Below are positions 1-64,000 of a stretch of DNA of 64,000 nt, in pieces (positions within the stretch are counted from its first letter, which is position 1; every line of letters starts with the position of its first letter). The notes under the pieces were generated by a model. The model had not been told where the DNA came from and did not search any database. It worked only from the letters and a program-made list of their open reading frames with translations. Source of the stretch: Aequorivita nionensis (lineage in GTDB: Bacteria; Bacteroidota; Bacteroidia; Flavobacteriales; Flavobacteriaceae). A program made the translations under genes and the position numbers. The stretch covers positions 960,289 to 1,024,288 of the forward strand of contig NZ_CP130281.1 in NCBI RefSeq assembly GCF_046352995.1. The letters run 5' to 3'.

Positions 1-405
1 ATTTCGGCTCAAAACATTTGTACTCTTTTGCAACAAAGAACCCGTTATGAAAGTCGTTTGCAGATTCTTCATTTTCTGTTCAGTATTGCGAATGCAGACG
101 GAAGTGTTTCAACTTCCGAAGTAAATGAAATTAACAAAATTTCAGGTTTTTTAGGGGTTTACGCTCGTGATTTTGAAAGCATAAAAGCAATGTTTTTCAA
201 AAATCCGGACAGTGCATACAAAATTTTGGAAATTGAAAGAACTGCAACTATTCCAGAAATAAAAACAGCGTACCGAACCATGGTAAAAAAATACCATCCC
301 GATAAACTGCAGCATATGGATGAAGCCCATCAAAAAGGAGGTGAGGAAAAATTCAAAAAAGTGCAGGAAGCTTATGAGCAACTTCAGAAAGAACGCGGGT
401 TTTAA
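1..405 (+). CDS. DnaJ (J-domain) protein with TerB-like N-terminal region (DjlA-like co-chaperone); 5' end probably truncated by the window
   Basis: The C-terminus has a J-domain signature (YKILEI...YRTMVKKYHPDK, HPD motif). The reading frame is open back to nt 1 and the listed start is TTG. The N-terminal segment resembles a TerB fold, as does the last ORF in the window. Confidence 0.6.
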   Translation: MSAQNICTLLQQRTRYESRLQILHFLFSIANADGSVSTSEVNEINKISGFLGVYARDFESIKAMFFKNPDSAYKILEIERTATIPEIKTAYRTMVKKYHPDKLQHMDEAHQKGGEEKFKKVQEAYEQLQKERGF

Positions 406-448
406 ATAAAAATCAATATTTACTTTCCGAATTTCAATTATCATTTAA

Positions 449-463
449 TCAATGATTGATTCA
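449..463. promoter_or_regulatory. Perfect 7-1-7 inverted repeat AATCAATgATTGATT upstream of mntR; candidate operator
   Basis: Palindrome read directly in the 131-bp gap between the J-domain gene and the DtxR/MntR-family gene. It could alternatively be a weak terminator hairpin followed by a T-run. Confidence 0.25.
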
Positions 464-536
464 ATTTTTATATGTTTTTAGTCAAGGCTAAAAATAAAAA
501 ATAGGTAAATAGAAAAATATTTTTACTTTTGTACCT

Positions 537-1196
537 ATGTTTACATTAGCCGAAGAAAATTATTTAAAAGCAATTTTTCACCTTGAACATGAGTTTCACG
601 GAGAGGTAAGTACCAACGCCATTGCCGAAAGCATGGAAACAAAACCTTCTTCAGTAACTGACATGGTTCAAAAACTGGGCGAAAAAAAATTGCTTACCTA
701 CAAACGTTACAAAGGAGTTAAATTGACCGCGGAAGGCAAAAAGGTTGCTACAAATGTTATTAGAAAACACCGTTTGTGGGAAGTTTTTTTAGTTGAAAAG
801 CTAAATTTTCATTGGGATGAAGTCCACGAAATAGCGGAGCAGTTAGAGCATATTCAATCTGAAGAGCTAATAATACGTCTAGACAAATTTTTAGGAAGCC
901 CAGAATTTGATCCTCACGGTGACCCAATCCCTGACAAACACGGGGTTTTAAAACGCACAGAGAAAAAACTGCTTTCAGAAATTGACAAAAATCAAAAAGG
1001 CGTCTGCGTGGGCGTAAAAGAATCCAGCCCAGAATTTTTACAATATTTGGATAAAAAGAAAATCAGCATAGGCACCAAGATAACAGTTCTTGGGAAGGAA
1101 TTCTTTGATGGCTCAATGATAATCCAAGTTGGAAGAGAACAGTTTTTCATTTCACATAAAATAGCCGAAAACCTTTACGTTCAAACGCAAGAATAA
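537..1196 (+). CDS. mntR: DtxR/MntR-family metal-dependent transcriptional repressor with C-terminal FeoA-like domain
   Basis: N-terminal winged-HTH typical of the DtxR/MntR family (LAEENYLKAI..., metal-binding helix DEVHEIAEQLEH). Its stop lies 3 nt before the start of the Nramp transporter gene. Confidence 0.75.
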   Translation: MFTLAEENYLKAIFHLEHEFHGEVSTNAIAESMETKPSSVTDMVQKLGEKKLLTYKRYKGVKLTAEGKKVATNVIRKHRLWEVFLVEKLNFHWDEVHEIAEQLEHIQSEELIIRLDKFLGSPEFDPHGDPIPDKHGVLKRTEKKLLSEIDKNQKGVCVGVKESSPEFLQYLDKKKISIGTKITVLGKEFFDGSMIIQVGREQFFISHKIAENLYVQTQE

Positions 1197-1198
1197 CG

Positions 1199-3079
1199 AT
1201 GGATAGAAGAAGCCACAAATCATTGGAAGAAGTCCACGGAACTATTGAAACCGCTGGTAAAAAATCACCGTGGAAACGGCTCCTCGCATTTTTGGGCCCG
1301 GCTTATTTGGTGAGTGTGGGCTATATGGATCCAGGAAACTGGGCTACGGATATTGCGGGCGGAAGCCAGTTTGGCTATAAACTGATTTGGGTATTGTTGA
1401 TGAGTAATATTATGGCGCTACTGCTTCAAAGTTTATGTGCGCGTTTGGGCGTTGTCCGCGGACGGGATTTAGCACAAGCTTCCCGAGAAGCCTACAATCC
1501 ATTTGTAAATTTTGTACTTTATATTTTAGCCGAAATTGCCATTGTAGCTTGCGATTTAGCCGAAGTTATTGGGATGGCAATCGGATTGAATCTTCTTTTT
1601 GGGTTGCCGATGGTTTGGGGAGTTACTATTACGGCATTGGATACTTTTTTACTTCTTTTCCTTTTGAACAAGGGAATGCGAAAAATGGAGGTTTTTATCA
1701 TCGGTCTAATTTTTATTATTGGTGGTTCTTTTGTGGTTGAAATGTTTTTTGCAAAACCAGATATGGGCGAACTTATGGCTGGTTTTATTCCTTCGCTTCC
1801 AGATAGTACAGCGCTTTACATTGCTATCGGTATTATTGGGGCGACCGTTATGCCGCATAACCTGTATTTACATTCTTCTCTCGTACAATCCCGAAAAATT
1901 GAACGTACCAAAAAGGGAATAAAACAAGCATTGAAATTCAATTTTATAGATTCTGCCATTGCGCTCAATCTTGCTTTTTTTGTAAATGCTGCAATTTTAA
2001 TACTTGCCGCAGCAGTTTTCCATAAAAATGGAATGTTTGAAGTGGCTGAAATACAAGATGCACACGCATTATTGGAACCACTTTTAGGCTCAAGTTTGGC
2101 ACCTACTTTTTTCGCAATAGCATTGATTGCAGCTGGACAAAGCAGTACGCTTACGGGTACTCTTGCCGGACAAATTGTGATGGAAGGGCATTTAAATTTG
2201 CGTATCCAGCCTTGGGTCCGAAGATTAATCACACGTATGCTCGCCATTGTTCCAGCCCTTTTTACAGTTATTTATTTCGGGGAAAGTGGCACCGGAAAAT
2301 TGCTTGTTTTAAGTCAAGTAGTATTGAGTCTTCAACTTGGTTTTGCAATAATCCCGCTTATTCATTTTGTGAGCAGCAAAAAACTGATGAACGGTTTTGA
2401 AATTAAATGGCCTTTAAGAATCGCCTCATGGCTAATAACAATAATAATTGTTGGGCTTAACGCAAAATTGGTTTATGATGAAATAACTGGCTGGTTAACT
2501 ACTGCTGAAAACCCAATCTACATTTGGACTTTGGTAATTCCAGCAGCAATCGGGGCGGCAGTTTTACTGATTTACATAACTTTCAAAACTACTGTAAAGG
2601 ATATTAAATTAGAAAAACGAAAAATGGTTCCGCATATACTGGATGCCAAAGTAGATGAGCTTGCGCAACCGCTTTCCTATAAAAAAATTGCTATTCCTGT
2701 AGATTTTTCAACTTCGGATGAAAAGAGTATTTCAGCAGCATTGCAACTTGGTGGAAAAGATGCCGAATACACCTTAATTCATATTGTAGAAACACCCGGA
2801 GCTATGATTTATGGTGATGAAATTGACGATTATGAAACTGAAAGCGACGAGGCATTTCTGAATAAGTATAAAGAAAAATTAGATGCAAAAGGCTTTAAAG
2901 TTTCGGTTGAATTAGGATTTGGTTCTCCAAAGAAGATAATTCCAAAAATCGTGAATGCAGCTGATTTTGATTTGTTAGTTTTGGGCGGTCATGGACATTC
3001 AGGCTTAAAAGATTTATTGTTCGGAACTACTGTTGACAGCGTTCGTCATAGAGTGAATATTCCCGTATTTATTGTTTAA
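1199..3079 (+). CDS. mntH: Nramp-family divalent metal (Mn2+/Fe2+) transporter MntH fused to a C-terminal universal stress protein (UspA) domain
   Basis: Nramp signature DPGNWATDIAGG and roughly 11 TM segments in residues 1-440. The C-terminal ~150 aa form a Usp-like alpha/beta domain (IAIPVDFSTSDEKS...LLVLGGHGHSGLKDLLFGTTVDSVRHRVNIPVFIV). Confidence 0.85.
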   Translation: MDRRSHKSLEEVHGTIETAGKKSPWKRLLAFLGPAYLVSVGYMDPGNWATDIAGGSQFGYKLIWVLLMSNIMALLLQSLCARLGVVRGRDLAQASREAYNPFVNFVLYILAEIAIVACDLAEVIGMAIGLNLLFGLPMVWGVTITALDTFLLLFLLNKGMRKMEVFIIGLIFIIGGSFVVEMFFAKPDMGELMAGFIPSLPDSTALYIAIGIIGATVMPHNLYLHSSLVQSRKIERTKKGIKQALKFNFIDSAIALNLAFFVNAAILILAAAVFHKNGMFEVAEIQDAHALLEPLLGSSLAPTFFAIALIAAGQSSTLTGTLAGQIVMEGHLNLRIQPWVRRLITRMLAIVPALFTVIYFGESGTGKLLVLSQVVLSLQLGFAIIPLIHFVSSKKLMNGFEIKWPLRIASWLITIIIVGLNAKLVYDEITGWLTTAENPIYIWTLVIPAAIGAAVLLIYITFKTTVKDIKLEKRKMVPHILDAKVDELAQPLSYKKIAIPVDFSTSDEKSISAALQLGGKDAEYTLIHIVETPGAMIYGDEIDDYETESDEAFLNKYKEKLDAKGFKVSVELGFGSPKKIIPKIVNAADFDLLVLGGHGHSGLKDLLFGTTVDSVRHRVNIPVFIV

Positions 3080-3177
3080 AAACATATTAAAATTAACACC
3101 GTAAAAAAGGTTTTTGCTTTACCATTTTTTTTGGCACTATTTTTTAATGTATCTTTAAAATTGAAAAAAAACTTACA

Positions 3178-3594
3178 ATGAAAAATTCACTTTTAGCAAT
3201 CATCATTCTTTTTTCAACCTTTGCTTTTGGGCAGGAAGATTCCGCAGAAACCCCTAAAATAGGTGTGAAAATACCAATTGGAAAAGCAATAGTATTGAAA
3301 GGTGTTTCCATAAAATTTTTGGAAGTTGTGGAAGACTCACGCTGCCCAACTGGTGTTCAATGTATCTGGGCAGGACGTGCTATAGTAAAAGTTGCTGTAA
3401 CTTCAGATGGAAATACTGAAGAAAGACTTATGATTTTTGGTGAAGTAAGACGCGGAGAGGAAAAAAACACAAACCTTTATAGTTCCGCTAATTTTTCCAT
3501 CAATGGATTGTCCTTAAAGCCTTATCCCACATCAGATAGTGCGGGCAAAATAAACAATTATGTTTTATTGGTTTGTGAAGATAAAAACAACTAA
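3178..3594 (+). CDS. Small secreted hypothetical protein (signal peptide, CPTGVQC pair)
   Basis: N-terminal signal peptide MKNSLLAIIILFSTFAFGQ and no recognisable domain. The gene converges on, and abuts, the minus-strand small peptide gene. Confidence 0.45.
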   Translation: MKNSLLAIIILFSTFAFGQEDSAETPKIGVKIPIGKAIVLKGVSIKFLEVVEDSRCPTGVQCIWAGRAIVKVAVTSDGNTEERLMIFGEVRRGEEKNTNLYSSANFSINGLSLKPYPTSDSAGKINNYVLLVCEDKNN

Positions 3595-3753
3595 CTAGTG
3601 GCAACCACAATCCTTTCTGCCACATTTTGTTTTACCACCATCCAGCGTGCTGCTTGAATTTTGACGTGCTTCAAAAATAGGGTTCCAAACAAACTTTTTA
3701 ATTAAAAAGCCCGCTGCAATAGAAAATGTTATTAAAACTAATATTGTTTGCAT
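3595..3753 (-). CDS. Small (52 aa) membrane peptide with Cys-rich C-terminal tail, FeoB-associated Cys-rich membrane protein-like (copy 1)
   Basis: Not in the supplied track (<60 aa). Hand translation of the minus strand gives MQTILVLITFSIAAGFLIKKFVWNPIFEARQNSSSTLDGGKTKCGRKDCGCH*. It has one TM helix and a C-x-x-x-x-C-x-C-H tail, and lies downstream of feoB on the same strand. Confidence 0.45.
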   Translation of the reverse strand: MQTILVLITFSIAAGFLIKKFVWNPIFEARQNSSSTLDGGKTKCGRKDCGCH

Positions 3754-3835
3754 TGTGCAAAGATACCCCAAAGAAAATCAAGTTACAAATATTGCATTTC
3801 AGAAAAAAGGGTGACATGCTCCCAGTTTCATTACA

Positions 3836-3979
3836 TTAATGAAAACTACATTTGCTGCAGTCAGAATGATCTCCGGGTTTACTTCTTTTCTTTTCTGTTT
3901 GGAAGGGATTCCAAACAAACCTAGTTATAAGAAAGTACACTGCAAATAAGAATGTTATTAAGACAAGAAAAGTTTGCAT
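3836..3979 (-). CDS. Small (47 aa) membrane peptide with Cys-rich C-terminal tail, FeoB-associated Cys-rich membrane protein-like (copy 2)
   Basis: Hand translation gives MQTFLVLITFLFAVYFLITRFVWNPFQTEKKRSKPGDHSDCSKCSFH*. It starts 18 nt after the feoB stop and is a paralog of copy 1 (shared MQT-LVLITF...FVWNP and a Cys/His tail). Confidence 0.45.
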   Translation of the reverse strand: MQTFLVLITFLFAVYFLITRFVWNPFQTEKKRSKPGDHSDCSKCSFH

Positions 3980-3997
3980 ATCGATAAAAATTTTATT

Positions 3998-6097
3998 CTA
4001 TTTCAAAAATTGATAGGCAGCCAAAGCAACTACATAGGCAATCGCGCTCATCACGACCAACTGCCACATAGGCCATTTCCAACTATTTGTTTCTTTTTTA
4101 ACAATTGCTAGCGTACTCATACACTGCATTGCAAAAGCGTAAAAAAGCAATAGCGAAACCCCGCTCGCAAAATTAAAGAGCGGTCCTCCTAAAATAGGAT
4201 TTATCTCTGCCGCCATTCGGCTTTTTATGGTTTGTTCATCTTCGCTGCCAACGCTATAAATTGTTGCGAGGGTTCCTACAAATACTTCGCGTGCGGCAAA
4301 GGAGCTTACTAGAGCAATGCCTATTTTCCAGTCGTAGCCTAAAGGACTTACGGCAGGCTCTATGGCGTGGCCAATGTGACCAATGTATGAATGTTCCAGT
4401 TTATAGGAATCTATGTGCATCTCAATATCTTCTTCGGAAAGGTTTTGTGAAGCGTATTCCTTCTGAATAATTTCTTCTGCATTATTAAAATCACCAGGGC
4501 CATAAGATGCCAAAACCCAAAGAATAACAGAAATTGCGAGTATTATTTTTCCCGCACCAAAAACGAAAGCTTTTGTTTTTTCAACTACAGTAATCAATAC
4601 GTTTTTTGGAAGTGGAAGTTTGTAATTGGGCATTTCGACCACAAAAAAACTTTTGGAACGTATTTTAAGTATTTTATCCAACAGGTAGGCCGAAAAAATA
4701 GCCGCACCAAAGCCCAATATGTACATAAACATGAGCGTGAGGCCCTGCAAACTAAAAATACCGAGCACGCGCGTGTCGGGAATTACCAATGAAATAATTA
4801 TCAAATAAACTGGCAAACGCGCCGAACAGGTTGTAAAAGGCGTTACCAAAATTGTGATTAAACGCTCTTTCCAGTTTTCAATATTACGGGTCGCCATAAT
4901 TGCGGGAATGGCGCAGGCTGTTCCTGCTACCAAGGGCACAACGCTTTTTCCGCTGAGCCCAAAACGGCGCATAATACGGTCCATCAAAAACACTACCCGG
5001 CTCATATAGCCCGTTTCTTCCAAAATTGAAATAAAAAGAAAAAGAAAGGCAATCTGAGGAATGAAAATTACGATTCCGCCAAGCCCCGGAATAATTCCTT
5101 CGGCAATCAAATTCGTAAAATCTCCTACTGGAAGTGATGTTTTGGCCCATTCGCTGAGGGAAGCAAAAGTGCTATCAATAAAATCCATTGGGTAACTGCT
5201 CCAGTCAAAAATTGCCTGAAAAATTAAAAGTAGAATTGCGAAGAAAATCACATATCCCCAGATTTTATGGGTTAAAACACGATCCAAACGGCTTCTTAAA
5301 TCCTTTGCATTTGCAGTATCTATATGAAGTGTTTCCTTTAAAGTTTCATTGATAAATTGATAACGAGCTACGGTTTCCTTTTGCTGAAGCCGTTTAAGAT
5401 TGCTCACAGATTCAGTTTGAAAGGAAGCCACACCCTTCAACTCGTTTCTGTCCAATTTTCCGAAGTTTACATCTTGCGTTATCACTAGCCAAAGCTTGTA
5501 AAGATCTTGGTTTGGGAATGCTTTTCGCAAGCGGTCAAAATACTCTGGTGAAATGCCAGAGGCATTCAAGCTTGGTTTTGTGGAAAGGTGCTTATAATCT
5601 TCAATCAATTCCTTTAAATAATCAAAGCCCAAGTTTTTCCGCGAACTGATTAGGGCAATTTTTGTATTTAACTTTTCTTCAAGCAAAGGAACGTTCAGTG
5701 AAATTGCTTTGCGTTTCATCCTATCGGACATATTTATAGCGAGAATTGTGGGAATTCCCAAATCCTTTATTTGTGTGAAAAGCAAGAGGTTTCGCTTCAG
5801 ATTTTCAATATCGGCAACTACAATGGCTACATCGGGAAAATCTTTGTCGTTTTTATTCAGAAGTAGTTCAATAACAACATTTTCATCAACTGAGGAGGCG
5901 TTCAAACTATAGGTTCCGGGTAAATCCAGGACGTGAACTTTGCAGGCTCTGCCAAACTTGCAGGTGCCTTGTTTCTTTTCAACAGTAATTCCAGGATAGT
6001 TTCCCACTTTTTGGTTCAGTCCCGTAAGCCGGTTAAATACAGAGGTCTTTCCGGTATTTGGGTTTCCAATAAGTGCAACATTTATGTGTTTTGCCAT
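3998..6097 (-). CDS. feoB: Ferrous iron transporter FeoB (N-terminal G-protein domain plus polytopic membrane domain)
   Basis: G1 motif GNPNTGKTS, G-domain and GDI-like region, then about 8 TM helices; 699 aa, typical FeoB length. Confidence 0.95.
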   Translation of the reverse strand: MAKHINVALIGNPNTGKTSVFNRLTGLNQKVGNYPGITVEKKQGTCKFGRACKVHVLDLPGTYSLNASSVDENVVIELLLNKNDKDFPDVAIVVADIENLKRNLLLFTQIKDLGIPTILAINMSDRMKRKAISLNVPLLEEKLNTKIALISSRKNLGFDYLKELIEDYKHLSTKPSLNASGISPEYFDRLRKAFPNQDLYKLWLVITQDVNFGKLDRNELKGVASFQTESVSNLKRLQQKETVARYQFINETLKETLHIDTANAKDLRSRLDRVLTHKIWGYVIFFAILLLIFQAIFDWSSYPMDFIDSTFASLSEWAKTSLPVGDFTNLIAEGIIPGLGGIVIFIPQIAFLFLFISILEETGYMSRVVFLMDRIMRRFGLSGKSVVPLVAGTACAIPAIMATRNIENWKERLITILVTPFTTCSARLPVYLIIISLVIPDTRVLGIFSLQGLTLMFMYILGFGAAIFSAYLLDKILKIRSKSFFVVEMPNYKLPLPKNVLITVVEKTKAFVFGAGKIILAISVILWVLASYGPGDFNNAEEIIQKEYASQNLSEEDIEMHIDSYKLEHSYIGHIGHAIEPAVSPLGYDWKIGIALVSSFAAREVFVGTLATIYSVGSEDEQTIKSRMAAEINPILGGPLFNFASGVSLLLFYAFAMQCMSTLAIVKKETNSWKWPMWQLVVMSAIAYVVALAAYQFLK

Positions 6098-6160
6098 ATT
6101 TCGACTTTAATTTATCCTGAGCCTGTAGAACGACTTAAAAACCAGCGGATATATTAAAAA

Positions 6161-6385
6161 TTATATCAATTCAATTTCTATCAAACAAGCGGTTGCCTTC
6201 CGAATGGCAAGGTGACTGCCATTGATGTTTAAATACAAGGGATCATTGAATGGAGCTATTTGCACCAAAGAAACCTCATTACCCGGAAGACAGCCCATCT
6301 CCAAAAGTTTTAGGGGCACAACATCTACCGAAAATTCTTTGATAATACCGCGCTGCCCTTTTTTTAATGAAGCGATTGTAACCAT
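6161..6385 (-). CDS. feoA: FeoA family protein
   Basis: 74-aa SH3-like FeoA (LKKGQRGIIKEF...GCLPGNEVSLVQIAPFNDP) immediately upstream of feoB on the same strand. Confidence 0.85.
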   Translation of the reverse strand: MVTIASLKKGQRGIIKEFSVDVVPLKLLEMGCLPGNEVSLVQIAPFNDPLYLNINGSHLAIRKATACLIEIELI

Positions 6386-6411
6386 CTTTTATTTAGATTG
6401 ATTTTAAACAA

Positions 6412-6419
6412 GGCAAAAG
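6412..6419 (-). promoter_or_regulatory. Candidate Bacteroidetes -7 promoter box TACTTTTG for feoAB (minus strand)
   Basis: The reverse complement of plus-strand caaaagta matches the TAnnTTTG consensus about 26 nt upstream of the feoA ATG. Confidence 0.3.
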
Positions 6420-6423
6420 TAAA

Positions 6424-6462
6424 GGAAAAAAAGGACGTGGGGAAAGTCCTTTTGGGATTTTT
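6424..6462 (-). terminator. Rho-independent terminator downstream of the SCO1/SenC gene (minus strand)
   Basis: Hairpin AAGGAC...GTCCTT with a flanking A-run on the plus strand, which reads as a T-run on the minus strand. Confidence 0.5.
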
Positions 6463-6496
6463 TGTTGGTGAAAAAGAATTATGATTACAAAAGCTA

Positions 6497-7159
6497 TTAT
6501 TCTTTTTTTAGAATTTTGATATCTTCCAACAGCTTTTCAATAGATTCAGAATCGGTGCCGTCATAAAAACCGCGAATTCGCTTCTTTTTATCAACAAGCA
6601 CAAAGTTTTCGGTGTGAACTAGATCGTTGTCAGAATATGGAACATCTTTGGCCACGAGATAGGATTTTCTTGCTAGATTGTAAATTTCTTTTTTATCGCC
6701 AGTCACCAAGTTCCATTTTGAATCGTTCACCCCTTTTTCCAATGCATATTTTTTAAGCTGGGCTACGGAATCAATTTCAGGAGTTACGGTATGCGAAAGC
6801 AATAAAATTTCATTATCATTTTTAAGTTTTTCCTGTATTTTCACCATATTATCTGTCATTATCGGACAAATGGTTTGGCAGGTTGTGAAGAAGAAATCTG
6901 CCACATAGATTTTATCATTATAATCTTCTTGCGTTATTTTCTTCCCGTTTTGGTTGGTCAAGCTAAAATCTGAGATGACGTGATATTTTTTCACATATTG
7001 AAGTGTGGTATCCACCAATTCAGCTGAAACATCTGCGGGCTGGTAGACTTTCAATGTCTTTTTGGGTATCATTATTTGGTAAAATACCGTAATTATTATA
7101 ATGGAAAGGATAAGAAAGAAAATTGCAAAGAATTTATATTTCTTGAAAAAAGTAAGCAT
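6497..7159 (-). CDS. SCO1/SenC-family thioredoxin-fold copper chaperone
   Basis: N-terminal TM anchor, then the CxxxCP motif (FFFTTCQTICP) characteristic of SCO1/SenC. Confidence 0.8.
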   Translation of the reverse strand: MLTFFKKYKFFAIFFLILSIIIITVFYQIMIPKKTLKVYQPADVSAELVDTTLQYVKKYHVISDFSLTNQNGKKITQEDYNDKIYVADFFFTTCQTICPIMTDNMVKIQEKLKNDNEILLLSHTVTPEIDSVAQLKKYALEKGVNDSKWNLVTGDKKEIYNLARKSYLVAKDVPYSDNDLVHTENFVLVDKKKRIRGFYDGTDSESIEKLLEDIKILKKE

Positions 7160-7342
7160 CGCGTTAAATTTTAGACTGAAAGAACATATTTGGGCGCAAA
7201 AATAAGTCCTAATAATATCAAAATGAATACATTTAACATCCTAATTTCACGTTGAAATTAACCCGTTGGTTTCTCCTGTCTTCGCCTTCAGAAATCGTTC
7301 CGTTGATTTTGGCAAAACAATAATTAAAAAAGACATTACACA

Positions 7343-9274
7343 ATGAAAGCATTAGTACTCCCCTGCTTATTTTTAATCTCCCTTTTTTCCTTTTCGCAAA
7401 GTTTTAGAACTGATGACATCAGTGAGGCCGAAGCCAAAGCCGCAACTGGTATGTTTACTACCCAACGCAATATGAATACTGGCAATTATGACTTAAAATA
7501 TGCCCGGTTGGAATTGAACGTTGATCCAACCCAAGCATTTATTAGCGGAAAGGTCACTTCACATTTTGAAGCGAAAGAAAACATGAATTCGGTTACATTT
7601 GAACTTGTGAACAACATGACCGTTTCTTCAGTAACCCAGCGCGGCACACCGCTTTCTTTCACACAAAACAATAATGATGAAGTTGTAATCACACTGCCCC
7701 AAATGCAAAACCAGGGTGTTTTAGATTCAATTTCCATCAGTTATTCCGGAAACCCTATAAGTTCTGGGTTTGGTTCTTTTGAAATAGACACCCACAATGG
7801 CGATCCCGTGATGTGGACACTTTCAGAGCCTTTTGGCGCTAAAGCTTGGTGGCCTTGCAAACAAGATTTGATAGATAAAATTGATTTATTGGATGTTTAT
7901 ATTACCACACCCCGTTTCAATCCTTCCAATGAAGAATATGTTGCAGTTTCCAATGGTTTAGAATTGAGCCAAACAATAAACGGTAGTAACAAAACAACCC
8001 ATTACAGACACCAACACCCCATTCCTGCCTATTTGGTTGCGATTGCCGTTACAAATTATACCGTTTACTCTCATACCGTAGATAACAACGGAAACCCTTT
8101 TGAAATCATAAACTACATTTATCCCGAAGATCTTAGCTATGCTCAACAACGAACCCCGGTTACAGTTGATATAATAAATTTATACGCCGATCTTTTTGAA
8201 CCCTATCCGTATGCAGATGAAAAATATGGTCACGCCCAATTTGGTTGGGGAGGTGGTATGGAACACACCACGGTTTCGTTTATGGGTGGGCTAAGCCGGG
8301 GACTTATTGCGCATGAACTTGGCCACCAATGGTTCGGTGATAAAGTTACCTGCGGGAGCTGGCAAGACGTTTGGCTTAACGAAGGTTTTGCCACCTATTT
8401 AGCTGGAACGATAATTGAGAATTTTGATTCAGCTTCAGATTTTAGAATTTATAAACAGGACAAGATATCTTCAATCACCCAAGAACCCGATGGATCCGTT
8501 TATGTTCCAGCGCAGGACACAATCTCTGTTAATAGAGTTTTCAGCAGTAGGCTTAGTTATAACAAAGGCTCTATGGTGTTGCATATGCTTCGCAAGAAAT
8601 TGGGTGATGCTGTTTTCTTTCAGGGTTTAAAAGATTATTTGGCAGATCCGGCACTCTCTTACGGCTATGCAAAAACCCCAGACCTCATCAGAAATATGGA
8701 AAACGCTAGTGGCCAAGACCTCTCAGAATTTTTTAACGATTGGATTTATGGGGAAGGATACCCACGTTTTACCATTCGATGGAACCAAGCCAGTGCGGGA
8801 AGCCTTAATGTGAAAATTAACCAGACCCAAAGCCATCCTTCGGTATCTTATTTTGATGTGCCAGTTCCATTAAGACTTCACGGAACACAGGGTGAAACAC
8901 TGGACATCGTTTTGGACAATACTTTTGATGGGCAGATTTTTCAACCTTCAGTCCCTTTTACCGTAAACGGCGTTCAGTTTGATCCAGAATACGATATTAT
9001 TTCCAAAAACAACCAAGTACTTTTGGGCACAGACGACTTGGCATTTGATCAGCAACTGGTTTTATATCCAAATCCAACCACGGGCTTTATCAATCTTCAC
9101 AAACCAGATGCACTGCAAGTGAACCAAGTTCGTATTTATAATACTTTGGGGCAAATGCTTTATTCTGAGGCCTATTCAGAAACGGTTGATGTTTCAATGT
9201 TTTCGAAAGGTATTTTGTTCTTTCAAATGGAAACTGCAAAAGGAGTTATCAACAAAACAATTGTGAAAGAATAG
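7343..9274 (+). CDS. M1-family zinc aminopeptidase (aminopeptidase N-like) with T9SS C-terminal sorting domain
   Basis: GGMEH (GxMEN-type) motif and HELGHQWFG...WLNEGFATY zinc-binding motifs, a signal peptide, and a C-terminal ~80 aa Por/T9SS sorting domain (LVLYPNPTTGFINL...). Confidence 0.85.
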   Translation: MKALVLPCLFLISLFSFSQSFRTDDISEAEAKAATGMFTTQRNMNTGNYDLKYARLELNVDPTQAFISGKVTSHFEAKENMNSVTFELVNNMTVSSVTQRGTPLSFTQNNNDEVVITLPQMQNQGVLDSISISYSGNPISSGFGSFEIDTHNGDPVMWTLSEPFGAKAWWPCKQDLIDKIDLLDVYITTPRFNPSNEEYVAVSNGLELSQTINGSNKTTHYRHQHPIPAYLVAIAVTNYTVYSHTVDNNGNPFEIINYIYPEDLSYAQQRTPVTVDIINLYADLFEPYPYADEKYGHAQFGWGGGMEHTTVSFMGGLSRGLIAHELGHQWFGDKVTCGSWQDVWLNEGFATYLAGTIIENFDSASDFRIYKQDKISSITQEPDGSVYVPAQDTISVNRVFSSRLSYNKGSMVLHMLRKKLGDAVFFQGLKDYLADPALSYGYAKTPDLIRNMENASGQDLSEFFNDWIYGEGYPRFTIRWNQASAGSLNVKINQTQSHPSVSYFDVPVPLRLHGTQGETLDIVLDNTFDGQIFQPSVPFTVNGVQFDPEYDIISKNNQVLLGTDDLAFDQQLVLYPNPTTGFINLHKPDALQVNQVRIYNTLGQMLYSEAYSETVDVSMFSKGILFFQMETAKGVINKTIVKE

Positions 9275-9315
9275 ATTTAAAATACTAATAAATCTATTTC
9301 AAAATAAATAATAAT

Positions 9316-9344
9316 AAGCGGGAACACACCCGCTTATTTTTTTT
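9316..9344 (+). terminator. Rho-independent terminator after the M1 peptidase gene
   Basis: AAGCGGGAACACACCCGCTT hairpin followed by a T9 run. Confidence 0.7.
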
Positions 9345-9482
9345 GCAAGCTCTAAAAGGTTACTTTTGTGCGATTTTTGCTTAAAACCGACATATTGGCA
9401 AGCATTTTCATTTTAGGCTCGATTTTGGTAACGAGTGTTTAAAAAATTGAGACTTTTTATTAAAAAATCTATTTAAGAAACT

Positions 9483-10808
9483 ATGACTCCATTCGCTGTT
9501 AAAGCTATACAACTACTTTTAAGTCTTTCATTACTTATCGTGCTTCATGAATTAGGGCATTTTATTCCCGCAAAACTTTTCAAAACTAGGGTAGAAAAAT
9601 TTTACCTTTTCTTTGATGTTAAGTTTTCACTCTTCAAAAAGAAAATTGGCGAAACCGTTTACGGTATTGGCTGGTTGCCTTTGGGTGGCTATGTAAAAAT
9701 AGCCGGAATGATAGATGAGAGCATGGACAAGGAACAAATGGCCGGTCCACCACAACCATGGGAATTCCGAAGCAAACCTGCGTGGCAGCGTCTTATTATT
9801 ATGCTTGGTGGGGTTACGGTAAATATTATTGTGGGGTTTGTAATTTATATGGGGATCTTATATTTCTACGGCAGAAATATAACTACTAATGAAGATATTC
9901 CTCAGGGGTTTGCAGTAACCCAACAATTTAAGGAGTACGGTTTTCGTGATGGTGACCACATCTTAACTGTAAACGGTGAGCCGTTTGAGGATGTTATGGA
10001 AATTAACAGATATATGTTTTTACGCGATGTTTCAAAAGTGGAAGTAAAACATAGTGATGGTTCTATTGAATCCATTTCGATCCCTGAAGATGTGGGGACT
10101 AAAATGTTCCAGAATGATTCACATTTTCCTTTCTCACCAATGCGATTAGCTGTGATTGATACTATTTATCCAGATTATCCCGCTAATGATGTTGGGTTTG
10201 AAAAAGGGGATAAAATTATATCAGTAAACGGTAAGCCTATTCAATTTTTTGAAGAATCTACTCCTTTAATAGCAGCAAATGGGAAAAATGAAAATCTAAT
10301 TGTAGTATCAAGAAATAACCAAATTGATAGTATTAAAGTTACTGCAAATGACGAAGGGAAAATTGGTATAAATGCCTTCGGAAAAGAGCTAAAATTAGGT
10401 AAAACTGAAATAAAATATTCCTTGACCGAAAGCATCGTTGGTGGTTTTGGTTATGGCTACAATACCTTGAAGGATTATGTTTCCCAATTTAAATATGTTT
10501 TCACCAAAAAGGGTGCAACACAAGTGGGTGGTTTTGGTGCAATCGGAAATCTTTTTCCAGATGCTTGGGATTGGCAAAGCTTCTGGGCAACCACTGCTCT
10601 AATATCAATAATCCTTGCTTTTATGAACATTCTGCCCATTCCAGCTTTAGATGGCGGGCACGTAATGTTTCTTTTATATGAAATTGTAACAGGCAGAAAG
10701 CCGAACGATAAGTTTATGGAATATGCCCAAATGGTCGGTTTCTTTATTTTGATAGCCTTGGTACTATTTGCCAACGGAAACGATATTTATCGCTGGCTGT
10801 TTGAATAA
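9483..10808 (+). CDS. rseP: RIP metalloprotease RseP (site-2 protease, M50 family, PDZ domains)
   Basis: HELGHF zinc motif in the first TM helix, two PDZ-like regions, and a C-terminal LDGG motif (ALDGGHVMF). Confidence 0.85.
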   Translation: MTPFAVKAIQLLLSLSLLIVLHELGHFIPAKLFKTRVEKFYLFFDVKFSLFKKKIGETVYGIGWLPLGGYVKIAGMIDESMDKEQMAGPPQPWEFRSKPAWQRLIIMLGGVTVNIIVGFVIYMGILYFYGRNITTNEDIPQGFAVTQQFKEYGFRDGDHILTVNGEPFEDVMEINRYMFLRDVSKVEVKHSDGSIESISIPEDVGTKMFQNDSHFPFSPMRLAVIDTIYPDYPANDVGFEKGDKIISVNGKPIQFFEESTPLIAANGKNENLIVVSRNNQIDSIKVTANDEGKIGINAFGKELKLGKTEIKYSLTESIVGGFGYGYNTLKDYVSQFKYVFTKKGATQVGGFGAIGNLFPDAWDWQSFWATTALISIILAFMNILPIPALDGGHVMFLLYEIVTGRKPNDKFMEYAQMVGFFILIALVLFANGNDIYRWLFE

Positions 10809-10835
10809 AGAATCAACAAATAATCTTTTTAAAAA

Positions 10836-10867
10836 TACTTCGGAAAAAAACCGAGGTATTTTTTTTA
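10836..10867 (+). terminator. Rho-independent terminator after rseP
   Basis: TACTTCGG-A7-CCGAGGTA hairpin followed by a T-run. Confidence 0.6.
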
Positions 10868-11061
10868 AAAATTTTTGATGACAATTCCATCGCTTTTTCG
10901 ATGTGCTTAAAATGGCAAAGTTGAGTTTTTGGCTTTTGGGCAATAAAATAGGTGATGGATTAGTTACTTTAAACGAAAAAAAATATCCACTTATCTTAAG
11001 TTGGTCAAAAATTTTAAAACGATTGCAGATAAATTGTATCTTTCTGTATTGTTTTAGAAAA

Positions 11062-11649
11062 ATGCAGACAATCAGCAACCAAAAAATCAAGGATTTGCCA
11101 TTAAACAGAACGACAGTGCTCATTAAACAAAATGACACTGCCACACTAAAGGAATTATACAAAGCAAACTTTACAAAAGTGAAACGCTACGTTCTTAAAA
11201 ACAGTGGCGATGAACAACAAGCAAAGGATGTTTATCAAGAAGCATTTGTGGCAATGTGGCGAAATATTAAAGACGATAAATTTTCTGCGGAAAGCGAAAC
11301 CGCTATTAATGGCTATCTTTTTCAGATTGCAAAATATAAATGGCTAGACCACATAAGATCCGTAAAATATAAAAACACAACATTCATAAATCGTGAAATT
11401 GAATATAACGAACCCGATACAGATGAAAACGAAGTTCAAAATAGAAAGATTAAACTAATAATGGATTCCATAGACCAACTTGGCGAACGCTGCCAGTTGC
11501 TGATGAAACTCTTTTATTTTGAACGAAAATCCTTTAAAGAAATATCTGAATTAATGGCTATGGACGAAGCTTCGGCTCGCAACGCAAAATATCGTTGTCA
11601 AGAACAATTAAAAAAAATGACCCAAAATATCCCCAATGGATTCAAATAA
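11062..11649 (+). CDS. RNA polymerase sigma-70 family ECF sigma factor
   Basis: Region-2-like and region-4-like segments (YQEAFVAMWRN...; LGERCQLLMKLFYFERKSFKEISELM). The listed ORF starts at GTG 10903, but the first ATG (MQTISNQ) at 11062 is the likely start. Confidence 0.8.
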   Translation: MQTISNQKIKDLPLNRTTVLIKQNDTATLKELYKANFTKVKRYVLKNSGDEQQAKDVYQEAFVAMWRNIKDDKFSAESETAINGYLFQIAKYKWLDHIRSVKYKNTTFINREIEYNEPDTDENEVQNRKIKLIMDSIDQLGERCQLLMKLFYFERKSFKEISELMAMDEASARNAKYRCQEQLKKMTQNIPNGFK

Positions 11650-12370
11650 CAAAATACAGAACAATCAGGAAACACAAGAGCTTATAGACGCTTACTTGCT
11701 GGAGGATCTGGACCCAAAGGCCCGTGCCGATTTTGAAGAACGGATGAAACTATTTCCAGACTTTCGTACCTTGGTTGAAGAGCAGAAAGCTATAATTAGA
11801 GGTGTGGAAGAGCACACTCTGAAAAATTCTTTTGAAGATTTTCACTCTGAAATTGTAGAAGAACCAAAAAAGAAGTGGCAATCCCCTAGTTGGTTAGCTT
11901 TGGCCGCCTCTGTTTTGATACTTATTTCAGTAAGTATATGGGCAATTTTTAGTAGTGGAAATTCATCCCAAAAAGTCTTTGCTGCAAATTTTAAACCAGA
12001 CCCTGGCCTCCCAACGACCATGAGCACTTCTTCAAATTATGATTTTTATTACGGAATGGTAAACTACAAACGCAAAGAATACAGCGAAGCCATTTCGCGC
12101 TGGGAGACCCTTTATGCTGCAAATCCAGAGAATGATACGGTGATTTATTTTTTGGGTGTCGCAAATTTGGCAAATGGTAACGCCCGCCAAGCAAAAAAAT
12201 ACCTTCAATCGGCAAAGGAAAAACCCGAAAGTGCTTTTTATGAAGACGCACAGTACTATTTAGCATTGGCCCTTTTAAAGGAAAACAAAATAGAAGAGGC
12301 CAAACAAGCGCTGGCCGAAAGTACTTCTCCGGCCAGCATAGTGCTTCTTAAAGAAATAAAATCTTTATAA
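11636..12370 (+). CDS. Putative anti-sigma factor (N-terminal cytoplasmic domain, single TM, periplasmic TPR-like domain)
   Basis: Overlaps the sigma gene by 14 nt, implying translational coupling. It has a TM segment (WLALAASVLILISVSIWAIF) and a TPR-like C-terminus. Confidence 0.6.
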   Translation: MDSNNKIQNNQETQELIDAYLLEDLDPKARADFEERMKLFPDFRTLVEEQKAIIRGVEEHTLKNSFEDFHSEIVEEPKKKWQSPSWLALAASVLILISVSIWAIFSSGNSSQKVFAANFKPDPGLPTTMSTSSNYDFYYGMVNYKRKEYSEAISRWETLYAANPENDTVIYFLGVANLANGNARQAKKYLQSAKEKPESAFYEDAQYYLALALLKENKIEEAKQALAESTSPASIVLLKEIKSL

Positions 12371-12436
12371 TTTTTCCGAAACTTTCTTATTTTCCGAACT
12401 TTAAAAAAACAAAATCAATAAAGTTTTATTTTTTAT

Positions 12437-12464
12437 TTTGACGGAATTAAAAAATAGGTATATT
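12437..12464 (+). promoter_or_regulatory. Candidate promoter for tRNA-Asn (TTG ... TATATTTG)
   Basis: A -7 box TATATTTG (TAnnTTTG consensus) lies about 20 nt 5' of the tRNA, with a TTG about 20 nt further upstream. Confidence 0.3.
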
Positions 12465-12484
12465 TGCAACCGCTAACGCAAAAT

Positions 12485-12558
12485 TCCTCCTTAGCTCAGT
12501 TGGTTAGAGCATCTGACTGTTAATCAGAGGGTCCTTGGTTCGAGCCCAAGAGGAGGAG
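12485..12558 (+). tRNA. tRNA-Asn (anticodon GTT)
   Basis: Manual cloverleaf: acceptor TCCTCCT/AGGAGGA, D-arm GCTC-AGTTGGTTAG-AGC, anticodon stem TCTGA/TCAGA with loop CTGTTAA, and T-arm CTTGG-TTCGAGC-CCAAG. Confidence 0.9.
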
Positions 12559-12568
12559 CACAGTTAGA

Positions 12569-12606
12569 CAAAGCCTTTACAGAAATGTAAAGGCTTTTGT
12601 GTTTTA
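12569..12606 (+). terminator. Rho-independent terminator after tRNA-Asn
   Basis: AAAGCCTTTACA-GAAA-TGTAAAGGCTTT hairpin followed by a T-rich run. Confidence 0.6.
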
Positions 12607-12729
12607 GATGGGGCAAACAAAGCTTAATACTTTCCATTTCCACAAAACTCCTTTAAACCAATTTTTTTTTGACGCGAACCCAATTGCAATTAGAATAAAA
12701 TTTTGCTTTATTTTTAATTCAAAAAAGCT

Positions 12730-13719
12730 ATGTATCAAAGAAAGAAGCACGGAAAAGGGTTTACCTATAAAGACAAAAACGGTAAGACTATTAAAGATGA
12801 AGAAATCCGAGAATGGATAAAATTATTAGTGATTCCACCTGCTTGGACAGATGTTGAAATTAATGAAAACCGAAAAGCAGATTTATTGGTTACTGGGAGG
12901 GACGACAAAGACCGCAAACAATATATCTATCACCCTAAATATACGGAACGCCAAAACGCTAAAAAGTTTGATCGGATTATAGATTTTGCTGATAAACTGG
13001 AACATATGCGCCGGGTTACTGGACAGCATTTACGCAAACGAAAACTAAATCGTGAAAAAGTGATGGCCACCATGGTCCGGCTTTTAGAATCGGCTTTCTT
13101 TCGGCCAGGTAGCGAGGCATATTCCAAGGAAAATGCAACGTACGGTTTAACTACTATGAGAAGTAAACATTTAACCATCAAAGGAGACGAGCTCATATTT
13201 TCATACAATGGAAAATCTGGGCAAGACCAAGAAAAGCATATAGTTAATAAAAAACTCGCTAAAATTGTAAAAGAGATTGACGAAATGCCAGGCTATGAAA
13301 TTTTTAAATATCTTGATGAGGATGACAAAATTGTTGATGTAAAAAGTGATGATCTAAACAGCTATATTCAAGAAGTAATGGGAGAAGGATTTTCTGCCAA
13401 GGATTTTAGAACCTGGGCAGGAACGATGATAGCTGCCATAGCATTGGATGAGCTAGGAGTAGTAGATAAAAAGGACCAGAAACTTTTAGACAATAACATA
13501 AAAGAAGCCGTGAATTTAGTTTCGGAAAGATTGGGCAATACGCCTTCAGTAGCACGCAGCTCCTACATTGACCCACGTATTATAGAAGATTACACAAATG
13601 GCCGCACCCTGCAATATTTTGAAAAAGAAATTAGCCAATTGCTGAAAAAGGCCGAAAATTTATCCAAGGAAGAAATTGGAGTTTTATGTTTACTTCGCAA
13701 TCGATTAAAGAAGAAATAG
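12730..13719 (+). CDS. Type IB DNA topoisomerase (poxvirus/eukaryote-like TopIB)
   Basis: 329 aa with the ...IPPAWTDV... segment, a Lys/Arg-rich catalytic core, and a C-terminal S-Y-I-D-P containing the probable catalytic Tyr. Size and motifs fit bacterial TopIB. Confidence 0.7.
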   Translation: MYQRKKHGKGFTYKDKNGKTIKDEEIREWIKLLVIPPAWTDVEINENRKADLLVTGRDDKDRKQYIYHPKYTERQNAKKFDRIIDFADKLEHMRRVTGQHLRKRKLNREKVMATMVRLLESAFFRPGSEAYSKENATYGLTTMRSKHLTIKGDELIFSYNGKSGQDQEKHIVNKKLAKIVKEIDEMPGYEIFKYLDEDDKIVDVKSDDLNSYIQEVMGEGFSAKDFRTWAGTMIAAIALDELGVVDKKDQKLLDNNIKEAVNLVSERLGNTPSVARSSYIDPRIIEDYTNGRTLQYFEKEISQLLKKAENLSKEEIGVLCLLRNRLKKK

Positions 13720-14154
13720 AAAATTGTCTATTGCAAAGTGTTCAGTTTAAACCTTATTCTGAGTTTAAATAAATCTGAAACGCCCTCTTTATTAATGGAG
13801 AGTATAGAAATTTCCTAAATTATATAACTAATTCAATTCAAGGAAATAACTTCAAGTTATCGGTATTTTAAAAGTTTATTTGAATTCTTAAAATAGCTTT
13901 TCGAATATCAACTTGAATTTCAACAATGGGTTGAAATAAAAAATGTTTTTTACTAAAATTTGGTAGATCTGCTTCCTCCATTTACCAAAATATGATTACA
14001 ATTCTTTTATAAACCTACTGAATTCAAATCTTTTCAGATTTTTCAAAATTGTTGATAAACATTGGACAACAATTTTAGTCCCCCATTTAATAATGCCAAT
14101 TATATTTTAATATTTATACTTCAAATTTATTTCTAATTTTTAGTACTCATTTCC

Positions 14155-15429
14155 ATGGAAATTACCCACGTTATAAAAAGAGATTCAACCACGAAACTAT
14201 TTCATTTACAAAAGATTACGGATGCAATTTTAAAAGCGATGACCGCTGCAAAACACGGTGGGCCAGAAGAAGCGCAACTCATCTCTGAGAATGTTTACAA
14301 AGCACTTTTGGAAAGAAAAAGAGTGGATGGAAAATATATACCCACGGTTGAGGAGGTTCAGGATTTTGTGGAAACCAAATTGATGGAAAGCGGATTTTTT
14401 GATGTAGCAAAAAGATACATTCTTTATAGAAATCAGCAGACCCAAAAACGTAAACTAAACATATTCGAAAAACGGATAAATTTAAAACCATATGAATATC
14501 CTGCACTTTATGAATATGTGCCAGCCATCCGCCATTCATATTGGATACATACCGAATTCAACTTTACAAGCGATATTCAGGATTTCAAAACGCGTCTTTC
14601 GGAAGTAGAACGAAGTGCTATTAAAAACACCATGCTCGCCATCTCGCAGATTGAAGTGGCAGTAAAGAGTTTTTGGGGCGATATTTATCACAGAATGCCA
14701 AAACCAGAAATTGGTTCTGTAGGCGCAACCTTTGCAGAAAGTGAAGTGCGCCATCACGATGCCTATTCACACTTACTTGAAATATTGGGACTTAATGAGG
14801 AGTTTCAAAACCTAAAGAAGAAACCGGTGATTATGATGCGGGTCCATTACCTGGAAACCGCTCTTAAAAATGCAAAAAGTGACGATAATAAGGAATATGC
14901 CGAATCTATTTTGCTGTTCTCTCTCTTTATTGAGCACGTTTCCCTGTTCTCACAATTTTTAATCATAATGGCCTTTAACAAGCATAAAAATATGCTGAAA
15001 GGAATTTCAAATGTTGTGGAAGCTACTTCTAAAGAAGAACAGATTCACGGTGATTTCGGAATTGATATTATAAAAATAATCAAGGAAGAAAATCCAGAAT
15101 GGTTTGATGAAAGCTACAATAGCGTGATTCAGGAAGTTTGTAGAGAGGCCTTTATGGCTGAAAGCAGAATTGTAGATTGGATTTTTGAGGATGGCGAACT
15201 TGACTTTCTACCAAAAGCCGTTGTAAATGAATTTATAAAAAACCGTTTCAACAATTCCCTTGAGAGTATCGGAATTGGAAAAATATTTGAGATAGACGAA
15301 AGCCTTTTGGCTCAGACCGAATGGTTTGATGATGAAATTATTGGCACCAAGCATGGCGATTTCTTCGTAAAACGCTCTATCAATTACAGCAAAAGAACCC
15401 AAAGTATAACCAGTGATGACCTTTTTTAA
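14155..15429 (+). CDS. nrdB: Class I ribonucleotide reductase radical-generating subunit NrdB with N-terminal ATP-cone domain
   Basis: Residues ~1-95 are an ATP-cone (VIKRDSTTKLFHLQKITDAI...). The rest is a ferritin-like R2 with metal-ligand motifs (ESEVRHHDAYSHLL; FIEHVSLFSQF). The gene follows a 435-bp leader. Confidence 0.85.
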   Translation: MEITHVIKRDSTTKLFHLQKITDAILKAMTAAKHGGPEEAQLISENVYKALLERKRVDGKYIPTVEEVQDFVETKLMESGFFDVAKRYILYRNQQTQKRKLNIFEKRINLKPYEYPALYEYVPAIRHSYWIHTEFNFTSDIQDFKTRLSEVERSAIKNTMLAISQIEVAVKSFWGDIYHRMPKPEIGSVGATFAESEVRHHDAYSHLLEILGLNEEFQNLKKKPVIMMRVHYLETALKNAKSDDNKEYAESILLFSLFIEHVSLFSQFLIIMAFNKHKNMLKGISNVVEATSKEEQIHGDFGIDIIKIIKEENPEWFDESYNSVIQEVCREAFMAESRIVDWIFEDGELDFLPKAVVNEFIKNRFNNSLESIGIGKIFEIDESLLAQTEWFDDEIIGTKHGDFFVKRSINYSKRTQSITSDDLF

Positions 15430-17220
15430 ATGAACGAACTAAATCAACACCTCGACACTCAGACTTCAAAAACAAATTCAGAAACCAATAACCTTGTAAA
15501 CGCTCGAAAAGAAGCGCTCCATCAAACTGGAGAAAAAGAAAAACAAGGATTTGAATGGCTTACCGAACACAGTCGTAATTTTTTAGCCTCAGGTTATATT
15601 GCTCCTGGTGTTAGTGCGGAAGAACGTATTCGCGAAATAGCAGACAGAGCCGAACAAATATTAGGAATTCCAGGTTATTCAGACAAGTTCTATAAGTATA
15701 TGTCTCAAGGCTTTTTCTCTTTGGCATCTCCTGTTTGGTCTAACTTCGGAAAGAAAAGAGGGCTTCCAATAAGTTGTTTCGGATCACATATAGACGATGA
15801 TATGGGCAACATTCTATACACCCAATCTGAAGTTGGTATGATGTCTAAACTTGGTGGTGGTACATCAGGTTATTTTGGGAAAATCCGTCATCGCGGAGCT
15901 GAGGTAAAAAACAATGGGCAAGCTTCTGGTGCTGTTCACATTATGCAATTATTTGAATCTATGGTTGATGTGGTGAGCCAAGGTTCGGTTAGACGTGGCC
16001 GTTTTTCTCCCTATTTACCAGTGGAACATCCAGATATTATGGAGTTTTTGGAAATCGGTACCGAAGGAAACCCAATTCAAGAGTTAACTCACGGCGTAAC
16101 CGTAACCAATCAATGGATGGAACAAATGGTAGATGGCGACGAAGAAAAACGTGCAATTTGGGCAAAAGTACTTCAGCGTAGAGGCGAAATGGGCTATCCC
16201 TATATTTTCTTTAAAGACAATGCCAATAATTTTGCAGTAGATGTTTATAAGGATAAAAACCTTCCTATATATGCCAGCAATCTTTGCACTGAAATAATGC
16301 TACCATCAAATGACAATTGGTCTTTTGTTTGCGTGCTTTCTTCAGTAAACCTACTTCACTATGACAAGTGGAAAGATACCGATGCAGTGGAAACCATGGT
16401 TTATTTCTTAGACGCTGTAATAACTGAATTCCTTGATAAATTAGAAGACTATCGCGACTCAGAAAGTAGAGAGGATCGCCAAACTTTTCTATTTATGGAA
16501 AGAGCCTACAACTTTGCAAAAGACAATCGTGCTTTAGGACTTGGAGTTTTAGGCTGGCATTCGTTACTACAATCGAAAATGCTTCCGCTTAACAGTCAGA
16601 AAGCTTATGATTTGAACAGTGAAATTTTTAGAGTTATTAAGGAGAAATCCTATAAGGCCTCAGAAGAGTTAGCTGAAAAATTTGGAGAGCCTGCAGTGCT
16701 TAAAGGCTACGGAAGACGCAATGCAACTCTTAATGCAATAGCTCCAACAACATCATCTGCCTTCATTTTAGGGCAAGTTTCACAGGGAATAGAACCAATA
16801 TGGTCCAATGTGTATGTGAAGGATATCGCCAAGATAAAAACAACCATTAAAAATCCATTTTTGGAGCAATTGCTTGAAGAAAAAGGAATGAACACTTTGG
16901 AGGTATGGCGAAATATTCGCGATTACGACGGCTCCGTTCAGCATCTTGATTTCTTGACAGATAAAGAAAAGGATGTATTTAAAACCTATTCTGAAATAGA
17001 TCAAATGGATCTAATTTATCAAGCAGCAAACCGTCAAAATCATATTGACCAAGGACAGTCGGTAAACATTATAGTACATCCTGAAATGCCTGTGAAAGAA
17101 ATAAATAAAATTCACGTGACCGCTTGGAAACTTGGATTGAAATCTCTTTACTATCAACACAGTATGAATGCCGCTCAAAAATTTGCACAGAAAAAAGACT
17201 GTGCAAGTTGTGAGGCATAA
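15430..17220 (+). CDS. nrdA: Class I ribonucleotide reductase catalytic subunit NrdA, short form lacking an ATP-cone
   Basis: 596 aa with the catalytic NLCTEIMLPS motif and a C-terminal CASCEA cysteine pair. It has no N-terminal ATP-cone and starts 1 nt after the nrdB stop. Confidence 0.85.
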   Translation: MNELNQHLDTQTSKTNSETNNLVNARKEALHQTGEKEKQGFEWLTEHSRNFLASGYIAPGVSAEERIREIADRAEQILGIPGYSDKFYKYMSQGFFSLASPVWSNFGKKRGLPISCFGSHIDDDMGNILYTQSEVGMMSKLGGGTSGYFGKIRHRGAEVKNNGQASGAVHIMQLFESMVDVVSQGSVRRGRFSPYLPVEHPDIMEFLEIGTEGNPIQELTHGVTVTNQWMEQMVDGDEEKRAIWAKVLQRRGEMGYPYIFFKDNANNFAVDVYKDKNLPIYASNLCTEIMLPSNDNWSFVCVLSSVNLLHYDKWKDTDAVETMVYFLDAVITEFLDKLEDYRDSESREDRQTFLFMERAYNFAKDNRALGLGVLGWHSLLQSKMLPLNSQKAYDLNSEIFRVIKEKSYKASEELAEKFGEPAVLKGYGRRNATLNAIAPTTSSAFILGQVSQGIEPIWSNVYVKDIAKIKTTIKNPFLEQLLEEKGMNTLEVWRNIRDYDGSVQHLDFLTDKEKDVFKTYSEIDQMDLIYQAANRQNHIDQGQSVNIIVHPEMPVKEINKIHVTAWKLGLKSLYYQHSMNAAQKFAQKKDCASCEA

Positions 17221-17265
17221 ACTTCGGAATTAAAAAATTTTTATAAACTCAACAGTAATTAAATA

Positions 17266-17306
17266 AAAGGATAGGTTCAAAAATAGCTGAGCCTATCCTT
17301 TTTTAT
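17266..17306 (+). terminator. Rho-independent terminator after nrdA
   Basis: GGATAGG...CCTATCC hairpin followed by a T6 run. Confidence 0.55.
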
Positions 17307-17372
17307 TCATAGATACATTAAAAGAAGACCACAAGAAAGATCAAAAATATTTAAATTTGCCCCAGTAATATA

Positions 17373-17463
17373 GGCCTCATAGTTCAATGGATAGAATAGC
17401 CCCGAAGCCTCGGGGTCCTAAACTTTAGATCCAAAACCACTAACCTTACCATCTTTGAGGCTG
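17373..17463 (+). pseudogene. tRNA-Arg(CCT)-like pseudo-tRNA: intact acceptor and D-arm, 5' anticodon-stem strand replaced by the CCCCGAAGCCTCGGGG hairpin, T-arm absent
   Basis: GGCCTCA-TA-GTTCAATGGATAGAAT-A-G[CCCCGAAGCCTCGGGG]TCCTAAACTTTAGATCC...TGAGGCT aligns along the functional tRNA-Arg(CCT) at 17942 except in the replaced segments. Confidence 0.5.
17400..17415 (+). repeat. GC-rich hairpin repeat CCCCGA-AGCC-TCGGGG (copy 1 of 3)
   Basis: The same 6-bp stem with a 4-nt loop occurs at 18070-18086 and 30620-30635. All three copies sit inside tRNA-like sequences. Confidence 0.6.
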
Positions 17464-17538
17464 CCTAAAGTGTCCTGACACCTTGTAATCATTGAACATA
17501 TATAATTCCGTACATTTGGTATTTACTATTTTTCCAGC

Positions 17539-17820
17539 ATGCATTATCTGTATATAATTTATTCCGAGAGTTTAAATAAATATTATATTGGTGAATCTCC
17601 AGATATCTTAAGGCGTTTAGATCAACATAACAAACATTATTTTCAGAAAAGTTTTACAAAAGCTGCAAATGATTGGAAATTTTCGTTGACATATCAATGT
17701 GAAAATAAAATACAAGCTTTATTTCTAGAAAAATTTATAAAAAGAATGAAGAGTAGGATTTTTATTGAAAAAATCATTGGTAACCCACATATACTTTCAG
17801 AAATATTAAAAAAGATGTAG
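17539..17820 (+). CDS. Small GIY-YIG nuclease-domain protein (URI-domain, YhbQ/COG2827-like)
   Basis: YIIYSESLNKYYIGESPDILRRLDQHN matches the GIY-(x10)-YIG...R...H core. The gene is very AT-rich and sits between a pseudo-tRNA and tRNA-Arg. Confidence 0.7.
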   Translation: MHYLYIIYSESLNKYYIGESPDILRRLDQHNKHYFQKSFTKAANDWKFSLTYQCENKIQALFLEKFIKRMKSRIFIEKIIGNPHILSEILKKM

Positions 17821-17941
17821 CTCTACCTTTCCAAATTTATTAACTCGCAACAACATTGATGAAGAGTAGGTCTTTGATTCCTATAGCTTGAAAAATGACT
17901 AGCGGTTTATTAAAAATACCTAAATTTAAACCCTCAAATAA

Positions 17942-18013
17942 GGTCCCATAGTTCAAGGGATAGAATAGGAGTTTCCTAAACTCTAGATCCAGGTTCGAGT
18001 CCTGGTGGGATCA
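17942..18013 (+). tRNA. tRNA-Arg (anticodon CCT)
   Basis: Manual cloverleaf: acceptor GGTCCCA/TGGGATC, D-arm GTTC-AAGGGATA-GAAT, anticodon stem GGAGT/ACTCT with loop TTCCTAA, and T-arm CCAGG-TTCGAGT-CCTGG. Confidence 0.85.
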
Positions 18014-18051
18014 CTAACTTTGGTCAAGGAATAACCCCAAAATGTCGGGAT

Positions 18052-18098
18052 TCTATTTAGATCCAAGTTCCCCCGATCCTTCGGGGTTGGTGAGGCTA
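18052..18098 (+). pseudogene. tRNA 3'-fragment (anticodon 3' strand, variable region, modified T-arm carrying hairpin CCCCGA-TCCT-TCGGGG, acceptor 3' strand TGAGGCT-A)
   Basis: It shares TTTAGATCCAA and TGAGGCT with the pseudo-tRNA at 17373. The T-arm is CCAA-GTTC-[hairpin]-TTGG, the same architecture as the Asp-like gene at 30612. Confidence 0.4.
18070..18086 (+). repeat. GC-rich hairpin repeat CCCCGA-TCCT-TCGGGG (copy 2 of 3)
   Basis: The stem is identical to copies 1 and 3 while the loop differs (TCCT versus AGCC). Confidence 0.55.
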
Positions 18099-18100
18099 CA

Positions 18101-18133
18101 AAAAACCGTTCCTTTTTAGAACGGTTTTTTTTT
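18101..18133. terminator. Bidirectional rho-independent terminator (AACCGTTC...GAACGGTT flanked by A-run and T-run)
   Basis: 8-bp stem with an A5 run upstream and a T9 run downstream. It serves the minus-strand dehydrogenase gene and plus-strand tRNA transcripts. Confidence 0.6.
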
Positions 18134-18174
18134 AAATCTAAACTTGAATAACGATTGCTCCTAAAGAGTTAAAA

Positions 18175-19122
18175 TCAATACTTCTCCTTCAAGTTTTCAA
18201 GCATTATTTTAGTCATTTCATCCAGAGAAATTTCACTTTTCCAACCCCAATCTACTTTAGCCTCACTATCGTCAATGCTTTGTGGCCAGCTATCTGCAAT
18301 TGCTTGTCTGAAATCTGGTTCGTAACTAATTTTAAATTCAGGAATCTGCTTTTGAATACTTTTAGTAATTTCTTCGGGATTAAAACTCATGGCCGAAAGA
18401 TTATAGGAACTGCGTATTTTAACCTTTTCACTTTCAGCTTCCATTATGCTTACTGTAGCATTTATGGCATCATCCATAAACATCATTGGCAGTGTTGTTT
18501 CGGCATTTAAAAAGCAAATGTATTTTTTGTGCTTCAAGGCTTTGTGGTAAATATCTACGGCATAATCCGTAGTTCCGCCTCCTGGAAGCGTTTTATAACT
18601 TATAAGCCCCGGATAACGGATGCTGCGAACATCCACCCCATAACGGTTGAAGTAATATTCACACCAACGCTCCCCGGTTTGCTTGCTGATGCCATAAACA
18701 GTACTGGGCTCCATAATTGTTCGTTGTGGGGTATCTATTTTAGGAGTTGTGGGGCCAAAAACTGCAATACTGGAAGGCCAGAATATTTTCTCAATTTTTT
18801 TATCCTTAGCCAAATTCAAAACGTGAAAGAGTGAATTCATATTCAGGTTCCACCCTTTCATCGGGAATTTTTCTGCAGTGGCAGAAAGCATTGCCGCCAT
18901 CAAATAAACATCAGTGATTTCGTGGCGAATTACAATTTCTTCAACTGCGTCATAATCCATTGCGTCCAAAATTTCAAAGGGGCCACTCTTCATTAGCTCT
19001 TCATCACCTTCGCGGATGTCGCTCGCTATCACTTTGTTCTTTCCAAATTTATTTCTTAGATAAATCGTCAATTCAGTACCAATCTGTCCGCAAGCACCAA
19101 TAATCAAAATCCGCTTTTTCAT
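18175..19122 (-). CDS. NAD-dependent epimerase/dehydratase-fold protein (extended SDR), likely L-threonine 3-dehydrogenase type
   Basis: N-terminal Rossmann motif GACGQIG and a YxxxK motif (YGISKQT). The 315 aa length is typical of the UDP-Gal-epimerase-like threonine dehydrogenases of Flavobacteriia. Confidence 0.65.
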   Translation of the reverse strand: MKKRILIIGACGQIGTELTIYLRNKFGKNKVIASDIREGDEELMKSGPFEILDAMDYDAVEEIVIRHEITDVYLMAAMLSATAEKFPMKGWNLNMNSLFHVLNLAKDKKIEKIFWPSSIAVFGPTTPKIDTPQRTIMEPSTVYGISKQTGERWCEYYFNRYGVDVRSIRYPGLISYKTLPGGGTTDYAVDIYHKALKHKKYICFLNAETTLPMMFMDDAINATVSIMEAESEKVKIRSSYNLSAMSFNPEEITKSIQKQIPEFKISYEPDFRQAIADSWPQSIDDSEAKVDWGWKSEISLDEMTKIMLENLKEKY

Positions 19123-19240
19123 CCGTTTAATCTTTTAAAAAATGAAGTGTAAATATACATAATATCAGCTCTTTCAGTACTTAAAAATTTTATGTGCCAT
19201 TTGGTTAATAACCAGTATCTTTGTGCCTCTTTTATACTTT

Positions 19241-19831
19241 ATGAAGTTTATAATTCCTGTTTTATTAATTATTGGTTTCACTTTTTCCTGTGGAAATTCT
19301 TCCGAAGAAACCCAAAACCAATCATCCTCAATCGACACCTCCATAATTTTTGGGAATAAAGGTTTTGAATTTCCGCAACTTTCTGCACCAGCAAAGGAGC
19401 AGGCTGTACATTGGGGCGTTTTGGAAGATTTTCTTTCTGAAGCAAAAAATGTGAACGGCAGCAATTACCAAGACTTGCGAAACCGTTCTGAGCTTTTAAA
19501 GCAATATTCCGATTCGCTTTTAAAAAATATTCCCGACACTTTAAACACCAAACCAATCAACAGCAGATTGTTGGTTCTTAAAACCAGGTCTTCATTGCTT
19601 TTTCAAACTGTACACCAAGCTAGCATTGATTCTTTAAAAGTTCAAAATTCAATGGAAGAGTTGAACCTTGCCGTAAAGAACTTGATCGTTCAATTGAACG
19701 AGAAATTTCAAAAAGATAATATTGATTTCCAAAGAAAAGAAGACGAAGAAAACGAACTGAAAAAGCAGCAGCGCTACAAAGATTCCATTATGAACTTGGA
19801 ACTTCAGGACAAAAAGAACAAAAAAGTGTAA
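19241..19831 (+). CDS. Hypothetical lipoprotein (lipobox FSCG) with coiled-coil C-terminus
   Basis: Signal peptide plus Cys lipobox, and a Lys/Glu-rich C-terminus. The probable start is MKFIIP, not the listed upstream Met. Confidence 0.5.
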   Translation: MKFIIPVLLIIGFTFSCGNSSEETQNQSSSIDTSIIFGNKGFEFPQLSAPAKEQAVHWGVLEDFLSEAKNVNGSNYQDLRNRSELLKQYSDSLLKNIPDTLNTKPINSRLLVLKTRSSLLFQTVHQASIDSLKVQNSMEELNLAVKNLIVQLNEKFQKDNIDFQRKEDEENELKKQQRYKDSIMNLELQDKKNKKV

Positions 19832-19905
19832 CAATCGAAGAAAAAGAACAACTTATACTTTCAGTATAAGCTCAAACATTAAATACTTTAAACCAAAACG
19901 ATATA

Positions 19906-21972
19906 ATGAAAACTAATTTTTTTAAACCTTTATTGGCCTTTACAGTAGTTGCAGTAGCCGCAACCGCTTGTAAAGAAAAAACTGATGTGGCTGTAGCAGA
20001 TACGGAACCACACGGAATTATTCTTGCAAACATGGATACCACAGTAAGTCCAAAAGCAGATTTTTACAACTATGTGAACGGAAACTGGATGAAAAACAAT
20101 GAGATTCCAGACGATCAAACAAGTTGGGCCGGGTTCACCATTCTTAGAAAAAAGACTGATGCGGATATGCTTAACATTTTGGCAAAAGCAAAAGAAAGCG
20201 GAAAATACGCTCCCGATACAGACCAAGCCAAAGCTTTGATGATTTATGAATCTAAGTTGGACACTGTTGCAAGAAATAAAGCCGGTATTGATCCAATAAA
20301 ACCAACACTTGAAAAAATTGCAGCTATTAACAGCATGGAAAATTTTCAAAAATTAATAAGTGAAGATGCCGTTGCCGTTTCACAACCGTTTTTGGGTCTT
20401 GCTGCTTTTTCAAACCCCAGCAATAGTGCTATGAATTCAGCATATATTACTCCAGGAGGTTTGGGCCTTCCAGATCGTGATTTTTATACCAATACAGATC
20501 CTGCTTCAGTAAAAATCCGTCAGCAGTATGTGGACCACATTACACGGATGCTTCAGTTTTTGGGTGATACTGAAGAATCTGCCCGCAAACAAGCTGAGAC
20601 CATTCTCGCTTTTGAAACAAAGCTAGCTACTCCAAGATTGGATAAAGTTGCGAGCCGTGATTTTAGAAACTTCAACAATCCAAGAAACATTGCCGAATTA
20701 CAAAACATGCTTCCTCAACTTCAATGGGAAGAGGTTTTCAAAGGTATGGGCGTTACCAAAAAAATGGACACCGTTATCGTGATGCAGCCAAAATATATGG
20801 AGACTTTGAAGCAAATGTTCGCGAAACCAGATTTTGATACTTGGAAAACCGTGATGCGTTGGTCAACCCTAAACAATTCCTCAGGAATGTTAACTACGGA
20901 AATTGACAAAGCAAATTGGGATTTTTACAGTCAGACCCTAAACGGAACTAAAAAACAAAAACCTGCAAACGAGCGCGCCCTTGCAACAGTTAACGGAAGC
21001 GTTGGTGAGGCTTTGGGAAAACTTTATGTTGATGAAATGTTCCCGCCAGAGGCAAAGCAAAAAGCAGAAGCAATGATTGCTAACGTAATTGCAGCATACA
21101 AGGACCGCATCAATGCCTTAACCTGGATGAGCGATAGCACAAAGATAAAAGCAATTGAAAAACTTGATAAATTCACCGTGAAAATTGGATATCCAGACAA
21201 GTGGAAAGATTATTCTACTATGGAAGTGAAACCGGGCAATACCTATTATGATAATATGGTTGCGGTTCAAACTTGGAATTTCAAGGACAATCTTGATAAA
21301 ATTGACGAGCCTGTAGATCGCACAGAATGGGGAATGAGCCCACAAACAGTGAATGCTTATTTCAATCCATTTAACAACGAGATCGTTTTCCCTGCTGCAA
21401 TCCTTCAACCACCTTTCTATGATTATAAAGCAGATGAAGCAGTGAACTACGGCGGAATTGGCGCAGTAATTGGTCACGAGATTTCTCACGCATTTGATGA
21501 CAGCGGTTCGCGTTTTGACGCCAACGGAAACTTGGTGAACTGGTGGACAGATAAAGATCTTGAAAACTTCACCGAACGTGGCAATAAGCTTGCAGATCAA
21601 TACAGCAATGTTGAAGTTTTAGACAGTGTTTACATCAATGGAAAATTCACTTTGGGTGAAAACATCGGTGATCTTGGTGGTGTGTTAGGTGCTTATGATG
21701 GTTTGCAACGTTTTTACAAAGAAAACGGACGTCCAGATAATATTGATGGTTTCACGCCAGAGCAACGTTTCTTTATGAGCTGGGCCACAGTTTGGCGCAC
21801 CAAATCTCGTGAAGAAGCACTTCGCAACCAAATAAAAACCGATCCGCATTCTCCAGGAATGGTTCGTGCTACACAACCATTACTAAATGTTGATGCTTTT
21901 TACGAAGCTTTTGATATTAAGGAAGGCGACCCAATGTATCTTGCTCCAGAAGAAAGAGTTCGCATTTGGTAG
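19906..21972 (+). CDS. pepO: M13-family zinc metalloendopeptidase (neprilysin/PepO-like), lipoprotein
   Basis: HEISHAFD (HExxH) plus downstream E and NAYF motifs; 688 aa with an N-terminal lipoprotein signal (AATACKEK). Confidence 0.85.
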   Translation: MKTNFFKPLLAFTVVAVAATACKEKTDVAVADTEPHGIILANMDTTVSPKADFYNYVNGNWMKNNEIPDDQTSWAGFTILRKKTDADMLNILAKAKESGKYAPDTDQAKALMIYESKLDTVARNKAGIDPIKPTLEKIAAINSMENFQKLISEDAVAVSQPFLGLAAFSNPSNSAMNSAYITPGGLGLPDRDFYTNTDPASVKIRQQYVDHITRMLQFLGDTEESARKQAETILAFETKLATPRLDKVASRDFRNFNNPRNIAELQNMLPQLQWEEVFKGMGVTKKMDTVIVMQPKYMETLKQMFAKPDFDTWKTVMRWSTLNNSSGMLTTEIDKANWDFYSQTLNGTKKQKPANERALATVNGSVGEALGKLYVDEMFPPEAKQKAEAMIANVIAAYKDRINALTWMSDSTKIKAIEKLDKFTVKIGYPDKWKDYSTMEVKPGNTYYDNMVAVQTWNFKDNLDKIDEPVDRTEWGMSPQTVNAYFNPFNNEIVFPAAILQPPFYDYKADEAVNYGGIGAVIGHEISHAFDDSGSRFDANGNLVNWWTDKDLENFTERGNKLADQYSNVEVLDSVYINGKFTLGENIGDLGGVLGAYDGLQRFYKENGRPDNIDGFTPEQRFFMSWATVWRTKSREEALRNQIKTDPHSPGMVRATQPLLNVDAFYEAFDIKEGDPMYLAPEERVRIW

Positions 21973-21992
21973 TCCCTAAAATATTTTTGAAT

Positions 21993-22027
21993 GAAAAAGG
22001 AGCTGTAAAAGGCTCCTTTTTTTATAT
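21993..22027. terminator. Bidirectional terminator between convergent genes
   Basis: GGAGCC-TGTAAAA-GGCTCC hairpin with an A-run before and a T-run after. Confidence 0.6.
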
Positions 22028-22831
22028 AGAAGTTTTAAAAGTATAATTTAAAATAGATTTCAAATTTTCCGAATCTACTTGTTTAAAAATTTCATCTGAA
22101 TCTCCTTCCGCAAAAGTGGGTGGCTCCAAACCAAGATCTTTTGTCTTTTGAATATAATAATCAGCTTTTGTGGGGTGCTTTGGGTTTACAGCGTTAAATA
22201 CTTTTCCAAAGGCATCCTGCTTTAAAATTTCAACCAAAATTGAAATGCAATCATCCCGATGTATCAAATTTACAGGCGCATTGCCATCTGCCAAATCTTT
22301 GCGTCCCGCCAAGTATTTTGCAGGCTGCCGGCTTCCACCAATCAATCCGCCAAAACGCACAATGGTGGTTTCTAATTCTTCCGAATTAAAAAATAATTCT
22401 TCCACTTGCCGCAATTGTTTCCCTGAAATGGTTTCGGGCTTTGGTTCGTCTTTTTCGGTTACATTCCCTTGCGAATCATCATACACCGAAGTGCTGCTCA
22501 CTAAAATAATTTTCGAAACTGAAGCTTGTTTTATGGCTTCCAGCAAATGAACCATTTTCAAAACATAATCTGCTCCCGTATTTTTCCGAAGTCCGGGTGG
22601 AATCATTATCGCTAAGCAATGGACATTCTTCAAAAGCGCTTTTATTTCACCCTCAATTCCCTTTTCTGAAATTTCTAAAGGATACGCTTCAAAGCCATTC
22701 TGTTGCAATAAAGTAGCTTTTTCAATTGTTGTCACTGAACCTTTTATTGTATAGCCCAGAGAAGCCAGACGATAAGCCAAGGGTTGTCCAAGCCAACCAA
22801 GACCTGCAATAGCAATTGTTTTATTTATCAT
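22022..22831 (-). CDS. NAD(P)-binding Rossmann-fold protein (SDR / epimerase-like)
   Basis: N-terminal GLGWLGQPLA glycine-rich dinucleotide-binding motif. It overlaps the upstream M28 peptidase gene by 11 nt. Confidence 0.55.
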   Translation of the reverse strand: MINKTIAIAGLGWLGQPLAYRLASLGYTIKGSVTTIEKATLLQQNGFEAYPLEISEKGIEGEIKALLKNVHCLAIMIPPGLRKNTGADYVLKMVHLLEAIKQASVSKIILVSSTSVYDDSQGNVTEKDEPKPETISGKQLRQVEELFFNSEELETTIVRFGGLIGGSRQPAKYLAGRKDLADGNAPVNLIHRDDCISILVEILKQDAFGKVFNAVNPKHPTKADYYIQKTKDLGLEPPTFAEGDSDEIFKQVDSENLKSILNYTFKTSI

Positions 22832-25190
22832 TCAAAATAATTTCTGGATTGGTATTAATTGTATCTGCAATTTTCACTCTTAAAGAATCTACGGAAAATG
22901 TACGTTTCACCGCAACCGCATCTGTAATTACAAATGGCTTCGGCATAGTGTAATCAGGTCTTTTTGAAATATTGAATTGTGGATCGGTCATCAAATCAAA
23001 AGAATATTCCAATACTTTGAAAGAAACAGAAGCATCATTTTCCACAGAAAAATTCACTTTAAGAGAATCATTTTCCGAAACATAATAATTGATGAGTGCA
23101 TTGTTTTTAGTGCCGCGATAATCCTTTATAGAATCTAAACCTGTAGCTCTTTTTCCGTTGAATTCTAAATATTTAAAATTTGTACTTTCAACACTGTACA
23201 AATCTATCTTGTTCACGCTGCGTTTTGGAACAATTATAAACATAACATTCCGGAGGTTTTCAACCAACGTATCTTTCTTTAAAATCACTTCAAAATCTGG
23301 AATGTTCTTTTCGAGGGCATCGGCTGCATAACTAAAATTAGCACCGTATTTATTGTAAGCTACTTCATCTAAAATATTGGATGCTGTTTCGGGTTTCTCA
23401 CCTAAATATCGCTGCGTCCATTCATCTATTTCTTTATCGTATGTGAGCCAATAGGTTTTGTTGGCATCAGCATCTTTATAATAAACGAGGCTGTTTGGTT
23501 TCTTCCGTTCTTCGGAAAAATCACTTTTTGAATGGGCCTTCATAAAGAAAAATATTGCAAGTAGGAAGCAAAGAACTGAAAGTAATCCTTTCCCTTTATA
23601 ATACCCAAAAACTGGCCACAGTAAAGCAAAAAGCAAAAGAGTGAACACACAGCTAATCACTAGCATTTTTAAGCCTAAACCAACTGGGAAAAATTGAATG
23701 AGCGGTGCAAAAATAAATAGCGCGGGAGCCGACAAAAGCGTCATCGCCAAAAGGTTGGGGCGTTCCTGCCGAAGCATCACAAAAAATGACAAGAGCCCAA
23801 AAAATACAGGAATGATGAAAAATGCCGCACCTTTCAAGATTATAAAAACGGCCACATTTATTAAAAGCCAGAAAAACAAAGGAGCTACATAAAATGAAGG
23901 CTCATTGAATTTTTTGGTGAATTTTTTATAAATCGCAAATGTGATTGCCAATGAAAGAAAAACAAAAAAAGCAATATACCAATGGCCATTGTAAGTGAAG
24001 CCTTGTTGGATTTCTGCATATTGCGGATAAAGAATTAAAATCAATTTCCAGCCAAATAGCCCGATAAGTCCACAAATAATCAATGAAAGTAAAAAAGGAA
24101 CAAAGCCCAACGCCATGGTTTTCCCGTTCAATTTTCTTCTGTAAAGTCCGTAAAAAATTAGAAACAAAAACAGTAACGTTGCCAATATAAGCATAGGCAA
24201 AATCCACGAAAACGGATAACTTATCATTTTAAGCAACGGAAGGTTTACATAAACATCATCCGTTTTTGCCTTCAATTTTGAAAGATCGGCGTTGGCAAAA
24301 TAATGAAGCAATGGGAGGAGATAACTACCTTGATGGGCAAGGCTGTTTCGGCTTAAATTTTCAAAAGTATCGTTAGCTGTATGATAGTTAAAGTGACTGT
24401 CAATAAAGGCGAAGAAGAAACTGGGTATATCGCCATCTTCCCTAAAAACAGTAGAATCAGTATCATTCGGAAGCATTTTGTAAACGCTGTACATTAAGGA
24501 AGAGGCGACCGGAAAATCTGGATTTGCTTCAATGAATTCTTTAACGAGTGCAGCATTTCCGCCATTGGTTTCCAAAATCATATTGCTTGGGCCACTGCTT
24601 CCGCGCGCTTCAAAATTGAGCACCAAACCAACGTTTTTTGCCCACGGATGTTGGTTTACAAAAAGTTTGGCCCCGTCCAATCCAATTTCTTCAGCGTCAG
24701 AAAAAAGAATGATGATGTCGTTTTTAGGTTGCTCCCTTGAAGCCAAAAAAGCACGGACACTTTCTAAAATTGTAACCAAGCCACTTCCGGCATCGCTTGC
24801 GCCAAAAGATGGAACAAGCGCACTATCGTAATGTGAAAGTAACAGTAATGCTTTTCCTTCCCCAGAACCTTTAATTCGAGCAATAATGTTTATGGGTTTA
24901 TCAAGGGTTTTAGATTCTGGGTTTAGGCTAAATCCTTTTTGAATGTGTGGATCGAGACCTAGTTTCCGCAATTCTGAAATCAAAAATTCACGAACTTCTT
25001 CGTGTCCCTCAGAGCCTAAATAATGAGGTTTTTTTGAAATTTCGCTTAAAGGCTGCAGTGCTCTATCTACAGAAAATTTAGTGGCGGGAGCCGTTTCATC
25101 TCCATCGTAATGGGGCGTCAATCCGAAAAAACTATAATAGACTAATGCAATTATCAGCAGTAGCGAAAGGATGGCGCCAATTTTCTTCAT
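22821..25190 (-). CDS. M28-family peptidase with large C-terminal polytopic membrane domain
   Basis: The N-terminal ~300 aa have M28 metal-ligand regions (HYDSALV...GASDAGSG...DAEEIGLDG), followed by at least 8 hydrophobic helices and a C-terminal soluble domain. Confidence 0.75.
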   Translation of the reverse strand: MKKIGAILSLLLIIALVYYSFFGLTPHYDGDETAPATKFSVDRALQPLSEISKKPHYLGSEGHEEVREFLISELRKLGLDPHIQKGFSLNPESKTLDKPINIIARIKGSGEGKALLLLSHYDSALVPSFGASDAGSGLVTILESVRAFLASREQPKNDIIILFSDAEEIGLDGAKLFVNQHPWAKNVGLVLNFEARGSSGPSNMILETNGGNAALVKEFIEANPDFPVASSLMYSVYKMLPNDTDSTVFREDGDIPSFFFAFIDSHFNYHTANDTFENLSRNSLAHQGSYLLPLLHYFANADLSKLKAKTDDVYVNLPLLKMISYPFSWILPMLILATLLFLFLIFYGLYRRKLNGKTMALGFVPFLLSLIICGLIGLFGWKLILILYPQYAEIQQGFTYNGHWYIAFFVFLSLAITFAIYKKFTKKFNEPSFYVAPLFFWLLINVAVFIILKGAAFFIIPVFFGLLSFFVMLRQERPNLLAMTLLSAPALFIFAPLIQFFPVGLGLKMLVISCVFTLLLFALLWPVFGYYKGKGLLSVLCFLLAIFFFMKAHSKSDFSEERKKPNSLVYYKDADANKTYWLTYDKEIDEWTQRYLGEKPETASNILDEVAYNKYGANFSYAADALEKNIPDFEVILKKDTLVENLRNVMFIIVPKRSVNKIDLYSVESTNFKYLEFNGKRATGLDSIKDYRGTKNNALINYYVSENDSLKVNFSVENDASVSFKVLEYSFDLMTDPQFNISKRPDYTMPKPFVITDAVAVKRTFSVDSLRVKIADTINTNPEIILNDK

Positions 25191-25312
25191 GGTTGGGGAG
25201 TTTAGGTTGTTAAAAATACAATTTTAAATGGAAGAATTTTTTCTAACCAATACTTAGATTTCTGCAGTTTGATAAAATTGACTATCTTAGAAGTTCGCAA
25301 AAATTTGATACT

Positions 25313-25774
25313 ATGGGAATTAAAAGTTTTATTGGCAGGAGGGCAAAGCCCCAAAAAGGTTCTTCGGAAAAAATAAAGGTTTCCGATTATATGACTCGTA
25401 ACCTAACTACTTTCAGGCCTGAACAGTCTATTTTGGAAGTAATGGAAGTCCTTTTGAAGAAAAGGATTTCAGGCGGTCCGGTGGTTAACGACAAAAATGA
25501 ATTAGTCGGAATTATCTCCGAAGGCGATTGTATGAAACAGCTCAGCGATTCACGCTATCACAATCACCCTATGGAAGATGTAAAAGTAGAGCAGCATATG
25601 ATCAAAAACGTAGATACCATTGACGGAGATATGAACGTGCTGGATGCAGCCAATAAATTTTTGGAATCAAAACACCGTCGTTTCCCAATTTTGGAGAACG
25701 GCAAGTTAGCCGGGCAAATAAGTCAAAGTGATGTATTACGGGCTGCAATGGAATTGAAAGGACAATCTTGGTAA
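25313..25774 (+). CDS. CBS-pair domain protein
   Basis: Two CBS motifs (MTRNLTTF...; GIISEGDCMKQ...GQISQSDVLRA). Confidence 0.7.
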   Translation: MGIKSFIGRRAKPQKGSSEKIKVSDYMTRNLTTFRPEQSILEVMEVLLKKRISGGPVVNDKNELVGIISEGDCMKQLSDSRYHNHPMEDVKVEQHMIKNVDTIDGDMNVLDAANKFLESKHRRFPILENGKLAGQISQSDVLRAAMELKGQSW

Positions 25775-26356
25775 TTACTTTTTTTCTTTAAAAATAATTT
25801 CTATTCTTTTATCGGGTATCAACCACATTAAAGCCACTAAAATATAGAGTGCTCCAGCAATCCAAGGGCTGTAAAAGGAAGCAATAATTGCAACGATATA
25901 AATTATTGGCGAGGCTTTTCCTTTTAAATCTTTTCCCAATGCTTTTGCTAGCAATGAATCTTTTCCCTGTACAGCCAAAATTCTATTCTGTAAAATAAAA
26001 TAAGCAATGGCGGCCATTAAAAGCACTACTCCGTATAAAGCCATTGGCAGTTCGGCAAAATGATTTTCTCCCAGCCAACCAGTAACAAAAGGAATCAGTG
26101 ATAACCAAAACAACAAATGAAGGTTTGCCCAAAGAATGCCACCATTCACTTTTTGCACTGCGTGCATCATATGGTGGTGGTTGTTCCAATAAATTCCTAC
26201 ATAAATAAAGCTAAGAATATAACTCAAAAATACGGGCAATACAGGTTCCAGTTCTTTTAAATCTGTTCCGTGTGGCACCTTTAATTCCAAAACCATAATT
26301 GTAATTATAATGGCGAGCACACCATCGCTAAAAGCCTCTAACCTGTTACTATTCAT
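25775..26356 (-). CDS. TMEM175/DUF1211-family putative K+ channel
   Basis: The N-terminal RLEAFSDGVLAIIITIMVLEL is the hallmark first helix of DUF1211/TMEM175; the protein has 6 TM segments. Confidence 0.7.
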   Translation of the reverse strand: MNSNRLEAFSDGVLAIIITIMVLELKVPHGTDLKELEPVLPVFLSYILSFIYVGIYWNNHHHMMHAVQKVNGGILWANLHLLFWLSLIPFVTGWLGENHFAELPMALYGVVLLMAAIAYFILQNRILAVQGKDSLLAKALGKDLKGKASPIIYIVAIIASFYSPWIAGALYILVALMWLIPDKRIEIIFKEKK

Positions 26357-26605
26357 ATGGGGTTATTAAATATTGTTCATTTCAAAAATTGAAATTACGG
26401 AAAATTTATTTACTTCTGCAAATTGATAGATTATTACAATCATTTGATATTGATACACATATTCGTTTACAAACGCTTACAAACAACTATAAACGAAAGT
26501 AAATATGTAACAACCAACTAAAATTTGGTAGCCGCTGTAAGTTTGTCCTGTCGAATAAAATAAAGTTCGATAGTATCAATTGTTTAACATTAAATTTTAG
26601 AAATC

Positions 26606-26941
26606 ATGAACGCACTTAGAAACAAAGTACAGTTGATTGGAAGATTGGGTCAAGATCCAGAAATCGTAACATTTGCCGATGGCAACAAAATGGCCAAATT
26701 CTCAATGGCTACAGATGACAGTTACAAAGACAAAGATGGCAAAAAAGTGGAACGCGCTTACTGGCACAATATAGTTGTGAAAGGTGGCTTAGTAAAAGTG
26801 GTTGAAAATTATATAACCAAAGGACAAGAAATTGTCATAGAGGGTAAATTAACCAACCGCTCTTGGGATGATAAGGAAGGTAACAAACACTATATCACTG
26901 AGATATTTTGCAACGAGCTAGTCATGCTGGGGAGTAAATAA
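26606..26941 (+). CDS. ssb: Single-stranded DNA-binding protein (short OB-fold SSB lacking the acidic tail)
   Basis: OB-fold SSB pattern (VQLIGRLGQDPE...W-H-N-I-V...). It is 111 aa and lies directly upstream of recQ. Confidence 0.75.
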   Translation: MNALRNKVQLIGRLGQDPEIVTFADGNKMAKFSMATDDSYKDKDGKKVERAYWHNIVVKGGLVKVVENYITKGQEIVIEGKLTNRSWDDKEGNKHYITEIFCNELVMLGSK

Positions 26942-26954
26942 ATGACTGGCTAAC

Positions 26955-26986
26955 AAAGCCCCCGCTTCTGGTGGGGGCTTTTTAAA
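26955..26986 (+). terminator. Rho-independent terminator/attenuator between ssb and recQ
   Basis: AGCCCCC-GCTTCTGGT-GGGGGCT hairpin followed by a T5 run. Confidence 0.6.
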
Positions 26987-27010
26987 TTTTAAAACTTTAT
27001 TTTTACAAAA

Positions 27011-29089
27011 ATGGAAACAAACACCCAGCTAAGCATATTCGATTTGCTGAAAACGCATTTCGGCTACGAGAAATTTCTTCCAAATCAGAAAGAAATTATA
27101 AATAATGTTTTAGATAAAAAAGACACCATTGCCATTATGCCCACCGGCGGCGGTAAATCATTGTGTTTTCAATTGCCCGCTTTGGCTTTGGAAGGTACGA
27201 CGATAGTAATTTCTCCATTAATTGCTTTAATGAAAGACCAGGTTGATGCCTTAAAAGCTAACGGCGTTCCAGCACAGTTTTTCAATAGTTCACAACCGTA
27301 TGAGGAACAGCAACAGGTTTTAAAGTATCTACAAAATGGAGATTTGAAGCTTTTGTACGTTGCGCCCGAAAGTCTGCCGCAATTAAACTTTATTCTGAAT
27401 ACAATAAAAATCAGTCTTTTTGCCGTTGACGAAGCGCACTGTATTTCCAGTTGGGGACATGACTTTCGTCCAGCATATACCCAACTCAAAAGCTTAAAAG
27501 AACAATTTCCAAATGTTCCGTTGATTGCACTCACCGCAACCGCAGACCGAGCCACTCGGGAAGATATTGCAACACAACTTTCAATTCCCGAAGCCAAAAC
27601 TTTTATAGCCTCTTTTGATAGACCCAATTTATATTTAGATGTTCGGCCCGGTCAAAACCGCAATAAGCAGATTTTAGATTTTCTGAAACATCATTCCGAT
27701 GAAAGTGGAATCATCTATTGTTTGAGTAGAAAAAGTACAGAAAAACTAACAGCAACTTTAAAAACCAAAGGTTACAAAGCTGAAGCCTATCACGCTGGCT
27801 TGACTTCCGAAGAAAGAAATACGGTTCAAGATAATTTTTTGAACGACCGGACGCCAATAATTGTTGCAACTATCGCTTTTGGAATGGGCATCGATAAAAG
27901 CAATGTACGTTGGGTAATCCACTATAATATGCCCAAAAATATTGATGGCTATTATCAGGAAATTGGCCGGAGTGGACGTGATGGCTTACCAGCACATACC
28001 ATACTTTTTTACAGTTTTGCCGACGTTATTATGCTCAGAAAATTTGCCGAAGGCTCTGAAACAGAAGCCTATCAATTAGCGAAACTCGAACGGATGCAAC
28101 AATTTGCAGAAGCGCTGAGTTGTAGAAGAAAAGCTTTACTCGGTTATTTTGGGGAACACATAACCGAAGATTGCTGCAATTGCGACATCTGTAAAACTCC
28201 TCCCAAATATTTTGACGGAACTTTAATCGCGCAAAAAGTATGTTCTGCCGTTGCACGATTACAAGAACAAGAGGCATTAGGAATGGTTTTGGACGTTCTC
28301 CGGGGTTCACAAAATGCACAAGTTTACGACAAAGGATATCAAAAAATTAAAACCTTTGGCGCGGCAAAAGATATTTCGTGGCGCGATTTACAGCAGTATG
28401 TTATTCAACTTTTAAATCAAGGCATCTTACAAATCTATTTTCATGAAAACGGACGATTACTGCTAACACCATTAGCTAAAAAAGTTTTGTTTGAAGGAAA
28501 AAAAGTGCGATTAGCCAATCTTCTGCAAGAAAAAGAGCAAGTTGCGGTAGAAAAAGTAAAAAGGAAACGTGCCGAACTTTTCGATAAATTGAGAGAACTT
28601 CGCTTAAAGTTGGCACAAGAAATAAACAAACCTGCCTTTGTGGTTTTCAGCGACGCAACCTTGGAAGATATGGAACACAAAAAACCGCGAACCCGTGAAG
28701 AATTTGCAGAAGTGTCCGGTGTGGGTGACGCGAAACTTGAAAAATATGCAGACGATTTCCTAAAAGTCATCAATCGACATTTGGATGGTTTGGATAGCAA
28801 TCTTCCAACCCACGAACGCAGTTTTAAAATGTTTGCCGAAGAAAATCTTTCACCGCCCGAAATTGCAGCAAAACGTGGTCTTTCCGAAGATTCCATTTAT
28901 GGGCATTTCATAAAAATGCATCAATTGGGAAATGATTTCGACTTTTCGCAATTCATTACTTCGGAAGAAATCCAGCAAATCAAAGAAGCACAAAATAAAC
29001 TTGAAAACCCCGAAGCACTGAAACCATATTTTGAATATTTTGAAAAAAAAATGCCTTATTGGAAGATAAAACTCGGATTGTATTTATAA
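27011..29089 (+). CDS. recQ: ATP-dependent DNA helicase RecQ (helicase, RQC, HRDC, plus C-terminal extension)
   Basis: Walker A TGGGKS, DEAH box [16 protein letters not shown], a zinc-binding Cys cluster (CCNCDIC), and an HRDC-like segment. Confidence 0.9.
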
Positions 29090-29290
29090 AATCCATTCGC
29101 TAAACATTTGGAAATTAGCCAAAAATTACCGCATATTTGCACCACAATGAAAAACACTAATTTACATAGTGCACCAATAGGACTGATTTGTCAGTCAGAA
29201 TATCGCAAGATGGTTGATCCATTTTTACGATACGGAGCGTTATGTAATTATTTTTTGAAGTGATTTAACACATATAAAAAGATATTTATA

Positions 29291-29321
29291 GGCGCTCGAC
29301 ACATCGGGCGCCTTTTTTTAT
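29291..29321 (+). terminator. Strong rho-independent terminator closing a short ORF-poor transcript
   Basis: GGCGC-TCGACACATCG-GGCGCC hairpin followed by a T7 run. Confidence 0.6.
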
Positions 29322-37322: not shown

Positions 37323-38816
37323 TTACTCTGAAAATTTAAAGAATTTATACACATTATCTATGGTAAAATATCTACCATAAACAAAATAATCATCCATTCT
37401 AAACACCGTTTCTGCTTTGGCTTTAGGAAGGTTTGAAGTGTGGTTTCTTAACCTGTTAAAAACATTTTGGGGAATTTCACCATCAATGTGCTCAAAATCT
37501 TCATTAAATAGACATTCAATGCGTTTGGTTCTATTCGCTTCGATGTAGGGGAAACTTCCAAAAGAAAAAAAGGTTGGGTTGAATCCGCTTGTAACTACCA
37601 TCCCACTGTTCGTGCTATTTATCATCATTCCATTTCCGGGCCCGCCAAACATCATTGGCCCTCCAAAGCCACCGCCTCTTTTAATAATTTCATTACCTCC
37701 CAATGTTAATTGATAGCCAGTGCTCGTGGGATTTACCGCAACCCCACTATTTCCACCGTTGAATATTTGAAGAAGTAAATTAGTTTTATCCAATTCCTTC
37801 GTCTTTATAGATTGATTTGTAGCATATTCTTCAATGATGGCGCTATTTTTAAACGGAATATCTTCGTCTTTTGAAAGAACAAACCGTTTTAATTCCTTTT
37901 TTGTTGCAAGCTCCTTTACGGTAAGAACCATTATTTTACTGTTTCCGCCAATCTGGAATATTTTATCCTTATACAGATATGAATTGGTTGTATTAAATTT
38001 TTCAGCTCCTATTCCATTCAATTTTTCAATCGCTGCAATTTTTACTGAAAGATCTGGCACTTTAAACTCAAGTAGGTATGTAAATAAACCTTCCTTGTCG
38101 ATTGATAGGATAAATGAATCGCCACGATCATAAATCTTGGAAAGATTGCTTGTGATTTGGAGTGAATTAGGATTTGACTCCTCAATTTTAACAACAGAGG
38201 TCAAGCCATTAAAGCTATCATACAAAAGTTTATAAAGTGTGGTTGGTTCTTTTTTTCCATTGACAAAGACATTTTCGGAGAAGTCAAATGATTTTTTTTC
38301 AAACTTTCCATCGTGTTGAAAAGTATAGATGTTTAAAATTGAACTTTTTTTGCTAACCGTGATTATATAAAGTCTGTCTTGGTAACTGTGCGACTGAAGG
38401 TAAATTTCATCTTGCAATTTAAAGCCAAATTCAGTTTCAATAGATTGTTGTCTATCAAAATCAAAAAGCACGGCTCCAAATTTTTTATTGTAATATTCTT
38501 TAAAATATAAACGCACTTGCCCATTTTTAATGGTTTTTCCGATGATTTCATTATATCCCTCGGGCAGGCCTTTAGAAGCAAATTTGGAAATTGGCTCTAG
38601 TTCCTGTGAATATAAATAGGCGTTTATAGATTGCTCATTAACCATAAAAGTTGAAAAGCTTTTCTTTTCATTATCAACAACTACGTAAGCATTCTCAACG
38701 GAATTATTCTTTTTGCTTAAATCATTTGGGATTTCTAAAAAAGGTGTTTGGGCAAATGTTGAAACGACACAGAAAATCGAAAGAAATAGTATTCTAAAAA
38801 ACATGAATCTAAACAT
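37323..38816 (-). CDS. Hypothetical secreted protein (signal peptide, Gly/Met-rich segment GGGFGGPMMFGGPGNGMM)
   Basis: No recognisable domain. The listed ORF overlaps the metG 3' end; the internal Met (MFRFMFF...), which begins a signal peptide, is the probable start. Confidence 0.45.
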   Translation of the reverse strand: MFRFMFFRILFLSIFCVVSTFAQTPFLEIPNDLSKKNNSVENAYVVVDNEKKSFSTFMVNEQSINAYLYSQELEPISKFASKGLPEGYNEIIGKTIKNGQVRLYFKEYYNKKFGAVLFDFDRQQSIETEFGFKLQDEIYLQSHSYQDRLYIITVSKKSSILNIYTFQHDGKFEKKSFDFSENVFVNGKKEPTTLYKLLYDSFNGLTSVVKIEESNPNSLQITSNLSKIYDRGDSFILSIDKEGLFTYLLEFKVPDLSVKIAAIEKLNGIGAEKFNTTNSYLYKDKIFQIGGNSKIMVLTVKELATKKELKRFVLSKDEDIPFKNSAIIEEYATNQSIKTKELDKTNLLLQIFNGGNSGVAVNPTSTGYQLTLGGNEIIKRGGGFGGPMMFGGPGNGMMINSTNSGMVVTSGFNPTFFSFGSFPYIEANRTKRIECLFNEDFEHIDGEIPQNVFNRLRNHTSNLPKAKAETVFRMDDYFVYGRYFTIDNVYKFFKFSE

Positions 38817-38853
38817 TGAATTGTTTAAAGAAAATTTTAAAAGAAGTATCAAA

Positions 38854-40929
38854 TTAATTGATGGTCGCCCCATTCTCAACCCCTTCTTCCCCAGGATTTA
38901 CAAAAACAAGTTTCCCATCCGCATTTTCCGTCATCAAAATCATTCCTTGGCTTTCTACACCGCGAAGCGCTCGAGGCGCAAGATTTACTAAAACGGTAAC
39001 TTTTTTACCGATGATTTCTTCGGGCTTAAAACTTTCCGCAATGCCAGAAACTATGGTACGAACGTCAATTCCTGTATCAATTTTTAAAACCAAAAGTTTA
39101 TCTGCTTTTGGCATTTTTTCGGCTTCAATTATGGTTCCAACCCGCATATCTAGTTTTGCAAAATCGTCGTATTGAATTGTTTCTTTTTGAGGAGTTACCT
39201 TTTTGTTTGCTGCTTCGTTCATTTTCTTACTCGCTTTTAGTTTATCTAATTGTTGTTGAATTTGTTCGTCCTCAATTTTACTGAAAAGCAATTCGGCTTT
39301 ATTTATTTTGTGTCCTGTTTTCAATAATTCTGATTTTGAAGACACATCGTTCCAACCTAACGAGGTCTCGACTGCGCTCGACCTGACATTGAGCATATTT
39401 TTAAGTTTTTCTGAAGTGAATGGCAAAAACGGTTCACTTAAAACTGCCAAAGCGGAAGCGATCTGCAAAGCAACATACATAACGGTTTTGGTGCGTTCTT
39501 CATCAATTTTTATGGTTTTCCACGGCTCTTCGTCTGCTAGATATTTGTTTCCGAGGCGGGCCACGTTCATCAATTCTGCCTGCGCTTCGCGGAAACGGTA
39601 GCGCTCCAACGAACTTGCGATTACGGCAGGATACGCCTTTAATTCACTTAAAACCTGTTCGTCAATTTCTGAAAGAGTTGCTGGTTCGGGAATAATTCCT
39701 TCGTAATATTTATCGGTTAAAACCATTACACGGTTAATGAAATTTCCGAAGATGGCAACCAATTCGTTATTATTTCGAGCTTGAAAATCTGCCCATGTAA
39801 AATCGTTATCCTTTGTTTCCGGAGCATTCGAAGTTAATGTGTAACGCAAAACATCTTGCTGATTAGGAAAATCTTCCAAATATTCGTGCAGCCAAACCGC
39901 CCAGTTTTTACTTGTTGAAATTTTATTTCCCTCCAAATTCAAAAATTCATTCGCCGGAACGTTGTTGGGCAAAATATAGCTTCCTTCCGCTTTCAGCATT
40001 GCAGGAAAAATGATGCAATGGAAAACAATGTTGTCTTTCCCAATAAAATGAAGGAGTTTGGTATTGTCGTCTTTCCAATAATCTTCCCAATTTTTACCTT
40101 CTCGCTCCGCCCATTCCTTGGTTGAAGAAATGTAACCAATTGGCGCATCAAACCAAACGTACAACACTTTCCCGTCCGCACCTTTTACTGGCACGGGAAT
40201 TCCCCAATCGAGATCGCGGGTAACGGCACGCGGACGCAAACCGTCGTCAATCCAGCTTTTACACTGGCCAAGCACGTTAGTTTTCCAATCTTTTTTATGG
40301 TCAACGAGAATCCATTCCCTTAAAAAATCTTCGTAGCGATCCAAAGGTAAAAACCAGTGTTTTGTTTCTTTTAAAACAGGTTTGTTTCCGGAAATTACGC
40401 TTCGCGGATTTATCAAATCTGTCGCGTTTAAACTTGTTCCGCAGTTTTCGCATTGGTCGCCGTAGGCTTCCTCGTGGCCGCATTTTGGGCAAGTTCCCAC
40501 AACAAAACGGTCTGCCAAAAACTGGTTGGCCTCCTCATCGAATAATTGCTCGGTAACTTCTTCTATAAATTGGCCCGCATCATACATTTTCTTGAAAAAT
40601 TCCGAAGCGGTTTTATGGTGGATTTCAGCCGAAGTGCGCGAATAATTGTCAAAAGAAATCCCGAAATCGGCAAAACTTTTTTTGATGATAGCGTGATATT
40701 TATCAACCACTTCTTGGGGCGAAATTCCTTCCTTTTTTGCTTTCAATGTAATGGCAACGCCGTGTTCATCGCTTCCGCAGATAAACGCAACATCTTTATT
40801 TTGAAGTCGTTGGAAACGCGCATAAATATCCGCAGGCACATAAACGCCCGCCAAATGACCAATATGAACAGGGCCATTGGTATAGGGCAGTGCGGCGGTA
40901 ATGGTATAACGTTTTGGGTCTTGATTCAT
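38854..40929 (-). CDS. metG: Methionyl-tRNA synthetase with C-terminal tRNA-binding (EMAP-like) domain
   Basis: HIGH motif (PVHIGHLAG), a zinc-knuckle Cys cluster ([18 protein letters not shown]), and a C-terminal OB-fold dimerisation/tRNA-binding domain. The probable start is [10 protein letters not shown]. Confidence 0.9.
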
Positions 40930-41122
40930 AACTATTTTTTGAAAACCTGCGTCAATTAATTTAACAGGCACAAAAATAGGTATTTTATCTTCGGAAACCA
41001 GCGCCCTGTTTTACATTCCTTTGTTTGTTTATGATTTTGAATCACCCTTTATGCGAAAATTATAATATAAAAAAGCTTCCCAATAATTTGGGAAGCTTTT
41101 CATAAGATAGTTTTAATAAATG

Positions 41123-42742
41123 CTACCTAATCTGTATGGATTTGCTATAAAATTGTCCTCCAGTTGAAATTCGGTAAATATACTGACCGTAAGAAAGTCG
41201 CGTCCTGATTTTTTCCTTCACATCTATACTGTACTTTCCAGGATATAATATTTTATTTTCTAAGGTACCTACTTCTCTTCCCATCATATCATAAAGTCTG
41301 ATATCAACATTTGCTGTATTGGGCATGTTTATTTCAATAAGAGTGCGGTCGTTTTGGTAAATGGGCACATGCACAAAGCGTGTAGTATCATTAAAATTAG
41401 TACTCGACAGATTTTGACAAGTGATTCCCATATCCAAAGTTTGGTAATTCTGGTTAAGAAGAATAGAACTTACAACAGAAGGGTCCAAACAGAACCACTC
41501 CGTTAAAACCGTAGAATATACGTCCCGGAAGTCGGTTGTTGGTATAAGATTGTCATCAGCGTCCCATTCGGTAAGGTTTGGATGGGTGCCCACAAAACCA
41601 TTTCCGTCAAGCCCTGAACCAAACAACATAACTGGTGAGGCTGCTCCGTGGTCGGTACCGTTAGAGCCATTTTCATAGGGTCTGCGTCCAAATTCTGAAA
41701 TGGTCATGGTCAAAACTTTGTCGTCCATACCTGTAGCAGCAAGATCATCATAAAAATCTTTAATGGAATCTGAAAGATCCTCCAGCAATGCTCGCTGATC
41801 GTCTGTTTGGTTGGCGTGTGTATCAAAACCATCCAAGGTAACCATATATACTTTGGTGCCTAGGTTTCCTTTTATCAATCTTGCAACGATGGCTAACTGT
41901 TTTGCAAGGTTTTCATCACTATAAGAAGAACTGTTGGTTGAAGCCATATAGGCATTATTAATTACAGAAGAGTACCTAACAGTAGTGTTTGTTGTGGCAC
42001 GCATAAACAAGAGTTTATCTCCGTAAACACAATCCGGCAAATTGGTCACATCGTGCTGAACTCCATTTTGCGCCACGTTTGCCAATTGTTCGGTATTTGC
42101 AACCGAAAAAGCATAATTACTATCATTTCCTTCAAAAATAAGGTCTCCAATACTGCCTATTTGTACTGCAGGTGGAATTTCTGGTGGATTTACCAAATAA
42201 TCCGGATATAAGTCTTCAAAATAACGACCCCACCAACCAGTATTTTCCACATTTACATCATCTGTAGAAGCCCAGATTGCTGCTGAACGGAAATGGGATA
42301 GATTTTGTTGTGGATACCCAACGCCATGGATTATCTTCATTTTTCCATCGCCCCAAACAGATTCCAGTCCGCCCATAAAGTTGGGAATTGCAAAATCTGC
42401 ATTCAAGTTTATCAAATTGTTTTGTTGATGGCGTATGTTTGGACGCAAATTGGCATAGGTAGCATAGTCATAAATCGGGACTATAGTGTTAAGCCCATCA
42501 TTTCCTCCTTTTAGACGAATAATGACCAAGATATTATCGTTTTCACTTGCTGCTAACGCAACTGAAAGTGGTGATGGTTTGGAAGCAGTAACAGAAGCGT
42601 GGCCAAGCATAATGCCACCCGCACCAGCCAAGCCCAATGCCTGAATAAAAGAGCGTCTATTCCAAGTAGAGTGTTCTTTATCGTGAATGCTCCTTTCGTC
42701 TTTTGAAATATTTTTTTGGGGGATAGTATGATTTTTACACAT
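41123..42742 (-). CDS. DUF1501-family protein (sulfatase-like) with Tat signal and C-terminal T9SS sorting domain
   Basis: Twin-arginine motif NRRSFIQALGLAGAGG, a DUF1501-type core, and a ~80 aa C-terminal domain with T9SS type-A features (RLYDMMGREVG...). Confidence 0.75.
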   Translation of the reverse strand: MCKNHTIPQKNISKDERSIHDKEHSTWNRRSFIQALGLAGAGGIMLGHASVTASKPSPLSVALAASENDNILVIIRLKGGNDGLNTIVPIYDYATYANLRPNIRHQQNNLINLNADFAIPNFMGGLESVWGDGKMKIIHGVGYPQQNLSHFRSAAIWASTDDVNVENTGWWGRYFEDLYPDYLVNPPEIPPAVQIGSIGDLIFEGNDSNYAFSVANTEQLANVAQNGVQHDVTNLPDCVYGDKLLFMRATTNTTVRYSSVINNAYMASTNSSSYSDENLAKQLAIVARLIKGNLGTKVYMVTLDGFDTHANQTDDQRALLEDLSDSIKDFYDDLAATGMDDKVLTMTISEFGRRPYENGSNGTDHGAASPVMLFGSGLDGNGFVGTHPNLTEWDADDNLIPTTDFRDVYSTVLTEWFCLDPSVVSSILLNQNYQTLDMGITCQNLSSTNFNDTTRFVHVPIYQNDRTLIEINMPNTANVDIRLYDMMGREVGTLENKILYPGKYSIDVKEKIRTRLSYGQYIYRISTGGQFYSKSIQIR

Positions 42743-42750
42743 GTGACTGC

Positions 42751-44217
42751 TTATTTAAGTTGAAATTCGGGCATTCTTGCAATATGTTTCAAGAGAATTG
42801 AAACTTGATAGGGAGCGGAATTGAAATCTAAATCCCAGATGCCTTGGTCATAGTAATTCTGTGGCACTTCCCATTTAAAGATGTCTGTTGCGATATCATA
42901 ATCTGATACTGTATATAATTCTTTGCACATAAAATGATCCACAAGAGTTTTGGTAATAAAGTATGGATCCTTGCTATTGTTTGTAAGTGCTTTCGCCAAG
43001 ACAACAAATATACTGTCATGACCATTTTGGTCCAGATAGTCTATAAATTCATCTATTAGTGCCCAGCGTCCGGTGAGTGTTGAGGCGTTTATCCATGATT
43101 CATCACGTTGCCAACCTGCTACGTCCACAGGGTCGTAAATTTCCTGTCCTACTAGACCTGTGTAATAAATTAAGGCATCGAGTATGGTATCATTGTAATA
43201 AAAGTCGGTTTCTTTCAAAAAATTTAAAACCACATCAAAAGGGCTTTTAATTACAACTCCTACTGAGTGCTCATCAAAAAAATGTTGGCTCTTGAACAAT
43301 TTTTTAAACATCGGAACCATCTCAAAATTATTATTAGTCAGCGTTTGCGCTAATTCTTGAATGATTGTTTGACCAATGTTGTCCGTAACTGGACTTACAA
43401 AAAATTTGTAAAGCTTTTCACATATATAAAATGCAATTTCAGAACCTCTCTCCTGGAACAGAATATCAATAACATCATCATAGCCCCAGTTTCCTGTTTG
43501 TCCAAAAATGGTTTTTACTCCATCGTCAAATGTCTCAGGGTTAAAATATATCTCGCCATTTTCTTGGGGCCAGTCGTTATATCCCGTTAAGGCTCGTGCG
43601 GCTTCGGTTATATCGTTTTGGGTATAGCCATTTCCCTCACCCAATGTGAAAAGTTCAAATTGTTCTCGGGCATAGTTTTCATTAGGACTGTATTTCGTGT
43701 TTTCTACGCCATTCAGAAAAACAAGCATTGCCGGGTCTAGCCCAATGGCCCTGGTAAATTCCTTAAAATTTCCTAAGGCGTGTATTTGTATTGTATGGTA
43801 ATACTGAAATGCATAGGGTGCATGGAAATAGATTCCAAAACGGGTTACGAAGTGGTTCATCCAAAAGAAAGTAAGCCTACCACGGAGATTTTCTTCCAAA
43901 AGGTCTTTAACGGTTTGCAATCGCCATTGTTCAAAAAAAGCAAAATTTTGAGTCTCGTAATCAGAAAAATCATCGTTGGAATAATAACCCCAATATGGCG
44001 CTGGGGTTGGTGGCATATTGTGCGCACCATCAACAAGTGAATTAATAAATTGTCCCGGGGTCAGCGAGAGCGCGGCATCTACATCATCTTGTGAAGCTCC
44101 AAAACCAAGACGGCGATACACGTGATTAATCTTATGTGTATCCCAAGGATCCTGAGAAGATGGCTCATAGGGAGCAAGTGTAGAACTATTGCAAGTGGGA
44201 TTAGCAATTGTTTCCAT
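42751..44217 (-). CDS. DUF1800-family protein, the usual partner of DUF1501
   Basis: 488 aa, encoded immediately upstream of the DUF1501 gene on the same strand with an 8-nt gap. Confidence 0.75.
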   Translation of the reverse strand: METIANPTCNSSTLAPYEPSSQDPWDTHKINHVYRRLGFGASQDDVDAALSLTPGQFINSLVDGAHNMPPTPAPYWGYYSNDDFSDYETQNFAFFEQWRLQTVKDLLEENLRGRLTFFWMNHFVTRFGIYFHAPYAFQYYHTIQIHALGNFKEFTRAIGLDPAMLVFLNGVENTKYSPNENYAREQFELFTLGEGNGYTQNDITEAARALTGYNDWPQENGEIYFNPETFDDGVKTIFGQTGNWGYDDVIDILFQERGSEIAFYICEKLYKFFVSPVTDNIGQTIIQELAQTLTNNNFEMVPMFKKLFKSQHFFDEHSVGVVIKSPFDVVLNFLKETDFYYNDTILDALIYYTGLVGQEIYDPVDVAGWQRDESWINASTLTGRWALIDEFIDYLDQNGHDSIFVVLAKALTNNSKDPYFITKTLVDHFMCKELYTVSDYDIATDIFKWEVPQNYYDQGIWDLDFNSAPYQVSILLKHIARMPEFQLK

Positions 44218-44628
44218 TTAAAAAGAGTTTTGTTAGGTTTGGCGGTAAAAGTATGTTTTTAATCCGATTAATTGTTCCGTTTAACTGATTTTTTAACTCA
44301 ATATTTTGATTATTAGTATTTTGAGACCATAAAATATGTGAACGATTATTCTTACTAATGAAATTTAAGCATTCTGCCAGTATAATTTAGAAAGAAAATA
44401 GTATTGTAAAATACTGAATGTTAAATCTTTATACACTGTTTCTATAAATTAAGAAGTGAAAAGATTAATTTCATTTATATAAAGCAAAAAAATAATGAAA
44501 CTATAAGAATGATTTTAATTTATATCCAAAACAAGGAGAATATTAAGTTTGTCATTCTAAATTTGTAGTTCATTGTATTTTAACTCACAAGTCAAATTTT
44601 TAGTACTTTAAAGCTTTCAATTATATTT

Positions 44629-45543
44629 ATGGCTACACCTCCATTTTTAAAAAAAGACGATAACGTTGCCATTGTTTCCACTGCTCGGAAAATTTCAAAA
44701 GAAGAATTGAAGCCTGCAATCCAATTGTTGGAAAGTTGGGGATTGAAAGCCGTTTTGGGAAAAACCATCGGCGCCGAGGAAAACCAGTTTGCAGGCAGTG
44801 ACGATTTGCGCACTTCAGATTTTCAGCAAATGCTGGACGACCCAAAAATAAAAGCAATTTGGTGCGCGCGTGGCGGTTACGGTACGGTGAGGATTATCGA
44901 TAAACTTGACTTTTCGGCATTCAAAAAAAGTCCGAAATGGATTGTTGGCTATAGTGATGTTACGGTTTTGCATTCGCACATTCATAATTTTAGGATTGAG
45001 ACTTTGCACGCGCAAATGTGTTTGGAGATTGAAAATAAAACAGAAGAAGCCAGGGAATCCATTCGGAAAGTTTTGTTTGGGGAAGCATATAGTATTGAAA
45101 TGAAACGGACAGATTCCGTCGCTCCGCTCGGAATTTTGAAAGGAGAGTTAATTGGCGGAAATCTTTCGGTTTTGTATTCCCTTTGCGGAAGTACTTCGGA
45201 AATGAAAACTGATGGAAAAATTCTTTTTATTGAAGACTTGGACGAAATGCTTTATCACGTGGATAGAATGATGATGAATTTAAAGCGAAGTGGTTACCTC
45301 AAAAACCTGAATGCCCTTATCATTGGCGGAATGACGGAGATGAAGGACAATAAGGTATATTTCGGAAAAACGGCGGAGGAAATAATCGTGGATTTGGTAA
45401 AAGAATACGAGTATCCCGTGATTCTGAATTTCCCCGCTGGGCATATCGCGGATAATCGGGCATTGATTATGGGAAGGGAAGTTGAAATAAATGTTCAATC
45501 CTCAACGATCAATGTTCAATTTTCAACCTCAAGAAAATCGTAA
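44629..45543 (+). CDS. ldcA: LD-carboxypeptidase (peptidase S66, LdcA-like)
   Basis: S66 fold pattern with the conserved GYSDVT (nucleophile Ser region) and a C-terminal His/Glu region. Confidence 0.8.
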   Translation: MATPPFLKKDDNVAIVSTARKISKEELKPAIQLLESWGLKAVLGKTIGAEENQFAGSDDLRTSDFQQMLDDPKIKAIWCARGGYGTVRIIDKLDFSAFKKSPKWIVGYSDVTVLHSHIHNFRIETLHAQMCLEIENKTEEARESIRKVLFGEAYSIEMKRTDSVAPLGILKGELIGGNLSVLYSLCGSTSEMKTDGKILFIEDLDEMLYHVDRMMMNLKRSGYLKNLNALIIGGMTEMKDNKVYFGKTAEEIIVDLVKEYEYPVILNFPAGHIADNRALIMGREVEINVQSSTINVQFSTSRKS

Positions 45544-45570
45544 ATCGGCAATCGTAAATCGTAAGTAGAA

Positions 45571-45933
45571 ATGGCAACGCACAACGAGCTCGGAAAAATA
45601 GGGGAAGAAATAGCCGCGCAGTATTTGCTTAAAAACGGCTATAAAATCTTGCGCCGTAATTTTTATTTCGACAAAGCTGAGATTGACATCATTGCCCAAA
45701 AAGAGGACGATACTGTTGTAATCGTGGAAGTAAAAACCCGAAATAGCTCATTTTTTGGTGACCCGCAGGATTTTGTAACCAAAAACAAAATCAAGCTTTT
45801 GGTAAAAGCCGCCAACGAATACATTGTTTCAAACGACTTAAATGTGGAAGTTCGTTTTGATATTATTGCAATTCTCAAGAACCAGAAAACGGAACAACTT
45901 CAGCATTTTGAAAATGCCTTTTATCATTTTTAA
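45571..45933 (+). CDS. yraN: YraN-family (UPF0102) endonuclease-like protein
   Basis: 120 aa with the characteristic LGKIGEEIAAQYL...GYKILRRN...EIDIIA...VIVEVKTR motif. Confidence 0.75.
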   Translation: MATHNELGKIGEEIAAQYLLKNGYKILRRNFYFDKAEIDIIAQKEDDTVVIVEVKTRNSSFFGDPQDFVTKNKIKLLVKAANEYIVSNDLNVEVRFDIIAILKNQKTEQLQHFENAFYHF

Positions 45934-46748
45934 TTTTCGGGAGTACGAGAATCTCTTTCTTTTTTCACAAACTCCTCAATTTTATAGAGCAAAATAATCT
46001 GTAAAATAGTTGCCGGGATTAAAAAAGCGAGACCCAGCCAAGCCATAAAAACAATTGTAAACAATATCCCTCCCACCACTTCAAATCCACCGGCTATTCC
46101 CGGAATTTTACCGAAGGGGTTTTCCAATCGCATCACCGCCAAGCCAAAAATAATACCTCCAATACCACAGAAAATAGATTGTATAGTTATAACATATTCG
46201 GTGTAAAATGGTTCAATATACAGCGAAGCCATATCATAGCCATAAAATAGAATGGTTGTGCCAATTAAAAAGAAGGCGCCAATTTTCAGCAAATAATTAT
46301 TGAAAATTTTGCCGCTCAAAGCAAAGCCCCATAGAAAATAAATATAGGCAAGCATCACTATAAATTTCATACTGATGTATGCAGCTTTTGGAATTATCAA
46401 TTCATCTTCCTGAAATCGGGCATAATCAACAGCGAATTCTACAAAACCCGAAAGAAAATAAATTATCCCGCAAATCCAGGCCAGTTTTATGTAAAAAATA
46501 GAAAAGCCAATATCTTTTAAATTGAAATTTTCAAAAGGGGAAGCTTCGGATTCTTGCAAGTTTTCCAAATCTTCGCCCAAGGCATTCAAAATCGTTTTCA
46601 ACGTAAAACTTCGAGGCGTTACTTCGCCAGCTTCAATACGCTGAATGGTCCGCACATTAATGTTGCACTGCTCCACAAGTTCTTCCTGTGTTAAGCCTTT
46701 TTGTTTTCTTAGTTCTAAAATTTTTCGACCGAGTTCTGGTTGTTTCAT
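45930..46748 (-). CDS. Membrane-anchored XRE-family HTH transcriptional regulator (N-terminal HTH, C-terminal 5-6 TM domain)
   Basis: HTH_XRE motif LGRKILELRKQKGLTQEELVEQCNINVRTIQRIE followed by a polytopic hydrophobic domain. Confidence 0.65.
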   Translation of the reverse strand: MKQPELGRKILELRKQKGLTQEELVEQCNINVRTIQRIEAGEVTPRSFTLKTILNALGEDLENLQESEASPFENFNLKDIGFSIFYIKLAWICGIIYFLSGFVEFAVDYARFQEDELIIPKAAYISMKFIVMLAYIYFLWGFALSGKIFNNYLLKIGAFFLIGTTILFYGYDMASLYIEPFYTEYVITIQSIFCGIGGIIFGLAVMRLENPFGKIPGIAGGFEVVGGILFTIVFMAWLGLAFLIPATILQIILLYKIEEFVKKERDSRTPEN

Positions 46749-47072
46749 TTGTCTATTATATTTGTTTCTAAAAAGTCAAATGGAACATCCTATTAGATAT
46801 TTTGCCGTTGATTAGAAATAGTTAGCGGATGTTTCATTTTCTAAAAATTTATGAAGCAATAGTACGATGGCAGCAAATATACTGCAATATTTTCAAGTGA
46901 ATTTCACCCGACATTTGCCCGACATTGTGGAATATATATCACAAATTAGGCAAGTAATCAACGGAAGAAAGCCATAATTCATTTCCACTTTTTTTATCTT
47001 TTTAGGTGCGGCTGTACCCAAATACACCTTTTTTAGAAGCATCCGCTTATCTTTGTTGCAATATAAAGTTTT

Positions 47073-48200
47073 ATGGAAATTACCTTCAAGCTTATAGACT
47101 TGATTATTGTTATTGGCATTTGCCAAGGCATTTTCCTTTCGTTAACGTTGCAGCGAATTTCCAATAACAACCAAAAGGCAAATAGCATACTTTCCTATTT
47201 AATTGCGCTGGCTACCTTAATGCTTATCGGTAGGTTTTTCTATTTCCGCTTTTTGACTGCTTGGGTTTTTCAATGGAGTATTGCGGTGGATTCTTTGGTT
47301 TTTCTTTTTGGACCCTTAATTTATTTGTATGTGAAAAGGCTTTTGTTTAAGGAACAGAATAATTATTCGCTTTCAATAATTCATTTTATTCCTTTTTCCG
47401 GAATGCTTTTTTTCGCTTTTTTCTATATCATAAATTACACACCGAAAGCGTATTACGAATTTTTTTTAAAGGGAAATCTACTGATGTATTTCAGGATTAT
47501 TTCAGTAATCATGATTGTATTTAATATGTTTTATGTGCTGAAATCCTTTCAGTTACTCAAAAAATTTAAACAAACTGAAAAAGAAATTTTCTCCTTTGAA
47601 CAAACCCCCATTGTATATCTCAATTTTTTCCTGTTTTCATTATTAGCGTGTCTATTAGCTTGGACTTTCAGCCTCTTGAACACAACTATTTTCGACAAAA
47701 CCATTCCTTTTATTGGTTATGATAGTATTTGGGTGGCAATTCCATTGTTTATTTATGTAATAGGATATTTCAGTTTAAAACAGCCGGAGCTTTTTAGGAT
47801 TTCAGAAGAAAAACAAAAAAACAATTTAAGGAAAGAGCGCCTTCCAGAAGCCGAAGCCCAATTATTAAAAACCAAGCTGGACAGCTTAATGATTAATGAA
47901 AAAGTTTTTCTACAAAGCGATTTGACCTTGGCCGATGTTTCTGAAATGCTCCAAACCTCAACAAATAATGTTTCCTGGCTTTTAAACCAGGTTTACAAAA
48001 CCACTTTTTATGATTTTATAAATCAATACCGCGTTAAGGAGTTTTTAAAAAAAGTGGAAAACAAAGAACACCTAAAACACACCATTTTGGCTCTTTCCAT
48101 GGATGTTGGCTTTAATTCAAAATCTACCTTTAACAAAGCCTTCAAAAGTACAATGCACGAAACTCCCAGCAATTATATAAAAAAAAAGTTGGCTGCATAG
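47073..48200 (+). CDS. Membrane-bound AraC-family transcriptional regulator (N-terminal ~7 TM sensor domain, C-terminal AraC HTH)
   Basis: AraC-type HTH at the C-terminus (LADVSEMLQTSTNNVSWLLN...MDVGFNSKSTFNKAFK), preceded by about 7 hydrophobic helices. Confidence 0.7.
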   Translation: MEITFKLIDLIIVIGICQGIFLSLTLQRISNNNQKANSILSYLIALATLMLIGRFFYFRFLTAWVFQWSIAVDSLVFLFGPLIYLYVKRLLFKEQNNYSLSIIHFIPFSGMLFFAFFYIINYTPKAYYEFFLKGNLLMYFRIISVIMIVFNMFYVLKSFQLLKKFKQTEKEIFSFEQTPIVYLNFFLFSLLACLLAWTFSLLNTTIFDKTIPFIGYDSIWVAIPLFIYVIGYFSLKQPELFRISEEKQKNNLRKERLPEAEAQLLKTKLDSLMINEKVFLQSDLTLADVSEMLQTSTNNVSWLLNQVYKTTFYDFINQYRVKEFLKKVENKEHLKHTILALSMDVGFNSKSTFNKAFKSTMHETPSNYIKKKLAA

Positions 48201-48283
48201 GTTTTTCGTTCGGCTGTATGCAAACGGTCGATTCCTGCTTATTCTGAAAATAGATTTGTACTAAACTTTAAAATTTTCAGATT

Positions 48284-49399
48284 ATGAAAAACCTATTCCT
48301 TTTTACCTCAGCCTTTTTATTCGGACATTTATTTTTAAGCGCACAAACGGTTACCACCTTCACCGAAGGCACCCCAGACGATGCCATTGTTTTGGACAAT
48401 GACGGAAACATTTACTGTTCCAATTATACGGGCGATACCGTTTTTAAGTTCTCTCCCACTGGAGAGGCAACCGCTTTTATAACAGGTTTGAATACCCCAA
48501 ACGGACTGGCTTTCAATTCCAATCAGGAATTGTACGTGTGTGACGGCCAGGGAAATAAAATCTACAAATATGACCTTGCCGGGAACCTTTTGGCAACCTA
48601 TCCAGTGACGGGCCATCCTTCGGGAATTGTAAAATCCTTCGATGACGATTCCATGATTTTTACACTATATATGGGAAACCTTATTAAAAGGCTTGCCCCA
48701 GACGGAACCATTACAACTGTCTCTTCTTCCTCAGAATTAAGTGGTCCGGTAGGGATTGTTTATGATGAAAATGGAAACCTTTTCGTTGGAAATTACAACA
48801 ACCGAAAAATTTTCAAAGTACAGAAGAATGGAGACCTAGAATATATTGCGCAACTTCCAACTGAAGGAGGCCAATATCCTAATTTGGGGTTTATTGCCTA
48901 TGGTCAAGGAAAACTTTGGGGAACTATTATGGGCAACCATAAAATTTATTCCATCAACCCAAATGCAGTTGATGATTATACCTTATTTGCTGGTAGCACA
49001 CCGGGAAATAATGATGGCGATATTTCAGTTGCTACTTTTAATATTCCCAACGGAATCTATTTTGATGAAGGCGCTTGCACCATGTACATCACGGATTTCG
49101 GAAGCAAAAACTTGAGGATTATTTCAGGAATAACTTTGGGAAACGATGAATTTTCGGAGGCAGAAAATAATCTAATCATAGTACCAAATCCTGCAAAAAA
49201 TTATTTTGAAATTCAATTTTCGGACAAACACTTCACAACTTTTGAATTGAAAATTTATGATACTGCTGGAAAATTAATTTATGAAAATAACCATCAGGAA
49301 ATTTCCCATAAAATTGATACGAGTAGCTTGAAAAATGGGACTTATCTATTAGAAATAACTACGGAAGAAGGTACGCTGCGAAAAAGATTGCTAAAATAA
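48284..49399 (+). CDS. NHL/SMP-30-like beta-propeller protein with T9SS C-terminal sorting domain
   Basis: Signal peptide, repeated NGxxY/GxxYV blades, and a C-terminal LIIVPNPAKNYFEIQF...GTYLLEI sorting domain. Confidence 0.7.
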   Translation: MKNLFLFTSAFLFGHLFLSAQTVTTFTEGTPDDAIVLDNDGNIYCSNYTGDTVFKFSPTGEATAFITGLNTPNGLAFNSNQELYVCDGQGNKIYKYDLAGNLLATYPVTGHPSGIVKSFDDDSMIFTLYMGNLIKRLAPDGTITTVSSSSELSGPVGIVYDENGNLFVGNYNNRKIFKVQKNGDLEYIAQLPTEGGQYPNLGFIAYGQGKLWGTIMGNHKIYSINPNAVDDYTLFAGSTPGNNDGDISVATFNIPNGIYFDEGACTMYITDFGSKNLRIISGITLGNDEFSEAENNLIIVPNPAKNYFEIQFSDKHFTTFELKIYDTAGKLIYENNHQEISHKIDTSSLKNGTYLLEITTEEGTLRKRLLK

Positions 49400-49400
49400 A

Positions 49401-49435
49401 AAATAAGGGCCGAAGCTCAGTTTCGGCTCTTATTC
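49401..49435. terminator. Bidirectional terminator between the convergent NHL gene and mfd
   Basis: GGCCGAA-GCTCAGT-TTCGGCTC extended hairpin with A-runs and T-runs on either side. Confidence 0.6.
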
Positions 49436-52400
49436 AAACTTTTCTAAAGCGCTTAAGGCCTTATCGACAGAAGAAATATCTTCAAAAGTAAGCAACAACC
49501 GCAAGCCATTTCGGGTCTGTTTTTCCTTCATCGTTACTTTTTGGGGATGGCTTTGTACATATTGCAGCACTTTGGTAAAAGCTGCGCTTTGGTAAAAAGC
49601 ACTCTGCTGGTCTGCCACAAAATAACCGACCATTTTTTTCTGTTTCATCACAAGGCGTTCAAGGCCCATGGAAATGGCAATCCATTTTATGCGAACGCTG
49701 TTCAACAAATCTTCCGCTTCCTTTGGCATTTCCCCAAAACGATCCAGCAATTCTTTCTCAAATTTTTGAAGTTCGGCTTCAGTTTTCAGCTCGTTTAGTT
49801 TTGTGTACAGATTGAGTCTTTCGGTAATATTGTTCACGTAATCATCAGGAAACAGCAATTCGAAATCTGTATCGATGGTCATTTCTTTTACGAAATTCTT
49901 CTTCGGTCCTTCCGTTTCTTCGTAAAGATTTTTGAATTCCTTTTCTTTCAGTTCCTCAATGGCTTCGGAAAGGATTTTTTGATAAGTTTCAAAACCTATT
50001 TCGTTGATAAACCCGCTCTGTTCGCCCCCCAATAAATCGCCTGCGCCACGGATTTCCAAATCCTTCATCGCAATGTTGATACCGCTTCCCAATTCTGAAA
50101 ATTGTTCCAAAGCAGTGATCCTTTTTCGGGCTTCATCCGTCATCGCGGAATATTCCGGGGTAATGAAATAACAAAACGCTTTTTTGTTGCTTCGGCCCAC
50201 ACGACCGCGCATTTGATGGAGGTCTGAAAGCCCGAAATTATTGGCATTATTAATAAATATTGTATTTGCATTTGGAACGTCCAGTCCACTTTCAATGATG
50301 GTTGTGGAAACGAGAACGTCGAATTCATTGTTCATAAATCGAAGCATTAAATCCTCCAATTTCTTTCCGTCCATTTGCCCGTGTCCGATCCCAATTTTCG
50401 CATCGGGCACCAAACGTTGGAGCATTCCGGCGACTTCCTTTATATTTTCTATTCTATTGTGAACAAAGAAAACTTGTCCGCCGCGCGAAATTTCATAGCG
50501 AACAGCATCGCGAATGCTTTCTTCCCCAAAACGAATGACGTGCGTTTCCACCGGATAACGGTTTGGCGGCGGCGTGGTAATTACCGAAAGATCACGAGCA
50601 GCCATCAAACTGAACTGCAACGTACGCGGAATGGGCGTTGCGGTTAATGTGAGCGTGTCCACATTTTCTTTGATAGTCTTCAATTTGTCCTTTACCGCTA
50701 CGCCAAATTTCTGTTCCTCGTCAATAATCAAAAGTCCCAAATCCTTAAATTCCACCGATTTGTTGACCAATTGATGTGTGCCAATAACGATGTCGAGTTT
50801 GCCGTTTTTCAATTCCTCCAAAACAGTTTTGCGCTCTTTTGCGGTGCGGAAACGGTTGAGATAATCCACTTTTACGGGCATATCAGCCAAACGTTCGGAA
50901 AAAGTCTTAAAATGCTGAAAGGCCAAAATGGTGGTCGGTACCAAAACGGCGACTTGTTTTCCGTTATCCACCGCTTTAAAAGCCGCGCGAATAGCGACTT
51001 CCGTTTTTCCGAAACCTACGTCGCCACAGACCAAGCGGTCCATCGGGCGCTCGTTTTCCATATCCTTTTTTACGTCTTCCGTCGCGGTGCTTTGGTCTGG
51101 CGTGTCTTCATAAATAAAGGACGATTCCAGTTCGGCCTGCAGATAACTGTCCGGATCAAAAGCGAAACCTTTCAACGTACGGCGTTTGGCGTATAATTCA
51201 ATTAAATTAAAGGCAATTTCCTTTACGCGGGTTTTGGTTTTTTGCTTTAGTTTTTTCCACGCATCGCTGCCCAATTTGTAGATTTTGGGCTCCTTCCCGT
51301 CTTTCCCGTTATATTTTGAAATCTTATGGAGCGAATGAATGCTGAGGTACAAAATATCACGCTCACCATAAAAAAGTTTTATGGCTTCCTGCATTTTTCC
51401 TTCTACTTCAATTTTCTGCAAGCCGCCGAATTTTCCAATTCCGTGGTCAATATGCGTTACGTAATCGCCCACTTCCAGATTGGTAATTTCCTTTAAGGTA
51501 ATCGCTTGCTTTTTGGCGTAACCGTTTTTCAGTTGAAATTTATGGTAGCGCTCAAAAATTTGATGGTCGGTATAGCAAACTATTTTTAAATCGTCATCAA
51601 TAAACCCTTGAAACAGCGGAAATACAATGGTTTCAAATTGTTCCACATTTTGCTGGGCATCTTCAAAAATATCGTGAAAGCGTTTTGCCTGTTGTTCACT
51701 GCTGCAGAAAATGTAGTTTTTATAACCTTTTTCAGTATTGTCATTCAAATTTTCAATCAGTAAATTGAATTGTTTGTTGAATGATGGTTGAGGTTTTGTT
51801 GAAAACGAAAGCCCACCCCCAGCCCCTCCCGAGGGGAGGGGAGTTTTGTTATTTTTTAAATGAACCGTTGTAAATTCGGAAAGTTGTGTTTTCAATAATT
51901 CCGAAGTACAGAACAATTCCGAAGGCTTTGCGCGTTTTATTTCTGAATCGATTGCGTTAAAAGCTTCAGTTGCTTTTTTGAAAAGATTGTCGATTGCGCT
52001 GCTGAATAGCTCTTCATTTTTCAGAAAAACCACGGTTTTGGACGCGATGTATTTCAGAAAACTTTCGCGGTTTTCATCCACCATTTTGTTTTCCACATTT
52101 GGAATGATGGAAACTTTTTTAACCTGTTCCAAAGAAAGCTGTGTTTCCACATCAAAGGTCCGAATACTGTCAACCTCATCGCCAAAAAATTCAATTCGGT
52201 ACGGTTCATCATTGCTGAAACTGAACACGTCCAAAATCCCCCCGCGCACTGAAAATTCGCCCGGTTCGGTAACAAAATCGGTACGTTTAAAGCGATATTC
52301 AAACAAAACCTCGTTTACAAAATCGATGGAAAGTTGGTCGTTTACTGCAATTTTCAGCGTGTTTCGCTCTAATTCCTTTCGAGTAACCACTTTCTCAAAA

Positions 52401-52783
52401 AGTGCTTCGGGATAGGTTACGATCAGCGCAGGTTTTTTTCGGGAATTTATTCGGTTTAAAACCTCGCTTCGCAACAAAACATTGGCGTTGTCGGTCTCTT
52501 CAATTTGATAGGGCCGCCGATAACTTCCCGGATAGAAAAGCACATTTTGGTCACCCAACAAATTTTCGAGATCGTTTAAATGGTAAGCCGCTTCCTCTTT
52601 ATCGTTAAAAATTAAAAGAAAGGGCAATTCCGAAGTAGAAAAAGTTTCAGCAATTACAAGTGAAAGCGATGAGCCGACGAGCCCAGAAACTTGAATTTTA
52701 TTTTCGGATGAGGCAATAGAATCCCGCAGTTTTCGTGTTTGCGAAGACTGTGAATAAAGCGAAGTAACGAGTGTTTTGCTCAT
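49430..52783 (-). CDS. mfd: Transcription-repair coupling factor Mfd
   Basis: UvrB-homology N-terminus, RNAP-interaction domain, and DEAD/DExH helicase motifs (GDVGFGKTEVA, DEEQKFG, TATPIPRTL, QMRGRVGR). The listed ORF starts at 52846, but the probable start is MSKTLV... at 52783. Confidence 0.9.
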   Translation of the reverse strand: MSKTLVTSLYSQSSQTRKLRDSIASSENKIQVSGLVGSSLSLVIAETFSTSELPFLLIFNDKEEAAYHLNDLENLLGDQNVLFYPGSYRRPYQIEETDNANVLLRSEVLNRINSRKKPALIVTYPEALFEKVVTRKELERNTLKIAVNDQLSIDFVNEVLFEYRFKRTDFVTEPGEFSVRGGILDVFSFSNDEPYRIEFFGDEVDSIRTFDVETQLSLEQVKKVSIIPNVENKMVDENRESFLKYIASKTVVFLKNEELFSSAIDNLFKKATEAFNAIDSEIKRAKPSELFCTSELLKTQLSEFTTVHLKNNKTPLPSGGAGGGLSFSTKPQPSFNKQFNLLIENLNDNTEKGYKNYIFCSSEQQAKRFHDIFEDAQQNVEQFETIVFPLFQGFIDDDLKIVCYTDHQIFERYHKFQLKNGYAKKQAITLKEITNLEVGDYVTHIDHGIGKFGGLQKIEVEGKMQEAIKLFYGERDILYLSIHSLHKISKYNGKDGKEPKIYKLGSDAWKKLKQKTKTRVKEIAFNLIELYAKRRTLKGFAFDPDSYLQAELESSFIYEDTPDQSTATEDVKKDMENERPMDRLVCGDVGFGKTEVAIRAAFKAVDNGKQVAVLVPTTILAFQHFKTFSERLADMPVKVDYLNRFRTAKERKTVLEELKNGKLDIVIGTHQLVNKSVEFKDLGLLIIDEEQKFGVAVKDKLKTIKENVDTLTLTATPIPRTLQFSLMAARDLSVITTPPPNRYPVETHVIRFGEESIRDAVRYEISRGGQVFFVHNRIENIKEVAGMLQRLVPDAKIGIGHGQMDGKKLEDLMLRFMNNEFDVLVSTTIIESGLDVPNANTIFINNANNFGLSDLHQMRGRVGRSNKKAFCYFITPEYSAMTDEARKRITALEQFSELGSGINIAMKDLEIRGAGDLLGGEQSGFINEIGFETYQKILSEAIEELKEKEFKNLYEETEGPKKNFVKEMTIDTDFELLFPDDYVNNITERLNLYTKLNELKTEAELQKFEKELLDRFGEMPKEAEDLLNSVRIKWIAISMGLERLVMKQKKMVGYFVADQQSAFYQSAAFTKVLQYVQSHPQKVTMKEKQTRNGLRLLLTFEDISSVDKALSALEKFE
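51823..51841. repeat. Perfect 8-bp GC hairpin CCCCTCCC-GAG-GGGAGGGG embedded in-frame in mfd
   Basis: It encodes the Gly-rich peptide PLPSGGAGGGLS inside an inter-domain linker. It is locally about 80% GC against roughly 45% GC for the rest of the gene. Confidence 0.4.
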
Positions 52784-52811
52784 CGAGCGGCAAAGATAAT
52801 AATTGTAAAGT

Positions 52812-53258
52812 TTATTTGGGTGCAATAGCCCATTCGCCAGCATCAACCAATTTTAATCGTACTTCTGGATCATTTTTATCTCCTTTGTCACCAATTATAA
52901 TAGAGTGAGACCTATTGTTAGGAATTCCTAATCTGGGAGGTAAGTGCTGAAGCGGATCATGAATTACTTTTTGAAGAGGAATAATTTTACGAACTTTAAA
53001 AGTTTCAAAAGCATAGATAAAAAAATCAGATGAATTCTTAAACTCCGTTGTACCAAATTTATATTGCAAACCTATTCTTTCTCTACTTTCTTCAGCGGAA
53101 GAATACTTGTCCCAATCTGTGGAAAGATTATCTCCTGTTTTTGGGGTATTATAAAATGCACTTGGGTTAGGAGAATTATCTTTCTTAGAAAGGTATCCTT
53201 TATGGACATTACAAAATAAAAAACAATTATCTGGTATTTCTTCTGTTTTCCAAATCAT
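52812..53258 (-). CDS. Hypothetical protein C of a low-GC three-gene cassette (148 aa from the first ATG, no recognisable domain)
   Basis: Open frame; the listed start 53282 is TTG and the first ATG is at 53258, giving MIWKTEEIP.... The gene is roughly 25-30% GC. Its start lies 2 nt after the stop of gene B, and its stop is 28 nt upstream of the probable mfd start. Confidence 0.45.
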   Translation of the reverse strand: MIWKTEEIPDNCFLFCNVHKGYLSKKDNSPNPSAFYNTPKTGDNLSTDWDKYSSAEESRERIGLQYKFGTTEFKNSSDFFIYAFETFKVRKIIPLQKVIHDPLQHLPPRLGIPNNRSHSIIIGDKGDKNDPEVRLKLVDAGEWAIAPK

Positions 53259-53260
53259 TA

Positions 53261-53851
53261 TTAACCAAGTTTCAGCATCCAAGTTGCTAAAAATTCTTGT
53301 ACATTTTCAATTTCAATTTGTCCTTTTATACTGTTAATTCCAGCAAGTTGATCTCCATAATAAACAGCTGAGTTTTCATTAATATGGATAAGTAACCTTG
53401 AATTATTATTTCTCCATAAAATATCAAGATTGCCATCAGGAGTTGGGCTAATTTCTGGTAATGCGATAACTATGTTGAAAGTGTCTTTAATAAAATTATA
53501 GTAATTATTAAGAAAATCAAAGCATTTTTGATAAACAATTGGAGAAATACTCATTGCTCCTTGACCATCCCAATTATCTTCTAATTTCAAGAGATTTTTA
53601 TTCAATTCTTTTAAATCTTCTATGGGAGATTTGATTTTATATATATCGGAAGCTAAGAATTCCAAAAACTCTAAAGTGCTTTTTTCCTTTATTCTGGGTT
53701 TTGTAAATAGAGTTTGTTTAACATCCTGATTAAATCTAGATTGTTTGACATATTGATTTTGTAAAACATCCGAAATAATATGAGTTGTATCCTTTTGTGG
53801 AAAAGCCGATACACAATTCAAATAAACTGTATTATTTGTTTTAGCAAACAT
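53261..53851 (-). CDS. Hypothetical protein B of the low-GC three-gene cassette (196 aa, no recognisable domain)
   Basis: Its start ATG overlaps the stop TAA of gene A by 1 nt (TAATG), implying translational coupling. It is AT-rich. Confidence 0.45.
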   Translation of the reverse strand: MFAKTNNTVYLNCVSAFPQKDTTHIISDVLQNQYVKQSRFNQDVKQTLFTKPRIKEKSTLEFLEFLASDIYKIKSPIEDLKELNKNLLKLEDNWDGQGAMSISPIVYQKCFDFLNNYYNFIKDTFNIVIALPEISPTPDGNLDILWRNNNSRLLIHINENSAVYYGDQLAGINSIKGQIEIENVQEFLATWMLKLG

Positions 53852-54522
53852 TAATCTTTATCATTGGTTAAAAACTTCAAATCGTTAAAACTTGAGTCTT
53901 TTCTTATTAAATTTTCTTTTTGAATAGCCCTTTCAATTGTGTTTTTTAATTCTTCTAAGTCATTATGATCTAAAGCCAAGAAGACACTTATTTTATCATT
54001 GGAAGCCAAATAGTCTAATCTTAAATTATGAACTATAACAGCATTTTTTATTCCTTCATCTTTCAATTCATCATCAAATACAATTCTTAAATCTGAAATT
54101 ATTCTAGATGATATATAATTTTTTTCATTTTCTCTTAAAATTTGATGCCCTTTCATTGTTTGAATAGTAGGTCCATCAATTTTTTCAAAAAGCTTAAGAT
54201 TTTTCTTAAGATTTTTTATATCAATATCTTTAATCTGCTCTTCAATAGAATCAATTAAATCTTGTATATCTCGTGAAGTGTTTATGTTGTCTTTCTGTTT
54301 AAAACTTAAAAGACTTAACGCGCTTTTAATAATATTTGTTAGATCATTCTTTTCTAATTGTATAGAATCAGTAAGTGACTCTGCAATTTTAGAATCATTT
54401 AATCCAAAATCAATTGAACTCAATTTTTTAGCTATCTGTTTTACTTGCTTTTGATTGAGTTTACTGATTAAAATAAAACCAGGCTTAAAAATATCAGGAA
54501 TAAGATATCTAGACATTGACAA
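53851..54522 (-). CDS. Hypothetical protein A of the low-GC three-gene cassette (223 aa, predicted all-helical/coiled-coil, no recognisable domain)
   Basis: First gene of the cassette. The 95-bp AT-rich leader is divergent from the flavoprotein gene. Confidence 0.45.
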   Translation of the reverse strand: MSMSRYLIPDIFKPGFILISKLNQKQVKQIAKKLSSIDFGLNDSKIAESLTDSIQLEKNDLTNIIKSALSLLSFKQKDNINTSRDIQDLIDSIEEQIKDIDIKNLKKNLKLFEKIDGPTIQTMKGHQILRENEKNYISSRIISDLRIVFDDELKDEGIKNAVIVHNLRLDYLASNDKISVFLALDHNDLEELKNTIERAIQKENLIRKDSSFNDLKFLTNDKD

Positions 54523-54659
54523 AAATTTGTTGGGTAAATATACAAATATCTTTGGATTAAGAAATGTTATTAGGCTTTCATTAAGGTTTCAAAGCTAGTT
54601 ATTCCAACTTTATCATTTTGCTAACACAAATAACTTGGGCGTTTCTCTATTTTCGGTTT

Positions 54660-56012
54660 ATGGCTAGAAAAGAATACGATGTTTTTGTAATAGGAACCGG
54701 AACCGCCGGAAAAACTGTGGCGTTTGACTGTGCTGAAGAAGGAATGAAAGTGGCGATTGCGGATAACCGAGAATTTGGCGGAACCTGCCCAAATAGAGGC
54801 TGCGACCCGAAAAAAGTTTTGGTGGGAATTACGGAAGCTATGCAGCTTTCAGAAAATTTAAAGGGAAAGGGAATCGTTTCCGTTCCAAAAATAAGTTGGA
54901 AAGATCTTCAAAAATTTAAATCAACTTTTACCGATGCTGTACCAGCTTCCACCGAAAAAAAATTGAAGGAAGCCGGAATTGAAATGTTTCACCAATCGCC
55001 CAAATTTTTGAATGAAAACACACTTTCGGTAGAGGGAAAATCGGTGAAAGCGAAGAAAATTGTAATCGCTACCGGGCAAAAACCGATGGAACTGAAAATT
55101 CCCGGGAGGGAACATTTAAAGGTGAGCGATGACTTTTTGGAATTGGAAGAATTGCCCGAAAGTATCGTTTTTGTTGGCGCCGGTTACATTGGGATGGAGT
55201 TTGCGCATATTGCCGCGCGCTGCAGCGCAAAAGTTACCATTGTTGAATTTGGCCCTCGACCGCTCGCACCATTTGAAACCGATATCGTTTCGCACCTTAC
55301 AAAAGCTTCGGAAGAACTTGGGATTAAATTTATTTTCAACGCAAAGGTTTCCGAAGTGGAAAAACTTCAGAAAAACTTTCGTGTTTCCTTCGAAAAGAAT
55401 GGTAAAACCGAATCCGTTGACGCCCGAATGGTTTTCAATACCGCCGGCCGTGTGCCATCCATCGATGAACTGGATTTGGAAAAGGGAAATGTCGCGTTTG
55501 AAAAAAGCGGGATTTCGGTGAATGAATTCCTTCAAAATACAACCAATAAATCGGTCTATGCCTGTGGCGATGTTTCGGCAAGTGGGGCGTTACCATTGAC
55601 GCCAACATCTTCGCAGGAAGCGCGGATTGTTTCGTTGAATATCAGAAATGGAAACCACACAAAAATGGATTTTCCGCCAGTACCTTCTGTGGTCTTTACC
55701 ATTCCGCAGCTTGCTTCCATCGGTTTAACTGAGGCAGAGGCAAAGGAAAAAGGTTATGATTTTGTAGTGGAATATAAAAGCGTCCCGAAATGGTTCAATG
55801 CAAAACGTATTAATGACGACGTTTACGCCTATAAAACGATCGTGGACAAAAAACGAAATATTGTTTTGGGCGCGCATATAATCGCTTCCGAAGCTGGAGA
55901 AATGATCAATCTATTCGTGCTGGCAATGTGTGGAAAACTGACTACCGAAAATATTAAAGCCATGATTTTTGCATACCCTACTTGGGGAAATGATATTAAG
56001 GGAATGGTTTAA
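54660..56012 (+). CDS. Class I pyridine nucleotide-disulfide oxidoreductase (glutathione/mercuric reductase/Lpd-like flavoprotein)
   Basis: FAD motif VFVIGTGTAG, redox-active CxxxxC (GGTCPNRGCDPKK), an NAD motif GAGYIG, and a C-terminal dimerisation domain with HPT (AYPTWGND). The probable start is MARKEYD. Confidence 0.75.
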   Translation: MARKEYDVFVIGTGTAGKTVAFDCAEEGMKVAIADNREFGGTCPNRGCDPKKVLVGITEAMQLSENLKGKGIVSVPKISWKDLQKFKSTFTDAVPASTEKKLKEAGIEMFHQSPKFLNENTLSVEGKSVKAKKIVIATGQKPMELKIPGREHLKVSDDFLELEELPESIVFVGAGYIGMEFAHIAARCSAKVTIVEFGPRPLAPFETDIVSHLTKASEELGIKFIFNAKVSEVEKLQKNFRVSFEKNGKTESVDARMVFNTAGRVPSIDELDLEKGNVAFEKSGISVNEFLQNTTNKSVYACGDVSASGALPLTPTSSQEARIVSLNIRNGNHTKMDFPPVPSVVFTIPQLASIGLTEAEAKEKGYDFVVEYKSVPKWFNAKRINDDVYAYKTIVDKKRNIVLGAHIIASEAGEMINLFVLAMCGKLTTENIKAMIFAYPTWGNDIKGMV

Positions 56013-56044
56013 AAGAGAAATTCCCAAAAATTCAAATTCCAAAA

Positions 56045-56848
56045 TTACTTTTTAGAATTGAGATGTTCCTTTAATTTAATATTGGGACTTGTAGCTCTAT
56101 TTTTAAACCCGTGGTAACTACTGCTTACAAACAAAACGGCGGCCTCCGCAATTGCTGCATAGGCCACGGTTTGGCTCACTTCCCAATTGGCGACTGCAAT
56201 TGCGGCCAAAGCCCAAACTCCCACCAAGGCAAATTCGCGCATATTTCTTCGCCACGTTACTACTAAATTTATTATTCCAGCAATGATAATCATCGTTACC
56301 GCCCAAGATACTTCACTGTAACCCCAGGCTTCCCAATTTATACTTTTTAAATATGCGGCTACATTTGCAATACTCGCCACGGTAACCCAGCCGCTATAAA
56401 ATACGAAAGGCCACCAGAGAAAGACAATAACGGAAATTGGCGCGTCCCAAAGTTCCATCCGGTTGTTCATCACGATCTTTAACAGTGAAAAGAGCAGCAC
56501 GAAAATGGCGAGGATGGAATATTCCATATATCCGTAAAGCCAAAATGTGATCCACATAATATTGGCGAAGCAGGAAAGCACAAACCACCAACCTGTTTTT
56601 AAAATGAAGTAATCATCGCGCACTTTGGTAAAAAGACTTCGGCTTTGGTAGATTATGAAACCCAACAACAGCAGATAAATCAAACCCCAAATAGAGAAAG
56701 CATATCCAGCAGGCGTAAAAAGGTTTTTAGTAGCTTCGGAAATTTCGCCAATTGTGGTATTGTTTATCGCGCCCGTGTTTGACAAATAATTGACGAAAAC
56801 CGTTGTCGCGAAAGCGATGATGTTTGCTATTTGTAGCGTTTTTTTCAT
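56045..56848 (-). CDS. Tryptophan-rich membrane protein, TspO/MBR-like
   Basis: PAGYAFSIWGLIYLL resembles the TspO first-helix motif, and the 5-7 TM helices are rich in Trp. The assignment is tentative. Confidence 0.45.
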   Translation of the reverse strand: MKKTLQIANIIAFATTVFVNYLSNTGAINNTTIGEISEATKNLFTPAGYAFSIWGLIYLLLLGFIIYQSRSLFTKVRDDYFILKTGWWFVLSCFANIMWITFWLYGYMEYSILAIFVLLFSLLKIVMNNRMELWDAPISVIVFLWWPFVFYSGWVTVASIANVAAYLKSINWEAWGYSEVSWAVTMIIIAGIINLVVTWRRNMREFALVGVWALAAIAVANWEVSQTVAYAAIAEAAVLFVSSSYHGFKNRATSPNIKLKEHLNSKK

Positions 56849-56854
56849 AAAGGA

Positions 56855-57496
56855 TCAATTTTTCGAAACACAAATCACTTCCCCTTCAACAATGGCATAT
56901 ATTTCGTCCATTTCAGAAGGTTTTAAGATGTGTTTTCCCGTAAAGTTACCAAAAGCAGGGAGAATAAGACTGTTAAGCGTTTTATAAAAACACGAAAACC
57001 GGAGGTATTGCCTCCCAACCCCCTTCATCAGAATGCCGGGGTGCACGTGACCACAAAAATTGAAAGTGCCTTTAATCTCGGTGGGATGGTGGGTCAACAA
57101 AAAACTGTCGAGCAACAATTCGTCAAAAACCTTAACTCCTATTTCTTCGTATAAATACTTTGGAATAATATCGTGATTGCCCGAAATCAGGACTATTTCC
57201 GCCTTTGTGTATTCCGTCCACTTTTCAAAATCTTGCCATTCCTCGTTTAATTTACTGTGGAAAAGATCGCCCAAAAAACAAATAATTTCAGGTTGAAATT
57301 GATTGCTAATCTCTGTAAGTTTTTCAAGATTTTTAAACGCCGCGTTTGCGGGAACAGGCGCCCCGTGTTTTCTGAAATGTGTCACTTTTCCCAAATGAAC
57401 ATCGGCAATCAATAACATTTTGTTGTCTTCCCAAAAGATAGCTCCGCTGGGGTGAAGAATAAAAAAGTTGTTTTTTATTTGAATATTTTGGATCAA
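56855..57496 (-). CDS. pdeM: Ligase-associated DNA damage response metallophosphoesterase PdeM
   Basis: Calcineurin-like phosphoesterase motifs (ADVHLGK, GDLFH, GNHD, GHVHP) in the same minus-strand gene string as the ligase, helicase and exonuclease. Confidence 0.8.
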   Translation of the reverse strand: MIQNIQIKNNFFILHPSGAIFWEDNKMLLIADVHLGKVTHFRKHGAPVPANAAFKNLEKLTEISNQFQPEIICFLGDLFHSKLNEEWQDFEKWTEYTKAEIVLISGNHDIIPKYLYEEIGVKVFDELLLDSFLLTHHPTEIKGTFNFCGHVHPGILMKGVGRQYLRFSCFYKTLNSLILPAFGNFTGKHILKPSEMDEIYAIVEGEVICVSKN

Positions 57497-57583
57497 CTAT
57501 TTGAATTTTGACAATTGTTCAATACATTTTTTAAACGAAAAAAATTCTACAATATATTGGTAATCAGGAAACTATTTAAAAAT

Positions 57584-58207
57584 TTAATTTTTTTTGTTTC
57601 GTATTTGTCCCACAGTTATTATTTCAGATTTTCGATCTTCATGCGTTTTTAATATAACAAAATACCATTCTCTTGAACCTTCAACGTATTCCGCAAAAAA
57701 TAAATCGTCTTTTTTGTGTGCTTTAATTGCAGACTCAAAAGAAGCAACCATTCTGCCTGAAGGAAACCAGCCTAAATCGCCTCCATTTTTTGCAGACGGA
57801 TCGTCAGAATATTCTTTTGCCAATTCTGAAAAGGGAACGTTAGCCGTATATTTATTTTTGATTTCATCTCTCAAAGAATCAATTTTATTCTTTGGCATTT
57901 TACTTCCGTTCAAGTATATATAGCTTACCCTAAATTCTAAAATTGAATCTTTTTGAAGCAGCTTTTCCGTAATAGTTTGTGATGCATTTTTAATTTCCCT
58001 CAATCCATTTGTATCATAATGCAAAGTTTTTGAATCATCGGGAGAATACGTAATTTGAGTAATTTCCCAATTAGGATGAGCTTTTTTTAAAGAATCCAAT
58101 TGATGCAGAAAAGTTAGTTTTTTTAATGCTCGTGTAGCTTCTTCATCGCTTTGTCCAAATGAGGTTGTGCAAAAAAACAGTGCGATTATTATCCAACTAA
58201 ATTTCAT
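57584..58207 (-). CDS. Secreted PpiC/parvulin-type peptidyl-prolyl cis-trans isomerase
   Basis: Signal peptide plus a parvulin domain (FSELAKEYSDDPSAKNGGDLGWFPSGRMVASFE). Confidence 0.7.
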   Translation of the reverse strand: MKFSWIIIALFFCTTSFGQSDEEATRALKKLTFLHQLDSLKKAHPNWEITQITYSPDDSKTLHYDTNGLREIKNASQTITEKLLQKDSILEFRVSYIYLNGSKMPKNKIDSLRDEIKNKYTANVPFSELAKEYSDDPSAKNGGDLGWFPSGRMVASFESAIKAHKKDDLFFAEYVEGSREWYFVILKTHEDRKSEIITVGQIRNKKN

Positions 58208-58235
58208 AAAGTTTACTTTTTGGTAAATATATCCA

Positions 58236-64000: not shown

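Follow-up and report, generated by a model that had tools for sequence, protein, structure and literature searches.

A tiny nuclease-palindrome cassette that apparently invaded an arginine-tRNA gene in marine Aequorivita

How does a working arginine-tRNA gene come to stand between two tRNA-like remnants, next to a gene for a nuclease of only 93 amino acids? The locus that raises this question lies in a 64-kb window (the whole stretch of DNA analysed here) from a marine Aequorivita. A selfish and very small cassette, made up of the nuclease gene and a short palindrome, has apparently invaded an arginine-tRNA gene, and the outcome is a working tRNA-Arg flanked by two disabled copies of the old tRNA.

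The tRNA-Arg(CCT) locus with and without the cassette

From left to right the locus holds the putative resident promoter, a disabled tRNA copy (psi5'), the nuclease gene, a duplicated promoter-like box with the working tRNA-Arg, a second disabled copy (psi3') and the original terminator (Table 1). The elements named in a preliminary description of this DNA (psi5', the GIY-YIG gene, tRNA-Arg, the 3' fragment and the repeats) were all recovered, with small corrections to their coordinates. The orphan 3' fragment is present, but a start at 18052 is too late; both copies of the 11-bp repeat are real, but the second had been placed at 18055-18065.

Table 1. Features of the tRNA-Arg(CCT) site (17265-18133) and of its surroundings in the window
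Feature	Position	Strand	Basis or remark
Ribonucleotide reductase (RNR) ORF, upstream neighbour	15430-17220		ORF list
Intrinsic terminator of the RNR gene, left edge of the tRNA locus	17265-17302	+	Terminator scan
TAAATTTG, Bacteroidota-type -7 box (TAnnTTTG), putative resident tRNA promoter	17352-17359	+	Sequence reading
psi5', disabled resident tRNA-Arg(CCT), GGCCTCA...TGAGGCT	17373-17462	+	Alignment
Palindrome 1, CCCCGAAGCCTCGGGG	17400-17415	.	Takes the place of AAGTT (anticodon-stem 5' strand)
11-mer TTTAGATCCAA, two copies	17424-17434 and 18056-18066
TGAGGCT, two copies	17456 and 18091
TACATTTG, -7-box-like motif, putative promoter-type, 20 nt 5' of the nuclease start codon	17511-17518	+	Sequence reading
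Gene for the 93-aa single-domain GIY-YIG nuclease	17539-17820	+	ORF list and Pfam
TAAATTTA, duplicated promoter-like box before the intact tRNA	17921-17928	+	Sequence reading
Functional tRNA-Arg(CCT), different allele (GGTCCCA...)	17942-18014	+	ARAGORN; Rfam 61 bits; blastn; alignment
psi3', partial resident tRNA-Arg copy, D-stem 3' strand to discriminator base	18029-18098	+	Alignments
Palindrome 2, CCCCGATCCTTCGGGG	18071-18086	.	Takes the place of T-loop positions 57-61 (GATTC)
Original intrinsic terminator of tRNA-Arg, AAAAAACCGTTCC...GGAACGGTTTTTTTTT	18100-18133	+	Sequence reading; missing from the terminator-scan list
Full-length tRNA-Asp(GTC)-like gene, second product of the same system	30563-30646	+	T-loop 57-61 replaced by the identical palindrome

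In psi5' the acceptor 5' strand and the D-arm are intact, the palindrome stands in place of positions 28-32, and the T-arm has been swapped for 21 nt of unrelated sequence. The unit retains its own acceptor 3' strand (TGAGGCT), which contradicts the idea that a tRNA gene was simply split; homologous units were found in loci L081, L082, L084 and L085. The psi3' unit has two palindromes, a degenerate one (18035-18049) where the anticodon stem would be and an intact one in the T-loop, and its 3' end and the downstream terminator are collinear with L005, where the same terminator hairpin lies directly 3' of an intact tRNA. By alignment psi5' spans tRNA positions 1-73 and psi3' about 22-73, with an overlap over 22-52. 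The 11-bp repeat, formerly regarded as target-site-like, comprises the anticodon-stem 3' strand, the variable loop and the start of the T-stem; it is the surviving tRNA stretch of two overlapping partial copies and no target-site duplication, and alone it is not significant (E about 1). A 22-nt stretch of psi5' (17378-17399) is 95% identical to the corresponding part of the intact tRNA (17947-17968; E=7e-5 within the window). Two of the three replaced segments in the pseudo-units are copies of a conserved palindrome (the psi5' anticodon-stem 5' strand and the psi3' T-loop) and not random decay. The 16-nt palindromes, hallmark of the whole element family, had been overlooked in the preliminary description.

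Neither pseudo-unit was called by ARAGORN, even at a relaxed threshold, or matched by Rfam at E up to 10; at gathering thresholds, Rfam gave only known tRNAs over the whole window and no intron, sRNA or tRNA-like family. The -7 box upstream of psi5' is found with the same spacing 5' of the intact tRNA in L001 and L005. Judged by its sequence, it probably acts as a promoter and now precedes psi5' and the nuclease gene. The 30 nt before the intact tRNA resemble those before psi5' and those before the intact tRNA of L081. A sigma-70 promoter scan is uninformative for Bacteroidota.

One intact tRNA-Arg(CCT) occupies the site between the same flanking genes in L001, L002 and L005, of which L001 and L005 are close Aequorivita relatives, and empty alleles were found in all in L001, L002, L003, L005 and L006. 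The site is filled in the window, L082, L084, L081 (A. sublithincola) and L085, with nuclease identities to the window copy of 98-99% (L082 and L084), 87% (L081) and 83% (L085). A composite of 17373-17399, AAGTT, 17416-17434, 18067-18070, GATTC and 18087-18098 reproduces the orthologous tRNA-Arg(CCT) of L005 and L001 in 72 of 72 bases, and ARAGORN calls this composite a tRNA-Arg. The comparison of orthologous loci, with an uninterrupted tRNA in three of them and a perfect composite, is decisive: an ancestral single-copy tRNA-Arg(CCT) locus was entered by the cassette. The insertion or duplication event suspected earlier is thus borne out as a gain of about 650 bp, comprising a small GIY-YIG gene and a functional tRNA-Arg. 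The working tRNA matches the resident tRNA-Arg of A. vitellina L003 with 98.7% identity.

According to the RNR tree, the empty L001 and L002 are the sister group of the window clade, and L081 is placed in another clade, with the empty L003 and L005. Between the window and L081, third-codon identity was 87.2% for the nuclease gene, a value that its AT-richness may inflate, against 63.5% for RNR (Fisher p=1.8e-6), and the upstream intergenic region was 61% identical. The difference between cassette and flank indicates that the cassette was transferred among Aequorivita lineages more recently than the flanking genes diverged. As far as distribution goes, the earlier suggestion of a homing-type element fits this patchy occurrence and a cassette younger than its flanks.

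The window palindrome is 16 nt long (CCCCGA-N4-TCGGGG) and occurs three times, with 0.3 copies expected. At the Arg locus it is confined to the non-functional tRNA copies, 139 nt upstream and 255 nt downstream of the nuclease ORF. The third copy (30620-30635) sits in the tRNA-Asp-like gene, which ARAGORN calls as tRNA-Asp once the palindrome is exchanged for five T-loop bases.

The nuclease family and its palindrome

The 93-aa protein matched PF01541 over residues 1-71 with 49.3 bits (cut-off 22.6; E=6e-13). Residues Y5, Y16, G18, R26, H30 and E64 showed no variation in sets of 21 and of 26 family members, and the AlphaFold model (pLDDT 95) has the GIY-YIG alpha/beta fold, with the UPF0213 protein 1zg2, At-HIGLE, Slx1, the I-TevI catalytic domain and the UvrC N-domain as best PDB matches. 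Domain score, catalytic residues and fold all place the nuclease in the GIY-YIG superfamily. The GIY-YIG domain and C-terminal helices fill the whole protein, which has no second domain and no DNA-binding domain.

A profile search yielded 1,434 proteins of the family. Among 83 loci encoding it, a tRNA lay within 600 bp in 65 and the palindrome was present in 70, usually 16-30 nt past the stop codon. Distantly related Bacteroidota share one location: in the main nuclease clade, 55 of 77 genes follow tRNA-Phe at a distance of about 50 nt. The Aequorivita nucleases found at tRNA-Arg branch from within the Phe-associated clade, and the closest relatives of the window cassette are at tRNA-Phe. Across the nuclease tree the associated tRNA has switched among Phe, Arg, Asn and Met, and tandem arrays of nuclease and palindrome occur in L146, L118 and L150, with up to four gene copies. 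In the collections searched, the family was essentially absent from viral contigs and plasmids.

The constant place after tRNA-Phe and the absence from viral contigs and plasmids would suit a resident nuclease domesticated by the host, which might restrict or process palindrome-bearing single-stranded DNA, with the pseudo-tRNAs as by-products of local duplication or gene conversion; SsnA, a nuclease discussed below, has a host role in limiting transformation (PMC11893778). We consider such domestication quite unlikely, as the tRNA-Arg site is patchy with a cassette far less diverged at synonymous sites than its flank, the tRNA partner has switched, the genes form tandem arrays, and the working tRNA in the window is a foreign allele.

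Across the family the palindrome is 16-18 nt long (YCCCGA-loop-TCGGGR). We counted 110 copies in about 1.05 Mb, where fewer than one is expected; all except one of them belong to partial copies of tRNA genes or to terminators of tRNA operons, and none was inside a called tRNA. Seventy-five are in a T-loop context, 51 of them substituting tRNA-Phe positions 57-61. Others are found in the D-loop, the anticodon stem of Arg, the variable loop of Asn and the loops of terminators; one copy lies within another palindrome. Most copies substitute the apex of a stem-loop; in the Arg and Asn cases a stem strand or variable loop is affected. The substituted tRNA positions are precisely defined (57-61, 14/15-17, 28-32 and 46-50), and the acceptor and D or T stems are kept around the palindromes. 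The outer base pair covaries perfectly (T-A in 64, C-G in 45). Asn-associated nucleases form the clade with the 18-mer GATAGCTATC; the clades at Phe, Arg and Met have the 16-mer. Palindromes occur in both orientations, and in L114 the segment between two of them is inverted. Pseudo-tRNAs that carry a palindrome but have no nuclease gene nearby were seen at 30563-30646 of the window and in L007, L009, L022 (an array of repeated promoter and pseudo-tRNA units) and L025, so that action in trans or gene loss must be assumed for them.

Arrays such as that of L022, the tRNA promoter box retained by psi5' and the preserved stems could also suggest transcribed decoy, antitoxin or regulatory RNAs that would act, like those of type III toxin-antitoxin systems, on the nuclease or on enzymes of tRNA processing. 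This is very unlikely: psi3' folds no better than shuffles (z -0.2) and psi5' only marginally so (z -2.15), no Rfam family was matched, and SsnA shows no RNA binding (PMC11893778). The two palindrome orientations and the inverted segment between palindromes point instead to events at the DNA level.

How the cassette may spread

With moderate confidence, we regard the locus as one instance of a widespread selfish cassette of Bacteroidota that is associated with tRNA genes and consists of a stand-alone GIY-YIG nuclease and its cognate palindrome. By analogy with SsnA and its NTS repeat, we infer a mechanism in which the nuclease would bind the palindrome extruded as a hairpin in single-stranded DNA; heavy transcription of tRNA operons should often expose such single strands. 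The cut would fall adjacent to the hairpin, and a break within tRNA-derived sequence would lead to RecA-type repair, for which every intact copy of this highly conserved tRNA gene could serve as partner. Where a crossover or a tract of synthesis lay on the palindrome's far side, the nuclease gene would be copied beside the intact tRNA and a palindrome-marked partial copy left behind, giving the architectures 'tRNA, nuclease, 3' fragment' or '5' fragment, nuclease, tRNA'. Misaligned repair could produce the tandem arrays and inversions. The tRNA sequence would be a homology arm that is portable, and the signal for expression would come from the tRNA promoter.

A hydrolytic nuclease plus recombination accounts for copying of the cassette but not for the palindrome replacing 3-7 nt at the apices of unrelated stem-loops; these unexplained substitutions include terminator loops and another palindrome. 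The location of most members at one conserved place after tRNA-Phe could be a sign of long residence and not of mobility.

Tentatively, and with a rather low probability, the 16-18-nt palindrome could itself be the mobile unit. The nuclease, acting in trans, would open a stem-loop apex, and the gap of 3-7 nt would be filled by a copy of the palindrome; any sufficiently stable DNA stem-loop exposed as a single strand (tRNA arms, terminators, another palindrome) would be a target. If true, DNA would be inserted by a mechanism that targets structure and is of a type so far undescribed, with tRNA genes as the natural prey and gene duplication as the host's escape route.

Classical homing deserves comparable, limited credence. 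A free-standing homing endonuclease would cut the intact tRNA gene at the palindrome positions, the filled allele would template repair, and the palindromes would be no more than immunity patches by which the target is destroyed in the leftover copies. The precisely defined tRNA positions that they substitute and the presence/absence polymorphism at one site agree with homing, as do weak profile matches of the nuclease to homing endonucleases (TIGR01453 and PHROGs) and the precedent of SegB from T4, a homing enzyme of GIY-YIG type active in a cluster of tRNA genes (PMC2330249). But in L081 the intact tRNA adjoining the nuclease equals the empty alleles in 72 of 72 bases and so would be cut; therefore immunity by target alteration is not its protection. 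A patch that only conferred immunity could have any sequence, yet conservation of the palindrome, with perfect covariation, extends over nucleases only 45-99% identical and over Phe, Arg, Asn, Met and Asp genes. It also occurs in terminator loops and within another palindrome, and the 93-aa protein lacks a DNA-binding domain.

Full-text searches turned up no account of a GIY-YIG gene or a palindrome lying within copies of bacterial tRNA genes; we found the cassette undescribed in the searchable literature, and the same design stands beside tRNA genes in many related bacteria. Genes for tRNA are among the most conserved and most transcribed sequences of the cell. If the selfish-cassette reading is true, the use of a tRNA as landing pad, homology arm and promoter would be a new route for selfish DNA across species. 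It would account for tRNA-like sequences of Bacteroidota missed by tRNA finders, namely tRNA copies, whether partial or full-length, in which one loop contains a GC-rich hairpin and which are sometimes arrayed in tandem. The locus would also exemplify a genome exchanging an essential tRNA allele via a selfish cassette.

Comparison with known systems

Genes for tRNA are classical integration sites, and group I introns are known in the tRNA-Arg(CCU) of some bacteria. An integrase-type island, a group I intron with its homing endonuclease, or tandem duplication followed by random decay could therefore be considered, but we find these ordinary processes extremely improbable here. Islands resemble the window locus in that one of their ends carries an intact tRNA and the opposite end an orphan 3' fragment of a tRNA. 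The locus differs in that no integrase is present (the GIY-YIG gene is the sole ORF of at least 60 aa in 650 bp), no more than about 650 bp were gained, partial copies of the 5' side occur too, and the tRNA repeats are interrupted by palindromes. For an intron, neither Intron_gpI nor any other ribozyme of Rfam was matched at E up to 10, and the pseudo-units overlap at 22-52 and are not split exons. The palindrome architecture, recurring in 70 of 83 loci, excludes random decay.

The IS200/IS605 elements and the REP/RAYT systems, which use HUH Y1 transposases, likewise combine a small gene with short palindromes that act as single-stranded hairpins, and have non-autonomous palindrome copies elsewhere in the genome. 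They differ in that strand transfer is impossible for a hydrolytic GIY-YIG nuclease and in that palindromes of the window type are confined to tRNA-derived and terminator stem-loops. An IS200/IS605 reading of the locus was rejected; no HUH or Y1 transposase is present.

The Seg enzymes of T4-like phages (SegB in the T4 tRNA gene cluster, PMC2330249) share with the window nuclease a GIY-YIG gene between or beside tRNA genes and presence/absence polymorphism among relatives; the window site is polymorphic, with an element younger than its flanks. Co-conversion of flanking tRNA sequence is a further parallel, given the foreign tRNA-Arg allele in the window. In contrast, Seg enzymes are at least 200 aa long and have, after their N-terminal GIY-YIG domain, a C-terminal DNA-binding domain, which the bare catalytic domain of 93 aa lacks, and they cut double-stranded DNA of the empty allele. 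The conserved palindrome is found only on the window side of this comparison. Here, moreover, the host tRNA has been duplicated and disabled, not simply replaced, and the elements are chromosomal in Bacteroidota and were not found in phage contigs.

Among known systems the Ssn family, of which the window nuclease is not a demonstrated member, comes closest. Ssn proteins are nucleases that act site-specifically on single-stranded DNA and are paired with NTS/SRM hairpin repeats (Chenal et al., Nat Commun 2025, PMC11893778). SsnA (CAX49033.1) consists of a single GIY-YIG domain, is 94 aa long and has Y6, Y17 and E64 as catalytic residues; it binds the TTCCCGCG...CGCGGGAA hairpin only as single-stranded DNA and cuts a few nt upstream, and its gene is arranged as NTS-ssnA-NTS (PMC11893778). 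A term search of the paper found no mention of tRNA or Bacteroidota.

By sequence, an Ssn protein is defined by blastp E<1e-10 to N. meningitidis SsnA or by cd10448 as top CDD hit. In tblastn searches the window protein had no match at E up to 10 to the two N. gonorrhoeae chromosomes in the collection; against the plasmid collection there was nothing at E up to 0.01 and only irrelevant matches at E up to 10, one of them a Legionella GIY-YIG in an exonuclease operon. A 49-kb stretch of gonococcal chromosome held no GIY-YIG ORF, and a Sphingomonas plasmid carrying NTS copies held no GIY-YIG gene. An NTS-flanked homologue of SsnA type was found in an Aeromonas caviae chromosome mislabelled as a plasmid, and the family profile matched it marginally (27 bits; hhalign probability 67%, E=5e-5, 24% identity). 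The published SRM pattern HGTCWYN(0-2)YYVSBRHN(0-5)WNVSBRGN(0-2)RNCYNB, which found the NTS in a control, had no matches in the 64-kb window or in 256 kb of family loci.

Compared with the window repeat, the Ssn repeat is longer than 16-18 nt and has an oriented GTC flank; it is dispersed in intergenic regions, whereas the repeats described here are embedded in partial tRNA copies and terminators, mostly at apices. The likenesses concern the overall design. Both systems have a stand-alone, single-domain GIY-YIG protein of 93-94 aa that has no DNA-binding domain and carries the catalytic Tyr/Tyr/Glu at the same positions. Both flank the gene, on one side or on both, with a short inverted repeat that is rich in GC and has the core YCCCG...CGGGR, and hairpin-forming repeats lie within 500 bp of the window gene, as they do in Ssn systems. 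In both, the repeat variant co-varies with the nuclease clade, and the layout is the IS-like 'repeat, gene, repeat'. The pairing of nuclease and hairpin seen in Ssn would thereby extend to another phylum, another motif and another genomic niche, and, as small sequence- and structure-specific single-stranded DNA nucleases are wanted as tools, the family offers many natural nuclease-palindrome pairs.

Architecture and ancestral state of the tRNA-Arg(CCT) locus

The rearranged locus of the preliminary description was confirmed with all of its motifs present, and the interpretation attached to it was partly supported. The 93-aa ORF encodes a GIY-YIG domain protein (PF01541, E=6e-13). Neither psi5' nor psi3', the two disabled partial tRNA copies on either side of the nuclease gene and the working tRNA, was called by ARAGORN or Rfam; at this locus both tools call the middle tRNA only.

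Features of the tRNA-Arg(CCT) locus in the window
Feature	Positions	Strand	Remark
Ribonucleotide reductase large-subunit gene	15430-17220	+	left flank of the locus
Terminator	17265-17302	+	
Bacteroidota-type promoter box TAAATTTG	17352-17359	+	
psi5', tRNA-like unit	17373-17462	+	
93-aa ORF, nuclease gene	17539-17820	+	
Second promoter-like box	17921-17928	+	
tRNA-Arg(CCT)	17942-18014	+	called by ARAGORN and Rfam
psi3', partial tRNA-like unit	18029-18098	+	
Terminator after psi3'	18100-18133	+	
Epimerase-family gene	18175-19122	-	right flank of the locus

We compared 80 loci from reference genomes, retrieved with the flanking reductase. The ancestral tRNA gene proposed earlier was recovered in relatives: Aequorivita sp. 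(L001), A. todarodis (L002) and A. antarctica (L005) each hold one intact, uninterrupted tRNA-Arg(CCT) at the orthologous site, and in A. antarctica this tRNA is directly followed by the terminator also seen in the window. Taken together, the 5' portion of psi5' and the 3' portion of psi3' reproduce this tRNA exactly (72/72 bases; 17373-17399 + AAGTT + 17416-17434 + 18067-18070 + GATTC + 18087-18098), and ARAGORN calls the composite tRNA-Arg. In the window these two portions depart from the ancestral tRNA solely in two substitutions by a 16-nt palindrome, which replaces the anticodon-stem 5' strand in psi5' (CCCCGAAGCCTCGGGG) and T-loop positions 57-61 in psi3' (CCCCGATCCTTCGGGG). Since psi5' also retains the acceptor 3' strand and psi3' extends back to the D-stem, the units are overlapping partial copies. 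The 11-bp repeat TTTAGATCCAA is present, with its second copy at 18056-18066 rather than 18055-18065, but it is tRNA sequence shared by the two overlapping copies and not a target-site duplication. The working middle tRNA is a different allele from the resident one, with compensatory changes in three stems; it shares 98.7% identity with the tRNA-Arg resident in A. vitellina (L003). An intron, an integrase and plain decay each failed direct tests. At the orthologous site of an Aequorivita MAG (L027 5921-5993), the resident tRNA-Arg body carries the anticodon CTT instead of CCT and is called tRNA-Lys by ARAGORN, reflecting either an anticodon shift or a sequencing error.

Spread of the cassette among Aequorivita

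Two near-identical assemblies (L082 and L084) share the window-type arrangement, as do A. sublithincola (L081), whose nuclease is 87% identical, and a further Aequorivita (L085), with 83%. The reductase tree places the window clade as sister group of the cassette-free ("empty") L001 and L002; A. sublithincola belongs to a different clade, next to the empty L003 and L005. When the window is compared with A. sublithincola, third codon positions are 87.2% identical in the nuclease gene versus 63.5% in the reductase (p=1.8e-6), and neighbouring intergenic DNA is 61% identical. The cassette copies thus share a more recent ancestor than their flanks, evidence from sequence comparison that the cassette (nuclease gene plus palindrome) was transferred horizontally into the same tRNA-Arg site. 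Two points weaken the reading of the nuclease as a classical homing enzyme whose cleavage target is the intact tRNA gene: the tRNA next to the nuclease in A. sublithincola has the same sequence as the empty alleles, and an immunity scar would not need a conserved sequence.

The nuclease family and its palindrome

The nuclease is a bare GIY-YIG domain (AlphaFold model pLDDT 95) with invariant residues Y5, Y16, G18, R26, H30 and E64; among solved structures, its fold is closest to those of UPF0213, of Slx1 and HIGLE, which are structure-specific nucleases, and of the catalytic domain of I-TevI. A profile search matched 1,434 proteins; among the 120 matches listed, all were of the same short type and all those with a named source were Flavobacteriia. 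A tRNA lies within 600 bp of the nuclease gene in 65 of 83 family loci, and the palindrome YCCCGA-N4-TCGGGR is found in 70 of the 83. The Aequorivita tRNA-Arg nucleases are nested within a tRNA-Phe-associated clade, indicating a switch of host tRNA. A distant clade (30-48% identical) sits at tRNA-Asn (L030 856-1323; L025 1599-1800; L155, L158), where partial tRNA-Asn copies carry an 18-nt palindrome, YCCCGATAGCTATCGGGR, in either the variable loop or the D-loop. Palindrome type tracks nuclease clade: the tRNA-Asn-associated clade has the 18-mer GATAGCTATC, and the clades at Phe, Arg and Met have the 16-mer. The association of nuclease and palindrome at tRNA genes is widespread in Bacteroidota. 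The window's own tRNA-Asn (12485-12559) is uninvaded.

Two architectures recur. One consists of an intact tRNA, its terminator, the nuclease gene, a tRNA 3' fragment with its T-loop replaced by the palindrome, and the same terminator again; the other of a 5' tRNA fragment whose D-loop contains the palindrome, the nuclease gene, a duplicated promoter and an intact tRNA. The window locus combines both. In 1.05 Mb of sequence we counted 110 palindromes (<1 expected), none within a called tRNA: 75 in a T-loop context (51 replacing tRNA-Phe positions 57-61), seven in the tRNA-Arg anticodon stem, six in D-loops, six in the loop of a tRNA terminator, three in the tRNA-Asn variable loop and one nested in another palindrome's loop (L147 2293-2320). 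Of the 110, a single palindrome, which has a mismatched outer pair, falls in none of these contexts. At the outer pair, 64 palindromes have T-A and 45 have C-G, with no mixed cases; most copies have the loop AGCN, and about 12% have its reverse complement. The same palindrome replaces 3-7 nt at the apex of unrelated stem-loops, and the loop of the intrinsic terminator after tRNA-Phe is replaced at L109 2345, L114 2345 and 2738, and L130 30 and 619, so the targets are stem-loop apices in general and not tRNA loops alone. The nuclease-palindrome unit is tandemly repeated in L146, L118 and L150. The second repeat unit of L114 has the stretch between two palindromes in inverted orientation (2316-2345 vs 2690-2760), which, together with the L147 nesting, suggests that palindromes are active recombination or insertion sites. 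A resident, domesticated nuclease would fit the conserved position at tRNA-Phe, but not the patchiness, age difference, arrays and tRNA switches. A decoy role at the RNA level lacks support.

Palindrome-marked pseudo-tRNAs without a nearby nuclease gene occur in L007, L009, L022, L025 and the window. The window example (30563-30646) is a full-length tRNA-Asp(GTC)-like gene 2 nt after tRNA-Tyr, in which a palindrome at 30620-30635, identical to that of psi5', replaces T-loop positions 57-61; with five T-loop bases in its place, ARAGORN calls tRNA-Asp. A 1-kb stretch free of ORFs contains more odd tRNA-like pieces, at 30830-30999. A 3' piece whose T-arm is intact (about 30838-30866) is followed head-to-tail by a tRNA-like unit in which the anticodon arm is shortened and TTCCTAA is extra (30870-30936); there is also a tRNA-Lys(TTT)-like sequence (30940-30999; Rfam 36 bits, no ARAGORN call). 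An Aequorivita MAG (L022 5990-6940) holds a tandem pseudo-tRNA-Arg array ending in an intact tRNA-Arg, and every unit has a promoter-like box to itself and as many as three palindromes, in the D-loop, the anticodon stem and the T-loop. No nuclease gene is present in this array, but a truncated homologue lies 5 kb away (1129-1317). Around the T-arm, a pseudo-tRNA-Phe in L128 (1715-1770) has GC-rich hairpins of other kinds; one, TTCCGCGCAGCGGAA, resembles the core of the Neisseria NTS repeat.

Proposed mechanism and relation to SsnA

Conservation of the palindrome, its covariation and its tracking of nuclease clades argue for specific recognition by the nuclease. We propose that the enzyme would cut beside its own palindrome in single-stranded DNA, and that the break, because it sits in tRNA-derived sequence, would be repaired by recombination with an intact tRNA gene copy. 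If a crossover fell beyond the palindrome, exactly the observed architectures would result, and misaligned repair could give arrays and inversions. These steps do not account for the palindrome's replacement of apical nucleotides in unrelated stem-loops.

The closest precedent is SsnA of Neisseria, a 94-aa GIY-YIG nuclease (catalytic Y6, Y17, E64) that binds its hairpin repeat (NTS; core TTCCCGCG...CGCGGGAA) only as single-stranded DNA, cuts a few nucleotides upstream of it and is often flanked by its own repeats (PMC11893778). Membership of the window nuclease in the Ssn family is not established: the cassette palindromes did not match the published SRM repeat pattern, tblastn found no match to the nuclease in gonococcal chromosomes, and the nuclease profile aligned end to end, marginally, with an NTS-flanked Aeromonas homologue. 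Aeromonas caviae (L167 3001-3485) has a textbook NTS, GIY-YIG, NTS unit. The PLSDB records NZ_CP119142.1 and NZ_AP026896.1 (L164, L167) are whole chromosomes labelled plasmids (N. gonorrhoeae, 2.17 Mb; Aeromonas caviae, 4.9 Mb). The Ssn paper (PMC11893778) makes no mention of tRNA or Bacteroidota, and in the full-text literature we found no report of such nuclease genes or palindromes in tRNA gene copies. By analogy, the cassette may work in the manner both of Ssn-type pairs of nuclease and repeat and of free-standing, SegB-type homing genes (PMC2330249). It represents a new, tRNA-embedded form of the pairing of a GIY-YIG nuclease with a hairpin repeat.

Follow-up and report, generated by a model that had tools for sequence, protein, structure and literature searches.

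What is the small group of genes that separates mfd from a flavoprotein gene in the marine flavobacterium Aequorivita nionensis, where did it come from, and what might its products do? The group lies within a 64,000-nt stretch of DNA that was analysed as a whole and is hereafter called the window. It had been described in an initial annotation as a compositionally foreign cassette of three coupled genes of the defence or toxin-antitoxin type, encoding proteins without a recognisable motif that could not be assigned to any known defence family from sequence alone.

A recent insertion beside mfd

The cassette comprises the following elements (window coordinates):
52802-54604, no strand assigned: inserted segment of 1,803 nt, without a counterpart in related genomes, in place of approx. 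29 nt that originally lay between mfd and the flavoprotein gene
53851-54516, minus strand: gene A, bacterial COMMD-like protein of 221 aa, homologue of PDB 9q6a
53261-53851, minus strand: gene B, 196 aa overall, made up of an N-terminal extension and a C-terminal domain
53627-53851, minus strand: N-terminal extension of gene B (aa 1-75), predicted to be disordered and little conserved; proposed docking tail for a ring of A
53261-53626, minus strand: conserved C-terminal alpha+beta domain of gene B (aa 76-196); proposed antidote to C
52812-53258, minus strand: gene C, 148 aa, predicted fold of the ADP-ribosyltransferase (ART) superfamily; proposed NAD+-using toxin

Three minus-strand ORFs of 223, 196, and 148 aa had been reported. 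All three are present, although the first encodes 221 aa, as the longer figure counts from an upstream TTG (54522). The start of A was set at ATG 54516 because it fits the N-termini of homologous proteins, which share the pattern M-x-x-[YF]-x-I-P. The translational coupling holds as described: genes A and B overlap by 1 nt in the sequence TAATG, and B and C are joined through TAAtaATG. The C stop codon is 28 nt from the mfd ATG (52783), and the flanking genes are those originally named, i.e., mfd (with TRCF domains) and a divergently oriented Pyr_redox_2 flavoprotein gene. Homologues of A, B, and C with 29-70% identity, which keep the same lengths and order, are found in more than 10 unrelated contigs; by this measure of sequence conservation, the three ORFs are confirmed as real genes.

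The cassette is indeed AT-rich, with a GC content of 27.9% vs. 37.9% for the window (24.6% for A, 27.9% for B, and 32.7% for C), whereas the value of approx. 50% given earlier for the adjacent mfd was too high: this gene has 41% GC overall and a local maximum of 49%. No other 1.7-kb stretch within the 64,000 nt has a lower GC content (z = -3.7). Moreover, GC3 of the cassette is 16-20%, compared with 36.7 +/- 6.7% for 39 long ORFs of the window.

Comparison with 80 related Flavobacteriaceae species directly shows horizontal acquisition, as had been supposed, and marks the insertion as recent. The cassette is a clean insertion in A. nionensis and is missing from all 80 species, none of which carries a homologue of A, B, or C at the corresponding locus. 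In 74 of the 80 genomes, each representing one species, mfd is found upstream of the flavoprotein gene and in divergent orientation to it; in most of the closest Aequorivita species, 102-103 nt separate the two genes. In particular, blastn homology to three relatives (L035, L021, and L010; 93-97% identity) breaks off at 52801 and picks up at 54605, which sets the length of the insertion at 1,803 nt. A transposon or integron-like event was ruled out, as the insertion has neither terminal direct or inverted repeats nor an integrase or transposase inside it. An insertion hot-spot, suggested by larger gaps in other genera, was likewise rejected: those gaps carry DoxX and SDR core genes of normal GC content. 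The exception is Salegentibacter maritimus (L086), in which the same site carries a ParE toxin and an antitoxin-like partner.

Two promoter-like boxes were noted at the ends of the insertion:
54590-54597, minus strand: TAGCTTTG, candidate cassette promoter, matching TAnnTTTG, the -7 consensus of Bacteroidota, and lying 74 nt before the start codon of A
52791-52798, minus strand: TATCTTTG, ancestral -7-like box that was retained, 8 nt ahead of the start codon of mfd, also a TAnnTTTG pattern match

As a pattern match, TAGCTTTG is a weak candidate for the cassette promoter because TAnnTTTG is not enriched in the window; a sigma-70 promoter scan is uninformative for Bacteroidota. The box TATCTTTG is kept in six relatives (L035, L021, L010, L017, L023, and L011). 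The insertion starts 3 nt upstream of it and displaced the ancestral -33 TTTG of mfd. Since no terminator-like site was found between C and mfd, transcription may possibly read through from the cassette into mfd.

Properties of the three gene products

Searches of Pfam, NCBIfam, and PHROGs with A, B, and C returned nothing significant. Thus, the earlier statement that the proteins contain no recognisable motif stands for these collections but not for solved structures, among which A has a clear homologue, nor for PADLOC, in which B has a weak match. The view that the proteins are unassignable does not survive for A, which falls in a recently described bacterial COMMD-like family. Its family profile aligns with PDB chain 9q6a_A ('COMMD-like protein MBK5214510') with E=6.5e-44 over positions 3-220 of 222, and the single sequence does so with E=1.8e-21 over aa 3-216. 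The A proteins of three further loci (L090, L094, and L097) match MBK5214510 with E values of 1e-34 to 7e-40. Judged by these alignments, gene A is a full-length homologue (28% identity) within the bacterial COMMD-like family. The alignment with 9q6a covers both the HN and COMM domains without large gaps and, with limits taken from it, places a helical HN domain at approx. aa 1-120 and a COMM domain at approx. aa 120-216; the latter is aligned as three strands (RIISDLRIVF, AVIVHNLRLDY, and KISVFLALD) and a long helix.

To judge from the alignment, MBK5214510 (from a bacterium of the Flavobacteriaceae; PDB 9q6a, 9q6c, and 9q6d) has the same layout, with the HN domain at the N-terminus and the COMM domain at the C-terminus; it assembles into rings of eight or ten subunits (Liu et al., Nat Commun 2026, PMC13392464). 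Two 2026 papers have solved structures of such bacterial rings, and both call the prokaryotic function unknown, as Liu et al. (PMC13392464) state for COMMD-like proteins. The gene neighbourhoods presented in PMC13392464 are those of Myxococcota, Chlamydia, and Haloarchaea only, with a context resembling a type VI secretion system (T6SS) in Myxococcota and not a toxin-antitoxin one; the words toxin, defence, phage, and operon are absent from its text. In the cassette, A is encoded by the first gene of a conserved trio that includes a predicted ART-fold protein. In eukaryotes, the HN domains of COMMD proteins bind the N-terminal regions of partner proteins.

In gene B, residues 1-75 have pLDDT values of 49-68, and the acidic C-terminal alpha+beta domain carries the motifs WDxxGA, PDGxIDxxW, and YYGD. 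By exhaustive phmmer search, the B family comprises 1,603 representative clusters, without a Pfam model, and the long-tailed form accounts for approx. 87% of complete top matches. The N-terminal extension occurs in all 11 loci that contain A and is absent in the four that do not (L002/L003, L004, L093, and L096, each consisting of a short B and C only); for these 11 long-B and four short-B loci, the association between A and the long form is significant (Fisher exact p ~0.0007). B lacks the kind of DNA-binding domain that type II antitoxins usually carry, and its fold matches are generic; the B and C profiles found nothing among PDB sequences. Short B-like genes without C are present in a 636-kb phage record (L098), a 310-kb viral contig (L100), and a 47-kb viral contig (L102); a solitary viral B of this kind would be expected if phages carried the antidote. 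In tblastn searches, B had no match in plasmids, and A and C had none in plasmids or phages.

The predicted structure of gene C resembles ADP-ribosyltransferase toxins and has the split sheet of ARTs, so that by predicted fold C would belong to the ART superfamily; a Foldseek search of C against the PDB gave no significant match. An invariant histidine (H19) lies on strand 1 and an invariant serine (S46) on strand 2, and strand 5 has H118 in place of glutamate, followed by E132 in a helix. Neither of the classical triads (H-Y-E and R-S-E) can be clearly recognised. The arginine of the family 'RVH' motif, found beside the invariant histidine in 14 of 16 family members, is asparagine (N17) in the window copy, which could therefore be weakened; all other invariant residues are retained. 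C is not markedly basic, and pI values across its family range from 5.1 to 9.2. A word-indexed homologue search, in which A and B found only themselves and C found 12 matches, understates all three families, of which the locus contexts and the phmmer search revealed many more members, and a metagenome scan with C added one new locus only.

Recurrence of the trio and comparison with known systems

Eleven loci carry the A-B-C trio (the window, L001, L005, L006, L007, L089, L090, L094, L097, L099, and L101), on contigs of 29-51% GC. The genes are spaced by -22 to +28 nt in the nine trios measured. The interval between B and C ranges from -22 to +11 nt over nine loci, with B upstream in all of them, and each B-family gene inspected in cellular contigs is followed by a C-family gene. 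In L094, the trio stands beside a type I restriction-modification (RM) system and a 1,600-aa helicase, and in L005, beside an Eco57I-type RM methylase (type IIG). HATPase_c_3, an IS1595 transposase, and an integrase are encoded near the trio of L097, and that of L101 lies in a prophage, with a phage portal gene at a distance of 1.6 kb. A nucleotidyltransferase toxin-antitoxin-like pair and a weak Uma2 match lie near the two-gene locus L002. Altogether, RM systems, prophage genes, an integrase, or a toxin-antitoxin pair are found nearby in 5-6 of approx. 15 contexts, most of them on short contigs.

The closest named relative is PDC-M32, a two-gene PADLOC phage-defence candidate found by 'guilt-by-embedding' (Payne et al., bioRxiv 10.1101/2024.01.29.577857), whose components M32A and M32B are approx. 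375 and 123 aa long. The C-terminal domain of window B matches the C-terminal part of PDC-M32A with E=1.3e-5 over profile positions 262-332 of 375, and members of the B family do so with E values of 5e-6 to 6e-5. In the C family, the proteins of two distant relatives, L007 and L090, match the N-terminal part of PDC-M32B (E values of 1.5e-3 and 0.027); window A and C have no match among the PADLOC models (for C at E<=1). Like B-C, PDC-M32 consists of two adjacent genes near defence systems, but as far as the models show, it has no COMMD-like component. Membership in PDC-M32 would call for matches to both models over most of their length, whereas those found are weak and span approx. 70-90 of 375 positions; they hint at a distant relationship between the module and this candidate.

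Among toxin-antitoxin systems, DarTG and RES-Xre (including ParST, MbcTA, and NatRT) employ ART toxins. B-C has neither the DarT/DUF4433 toxin and macrodomain antitoxin of the former nor the RES-domain toxin and Xre/HTH antitoxin of the latter. Its layout of small, adjacent, co-directional, and coupled genes with a putative antidote upstream is that of type II systems, from which it departs in that B lacks a DNA-binding domain. In the tripartite toxin-antitoxin-chaperone (TAC) and omega-epsilon-zeta systems, the antitoxin is unable to function alone and is under the control of a third protein; in TAC, a disordered extension makes the antitoxin dependent on a chaperone. The strict co-occurrence of the B tail with A resembles these systems, in logic only: A is neither SecB-like nor a ribbon-helix-helix (RHH) repressor, the tail of B is N-terminal and not C-terminal, and the gene order differs.

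Proposed mechanism and alternative readings

We consider the chances about even that the cassette represents an undescribed type of toxin-antidote module, made up of three genes, gained by horizontal transfer, and built around a COMMD-like scaffold. We infer a toxin-antitoxin or defence function because C has an ART-like predicted fold and is constantly and tightly adjacent to B, and because the genes recur in RM, integrase, transposase, and prophage contexts and show weak matches to PDC-M32. In the proposed mechanism, C would be a small NAD+-using enzyme of the ART superfamily and a toxic effector that ADP-ribosylates a macromolecule or consumes NAD+. B, translationally coupled just upstream of C, would be its antidote, with the acidic C-terminal domain binding and blocking C. 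A might assemble into an octameric or decameric ring and serve as a scaffold or chaperone that grips B by its disordered N-terminal tail; eukaryotic COMMD rings, which hold extended N-terminal regions of CCDC22 and CCDC93, provide the model for this contact. Upon phage infection or loss of the cassette, B would be released or destroyed, and free C would arrest the cell, resulting in abortive infection or addiction. Several observations speak against this mechanism: the indistinct catalytic triad of C and the missing 'RVH' arginine of the window copy, the lack of a type II-like DNA-binding domain and the generic fold matches of B, the variable pI of C, the weak and partial PADLOC matches, and the T6SS-like setting published for Myxococcota.

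It is a more tentative suggestion that at least one large clade of bacterial COMMD-like rings, including relatives of the solved one, is dedicated to a widespread conflict system in which the ring docks the disordered tail of an antidote and so gates an ART-fold toxin. If so, prokaryotic immunity or addiction machinery would provide a precedent for the eukaryotic Commander architecture, in which a ring holds an extended partner peptide, and the solitary B-like genes of huge phages would be anti-defence antidotes. Such systems are likely to be abundant, as the long-tailed B is common and has so far always been found with a COMMD-like gene. The conserved trio provides a first functional lead for bacterial COMMD-like proteins and makes their role testable, with the two-gene versions, which lack both the ring gene and the B tail, as a natural comparison. 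Confirmation would extend the known toxin-antitoxin and defence systems by a new one with an ART toxin, give a function to the PDC-M32 candidate lineage, and bear on the origin of the eukaryotic COMMD ring.

The same genes could be read as purely selfish: B-C would then be a type II-like addiction pair without a part in phage defence, and A would be a stabilising chaperone as in TAC. The cassette is small, tightly coupled, and alone beside housekeeping genes, with no other defence gene in the insertion, and S. maritimus carries a canonical ParE pair at the same spot, all of which fits addiction. We nevertheless hold this reading to be unlikely, in view of the several trios that adjoin RM systems or sit in prophages, the distant resemblance to a candidate defence system that was predicted by embedding, and the solitary B homologues in phage genomes, although none of these counter-observations is decisive. 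It is less probable still that C is no toxin but an NAD+-dependent enzyme of the Tpt1/KptA type, with nucleic-acid phosphates as substrate and a part in RNA or DNA repair, capping, or modification, and with A and B as assembly or specificity factors. With 148 aa, of which 95 residues align to a 179-residue chain, C comprises the ART lobe only and lacks the N-terminal RNA-binding lobe of Tpt1/KptA; it has no Pfam match at E<=1, including to PTS_2-RNA, and no match to a PDB sequence. Moreover, a patchy distribution, foreign GC content, absence from close relatives, and location in prophages and RM islands would be unusual for a repair function.

The T6SS-like neighbourhood in Myxococcota raises the idea of an interbacterial effector-immunity pair, with C as toxin, B as immunity protein, and A as an adaptor for loading onto a secretion apparatus. 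This is very improbable: no secretion gene is present in the contexts examined, trios lie in prophages and beside RM genes, no PAAR, Rhs, or other delivery domain is evident in C, and the antidote gene stands before the toxin gene. Finally, hardly any weight is given to the view that the cassette is mere passenger DNA of recent arrival, with genes that no longer function in A. nionensis. The unameliorated composition and the loss of the 'RVH' arginine from window C would suit such a passenger; against this, the three ORFs are intact, their products have native lengths, the coupling between them is preserved, and C keeps every invariant residue other than that arginine.

Anatomy and chromosomal insertion of the cassette

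The window is from Aequorivita nionensis, and proteins of this species recorded as hypothetical match B and C at 100%. The cassette consists of three minus-strand genes, A, B and C, situated between two genes identified by Pfam:

54660-56012, plus strand, pyridine-nucleotide-disulphide oxidoreductase (flavoprotein) gene, divergent from mfd
54516-53851, minus strand, gene A, 221 aa from ATG
53851-53261, minus strand, gene B, 196 aa
53258-52812, minus strand, gene C, 148 aa
49430-52783, minus strand, mfd

All three ORFs of the initial annotation were recovered, B and C at their original lengths, whereas A, read there as 223 aa, is two residues shorter because the N-termini of its homologues fit the ATG and not the upstream TTG. 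As had been described, the junctions are coupled (TAATG between A and B, a 1-nt overlap, and TAAtaATG between B and C), and 28 nt separate the C stop codon from the mfd ATG. With 27.9% GC versus 37.9% for the window, the cassette is the lowest 1.7-kb stretch of the window (z = -3.7), and its GC3 is 16-20% versus 36.7 +/- 6.7% for 39 long ORFs; its striking AT-richness therefore stands when composition is computed, but the contrast with mfd had been overstated, as that gene has 41% GC and not approx. 50%. A second local GC minimum (27%), at 57400-57700, covers the 3' end of a PPIase-like gene and the adjacent intergenic region.

Using the flavoprotein as a probe and one genome per species, 80 Flavobacteriaceae loci were collected, with Aequorivita species at the top and 8 kb on either side where the contig allows. 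In 74 of them mfd and the flavoprotein gene are divergently oriented, with mfd on the upstream side, and within this extent none of the 80 contains a homologue of A, B or C. The gap between the two genes is 1,876 nt in the window versus 102-103 nt in most of the closest Aequorivita species, which keep mfd and the flavoprotein gene adjacent without the cassette. Nucleotide homology to the closest relatives (93-97%) stops at 52801 and restarts at 54605, and the relatives have approx. 29 nt where the window has 52802-54604; the insertion thus measures 1,803 nt. It is clean, has neither terminal repeats nor a recombinase gene, and, together with the low GC content, bears out the earlier view of the cassette as inserted foreign DNA. 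A conserved TATCTTTG box precedes the mfd start; the insertion point lies 3 nt upstream of this box, and the ancestral upstream TTTG is displaced. There is no terminator-like site between C and mfd, and, judging from the sequence, part of the transcription of mfd may now originate in the cassette.

In several other genera, larger gaps at this position hold genes of normal GC content, namely those for a DoxX-like membrane protein (~141 aa) and an SDR oxidoreductase (~260 aa); such loci include L024, L038, L046, L048, L070, L079 and L085, among others, and some have the DoxX gene only. These are lineage-specific core genes, not a mobile island. The exception is Salegentibacter maritimus (locus L086, ~7270-8000), in which the gap encodes a 96-aa ParE toxin (27 bits; Pfam cutoff 23) and a neighbouring 78-aa protein whose match to an addiction-module antitoxin is weak (18.3 bits, under the cutoff of 23.3). 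The segment has 33% GC versus 37.9% in the locus, and a TA module appears to have been inserted independently at this position. On a metagenomic flavobacterial contig (L001, 2770-3230), the three genes lie downstream of mfd and not upstream as in the window; the mfd stop is followed by a GC-rich palindromic segment of ~165 nt, then by a repeat of the mfd 3' end in degenerate form and then by the cassette, which suggests that this end of mfd was rearranged or served as an integration site. Elsewhere in the window, a metallophosphoesterase gene (56858-57496, minus strand, 213 aa) lies near one for an Lhr-type helicase (58239-60695, minus strand, 819 aa; WH_Lhr, DEAD_assoc), an arrangement resembling the ligase-associated DNA-damage-response pair (PdeM, Lhr-core).

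Recurrence of the trio, the COMMD-like protein A and the tail of B

An indexed homologue search returned 12 homologues of C and only self-hits for A and B, whose relatives were seen as partners on the C-bearing contigs. A-like, B-like and C-like genes occur in this order at loci L001, L005, L006, L007, L089 and L090-92 (A ~220 aa, B 196-247 aa, C 135-156 aa), while L002/L003, L004, L093 and L096 have only C and a short B (142-155 aa). In pairwise comparison, A proteins are 22-46% identical, the C-terminal domains of B 28-47% and C proteins 29-70%. When phmmer was run exhaustively with B, it gave 1,603 representative clusters, of which 341 reach E<=1e-10; in every cluster the match covers B residues ~75-195 and lies at the C-terminus of 80-307-aa proteins. 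Neighbours were examined for six representatives: P0015 and P0020 led to the trios L089 and L090, P0040 and P0075 to two new trios (L094 and L097, with C genes of 193-198 aa overlooked by the indexed search), and P0163 (L095) and P0018 (L096) are each followed by a C-family gene. The trio is also found on two IMG/VR viral contigs (L099 and L101), giving 11 loci on contigs of 29-51% GC, with intergene spacings of -22 to +28 nt in the nine trios measured.

Gene A had been considered unassignable; instead, it matches the 'COMMD-like protein MBK5214510' (PDB 9q6a) over its whole length when five A proteins are combined in a profile (E=6.5e-44) and also as a single sequence (E=1.8e-21), which on homology places it in the bacterial COMMD-like family. 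MBK5214510, from a Flavobacteriaceae bacterium, forms octameric and decameric rings, as seen by crystallography and cryo-EM (PMC13392464). That paper repeatedly calls the function of prokaryotic COMMD-like proteins unknown, confines its analysis of gene neighbourhoods to Myxococcota (T6SS-like), Chlamydia and Haloarchaea, and does not contain the words toxin, defence, phage or operon. In the literature collection searched, no paper linked COMM/COMMD proteins with toxin-antitoxin, anti-phage or conflict systems. That the first cassette gene encodes a COMMD-like protein, putatively ring-forming, is the key addition to the earlier observation.

Disorder is predicted for residues 1-75 of B and, with high confidence (pLDDT 96-98), an alpha+beta domain for residues 76-196. 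Pfam has no model for this domain, the PDB holds no sequence match to it, and its structural neighbours are all generic. A long N-terminal extension is present on B at all 11 loci with A (196-296 aa in the nine non-viral trios; 201-237 aa, as ORF length, in L099 and L101), and B is short at all four loci without A (142-155 aa; Fisher exact p ~0.0007). Of 118 complete B-family representatives, 103 are long and 15 are short. The COMMD ring of eukaryotic Commander binds N-terminal regions of CCDC22 and CCDC93 through its peripheral HN domains. Given this precedent and the correlation between A and long B, B would most simply be read as docking by its tail on a ring of A.

The predicted fold of C and a candidate toxin-antidote mechanism

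The predicted model of C most resembles ADP-ribosyltransferase (ART)-fold proteins: RES toxin (5.7), DarT (5.7 and 5.3), AvrPphF (5.4), Tse2 (5.4), Tne2 (4.9) and TreTu (4.7), followed by MbcT, ParT, pertussis, cholera-like and diphtheria toxins, PARPs, SidE and others. Since Foldseek returned nothing significant for the model and sequence methods tie C to no known family, membership of the ART superfamily is proposed with moderate confidence and at the fold level; C is not a member of the DarT, RES or Tpt1 families. Ten residues are invariant in 16 diverse C-family members (H19, F35, S46, W49, H100, P102, H118, E132, R134 and K136), and they match neither the classical H-Y-E nor the R-S-E triad. 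In 14 of the 16, an Arg precedes invariant His19 by two or three residues; the window copy has Asn in place of the Arg of 'RVH' (residues 16-20, 'CNVHK'; 53198-53212) and might have altered or reduced activity.

The initial impression that the three proteins lack recognisable motifs holds for Pfam, NCBIfam and PHROGs, but not for solved structures, among which A has its match, and PADLOC was the one library with a signal for the cassette families. In PDC-M32A, the C-terminal part is matched by proteins of the B family (E 1.3e-5 to 5e-6), and two C-family proteins match PDC-M32B (E 1.5e-3 and 0.027). B-C is only a remote relative of this two-gene candidate; the 145 PDC systems are candidates derived from genes that lie within BREX, DISARM and type I RM loci (10.1101/2024.01.29.577857).

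We regard it as about an even bet that the cassette is a tripartite toxin-antidote module, which may serve either phage defence or plain addiction. C would be an NAD+-using ART-fold effector, probably toxic, and B its antidote, neutralising it through the C-terminal domain; A would assemble as a COMMD-like ring and, by way of the B tail, hold or stabilise B, and release or loss of B would free C. B-C resembles a type II TA pair, but without a DNA-binding antitoxin, and the likeness to toxin-antitoxin-chaperone systems is one of logic only, in that a third protein is tied to a disordered antitoxin extension. The same TA-like pair could serve addiction only, with no defence role, which we find unlikely. 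Less probable still is a Tpt1-like nucleic-acid-modifying enzyme with helpers. We give little credence to a secreted effector-immunity pair with a loading adaptor, in which A would take the adaptor's place, and slightly less to an inert passenger. The interpretation of the cassette as a foreign, undescribed TA- or defence-like module is supported, and we read it as a candidate toxin-antidote or defence module of the ART-toxin kind, in which the COMMD-like component is one not linked to such modules before. Through this cassette, the function of bacterial COMMD-like proteins, an openly stated question, becomes directly testable.

Genomic contexts and viral relatives

Contexts of cassette loci and of solitary short B-like genes

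L094: HsdS and HsdR directly upstream of the trio; 1,600-aa DEAD/UvrD helicase downstream
L005: Eco57I-type methylase with TaqI_C domain upstream
L097: HATPase_c_3 protein, IS1595 transposase and phage integrase in the vicinity
L101: SPP1-type portal gene 1.6 kb away
L002: adjoins a nucleotidyltransferase pair (DUF2204/DUF6036) and a gene weakly matching Uma2
L090: weak Mrr-like match upstream (E=0.029)
L098, 3932-4309: solitary B-like gene, 636-kb phage record LR756504
L100, 4007-4369: solitary B-like gene, 310-kb IMG/VR viral contig
L102, 3965-4306: solitary B-like gene, 47-kb IMG/VR viral contig

At L094, a 156-aa ORF (3724-4194) with no Pfam or PADLOC match lies between the HsdR gene and the COMMD-like gene and may be an extra component of that island. 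The three solitary viral genes encode proteins of 113-125 aa, and no A-like or C-like neighbours were detected beside them; suggestively, they may be phage-borne antidotes to a host toxin or anti-defence genes. On a further viral contig (L103, 3962-4940), the gene for a B-like protein of 200 aa overlaps an ORF of 128 aa. BLAST and Pfam give no match for this ORF, but it shows C-like motifs (EHTP, FHSE and a strand containing Ser), and the two may be a very divergent B-C pair.
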